From NCBI RefSeq assembly GCF_964213995.1, contig NC_135822.1, positions 53,072,001 to 53,136,000 on the forward strand: a DNA stretch of 64,000 nucleotides, given 5' to 3'. Positions 1 to 64,000 of the stretch are shown here, piece by piece (the stretch's first letter is position 1; every line of letters starts with the position of its first letter). The translations under genes and the position numbers were made by a program. The notes under the pieces were generated by a model, which saw only the letters and a list, made by a program, of their open reading frames with translations, was not told the origin of the DNA and searched no databases. This DNA is from Mustelus asterias (Eukaryota).

Positions 1-26921: not shown

Positions 26922-26938
26922 CAGCGCCCTCTGTGGTG
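26922..26938 (-). promoter_or_regulatory. Candidate CTCF-binding site
   Basis: Minus strand CACCACAGAGGGCGCTG matches the CTCF core (YAGRKGGCRC); lies in apparently non-repetitive DNA. Confidence 0.4.
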
Positions 26939-27273
26939 CAGTGAAGAAATGTCAGTGTTGGAGAAGGGAAGAAGAAAAAATTACATTCCATAACAAGGCA
27001 AGAAATATAAGCAGGAGTTGGCCAATAGGCCCTTCCAGCCTGCCACGCCATCCAATACGAACAGGGCTGACCTATATTCCCCTATATTCCTCTTGCACCA
27101 TTAAGTGATTGACACCTACGAAATTATTCGCTGGAGAGCCAGAGAACTCGCTAAGTTTGCACTGAGCAATTGATGTTCAGAGGAAGGTTACGAAGTGCAC
27201 ACAGGGCACCCCAGCAGTGCTTTATATTACTCTTCACTTTTGACGATGACATTCGGCTGTTAGAACTTAATAA

Positions 27274-27580
27274 TGATGGTTAGCACTGCTGCCTCACAGC
27301 GTCAGATATCCGGGTTGATATCGGACTCAGCTGACGACCTGTGTGGAGTTTGTACTTTCTCCCCCTGTCTCCCGGTGCTCCGGTTTCCTTCCACATTCCA
27401 ATGATGTGTGGGTTAGGTTGACTGGCCATGATAAATTGTCCCTTGGTGCCACGGGGATTAGCAGGGTAAATACGTGGGGTTACGGGTTAAGGGCCTGGGT
27501 GCAGGCCCTTTGTTGTCGATGCAGGATCGATGGGCCTATTTGCCTCCGTCTGCACTGTATGGATTCCATTATTCTATGAT
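27274..27580 (+). mobile_element. HE1-like SINE, diverged
   Basis: TGGTTAGCACTGCTGCCTCACAGC, GTGCTCCGGTTTCC core, CR1-like tail ending ATTCTATGAT. Confidence 0.8.
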
Positions 27581-27919
27581 TTTATAATATTTCTTTCGAA
27601 AGGCAACCTGAATACCCTGAGAATAGTGACCTGAGAATAGATGGAGCATAAATGTCAGGTGTGTCCGAATAGGGGGTGGTTTATTATTAACTTAACCTAG
27701 TCTACTTATTATAGTAGAACTAAAATGAAGGGTCTCATGCTAAGAAGTGCCTTATATATAGAGTGAGAAGTCGCCATGTGCCTGGAACAAAATTTGCAAA
27801 GGTATTATAAACTGCAAAGGTATTATAACTGTACAACCACAAATTAACCAAGTATTCTAAGCTTACACTGTAATTTTAGTACATATGTATTGTACGCCTT
27901 GGCTAACTTCATTCTCAAT

Positions 27920-30582
27920 GCAGCAATGGTAAGGTGTTGGATTGGGGGAAGGCTAACTTTATTGGGATCAGGCAGAAATTGGCAGCTCTTGATTGGGAGA
28001 GGCTGTTTGAGGGTAAATCCACATCTGGTATGTGGCAGTCTTTTAAGGAACGGTTGTTAGGGCTACAGGACAAGCATGTGCCTGTAAAAAAGAAGGATAG
28101 GAAGGGTAGGATTAGAGAACCGTGGATAACCAGGGAAATTGAGGGACTGGTCAAAAGGAAAAGAGAGGCGTATGTTAGGTCCAAGCAGCTAAAAACGGAG
28201 GGAGCTCTGGAGGAGTACAATGAAAGTAGGAAAATACTCAAATGGGGAATTAGAAGAGCAAAAAGGGGTCACGAAATGTTCTTGGCAGACAGGATTAAGG
28301 AGAATCCCAAGGCATTTTATTCATACGTTAGGAACAAAAGGGTTGTTAGGGAAAAAATCGGACCTCTCAGGGACAAAAGTGGGGACTTATGCTTGGAGCC
28401 CAAAGAAGTAGGGGAGATGCTAAATGAATACTTTGCGTCGGTATTCACAAAGGAGAGGGATGTGTTGACTGGGAGTGTCTCGGAGGGGAGTGTTGAACCG
28501 TTGGAGAAAATCTCCATTACAAAGGAGGAAGTGTTAGGTTTGTTAGAGAATATAAAGACTGACAAATCCCCAGGGCCTGATGGAATCTATCCAAGGCTGC
28601 TCAGGGAGACGAGAGGTGAAATCGTTGGGCCTCTGACGCAAATCTTTGTCTCGTCACTGGACACAGGTGAGGTCCCAGAGGATTGGAGGATAGCCAATGT
28701 GGTCCCGTTATTTAAGAAGGGTAGGAAGGATAACCCGGGTAATTATAGGCCGGTGAGCTTGACGTCCGTGGTGGGGAAGTTGTTGGAGAAGATTCTTAGA
28801 GATAGGATGTATGCGCATTTAGAAAGGAATAAACTCATTAACGATAGTCAACATGGTTTTGTGAGAGGGAGGTCATGCCTCACTAACCTGGTGGTGTTTT
28901 TTGAAGAAGTGACCAAAATGGTTGACGAAGGAAGGGCCGTGGATGTTGTCTATATGGACTTCAGTAAAGCGTTTGACAAAGTCCCTCATGGTAGGCTAGT
29001 GAAAAAGGTTGGATCCCATGGGATAAAGGGGGAGGTGGCTAGATGGGTGGAGAACTGGCTTGGTCATAGAAGACAGAGGGTGGTAGTGGAAGGGTCTTTT
29101 TCCGGCTGGAGGCCTGTGACTAGTGGTGTACCGCAGGGCTCTGTATTGGGACCTCTGCTGTTTGTGATTTATATAAATGATCTGGAAGAAGGTGTAACTG
29201 GGGTGATCAGTAAGTTTGCGGACGACACAAAACTGGCAGGACTTGCAGATAGTAAGGAACATTGTCAGAGGCTACAGAAGGATATAGATAGGCTGGAAAT
29301 TTGGGCAAGGAAATGGCAGATGGAGTTCAATCCTGATGAATGCGAAGTGATGCATTTTGGTGGGAATAATGTAGGGAGGAGCTACACGATAACTGGAAGA
29401 ACCATAAAGGGTGTAGAGACGCAGAGGGACCTGGGTGTGCAAGTCCACAGATCTTTGAAGGTGACGTCACAGGTGGAGAAGGTGGTGAAGAAGGCATATG
29501 GCATGCTTGCCTTTATAGGACGGGGCATAGAGTATAAGAGTTGGGGTCTGATGTTGCAGATGTATAGAACGTTGGTTCGGCCGCATTTGGAATACTGCGT
29601 CCAGTTCTGGTCGCCACACTACCAGAAGGACGTGGAGGCTTTGGAGAGAGTACAGAGGAGGTTTACCAGGATGTTGCCTGGTATGGAGGGGCTTGGTTAA
29701 GAGGAGAGATTGGGGAAACTGGGGTTGTTCTCCTTGGAAAGACGGAGGATGAGGGGAGACTTAATAGAGGTGTATAAAATTATGAAAGGCATAGATAGGG
29801 TGAACGGTGGGAAGCTTTTCCCCGGGTCGGTGGTGACGTTCACGAGGGGTCATAGGTTCAAGGTGAAGGGGGGGAGGTTTAACACAGATATCAGAAGGAC
29901 ATATTTCACACAGAGGGTCGTGGGGGCCTGGAATGTGTTGCCGGGCAAGGTGGTGGAGGCGGACACACTGGGAACGTTTAAGACTTATCTAGACAGCTAT
30001 ATGAACGGAGTGGGAATGGAGGGATACAAAAGAGTGGTCTAGTTTGGACCAGGGAGCGGCGCGGGCTAATTGTTCCTTGTTTCTCGTTTCAAGGCTTCAT
30101 TCTATGATCATCTTGCTGGTGCCAGTACAGAGCGAGACTGCGGATAGTTGGGAACCTGTCTCGGGGGCAAGGAATTCATATGGTGTTCGTGGAAGTGGAA
30201 ATGACTAGGGTTGGGAAGCATTTTCCGATCGGGCCATTGTGATTTCCTGGACTCGTTTCGATCGCCTCAGGGGGTCGGAGAGGAATTTCCCAGATTTTCT
30301 TTCCCCATATTGGCCCTGGGGTTTTTCACTCTGGGTTTTTGCCTCTCCCTGGAGATCACATGGTCTGGAATGGGGGGGGTGGGGGTGAGTTAATAGGTTG
30401 TAATGAACAAAGCATCGTAGCTGTGAGGGACAGCTCGGTGGATAGGATATTGGTATGTAGATAGGCTGGAAAATTGGGCGGGGATCCTGGATTCAGGATT
30501 CAATCCTGGACCGGGGAGCGGCGCGGGCTTGGAGGGCCGAAGGGCCTGTTCCTGTGCTGTGTTGTTCTTTGTTAGTTTGTTC
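27920..30582 (+). mobile_element. 5'-truncated young CR1 with a long 3' UTR
   Basis: RT-bearing ORF2 from 27934 to 30042; 3' core at ~30530-30555 and TTGTTC tail. Confidence 0.92.
27934..30042 (+). pseudogene. CR1 ORF2 lacking the endonuclease, with one premature stop
   Basis: ORFs 27934-29700 and 29710-30042 share a frame, separated only by TAA at 29698-29700 where other copies have Tyr. All RT motifs present. Confidence 0.9.
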
Positions 30583-31879
30583 ATGATGGGAAACACAGTG
30601 GTAGACAGACAAATCTTTTGTTAATACAATGGAGGACAGAAAGGCAGCTTTTGTATCTGTTTTTGGATATACAAAAGACAAATTTAACATGCCTGCTATT
30701 TAAGGGAGTGAATTCGTTCACGGGTAGCGAGGCTGGAGCAGTCTCTCAAGCTGATAAAGGAGCCCAAGTTCCAGCGAAAGAGTGACTCCTTTCACCAATT
30801 AAAAATCACAGAGGCTAATAATGGCCTTGGTTACTGGTAATGACGTGGGTTAGGTTTCCTTGGTAAAGGGGAAGGAACCGACATGGGCAATAAGCTAATA
30901 AGCTCCTCTTCCTGTTGACAGGTGGAACGTTATTGGCTGAGGTAATAATGTTGAATATTGTGATTAGGCCCTCCAGTCTTATTGACGAGATTAGGCGGGA
31001 TATTGAAATGTTCAGAATAATATAATACTTTTATCAGGTAATATTAGGTCAGAGAGCACAGACAACCCTCAATGACTGTGTCTCGCTCCTGAGGCATGCA
31101 TTGGCAAATAAATTCCATTTCATTATTTAACTATATGCTGTCTTTTGCAGTCTATGTATTAGTTGAGTGAGGTTCAGCAAGTACAGAACACCCCAGGGGA
31201 TACCTGAGAAAATTCCTCTTACATGTCCACATGAGGATCCTCTGGAAAATCGGGAGTGTTGCATTACCACCTGGATCCATTTCGTAACGGCGTGTCTCAC
31301 TTAGACTGGAAGGAAGCCAATATGGCCCCCACTATTTAAAAAGGAGGCAAGACAGACCCGGATAAATATAAGCCGATTAGTTTGCTATCAGTAATCGTCA
31401 AGGTGCCTGAGAGACTTATTAAGAATGCAGTAGACGATTATCTGGCTAGCCGCGGGATATATTAACGACACCCAACATGGAAAGACTTGAGATTAAAGAC
31501 TTGATTCATATAAAGACTTGATTCATGTCCCATAAAATGTGCTGATATTTTGGAAAAGGTAAGCAACATTGTAGTGAGAGAAGACAAATATTATTGACTA
31601 AGCAAGATTCGAAAGGTTTTAGTCCTGGAACAGCATAATATGCATCGCACTATGAAGATACATATGAGATCATTGAATACATAATGACCTGGAATTAGGT
31701 GGGAAGTCTTTTGAGATGGATGTGGATTTTTCTGGAGTCAAGTGACCAGCATTGCCCCCGTCAATGATGCGGGTGTGAGTGGTTGCAGGTACTGTCAGTA
31801 AACCTGCAAATCAACGAATATCAGGTCTGTTATCGATGTTCTACCTTTCAGGGGGATCTGGCATGTACGGGCTGTCTGG

Positions 31880-32260
31880 GATCGGACGGACAGATGGCCG
31901 GGTGGATGGTTGAACGGACGGACGGATGGGTGGATGCANNNNNNNNNNNNNNNNNNNNNNNNNNNNNNNNNNNNNNNNNNNNNNNNNNNNNNNNNNNNNN
32001 NNNNNNNNNNNNNNNNNNNNNNNNNNNNNNNNNNNNNNNNNNNNNNNNNNNNNNNNNNNNNNNNNNNNNNNNNNNNNNNNNNNNNNNNNNNNNNTACATC
32101 GATAGATACATGGTAGATACATAGATGGATAGACAGACAGACAAACAGATAAACTGGTAGGTTGCTAAGTGGGTGTTAGGTAGGTGGTGGTTGGATAGGG
32201 ATGTAGTTAGGTAGGTAGGTAAGCAGAAAGCCAAACAGAAGAAAAAAGACATAGAAAGAT
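31880..32260. repeat. Degenerate tetranucleotide microsatellites (GGAT/AGAT/AGAC/AGGT) around an assembly gap (31939-32094)
   Basis: Direct reading. Confidence 0.85.
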
Positions 32261-32309
32261 ACACAAACAGGTAGTCAGGTCTCCCACAGTTATTTCCAGT
32301 TTCCTTGGG

Positions 32310-32348
32310 GTTTTTTGTTCAGTGCCTGCGTCTCTGTGAGTCGCTGTG
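32310..32348 (-). promoter_or_regulatory. 23-bp-spacer RSS of V segment 1
   Basis: Heptamer CACAGCG (32342-32348), 23-bp spacer, nonamer ACAAAAAAC (32310-32318). Confidence 0.93.
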
Positions 32349-33196
32349 TAAACTCCAGGCGCAGTAATACACGGCTGTGTGATTTGCCCACAGCCCGGAT
32401 GACTCCAGGTAAAAGTGAATATTGTCAGGTCTCCTGGCAGTGAATCCGTCTACCTCACCGGAGGGAGGATTAACCATTCCGCGGTAGTTGGAATAGAAAA
32501 GGTTCTGAGGCTCAGAATCAGGATACCATCGAAACCAGTAGAAGTAGTTGCTTGCAACTGATTCCGTGTAAAGGCATTCGATGCTGACTGGAGTGCCCAG
32601 GGAACTGGACATGGAAGCGGGAGTCTGTTGGATCAGTACTGCAGCAACATCTGTAAAATAGAGAGGGAGAAGAAAGTATAAACACAGGGATAGTTTGCAT
32701 GCGGACGCCGAGCATGCAGGGGAAAAGAAAGGAGGAGGGGTCCTGGCGGACAGAGAAACAGAGAGACAAAAGGAGACGGAGAAACAAGGAAAACGCTTGG
32801 GTGGCAAGAGGTCCGAAGAGGACAGATGCTGACATGGGAAGAGAGGAAACTGCGCAGGTAAGAAAAGACTGAAAAGAGAGAAGAGAAAGAGCGGGTGACT
32901 TCCAGACAGCCAGAGAAAGAATGAAGGGAGGTAATGGACAGTCAGGCAATGCCAGACAGCGGCAACGATAAACCGAAAAATAGATAGTAATAGAGAGGCA
33001 GACACAGTGATATTAAGACAGGAGGATCAAACGATGTTGATGAAGCAAGTCAGGGCTGATTCCCAAATGAGGATACCAAGGCAGTGAAAGTGGGGATTAC
33101 TGTCTCATTCAGTGTCCAGCTTTCAGTGTTGACGGGTAAAGTGTCTACTTTACCCGTCAACACGAGCAACACAATCCAAAGCAGGGATAGAGCCAT
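32349..33196 (-). CDS. TRBV: TCR V segment 1 (beta-like, TRBV30-type); leader exon 33154-33196, V exon 32349-32650
   Basis: Leader MALSLLWIVLLVLT with phase-1 GTAAAG donor; acceptor ttttacAG; open V exon VLIQQTP...SIEC...YWFRW...LFYS...FTARRPD...AVYYCAWS; 23-RSS. Confidence 0.9.
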
Positions 33197-33465
33197 CTCT
33201 GGAAGCTGATCTCGGGTTCCGTGTGTTTATTGAGTGGAACCGCTGAGCCTCTGTCTGACAGTACAATATCACAAGTGCTGGGGACTGAAGGGAATATTAT
33301 CTGCAATATTATATGGTCAGAACGAGGGCCCTTCTGCGAACTAGTTCATTGGCTCCCATCTTTGGTGAGGTAATCTTCGGGGCGGAGATGGAGAGCATCC
33401 GCCCCCACCCCTCGCCCCCAGTGTAATACGCAGCACTGCAGTGGCTGCTTGGATTCTGTGTAGCG

Positions 33466-33504
33466 GGTTTTTGTTGCACTCATCCTGTACATTGTGTCAC
33501 TGTG
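33466..33504 (-). promoter_or_regulatory. Consensus 23-bp-spacer RSS of V segment 2
   Basis: CACAGTG (33498-33504), 23 bp, ACAAAAACC (33466-33474). Confidence 0.97.
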
Positions 33505-33935
33505 GAGTCGCCAGGCACAGTAATACAGCCCAGAGTGGTTCGCTCGCAGATTGGACGTTTGCAGGTGGAAAGTAGAGTCGTCGCTCCTCGAGGCACTGAA
33601 GTCATCCACGTCCGTCCTCGGCTGGATTTGGCCAGTGTTGGGCGAGTAGAAGAGCAGCAAGAGCTCGCCATTTGCCAGCTGGCGGTACCAGGAAAACTCA
33701 GAGCCAAAGGAACCCATTGCGGAACAGAGGATTTCGAGGTTGGAATTCAGGGATTTGGAGATGACAGATGGACTTTGCTGAACTGTGCCACCGGCTACAC
33801 CTGCGAATAGGAGGAAGATAATGGGGTTAGGTTTCAGCGGGTCTTTAAATTCGGAGCCAAACTGCAACAAGCGATGACCGAAGGAGACTCACCGTGCAAC
33901 AGAAGGACAGACACAAAAAACTGAATTAAATACAT
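33505..33935 (-). CDS. TRBV: TCR V segment 2 (beta-like, TRBV30-type); leader exon 33893-33935, V exon 33505-33800
   Basis: Leader MYLIQFFVSVLLLH with GTGAGT donor; 92-bp phase-1 intron; V exon TVQQSP...ILC...WYRQ...LLLLFYSPNTGQI...FSASRS...LYYCAWR, resembling human TRBV30 (LQLLFYSVGIGQI...LSASRP...CAWS). Confidence 0.93.
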
Positions 33936-34729
33936 TTTGATTAATATCTTGCACAAAATAAACCAACCAGAATTTGAATTTCAAACATCTACACTCATGG
34001 GGACACTGAACCGTTTATACAACTGCCGTTCTGTTTGATTGACAACTACAGTCCGCTTACTCCAAGCCCTTCCCATTTATAGTCTAATTGCCGATCCCTC
34101 CCCCGCCATCATCATCACTCCCTTTCACTGAAGAGCCTCCTCCGTCGCGCCATTGTGTCAAATCTCCTCTGCACCCTCTCTGAGACCTTGACATTGGTCC
34201 ATAAATTATGGTGTCTGGAATTGGGCACAATACACCCACTCGGGCCGGGGAAGTGAACATTATTTGACATGTTGTTGAATCAAACTGTGAGAACGTCGTC
34301 GTTCATTTCGACTGTTCCACGATAGGGTGAATGAAGCAGCAAACTGGAGAAAAGTGCAAAGCATTGTGCAGGTCACGTGTAATCTGCCAGCTGCTGGTTT
34401 TGGCAACTGTCCCGAAGAAGAATCATATTGAGTTCAACACTTTAACTCTGTTCCTCTCTCTCTCACTCACTGCAGATGCTGCCAAATCTGCTGAGCTTCT
34501 TCCTGCAAACATACCAGGTTAAATGATAAATCCGAGTTAGTTGGTGAACAATGGATTAGACGTGAAGAACTGTGTTGTCCCACAGCGTCCAGCAGAGCTG
34601 CAGCGGTGCTTCGCAGCAAGATTGTACAACCGCATCGCTGTTCCAAGTGTAGCCAATTGGGAAAGACTTTTCTGCACATACATTGAAATAGATCCGCCTT
34701 CTGATAGGCTGCTCTTTCACATAGTTACA

Positions 34730-35294
34730 TGTAAGGGACTGAGGAAAATTTGTGGGGAAGACAGTTACCAGTGTTCTTTATCCCTGGTGGGCTTCAGTGT
34801 CCTGTTTGCAGGGTGGGTGCTGTGAACAGGATGCTGTTGGTTGAGTGATGTGGGCTGGGCCAATGGGATTGCACTGGGGGCGGGAGAAAAAATAAGGCGC
34901 CCGGAAGTGAAGAGGCAGAGAGCTGGAGAGGAAGAGAGCTGGAGGGAGAGGCAGAGCTGGAGAGGAAGAGAGCTGGAGAGAGAGGCAGAGCTGGAGAGGA
35001 AGAGTGCAGAGAGAGGGAGAGGCAGAGAGCTGGAGAGAGAGGCAGAGCTGGAGAGGTAGAGTGCAGAGAGAGAGAGCTTTTTCCAGGCAGAGAGAGAGAG
35101 AGGCAGAGCTCACGGTTTCATGTCTGTTAATGATATGTGTTATTAAATTTATTTTTGATATTCCGACTTACAGTACTGACATTTATGGGTAAACAGGGAA
35201 TTAGCCAAATCAACATCAACCGCTAGGAATTCGGGATCCTGTTGATTGAATATTTAAATAGTAGCCCCCATATAGTGGTCAGCAGGGGGTTACA
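34730..35294 (+). repeat. 5' LTR
   Basis: TGTAAGGGAC...GGGGGTTACA, nearly identical to 41451-42015; internal purine-rich AGAGCTGGAG repeats. Confidence 0.96.
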
Positions 35295-35298
35295 TTTT

Positions 35299-35316
35299 TG
35301 GAGGCACCGCTGAGAT
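35299..35316 (+). promoter_or_regulatory. Primer-binding site, probably tRNA-Thr(AGT)
   Basis: TGGAGGCACCGCTGAGAT is complementary at 17 of 18 positions to the recalled vertebrate tRNA-Thr(AGT) 3' end ATCCCAGCGGTGCCTCCA. Confidence 0.8.
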
Positions 35317-35429
35317 CATTCCTGTTTACCCATAAGGTCAAATATAATTTTTTTTCTGTCAGTCAGTAACAGTTGACCCAGTAATTACAACAGGAAAAGT
35401 TTTACAGTGTTGGCAGCTCACTTAAGACA

Positions 35430-46550: not shown

Positions 46551-47094
46551 TACAGCCTTTGAAAAAAATTCCAGATGAGCTTTTGAAATATCACAACATT
46601 CAAGGATTATGGAACAAATGCAGGAAAATGGCATTAGCGTGCCTTTAGTGATAATTATTGTCGGTGCAGACTCGATGGACTAAAGGGCATTTTTTGCCCT
46701 CCATGACTCTATTATCAAATCCAATTCCCTGAAATTAGATATATCATGACATATACTGTCAACATTCAACCCCACAACAATAAACACTGTGTGCCCAAAA
46801 CGCCCATTATGGATGCCGCCCAGATTTTCCCTTCAGCAGAATTTGATAATGACACGGATGTATCCGAGGATCGTTAGAAAAGCATTGAGGGAGAACGGAA
46901 TAGAGAGATTACACGGGGAGGGGAAGAGATCGGAGGAGGCCTTCATGTAGAACATGAACGCCAGAAGAATAATTCACATTTATATAGCGCCTTTAATGCT
47001 GTAAGATGTCCAGAGACAGTTCAACCAAGCACTATGAATCAAAACAAGACACCCAAACACAGAGGAGATGTTAAGCTAAGTGACTAAAGATCTC

Positions 47095-47595
47095 ACCAAC
47101 TTTTACAGATGCACCATTGAAAGCATTCTTTCTGGTTGTATCACAGTTTGACATGGCTCCTGTTCTGTCCAAGAACGCAAAAATCTACAAAGAGTCGTAA
47201 ACGAAACCCAGTCCCGGACAACCAGCCTCCCGTCCATTTACTCTGTTTACACCTTCCGCTGCCTGAGAAAAGCAGCCAGCATAATCAAAGATCCCACACA
47301 CCTCGGGCATGCTCTTTTCCACCGTCTTCCGCCGGGAAAAGGATACATAAATCTGAGGACACATACCAACTGACTGAAAAACAGCTTCTTCCCTGCTGCC
47401 ATCAGACTTTTGAATGGGCCTATCTCGTATTAGGTTGATCTTTCTCTACACCCTGGCTATGACTGTAACACTATATTCTGCACTCGCCCGTTTCCTTCTC
47501 TATGTCCGGTATGTCTTGTCTGTAAAGCGCCCAAGAAACCATATTTTCCACTGTATGTTAATATATGTGACAAAAATAAATCAATCACAATCAAA
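47095..47595 (+). mobile_element. Rex1/Babar-like LINE 3' fragment
   Basis: Encodes TIESILSGCITV...LQRVV...SIIKDPTH; AATCA-type tail. Confidence 0.7.
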
Positions 47596-48769
47596 GTGGT
47601 AGCTTTGAAGCAGTGTCTAATGGGAGGAAAGTGAGATGGGCCTTGTGATCTGGATAGAGGAGATAGGGAGAAACTGTTTCCCCTCGTGAAAGAATGGAGA
47701 GCGAGGGTGGACAGATACAAATTTACTGGTGAAAGAAACAAAAACGGTTAAAAAAAGCTTTTTCACTCAGTGAGTGGTCAATGTTCGGAAGGGAGTGTTT
47801 TGGAAGCTGGTTCAGTTGGAGCATTCTGAAGGAAATTAGACTGTTTTCTGAAAAGGAAGAATGTGCAGGAAATACAGGGAGAGGGCGGGAGAATGAAACT
47901 AGGTAAGTTGCTCATTGGGAGAGCCGGTGCAGACACAATGGGCTGAATGGTCTGCTTCCGTGCAACACTGATTCTGTGACGAGGGTAAGAAAGGGATTGC
48001 AGATCTTGAGTCCCAGGCAAATGAATGCACGGCCACCAATGCATTATATCCAGGACTCTCAGAGTGGAAGGAGATATCTCAGAGGGCGATGCGAACTAAG
48101 ATAGAGGTCGGCTAGACCATGGAGGTATGGGAATGAGAACTTTAATGAGAATAAGAATTTAAAAACCAAAGTTTTGATCGAACGAATGTCAATGAAGGTC
48201 AGCAAGGAAAGCACTGATGGGTTAATGGGAGTAAAGAGACAGGCAGCAGAAGTGTAGATGACCTGAACTTTGCAGAGGTTAGAATGCGGGAGAAGCGCCA
48301 GGGCTGTGGTGGAATAGTCAAGTCTAATGGGAATAGAGACATGGATGAGAATGTCAGCAGCAGATTAGCTGAGACAGGGACGAAGAGCCGTGAAGTTATG
48401 GGGTTACGTGGGTGGAAATTACGAGGGCAAAACGTGAGGTCAGAAGCTCATCTTGTGATCAAATATTGCCCAAACAATGGATTTAATTTCAGGTTGTTGC
48501 TAGGGAGAAGATTGCCAGACAGAGAACAGCATTTGGATTTGAATCGAAAATAAGAACTTCAATCTTTCAAGAATTTAACCGGACTAAATTTCTACTTTAG
48601 CAGTGTTGGGCATCTGATTAGCCGTCTGATCAAAATAAGTGTGGGCAGGGACAGAGAGGCTAGTGAAGGGGCTGAGCTAATAGGGCGAGGTGGAGATAGA
48701 TGGGAAGCATGAATATGCGCATTGGCCCAATCACCCCTGGACCCTTTGCAAATGTAGGAGCTGCCTTCT

Positions 48770-49220
48770 AGAACCAAACCAAAGGAAGTGGTAAGATCCT
48801 TAATGAGTACTTTGCATCAGTATTCAAAAAGGAGAGGGACACGTCGATTGATGGTGTCTTGAAGGGGCGAATAAACCCTTTAGAACAAGTCATCATTACG
48901 AGGGAGGAAGTGTTAGGTGAATTAAAAAACATTAAGATGGACAAATCCCCAGGGCCAAATGGCATCTATCCCAGATTTCTGAGGGAGACAAGAGGTGAAA
49001 TTGCTGGGCCTCTAACTGAAATCTTTGTTTCTCCGTTGGCCACTGGTAAGGTACCAGAGGATTGGAGGATAGCCAATGTTTTCCCGTTATTTAAGAAGGG
49101 TAGCAAGGATCTCCCGCGTAATTACAGATCAGTGAGCTTGACGCCAGTGAAAAGGAAACTGTGATCGGCACAGGCTTGGAGGGGTGAAGGGCCAGTTCAT
49201 GTGCTGTACTGTTCTTTGTA
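48770..49220 (+). mobile_element. CR1 ORF2 fragment joined to a CR1 3' end
   Basis: ORF 48859-49164 (KSPGPNG...WRIANV...NYRSVSL) followed directly by the 3' core. Confidence 0.8.
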
Positions 49221-50199
49221 CAGGATGTAGGTACAACCGAGGAGCTGTTACAGTGGCGGGGGCAGTTCCGGGACTCAGAACCAGTTCAGTTTCTGGCCAA
49301 CAAATGCTCTGGATGTTGATAGCAGGGATTTGGCAATGGTAATGCCATTGATTATAAGGGGCGATGATTAGATTCTATCTTGTTGGACATGGTCATTGAC
49401 TGCCGCTTGTGTGGCATGAGTTCTTTTACACATCGTCCTGCTCTCCTGTCCACATGTCCGTCATTGAACTTTTGTAATGTTCTCGTGAACCCCAACATCA
49501 ACTGAAGGAACAGCATCCCATCTTCCGATTGGGCGATTAACAGCCTTCCAGACTGAACATTCAGTTCAACTTCAGAGAATGAACTCTCCCCTCCACTGTC
49601 ACCCGATTTCCATTTATTTTATTTCATTCTGTTTCTTTTCATCTCATTCATCGATTTTTATCATCAATATTTCTCATATCCATTTTTCCACTTCTCCTTT
49701 CCGGCTCTCCTCCCTGCCCACACCATCCGCCTCCCCCGCCCCCGACCTTCTGAGCATCTGCCTGAACTAACTGCACCTCTGTTCTGCCATTCGCACAATC
49801 TCATCACTTAATGGACATTTTAGCAGCACCCTCAGCCTTTGTTCATCCTCATTTATATTCCCTTTGTCTTGTTACAGCCACCACCACCGCCCCCCCACCC
49901 CCCCCCCCTCCCCCCCGCCCTCCCAACCCTCACAGCATATATATCTTTCCCGATGTTATTTGCTTTTAGCTCTGATGAATGGTAATCCACACTCGAAACA
50001 TTGGCTCTATTCTCACTCCACGGATGCTGGCAGACCTGCTGAGATTTTCCAGCATTTTCTGCTGGTGTGTGGCATGAGTGCTACTTATGACTTGTCTGCC
50101 CAAGCCTGGATATTTCCCAGGTCTTGTTTCATTTTCACATGGACTGCTTCAGTATCTCAGTGGCGCATACAAACATACGAAACTAGGAGCAGCAACATG

Positions 50200-51271
50200 T
50201 TGAACAAAACGAAGGAGATAGTCATCGACTTCAGGAAGCATAGTGGAGGGCATGCAACTGTCTATATTAAAATGGATCAAGTGGAAATGGTCGAGAGCAA
50301 GTTTTTAGGTGTCCAGATCACCAACAACCTGCCCTGGTCCCTCCACGCGGACACTATAGTTAAGAAAGCCCACTACCGTCTGAACGTTCTCATGAGATGA
50401 AGAACGTTTTGCATGTCTTCTACAACTCTTGATAACTTCTACAGATGCACCATAGAATATATTCTTTCTGGTTGTATCGCAGATTGAATCATAGAATCAT
50501 AGAAACCCTACAGTACACAAAGAGGCCATTCGGCCCATTGAGTCTGCACCGACCAGAATCCCACCCAGGCCCTACCCCCATATCCCTACACATTTTACCC
50601 ACTAATTCCTCTGACCTACGCATCTCAGGACACTAAGGGGCAATTTAGCATGGCCAATCAACCTAACCCACACATCTTTGGATTGTGGGAGGAAACCGGA
50701 GCACCTGGAGGAAATCCATGCAGACACGAGGAGAATGTGCAAACTCCGCACAGACAGTGACCCAAGCCGGAAATCGAACCCAGGTCCCTGGAGCTGTGAA
50801 GCAGCAGTGCTAACCACTGTGCTGCCGTGCCGCCCATAATGCCTTGGTATGGTTCCTGCTCTGTCCAAGCCCGCAAGAATCTACAAAGGGTCATGAACGA
50901 AGCCAAGTCCATCGCTCAATCCAACCTCCCATCCATTGACAGTGTCCGCACTTCCCGCTGCTCAGAAAAGCATCCAGCAAAATCAAGGACCCCACGTACC
51001 CCGGGCATCTTCTTACACGGATAAAATAAACAAAAGTCTGAGGTCACGTACCAACTGACTCAAGAACAGCTTCTTCCCTGCTGCCATCAGACTGTTGAAT
51101 GGAGTGAGCCACTATTGAGTTCATCTTTCTCTACACCCTAGCTATGGCTGTAACATTACATTCTCCACTCTCCCTTGTCCTTCTCTACATGAGTATGCTT
51201 GGTCTGTATAGTGCGCAGAAAAAAACACTTTTCACTGTATATTAATACAATAATAAATCAAATCAAATCAA
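50200..51271 (+). mobile_element. Rex1/Babar-like LINE fragment split by a SINE
   Basis: KTKEIVIDFRK...KFLGVQITNNLPW; resumes WYGSC...LQRVMN at 50836; (AATCA)n tail. Confidence 0.75.
50486..50835 (-). mobile_element. Full-length HE1-like SINE
   Basis: GGGCGGCACGGCAGCACAGTGG head, GGTTCGATTTCC B-box, CR1 tail (TTCTATGA)n. Confidence 0.9.
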
Positions 51272-51509
51272 GGATATTCGGCCCCTGGAGGCTTCTCCGC
51301 CATTTGATAACATCATGGCTGATCTGATTGAAACTTCATCCCCAAATTCCACTTCCACTCGTGATAACCTTTCACCCTCTTGTTAATCAATAATCTGCCT
51401 CACTCCGCCTTAAAAATACACAAAGACTCTGCTTCTGCTGCCTTTTGTGGAAAGTTCCAGAGACTCACGACACTTCAAGAGAAGAAAATTCTCCTACTTT
51501 TTGTCTTAA

Positions 51510-53815
51510 ATGTCTGAGCCGGGCAAGGTGATCGAAGTTTCAGTGGGAGAGCATTTCGGGAACAGTGATGAAAATTACGTATATTTTAAGGTGCTTGGGG
51601 ATAAGGGCAGGAGTGGTCCTCAGGCGAAGGTATTAACTTGGGGGAAGACTTACCACAACAACATTTGGCAGGATCTGGGGTGTGTACATTGGGGGAGACT
51701 GTTTAAGGTTAAATCAACATCCGAGCCTTTCGAATGTCAGTTGATTGAAAGTCAGGACCAGAATGTACCTGTGAGGATGAAGGATAAGTGTGGCAGATAT
51801 CAGGAACCCTGGATAATAAGGGATATTATGAGCCTTGTCAAAAAGAAAAAATAAACATTCGTAAGGTCTGAAAGGCTGAGGACAGATGAAGCCCTTGAAG
51901 AATACAAAGAACTTAAGAAATAACTTAAGGAAGGAGTTAGTGTGGCTAAAAGGGGTCATAAAATGTTCTTGCCAAATAGGATTCAGGAAAATACCAAGGC
52001 ATTTTATACGTATGTAAAGAGCAAGAGGGTAGCCAGGGAAAGAGTTGGTCCACTCAAAGGATAGTGGAAGGAATCTCTGCATGGAACCAGAGGAAATGGG
52101 CGAGGTACTAAATGAATACTTTGCCTCAGTATTCACCAAATAGAGGGACTTGATGGACGAGGAGCTTAGGGTGGGGTGTGTAGAACTGGGTCATGTCGAT
52201 ATCAAAAAAACGAGGAGGTATTGGGCGTCTTAAAAAACATTAAGGTAGATAAGTCCCCAGGGCCTGATGGGATCTACTCCAGAATACTGAGAGAAGCAAA
52301 GGCGAAAATTGCTGTGGCTTTCACAGAAATCTTTGTATCCTCATTGGCTGCGGGTGAAATTCCAGAGGACTGGATGAAAGCCAACGGTGTTCCATTGTTT
52401 CAGAACGGCAGCAGGGATAATCCAGGAAATTATAGGCCAGTGAGCCTCACATCACTGGTAGGGAAATTATTGGAAAATATTCTTTGGGACAGGATTTACT
52501 CATATTTGGAAACAAATGGACTTATTAGTGACATACAGCATGGTTAGGTGAAGGAGAGGTCGTACCTCATTAATTTGATCGAGTTTTTTGAGGAAGTGTC
52601 TAAGATGATAAATGAGGGAAAGTCAATGGATGTTGTAATCATGGAATTCAGTAAAGCCTTTGACAAGATAGCTCCTGGTAGACTGGTACGAAAGGTGAAG
52701 TCACACGGGATCAGAGGAGGGCTGGCAAGATGGACAGAGAACTTGTTTGGCCATAGAAGATAGAGGCTAGCAGTAGTGCGGTGCTTTTCTGAATGAATAC
52801 TGTGACTAGCAGTGTTCAAGAGGGATCAGTCCTGGGACCTTTGTTGTTCATTGTATTTATAAATGATTTGGAGGGAAATGTAGTTGGTCTGATTAGTGAT
52901 TAGTAAGTTCGCAGACGACACAAAAATTGGTGGAGTTACGGATAGTGAGGAGGATTGCCAGGGGATACAGCAAGATATAGACCGGTTAGAGACTTGGGCA
53001 GGGAACTGGCAGATGGAGTGTAATCCGGAAACGTGTGAGATAATGCATTTTGGAAGGTCCAATGAATGTCAGAATTGCACAGTAAATGGTAGAACCCTTC
53101 GGAGTATTGACAGGCAGAGGGATCTGGACGTATATGTCCACCAATCACTGAAAGTGGCAACGCACGTAAGTAATTTAGTCAAGCCTTCATTGGTCGGGGC
53201 ATTGAGTATAAAAAATCGCAGGTCATTGCTGCAGCTGTACAGAACCTTAGTTAGGTCTCATTTAGAGTATTGTGTACAGTTCTGGTTGCCACACTACCAG
53301 AAGGATGTGGATGCTTTGTAGAGGGTACAGAAGAGATCTACCAGGATATTGCCTGTCTGGAGGGTATTAGCTACAAGGAGAGGATGGATGAGCTCGGGTT
53401 GTTCTCACGGGAACGATGGAGGTTGACGGGTCACCAGATAGAGATGTACAAGAGGATGAGTGGCAAGAACAAAGTGGATATTTCAGATGCTCTTTCCCAG
53501 GGTACCAAAATCAAGTACTAGGGGTCATAGGTTTAAGGTACGTGAGGAAAAGTTTAGAGCCAATGTGAGGGGCAAGGTTTCTACACAGAGGGTGGTGAAT
53601 GTCTGGAACGCACTGCCCGGGGAGGTGGTGGGAACAGGTACGATAGCAGCATTTAAGGGACAACAAGATGAATACATGAATAGGAATGGAATGGAAGGAT
53701 ACGGATTCAGTAATGCATGCGGTTTTACTTTAGGCAGGCATCCTGATTGGCTCAGTCTTGGAGGGCCGAAGGGCCCGTTCCTGTGTTCTACTTTTCTTTG
53801 TTCTTTGTTCTATTT
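51510..53815 (+). mobile_element. Degenerate CR1 ORF2 with many stops and frameshifts, plus 3' end
   Basis: Consecutive ORFs 51510, 52176, 52548, 52896 and 53460 carry HFGNSD, PGPDG, NYRPVSL, FSKAFD, FADD, TRGH. Confidence 0.88.
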
Positions 53816-54792
53816 TAAATGACCCCCCTCCTAATTCCAAATTCTCCAACAAGATGAAGCATTCTCTCTGCATTAACCTGTGAAAACCCCTCGGAATCTT
53901 AAAGGCTTTGAACAAGTGACTTCTAACCTGTACTGGATACAAGTCTCCAATCCTTTCTCATAGGACAGCCAGTCTATTCCTGATATTAGTCTAGTAAACA
54001 TTTTCTGAACTCATTCTAACTTATTTGCATCATTCCTTATATAAGCAGACCAATGTTGTGCATGATACTTGTGATGAACGTTCTCCAATCATCAGCGAAC
54101 ATATCCACTTTGACCACATCGTGGAAGGAAGGTCATTGATGAAAGACCTGAAGATGCACTCTATTCTGTCTCCCCCTCCAACCACTACAACCTTCCCTAT
54201 TTCTGTAACCAAAAGCAGACACTGCACTTCTCCATATCTCTGTTCCCTCTTCCATCCCACACAGTCTTCCTTACGCATGCTGCTTCATCCTATCTCTATA
54301 ACTCACCTTATCTCTCCAACCTCCTCAAACTCATATAATCCTCACTATCTCTGCAATCTGCCCCAGGCTATTTAAATCTCCATATATCGGTATCATCCAT
54401 CAGTTCATACAACGCTCCCTATCTCTGGGACTTCCTCCAGCTGCCAGATCTCTCGGACAGTTGTATGACTTGCAATCCTGGTCTCTTGAACACAACCACC
54501 CCTCCCCCCTCCCCCCTCCCCCCCCCCCCCGCCCCCCTTCACCGCACCCCCACCACCTCGTGCCCGCCAAGATTTCGATCACTCTCTGATTGGCGGTCGT
54601 GCCATCAGATGCAGGTGATTAAGAGCTCGAATTTCCCCCGAATGGGTGCGATTTACTTTCTCCACTTTGAAGCGTCCTTTAAATGTTACCTCATTGACCA
54701 AATGTTTGTGCAGCTGTCCTAATAAATTCCCTTGTTTTCTTCATATCAATCTGTTCATTTCACATTCTACTGAGGGGGTCTAGAATGACCGA

Positions 54793-55352
54793 GGTCAGTA
54801 CAGAGAGAGTAATGCATTGCTTGAGGGCCAGTACTGAGTGAGTCTGCACCGTCTGAGGGTCAGTACGAGGGAGCTTTCACTTTCTGAGGCTCAGTACAGA
54901 GGGAGACTGCACAATTGAGTGTCAGTATTGAGGGAGCATGCACTGTCTGAGTGACAGTGCCGAGGGGGTGTCGCACTATACAAGGGTCAGTACTGAGTTA
55001 GTCTGCACTGCCTGAGTGTCAGTACTGAGGGAGTGCTGCACTGTCAGAGGGTCAGTACTGAGGGCGTCTGCACTGTCAGAGGGTCAGTACTGAGGGGGTG
55101 CCGTACTGTCAGAGGGTCAGTACTGAGGGAGTGCCGCACTGTCAGAAGGTCAGTGCTGAGGGAGCGCTGTACTGTCGGAGGATCAACAATGAGGGAGGGC
55201 TGCACTGACAAATGTTCAATACTGAGGGAGTGCTGCACTGTCAGAGGGTCTGTGATGAGGGAGCGCTGCACTGCCAAATGTCCAGTACTGATGGAGCGCT
55301 ACATTATTGGATGGTCAGTATTGAGGGAGCACTGCACTTCCTGTGGGTCAGT
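54793..55352 (+). repeat. 33-bp minisatellite, roughly 17 imperfect units
   Basis: Unit GTCAGTACTGAGGGAGTGCTGCACTGTCAGAGG; translates as an 11-aa repeat (RGSVLRECRTV) in ORF 55033. Confidence 0.9.
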
Positions 55353-55867
55353 GTTGTGATGTTAAATCGCGGCCTCCTGTGTTCTCGCGGGAGGGTGTAA
55401 ACCGTTTCCTCTATTGGGAGAACGGCTGGGTATGATGTATCTTTAATATCATCCAAGCAACGTAACTGTAAACGAATAATCTGATCACTTCTCTCGTTCC
55501 CGCACTTTTGGGTGTTCCTGTGTTCTCATCTGCGACCACGTTTACAAAATACACAAGTCACTCGAGATTTTTCGTTGTTGTCAGGCAGATTATTGGCTGG
55601 ATCTCTGGAAGAGAAACAGAGTTAACTTCACTATTAAAGTCCACGGACAATTCGTCTGGATATTAACATGAAATATTAATTATGTTCCTCTCTCCACAGA
55701 TGCTGCCTCACCTGCTAGAGTATTCCTAGCAGTTTTCATTTTTATTTCCAATTGCCAGCATCCACGGAGTTAGATATATTTTTATTGTTTGATGGGACGT
55801 GTTGGTTTTGAAAATCGCTATCGAAGTGTAGGTTCTATCTCTTTTCTTTCACGTTACCAGGCAGTGG

Positions 55868-55906
55868 GGTTTTTGACAGGACATTGCCCCAGATCACACC
55901 GCTGTG
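55868..55906 (-). promoter_or_regulatory. 23-bp-spacer RSS of V segment 3
   Basis: CACAGCG (55900-55906), 23 bp, TCAAAAACC (55868-55876). Confidence 0.93.
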
Positions 55907-56344
55907 TAGCACTCATTGCACAGAAATACACAGCCGTGTCTTCAGGGGTGGCTTGCGGGAGCGTCAGAGTAGACTTTCTATCGCTGTCACCGATTATATT
56001 AAAATGGGTTTGGTCTTTTTCCTCGTAATGGACCGTTCCCCCGAACTGAATATACCCGATCAAAGTGAGGCCCTGACCAACTGATTGGCGGTACCACAGT
56101 ATGGATTGAGGAGTGGATTCCCGTTCATCGCAGTCAATGTTTGCCAGCTTGCCCTCTGCGACCACCAGTGTGAATGGACTTTGGAAAGGCTGCAATCCTT
56201 GTGTTGGGTCTAAAATAAAACGGAGCGGTTTCATCGAACGGTGCCAGAGAGAGTAAGAGCATTTTGACTATACATTCTAAAACGTCACTGGTTCATACAA
56301 ATCCTTGCAAACAGCCTCTGGATAAATCTGCCTGTAGTATTCAT
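55907..56344 (-). CDS. TRBV: TCR V segment 3 (fish-TRBV-like); V exon 55907-56209, putative leader 56299-56344
   Basis: Open V exon FQSP...NIDC...LWYRQSVGQGLTLIGY...IIGDSDRKSTLTL...EDTAVYFCAMS; acceptor ttttAG. Leader call is weak (MNTTGRFIQRLFARI, phase-1 GTATGA donor). Confidence 0.85.
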
Positions 56345-58539
56345 TATTAAACATTGGAACAGCCAAGTTATCCTTGAACCAATTAAATATTAATCAACGC
56401 GGCTGATCATCACCATTGACTGAATTTTGCACGGGTGTCGAAGATCGTTACTTTATTCTAATTGATTTCCTCGTGTCATACACTGATACAAGAATATTTT
56501 TAAAAAACAGTTTCCCCTCTGCTCCCCATCTCTCTTGATTTCCTGATTAAATCGCATCCTTGAGTATACTCAGCAATGCTGGATCCGCAATCCCGAATGC
56601 CAAAGATACAGGCGCCAGAGAGCAGCGACTAGGGGAATTTGACAGTAACTTCTTTGCAATGTTCTTTGCCTGCTTGTGACACTAATAAATAAACTTAACT
56701 TTAACCTGTTTTTGAATACATTTCTCCTCACTTCAGCCCTAACACACCCCTGTATCCCCAATCGGTGGCCCCGCGTTCTAAATTTCGCTGCTAGGGTAAA
56801 ATCAATTCCAAGTGTCCATCCTGTTAAATCCCTTCAGAACCGTATGCATTTCACCAAAGCTGCCTCTCATTCTTCTAAACAACAGAGACTATAGGTCCAA
56901 ATTATTTCGTCTCCCAGCGCAGGAAAACGCTGTTATCTCAAGAAAAATCCAGCCAGCCTTCTCTATACTTCTTCCAATGATTCTCTATATATGAGGACTT
57001 AACTGCAGCCAGTACTCCTGGTATGGTCTCGCCAAAGCAATTGCAAGCCTTAGTTATTTATTTACTCCACTCCCTTAAAATAAACACCGTTTGTCTTTTT
57101 GCATTCAAAGTGCTTGTTGTAAACCGATCGCTATATTTCGGTGTTCTTTTCTCGAGTACTCGCATGTCTCCCTTAAAAATAAACTTTTCAAAACTTTTGT
57201 ATTTTGTATTTTTCTATTATTACAACCAAGTGAATAAACTCACGATCCCCGCATTATATTCTCATCTTCCACGCCTTCAGCTAATTTAACCAGCCAGTGT
57301 GTCTTGATCGCTTCTTTCTGTCCTCCTCACAGGTTACATTTTCTCCTGAATTTATATGGTCAGAAAACATAGATACATTTCTCTCCGTCTCTTCGCCCCC
57401 CATTAATCGCACGCAGGATACTTACATGGCTGGAAAATTATTAAAGTCAAAGTGATACAATATATTTGCATATTTGGATGGAACGTGCTAAAGCTGATAG
57501 TTGCAATGAACGTGTCCTCTCACCAAGTGACTCTAATTCTAACTGAATGGTAGGCACACAAACCAGCCCCCGGAAATGACATTCTTCCGGATAACGTAGA
57601 CACGTTCATACAATAAAAGAACAAACACCCAATACTGCGGATGTTGAACAAACAGAAAATGCTGGAAAAACTCAGCTGTTCTGGCAACATCTCTGGAGAG
57701 AGAAACAGAGTAAGCGTTACGAATCCATGTGACACTTTTTCAGATCTTCTTATACTGCAGGATTTACACAATAAACTGGTGTAGGCACGTGGACCAGTTT
57801 TTGAGTGTTATCCTGACATTTGAAAATATGTTGAATTTTGTCTTGGACTCAGGTTCACACTGCATTGTAGACCAATAATAATCCACAGTGTATGCTCTAT
57901 ATAAAACATTCAAGCTAACACAAAGTGCCAGAACAAATTGCGTAGGAGAGTTCGACAGACCTATTTGTACACAAGATGTGGAGTTGCTGGCGTTGGACTG
58001 GGGTGGGCACAATAAGTAGTCTCACAACACCAGGTTAAAGTCCAACAGGTTTATTTGGTAGCACAAGCTTTCGGAGCACTGCCCCTTAATCAGCTGAGTG
58101 CCTTCTACTATTTGTACACAGAACACAGATTGTATTGGCCTTCGATACAGTGCGCCATGCGTTAAAGTGCCACGTCAAATACTGGAATACAACTGTCGAG
58201 GCGGACAATGCAGTGTAGTGCTGTGTTTTGCTGCACTGTTCATGGGAAAGCTTGATGGGAATGCAGCGTTATTGGAGGTGCAGTGCTGAGGTATCACTCC
58301 TTATGCACCAAAATGTCCAGATAATTTTTTCACCTTCAACTGACACGAGAGAAGAGTTGCTGCATGTGGGATCTTAGTGCGCAAAAATGCAATGCAATCT
58401 CCTCGATTACAGAAATTAGTACACCTCAAAAGAGAAGATTCATTGCCTGCGATAACCGTGGTTTTGAAGAGTGCAGCTAAACCTCCGACTACGTTTCTTC
58501 AGAACATGGCACTGGTGTCGACCTAGGAATGACGGAGAA

Positions 58540-58867
58540 GGTTTTTGTGTGAGCTTGTGGCAGCTTTGTACCGTTGTGCGTTACTTGCAGCGCAGAAATA
58601 GGTCGCAGATTCTATAGACTGGCACTGTTCAGCTGCAGGGTGACGTTGTTGCTCCCAGCATCAAGTTAGGTGGCGAAACGCGGCTGGAAATCGGGTGAAC
58701 AGCCATCACACCCGCTGCAAATCCATTCTATCGTGGCTCCCTCCTCCCTGTATCAGAACATTGCCTAGGAGCCCATACTATCTGCCACCAAATTGCAGAA
58801 CAGACTGAGGGCCTGTTCCGATCTGAAAGAAGCTGCAGGTGCAAACTGGTGGGTGCAGCCCCAACCC
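58540..58867 (-). pseudogene. TCR V pseudogene, TRDV2-like family (V exon 58579-58867; RSS 58540-58578)
   Basis: EQALSLFC...MGS*AMF*YREEGATIEWICSGCDGCSPDFQPRFAT*...NNVTLQL/ESATYFCAAS; RSS CACAACG-23-ACAAAAACC. Confidence 0.85.
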
Positions 58868-59639
58868 CTAAAGCAGATTTAAAGGAAGACAAACGTCTTG
58901 GAACAATAGAACTATAAAGAAAAGAGGTCATTCGGCCCATCATGACAGTCCTAGCTCTTTAAAATTGCCATCAAATTACTCTCACCCTCCATGAGCCATG
59001 AAATTCCCCTCAATTGTGTATCTAGTCCGTTTATAACCTTATTGCTGCTTGCAGTCATAAATAACTTCGCGTCTTTCACCATATTTCGCTGTTGGCAGGG
59101 AATATTTGAGAGGCATATACTGATAGTACATTCAATGCGCCACCCAGAAGCTGAAGAAAGTGAAGGGCATTCTAGGTGAGAAATGCGTTGCATTTCTTAT
59201 GAGGTGACAAGGAAGGATAATATGTTACGAGCAAAGTGTTCCCATTCAACGGAAATACAACCGGATGTAATGGAACTGCGCTTCAAGATCGGCCAACCAA
59301 TTCGTGTGCCTGGGCCACACAGATCAGCAGCTTGAACACATGAGAACCAGATCATTTGCTTCTGTTTGTTATTTTGCTAAATCGTGGGACAGTACAGAAG
59401 GCGATTTCCGATATTAAAGGGTCACTTCCGGCGGGATGCGTGGCAGTGTTAGCAATTGCGGTCTCGCAATGTATGGCTCTGAAAGAAAATATTAGCTGGA
59501 CTTTGCGTTGGACAATTTTGGGGTCTTCCTCCTTAAAAGCAGGCTGCCTCCATTCCTATACTACATTATTGTATGAACTTCCAAAACGAGCAACAAAGCA
59601 CATGGGACCAACAATTTGCACGAGCACCTTGCTTGATGC

Positions 59640-60240
59640 AGAGAGGTATTGAGCACAATAGCGGCAGATTGCAAAAAAATATTTATAAAGTTCTAATTGA
59701 CCAATATCTGGAGTACTGTGACCAGTTCCGGTCGCCAGAATTTAAGACAGATGTCAGAGTCCTTGAGAAGATGCAGAGGGGATTTACCAGAATTGTTCCT
59801 GGATGAGAAAATTTCAATACAATGTTAGGTTGGGGAATACCGGGTTAGAGTTCTTGGAATGAGGGAGTTTGAAGAGAGATTTGGCCAAAATGAAAACAGG
59901 TTTAGATAAGATCAGCAATGAAAGCGTGCTCCCGTTAGATGATGGTTCGAGGACGCAGGAATGCAGATGCAACATTTTTCTTTGCAAGGGGGCAGTTACA
60001 GCGGGATTGTGAGGTGAAATATTATGACGCAGCCGACGGTCATGAGTTGGAACTCGCGGCCCCCAAGGTGGTGGAAACTGAGACAATCAACTCATATGAA
60101 ATCTGATTGGCACTGAAGGGAAGTCAAATGCAGTGCGCCAGGAATATAGCGGGGGAATGGATCGAATGAGACTTTTCTAGAGAGCCGGTGTAGATTTGAT
60201 GGGAGGAAAAGTCGCCCTTTGTGCCGGAATGACCTGTGAC
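59640..60240 (+). mobile_element. Old degenerate CR1 3' fragment
   Basis: YKVLIDQYLEYC...LEKMQRGFTRIVPG in ORF 59573-59806. Confidence 0.65.
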
Positions 60241-60368
60241 TAGCTAGATGCAAAGATGAGCAATCTTGGAAAGGTAACGTTCCGACAGAAATAGAATCTG
60301 ACTCATTCTCTTACTGACCTTTGTAAATCAGCTGGTGGGTTTGGGCGCATCTGGGAATGGTGTGGACG

Positions 60369-60709
60369 TTTTTTTGTATCAGTCTACAACAAGGGTTGTG
60401 TCTCTGTGTCACACTAGCTGCACAGTAAGAGGTTGCCGAGTCTGTGGGCTTGGAGTCTATCAGCTGCAGGCCGAAGCGGTTGTTTGTGGGCTGGTGCTTC
60501 ACTGGGAAGCGTTGCGCAAAAGCTGTGCCACAGCTGCCGGCTTCACGGCACATCCACTCGATTGCCTTCCCCTGCTGCATGTACCAATGCGTTGTGCAGC
60601 TGCTCATGCTGGCTCCCTCCGAACTGCAGCTCAAATCGAGAGACTGTTCTGGCAAAATAGCGGCGGCTAGGGGCTGGAGACTGGCCCACAGTGGATGCAG
60701 CCCAAACCC
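60369..60709 (-). pseudogene. TCR V pseudogene, TRDV2-like family (V exon 60409-60709; imperfect RSS)
   Basis: GVWAASTVGQSP, one frameshift near 60670, then EQSLDLSC...THWYMQQGKAIEWMCREAGSCGTAFAQRF...DSATSYCAAS; RSS CACAGAG-24-ACAAAAAAA. Confidence 0.85.
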
Positions 60710-60948
60710 CTAGAATATATTTTAAAAAGGACAAAAGGATTAGAACCCAGATCTTTAAAATGTTCACTACTATAGAGAGTTATAGAATTTTGCAGTAGAG
60801 AAAGAGGCGATTTGGCCAAGAACATCTACAACACCTGCTTGTAAGGAATGTGGGCCTAATGCCTACACAACTGAACCCTGGGGACACGGGCGCGAATCTT
60901 ACAACGTCAGTTTTCATTTAGGAACTCCATGACTAAAAATATTTTTTG

Positions 60949-61250
60949 TAAGTTTATTTATTACTTACAAGTAAGGCTTACATTAACACTGCAATGAAGT
61001 TACTGTGAAATTCCCCTCGTCGCCACACTCCGCCGCCTGTCCGCCGCTGAGGGAGAATTGAGCATGGCCAATGCACCTAACCTGCACGTCTTTTGGACTG
61101 TGGGAGGAAATCGGAGCACCCGGAGGAAACCCACGCAGACACGGGGAGAACGTGCAAACTCCACACAGACAGTGACCCAAGCCGGGAATCGAACCTGGGT
61201 CCGTGACGCTTTGACGCAGCAGTGCCAACCACTGTGCTACCGTACCGCCC
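60949..61250 (-). mobile_element. tRNA-derived SINE (HE1-like head, non-CR1 tail)
   Basis: GGGCGGTACGGTAGCACAGTGG head, GGTTCGATTCCC B-box; same tail type as 22125-22427. Confidence 0.88.
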
Positions 61251-61344
61251 ATAAATATTATTCATTTGAAATATATATGGAAAGGAATAATTGTAGATAT
61301 TCGAGCATTGGTGATTGTTAGTAGAAACCTATTTTGTTCCCGCT

Positions 61345-61670
61345 GCATCTGAAAAGTATCCAGCATAATCAAAGACCCCGGACATATTGTCTTCCGCCTT
61401 CTTCCGTCGGGAAAAAGTTGCAAAAAAAACTTAAAACACTTGCCAACAAACTCAAGGCCAGTTTAATCCATGGTATCATCAGACTTTTGAATGATCCTAT
61501 CATACATCAAGCTAATTTTTCTCTTCATCCTACCTGTAATTGTAACATTATATTCTGAACTATCCTTTCCTTCTCCCTTAGCTACTCTCCGAACGATATG
61601 TTTTGTCTGTAGAGCGCGCAATATTTTTCACTGTAACCCAATATATTTGACAATAATAAATCAAATCAAG
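61345..61670 (+). mobile_element. Rex1/Babar-like LINE 3' fragment
   Basis: CCAGCATAATCAAAGACCCC...CTTCCGTCGGG and (AATCA)n tail, as at 47270-47595. Confidence 0.65.
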
Positions 61671-63089
61671 TTATTTCTCCTTAGGAAAGGAAATCTGCCG
61701 GCCTCAGCTGGCCGGACCTACATGTGACTCTGGATCCAGGATGGTTGACTCTCTACTGCTTTCAAGACAAGTAGGGATGGGCAACAATCGCCTGCATCGC
61801 GAGCGGCAACCCAATTCCATGAAAACATTTGAAAGCCAATTACGGTAATTTGCCTGTTCTTACCCACTGCCCTCCGAATCTGCCCCTTGCCCACCTGTGA
61901 GTATTGATGCAATTTCACTTCGAAAACTAATATCAAATTTACGGCCTTTTGCGGACAATTGCGATTCCCCTTATTTCTACAATCAGCACTTACACCCAAT
62001 CCAGGGTCCGATAGAAAAGGTGACAAAGGTGACAAAGATTCTGACCGTTTTGGCTGAGATTGCCATCAGCCTTCTCAGGAGCCGATGGACAGAGTTACTT
62101 CCAGATAAGACGCCGCTTGTGAATTTACTCGTCTGGCAGTAGAAATGCCACAAGTTATGAGGAACTGAACCGAACACTTGGTCGTCCAATCACGTGGCTG
62201 AACAACACAAGTCAACCAATAGAACACGGGGATCATTTCCGATGGGAGCAGTGCTTATTTTGCAAATTCTTCCAAATCCCCCTTCCCTGCCTTCTCTCGC
62301 CTCTTATGTATTCCTTTTCTTCTTTTCTCTCCCTTCTACCTAGTATTGCCTCATTAATCATTGTTCAGAGATGAATCCATTCAGTAGTAAATGAGCATGT
62401 GTGGTGCAGCATTGCCATCTCTTGCTTTAGAGGCTACTTGAGCCTCTAAATCACCGTATTGGTATGGATTTAGAGTCCTTTCTATTGCCATCTGTTGCTT
62501 TAGAGTCTACATGAAGCTTAGGAAACACAGCACTTAAGTGTCACAGTTGATACGTTCAGAGCACATCTACGGGCACTGCATCTATGGGGTGAATGCATTT
62601 GCATCTTCTTGACAGCAACTCTTTTCGTTCTGCGATTGACACATGCGATTGAATGTCAAAATAGGCAAGGACGTTAGATTTTCCTCCGTAAATCACATTA
62701 TTGTCACACAAGCAACAATAGCATAGTAGTTAACATTGCTGAAATTAGCATTATTATATAGGTTTAAACAATGGAATTCAAATTGCAGCAATAGCCTTGG
62801 AGTAATTAAACCCTAGTCCACCAGAAGATTAGTCTGGGCTTCTGGATTGCCCGTCCAATTATATTATCATCAGACAAGCACCTGAAAGTTTCAGTACCGA
62901 TTCCATTCATGATAGACTTGAAATGTGCGAATGAGCTTGTTGTTTTTATAGAAGGACATGTCGAGTGCATACTTGAGCAAATTGTTCAGAAGTGGATATA
63001 GATCAGAAGATATTATATCCCCCAAGTTCAAGGGGTATAAGGGATGGAAAACAGTCGCCCATACCCCGGCAAAGAATCGGTCTGTACCA

Positions 63090-63175
63090 TGGATTCAGGA
63101 TTCAATCCTGGACCGGGGAGCGGCGCGGGCTTGGAGGGCCGAAGGGCCTGTTCCTGTGCTGTATTGTTCTTTGTT
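63090..63175 (+). mobile_element. CR1 3'-terminal fragment of the 27920-30582 subfamily
   Basis: GGATTCAGGATTCAATCCTGGACCGGGGAGCGGCGCGGGCTTGGAGGGCCGAAGG, identical to ~30489-30543. Confidence 0.85.
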
Positions 63176-64000
63176 ATATCTAATGTCGTCATATCTTTTG
63201 CAAAGTGTGTTGCTCCGAATTGGACAGAGTCCTAAAGAAGCCAAGAATCTTCTACATGTTACCTGCCTGGACAATCAGTTCATTTGACGTTAAGCGGAAG
63301 ACCAGGTAGAACATAGACGAACCTTTTTGAAATTGTGTTCCCACGACCTTTGAGGACCAGCGGAGGTTTCCGGTTGATTTGTTTATCATTAATCTGGAGA
63401 CTCTCCTCGGCAGCTCTTAGTACACGCACCGAGGCGTCAACCAGTAAACTTCTGACCAGGGGTATAAATGATACCAGCTGAACCACGGTTGAGCCACAGC
63501 GTTAGTAATGTTTCGGCTGTAATGTGCGTCTAAAGATTAAATTGACAATGAAAGCGTCAGCGAACATCACTGCCAGCAGCACAAACCACATTAAGGTTGC
63601 CCTCCTATGCTTCCTCGCTACAATGATCCGCCAAACTATCACCATTGCACACATCGTCACTATGATAGTAAGAAGCCCACCCTGATCATCCCGGACATTG
63701 TTATCAGAGCCACTTCTCAATGCAATTATCATGGGTGACTTATTTTTCATTGGGGGATGTGCGGGGAGCAAGGTCGACATGTATTGGCCAGATAAGTACA
63801 ACAATGTTCTGTTAGGCAACTGGAGAAGGCAGTTATAGTTGTTCTGTGTCTGGTATCATATAGAGATATAACTGGATGAGGTGGCGGATTCCCACACTTC
63901 AATGAGATGGTCACCATTGCTGAAACGAGCTTCACATTCCAGCCTCGTTTACTTTAAAATAACATTTTGCATGGAATGTGCGTGCCGCTGGAAAGGTGGG

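What the first reader, a model, noticed from the sequence alone, without database searches (positions are those of the whole stretch)
58540..60709. TRDV2-like V family with a Cys-x5-Cys CDR2, co-oriented with beta-like Vs
Seen: two pseudogenes read IEWMCREAGSCGTAFAQRF and IEWICSGCDGCSPDFQPRF, with Cys at the same two positions, both ending CAAS before an RSS. Known (recalled): human TRDV2 has MTFIYREKDIYGPGFKDNF here, a short-CDR2 delta signature with Tyr at those positions. Inference: a delta-type V lineage resides in this beta-like array, implying V exchange between TCR loci, and its shared Tyr-to-Cys pair may have formed a disulfide-stapled CDR2.
Basis: partly seen in the sequence, partly recalled or inferred. 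Interest (0 to 1): 0.7.

Follow-up and report, generated by a model that had tools for sequence, protein, structure and literature searches.

The report
Cysteine-stapled shark TCR-beta V pseudogenes
These are two broken copies of an old shark T-cell-receptor beta gene family whose intact copies, elsewhere in this genome and in a catshark, keep two extra cysteines that likely clip a very short antigen-contact loop shut; the family is likely the shark counterpart of the odd trout gene TRBV6 rather than a recently moved delta gene.

Summary
Observation confirmed. Both segments are broken V genes with 23-type RSS, lying inverted 3' of a TCR-beta D-J-C unit just left of the window. The Cys-x5-Cys is not decay: 12 of 12 readable copies in this genome carry it, including four intact genes in a second, colinear beta locus, as does a catshark orthologue; 0 of 114 other V domains do. 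The loop has the human TRDV2 register (Tyr at both sites), but the nearest relatives are bony-fish beta V genes of the trout TRBV6 type (39% identity versus 34% TRDV2-like, 32% IgH, 26% ordinary TRBV). Residence in the beta locus is therefore probably older than the shark/bony-fish split. A tie to TRDV2 is plausible but unresolved (73/88 support in one tree, lost in another; AU tests reject nothing), and no direction of exchange can be given. A C'-C'' disulfide is likely but unmeasured. The scan found this family before on other DNA, in this genome and in three others. New variant of a known kind; the window's own copies are dead.

The parts
61994..62066 (-).
   Evidence: 80% match to the leader region of the intact C24 paralogue, with a 9-nt duplication
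60409..60709 (-). VA V exon, pseudogene (4-nt insertion in FR1 near 60670); Cys pair at 60548-60550 and 60530-60532; 76% identical to intact C24 VA
60369..60408 (-). RSS of VA: CACAGAG, 24-nt spacer (23 in the intact paralogues), ACAAAAAAA
58579..58867 (-). VB V exon, pseudogene (7-nt deletion in FR1, stops at 58765-58767, 58753-58755 [Trp41], 58666-58668, 1-nt deletion near 58614); Cys pair at 58717-58719 and 58699-58701
58540..58578 (-). RSS of VB: CACAACG, 23-nt spacer, ACAAAAACC
55868..56201 (-). Neighbouring ordinary TRBV with open V exon and 23-RSS (context); orthologue at C24:52727651-52727946
45380..45707 (-). Neighbouring ordinary TRBV pseudogene (context); intact orthologue at C24:52719620-52719906
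33466..33795 (-). Ordinary TRBV (CAW type), open V exon, consensus 23-RSS (context)
32310..32642 (-). Ordinary TRBV (CAW type), open V exon, 23-RSS; the V nearest C-beta (context)

Best explanation
The two segments are broken copies of a shark TCR-beta V family, likely the counterpart of bony-fish TRBV6, whose intact members carry a Cys pair that likely forms a second disulfide across the base of a three-residue CDR2. Shown: they lie inverted 3' of a D-beta/J-beta/C-beta unit; a colinear second beta locus (C24) holds four VA genes with leader, splice sites, open frame and 23-RSS; the Cys pair is kept in three subfamilies only 49-61% identical and in catshark. Inferred: intact VA genes join D-J-beta by inversion and give beta chains; Cys54 (end of strand C') and Cys67 (start of C''; IMGT numbers by my own count) face each other across the hairpin and oxidise in the ER, fixing a short, rigid CDR2 that would touch classical MHC helices less than the usual longer loop, which points to altered docking or a non-classical ligand. 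The lineage probably entered or arose in the beta locus before sharks and bony fishes split; it shares a short-CDR2 design, probably by descent, with TRDV2-like genes, but the direction of any ancient exchange is not resolved. The window's pair decayed after the locus was duplicated.
For: D, J, C on the + strand at C22:53056765-53069265, window Vs on the - strand. C22 and C24 loci colinear over about 190 kb at about 80-83% identity. Four spliced open VA genes with CACAGAG-23-ACAAAAACG. Cys pair in 12 of 12 readable copies and in Scyliorhinus torazame GCB66420.1, 61% identical. Best non-shark relatives are bony-fish Vs, many in gene models with C-beta; trout TRBV6 DNA in PMC10464911 suppl. 3 reads as the same type (compared by eye). 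Mean identity without the CDR2 region: fish TRBV6-like 39.1, TRDV2-like 33.5, IgH 32.4, ordinary TRBV 25.6. Shark + fish clade 84 and 80/87. AlphaFold model pLDDT 95: C49 in strand 44-50, C55 a lone beta-bridge. Bamboo shark TRBV17/18, listed as transcribed in PMC10322711 suppl. table 3, match the pair in position (inverted, 3' of a C), spacing (1.7 kb), RSS offset 17 and, for TRBV18, a 64-nt leader exon found in 1 of 29 defined TRBVs; indirect, no sequence seen.
Against: No transcript or protein of these genes was seen. The Cys-Cys distance could not be measured and the bridge partner is not given by the tool. The shark + fish clade is never strongly supported and broke when one row was added: seven ordinary TRBVs joined the fish group at 81/81. 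AU does not reject shark + TRDV2-like without the fish genes (p 0.18). Fish and TRDV2-like rows were retrieved by likeness to the query, which inflates both identities. Trout TRBV6 itself was not in the trees. Most teleost members have a still shorter loop (11-13 residues, 16 of 18) and no Cys. No VB copy looks fully functional.
Confidence: 0.68

Rival explanations
1. One reading: a TRDV2-type delta V was moved into the beta locus in sharks, independently of fish TRBV6, and then gained the Cys pair from two Tyr.
For: Identical 15-residue register with TRDV2-like genes, 9/9 each; AU p 0.18 for shark + TRDV2-like; a basking shark TRA/D gene model holds a TRDV2-like V with Tyr at both sites; in this genome the best hits of a turtle TRDV2-like query are the C24 VA genes.
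Against: Fish TRBV6-like genes are closer for 5 of 6 shark queries, tie for the sixth; none of three trees puts the shark genes inside the TRDV2-like clade; they share the SYTM-type CDR1 with the fish genes, not with TRDV2-like rows (alignment); paddlefish has Cys at the first site.
Confidence: 0.14
2. The lineage is an ordinary if divergent TRBV family; likeness to TRDV2 is convergence on a short loop and retained ancestral VH-like framework, with no exchange at all.
For: AU p 0.15 for all beta Vs as one clade; an ordinary TRBV block joins the fish group; IgH is as similar as TRDV2-like; PDB sequence and fold hits are antibodies.
Against: Ordinary TRBVs are among the least similar groups (25.6%); the exact register and the Tyr-Gly-x-x-Phe C'' motif are shared by TRDV2-like rows and the paddlefish and Aldrovandia relatives.
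Confidence: 0.25
3. The two Cys do not bond to each other: they stay free, bind metal, or link to the alpha chain, a ligand or a second receptor, as the extra Cys of NAR-TCR supporting V-delta is thought to (recalled).
For: Paddlefish keeps only the first Cys; an earlier scan note says one shark lost one Cys (e1-9821779, not tested).
Against: Always paired in 13 of 13 shark sequences read; hairpin placement in the model; NAR-TCR supporting Vs are a different clade with the extra Cys in CDR1.
Confidence: 0.15
4. The Cys are post-inactivation Tyr-to-Cys changes with no function.
For: Two other Tyr-to-Cys changes are private to the window's dead copies.
Against: Same codons in intact paralogues and Cys in the catshark protein.
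Confidence: 0.01

Closest known systems
Salmonid TRBV6 (trout V-beta 6) and its bony-fish relatives (PMC10464911: passages and suppl. file 3 part 1 of 2 seen)
   Same: TRB-resident, short CDR2 (3 aa in the paper), SYTM-type CDR1, CAAS end; closest group by identity and in two of three trees.
   Different: No Cys pair; loop usually 2-4 residues shorter still; salmonid gene has two extra introns; shark has two subfamilies in tandem, amplified four times on C24.
Human TRDV2 (PDB 1hxm, 8wyi) and TRDV2-like Vs of turtle, tuatara, birds, gar, bowfin, paddlefish, basking shark
   Same: Same CDR2/C'' register and length; second most similar group.
   Different: Tyr (or Ser) rather than Cys; sits in TRA/D and joins C-delta or C-alpha; forms its own clade (97 to 100/95) that excludes these genes.
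Chiloscyllium punctatum TRBV17 and TRBV18 (PMC10322711 suppl. table 3, coordinates only)
   Same: Inverted pair 3' of a C-beta, 1.7 kb apart, RSS offset 17, 64-nt leader exon in TRBV18; both marked as transcribed.
   Different: Sequences not seen, so identity with this family is inferred; the parts I searched do not mention cysteines or CDR2.
Mammalian TRBV30 arrangement (PMC10464911 introduction)
   Same: V inverted 3' of C-beta, rearranging by inversion.
   Different: Here a whole array is inverted; TRBV30 itself was not compared.
NAR-TCR supporting V-delta
   Same: Shark TCR V with a non-canonical Cys.
   Different: Different clade, Cys in CDR1, long CDR2; this family has its own leader exon and no upstream V-D-J.

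Membership tests
TRBV (beta-locus V gene) | Lies in a locus with D-beta (12/23 RSS), J-beta and C-beta | tested here: met
TRBV (beta-locus V gene) | Leader exon, intron, V exon with Cys23-Trp41-Cys104, 23-RSS | tested here: met
   intact in four C24 VA genes; broken in the window copies
TRBV (beta-locus V gene) | Found rearranged to D-J-C-beta in transcripts | tested here: inconclusive
   no transcript seen; only the indirect match to bamboo shark TRBV17/18
TRBV6 lineage of bony fishes | Short CDR2 of about 3 residues with long SYTM-type CDR1 | tested here: met
TRBV6 lineage of bony fishes | One clade with TRBV6-like genes | tested here: inconclusive
   84, 80/87, not exclusive; closest by identity
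TRBV6 subgroup in the IMGT sense | At least 75% nucleotide identity (PMC10464911) | tested here: not met
   protein identity at most 48%; lineage counterpart, not subgroup member
TRDV2 / TRDV2-like | Same CDR2-C'' register | tested here: met
TRDV2 / TRDV2-like | Location in TRA/D locus, use with C-delta or C-alpha | tested here: not met
   all copies found are beside beta-type V, D, J, C on C22, C24, C69/C73
TRDV2 / TRDV2-like | Nests in or is sister to the TRDV2-like clade | tested here: inconclusive
   never inside; sister with fish genes at 73/88, lost; AU p 0.18
NAR-TCR supporting V-delta | CDR1 Cys, no own leader, upstream NAR V-D-J (definition recalled) | tested here: not met
   own leader; intact copies have Tyr in CDR1; separate clade
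V domain with second intradomain disulfide | Cys sulfur atoms within bonding distance and oxidised | not testable with these tools
   model gives secondary structure only

The most novel reading that the evidence does not exclude
Sharks keep a beta-chain V lineage that descends from the same ancestor as human V-delta-2, from before beta and delta V pools were sorted, and have locked its CDR2 with a disulfide because it serves a germline-encoded, MHC-independent contact (for instance a butyrophilin-like or non-classical MHC ligand; the V-delta-2/butyrophilin link is recalled). It would define an innate-like alpha-beta T-cell subset older than 400 million years.
Probability: 0.17. Interest if true: 0.78.

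Novelty: new variant of a known kind. Interest (0 to 1): 0.42.

Why it matters
CDR2-beta is the germline loop that normally rests on MHC helices (established knowledge). A lineage that has kept it at three residues from sharks to teleosts, and in sharks adds a paired Cys, is a natural test of whether all alpha-beta receptors dock on MHC in one way, a question PMC10464911 raises for TRBV6. It also bears on whether V genes moved between beta and delta loci early in jawed vertebrates; PMC12227049 (section 15 read) argues that VH-type Vs would be disadvantageous in TCR-beta, yet this family is VH/V-delta-2-like in sequence. The window's two copies add only that the pair was lost in one of the duplicated beta loci.

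Tried and rejected
Near-length homologue search with intact VA found nothing. No RNA holder listed for the C24 VA stretch. DNA contigs of three runs of one study hold both C24-type and window-type copies, the latter with a 4-nt insertion at the same place in 2 of 3 runs; they may be the assembly's own source, so this is weak support against an assembly error. Single-sequence fold was poor (pLDDT 60). Fold searches and PDB sequence searches were filled by antibodies and cannot tell V subtypes. Atlas searches gave generic V-set clusters, with TRGV names near the top; TRGV was among the least similar groups (24.6%), so rejected. Three searches for a TRDV2-like gene in this genome's TRA/D region found none, but only 150 of 373-899 candidates were scored each time, so absence is not shown. 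My first guess, NAR-TCR supporting V-delta, was rejected. Whole-genome duplication as the cause of two loci: colinearity stops at the locus ends in the roughly 360 kb and 300 kb compared, so a locus-sized duplication is preferred; flanking genes were not identified. Criscitiello 2006, Criscitiello 2010 and Ott 2021 were not held; nurse-shark V-beta families in them or in eLife Fig. 3 (figure not held) may already include this V. Paper searches (listings) showed no paper on the Cys pair. Supplements 12-15, 18 and 19 of PMC10322711 were not searched. No complex prediction was run.

Full report
Observation. Six-frame translation and an RSS scan show both motifs on the minus strand. VA spans 60709-60409 with a leader exon at 62066-61994; VB spans 58867-58579. 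Against intact paralogues, VA has a 4-nt insertion in FR1 and a 24-nt spacer; VB has a 7-nt deletion, three stops, one replacing Trp41, and a 1-nt deletion before the second Cys. Four more V segments lie in the same orientation at 55.9, 45.4, 33.5 and 32.3 kb.

Locus. The window is G000:C22:53072001-53136000. A D-beta with 12/23 signals (53056765), a J cluster (53057244-53060657) and C-beta exon 1 (53068936-53069265) lie on the plus strand just left of the window. So the window's Vs are an inverted array 3' of C-beta and would rearrange by inversion (inferred, as described for the mammalian inverted TRBV in PMC10464911, passages seen). A second beta locus on C24 is colinear over about 190 kb at about 80-83% identity, and colinearity ends outside the locus. 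A third D-J-C and a divergent inverted J-C lie on C69. The bamboo shark locus in PMC10322711 suppl. table 3 also has arrays inverted 3' of C, so this layout is in print.

The cysteines. C24 carries four tandem cassettes of about 16 kb, each with a VA and a VB. All four VA genes splice to an open frame with a 64-nt leader exon and end in CACAGAG-23-ACAAAAACG (two encode the same protein). Of the four VB copies one is truncated, two have a stop in FR1 and one has an open V exon but no usable leader ATG that I could find. A third subfamily is a pseudogene on C69, with a near-identical copy on C73; a further B-like fragment beside each could not be read through CDR2. All 12 readable copies have both Cys. 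The catshark protein GCB66420.1 (61% identical, open frame) has them too. In an alignment of 123 V domains both Cys occur in 9 of 9 family rows and 0 of 114 others; paddlefish MBN3280863.1 has the first Cys and Tyr at the second site. The pair is therefore older than inactivation. Two other Tyr-to-Cys changes are private to the window copies.

Relatives. A profile search for longer proteins returned mainly bony-fish gene models, many with C-beta and named TCR beta chains. Trout TRBV6 DNA in PMC10464911 suppl. 3 (part 1 of 2) reads, by eye, as the same type; the paper gives it a 9-residue CDR1 and 3-residue CDR2, and cites expression in several salmonids. A separate set from turtle, tuatara, birds, gar, bowfin, paddlefish and basking shark is TRDV2-like: the turtle protein's best single-domain PDB hits are human TRDV2, and the bowfin model joins C-alpha. 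With the CDR2 region left out, mean identity of the shark family is 39.1% to fish TRBV6-like, 33.5% to TRDV2-like, 32.4% to IgH, 28.7% IgL, 27.3% other TRA/D, 25.6% ordinary TRBV, 24.6% TRG. Both top groups were retrieved by likeness to the query and labelled by me, so these means lean upward. Loop register is 15 residues in 9/9 shark and 9/9 TRDV2-like rows, 2/18 fish rows (others 11-13), 0/37 ordinary TRBV, 2/24 TRA/D, 2/5 IgL.

Trees. Quick tree, 123 of 148 distinct rows (25 dropped as near-duplicates, partial or NAR-type): shark clade 94, fish clade 87, joined 84, TRDV2-like 97, all in an open fork with IgH and IgL. Careful tree, 53 rows: 97/94, 91/93, joined 80/87; sister to TRDV2-like at 73/88. 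Adding one broken neighbour V changed the deep order: seven ordinary TRBVs joined the fish group at 81/81 and TRDV2-like was no longer sister. AU tests rejected neither shark + TRDV2-like (p 0.18) nor all beta Vs together (p 0.15). With 98 columns the deep forks are unresolved. What holds: the shark genes are one clade, never inside the TRDV2-like clade, and nearest to fish TRBV6-like genes by distance. Because both sharks and bony fishes hold this type with beta genes, and both hold TRDV2-like genes with alpha/delta genes, any exchange probably predates their split; direction is unknown.

Mechanism. The alignment-based model of intact VA has pLDDT 95; Cys49 lies in strand 44-50 and Cys55 is a lone beta-bridge after a four-residue turn. 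This fits the C'-C'' hairpin with the two Cys facing each other; cross-strand disulfides favour such non-hydrogen-bonded pairs (recalled). Coordinates are not returned, so distance and partner are not shown. I put a disulfide at about 0.8. It would stiffen a loop already too short for the usual MHC contact, implying altered docking or a non-classical ligand (inferred; untested). Expression is supported only indirectly: bamboo shark TRBV17/18 are marked as transcribed and match in position, spacing, RSS offset and the unusual 64-nt leader (1 of 29 defined); that lead came from an earlier scan note and I checked coordinates only.

Novelty. Nine paper searches (listings, plus passages of PMC5931798, PMC10464911, PMC3457774, PMC8559430, PMC12227049, PMC10322711; a term search of PMC11372145 gave nothing) showed no description of the Cys pair or of a TRBV6-TRDV2 link, but three key shark TCR papers were not held. 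The scan noted the same family earlier in this genome and three others; I had reached the TRBV6 reading before that look-up, and these notes are not independent evidence.

Noticed in passing
G000:C22:53136396-53136690 and 53154873-53155150 (L227, L226), just right of the window: Two more broken Vs of a related short-loop type with 23-type RSS and no visible Cys pair; only these two copies found by DNA search, none in the C24 locus; unplaced in the tree.
   Followed up: partly
G000:C22, C24, C69: Three TCR-beta D-J-C loci on different large contigs; C-beta exon 79% (C24) and 59% (C69) identical to C22. In the stretches read, C22 has more broken Vs than C24, as if decaying.
   Followed up: partly
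G000:C69:30602921-30607193 and C73:7080013-7080297: Very divergent beta-type C exon (39%) with one J found, inverted behind the C69 locus; C73 holds a near-identical copy. Also noted earlier by the scan (e1-8850858).
   Followed up: no
G000:C24:52730000-52795000: Four tandem cassettes of about 16 kb (VB, VA and two CAW-type Vs), recent amplification; C22 has one.
   Followed up: partly
P0006 (Cetorhinus maximus XP_078425937.1) residues 249-342: TRDV2-like V in a shark TRA/D gene model beside NAR-TCR and Ig-like Vs; long branch but inside the TRDV2-like clade in two trees.
   Followed up: partly
P0108 (Polyodon spathula MBN3280863.1): Intermediate form: TRBV6-like CDR1, Cys at the first site, TRDV2-like Tyr-Gly-x-Gly-Phe at the second; its locus is unknown.
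   Followed up: partly
G000:C71 and many small contigs: TRA/D-type Vs are spread over C71 (12-19 Mb) among IgH clusters and over many small contigs, often as identical copies.
   Followed up: no
window 54990-55350: Degenerate tandem repeat with a period of about 30 bases.
   Followed up: no
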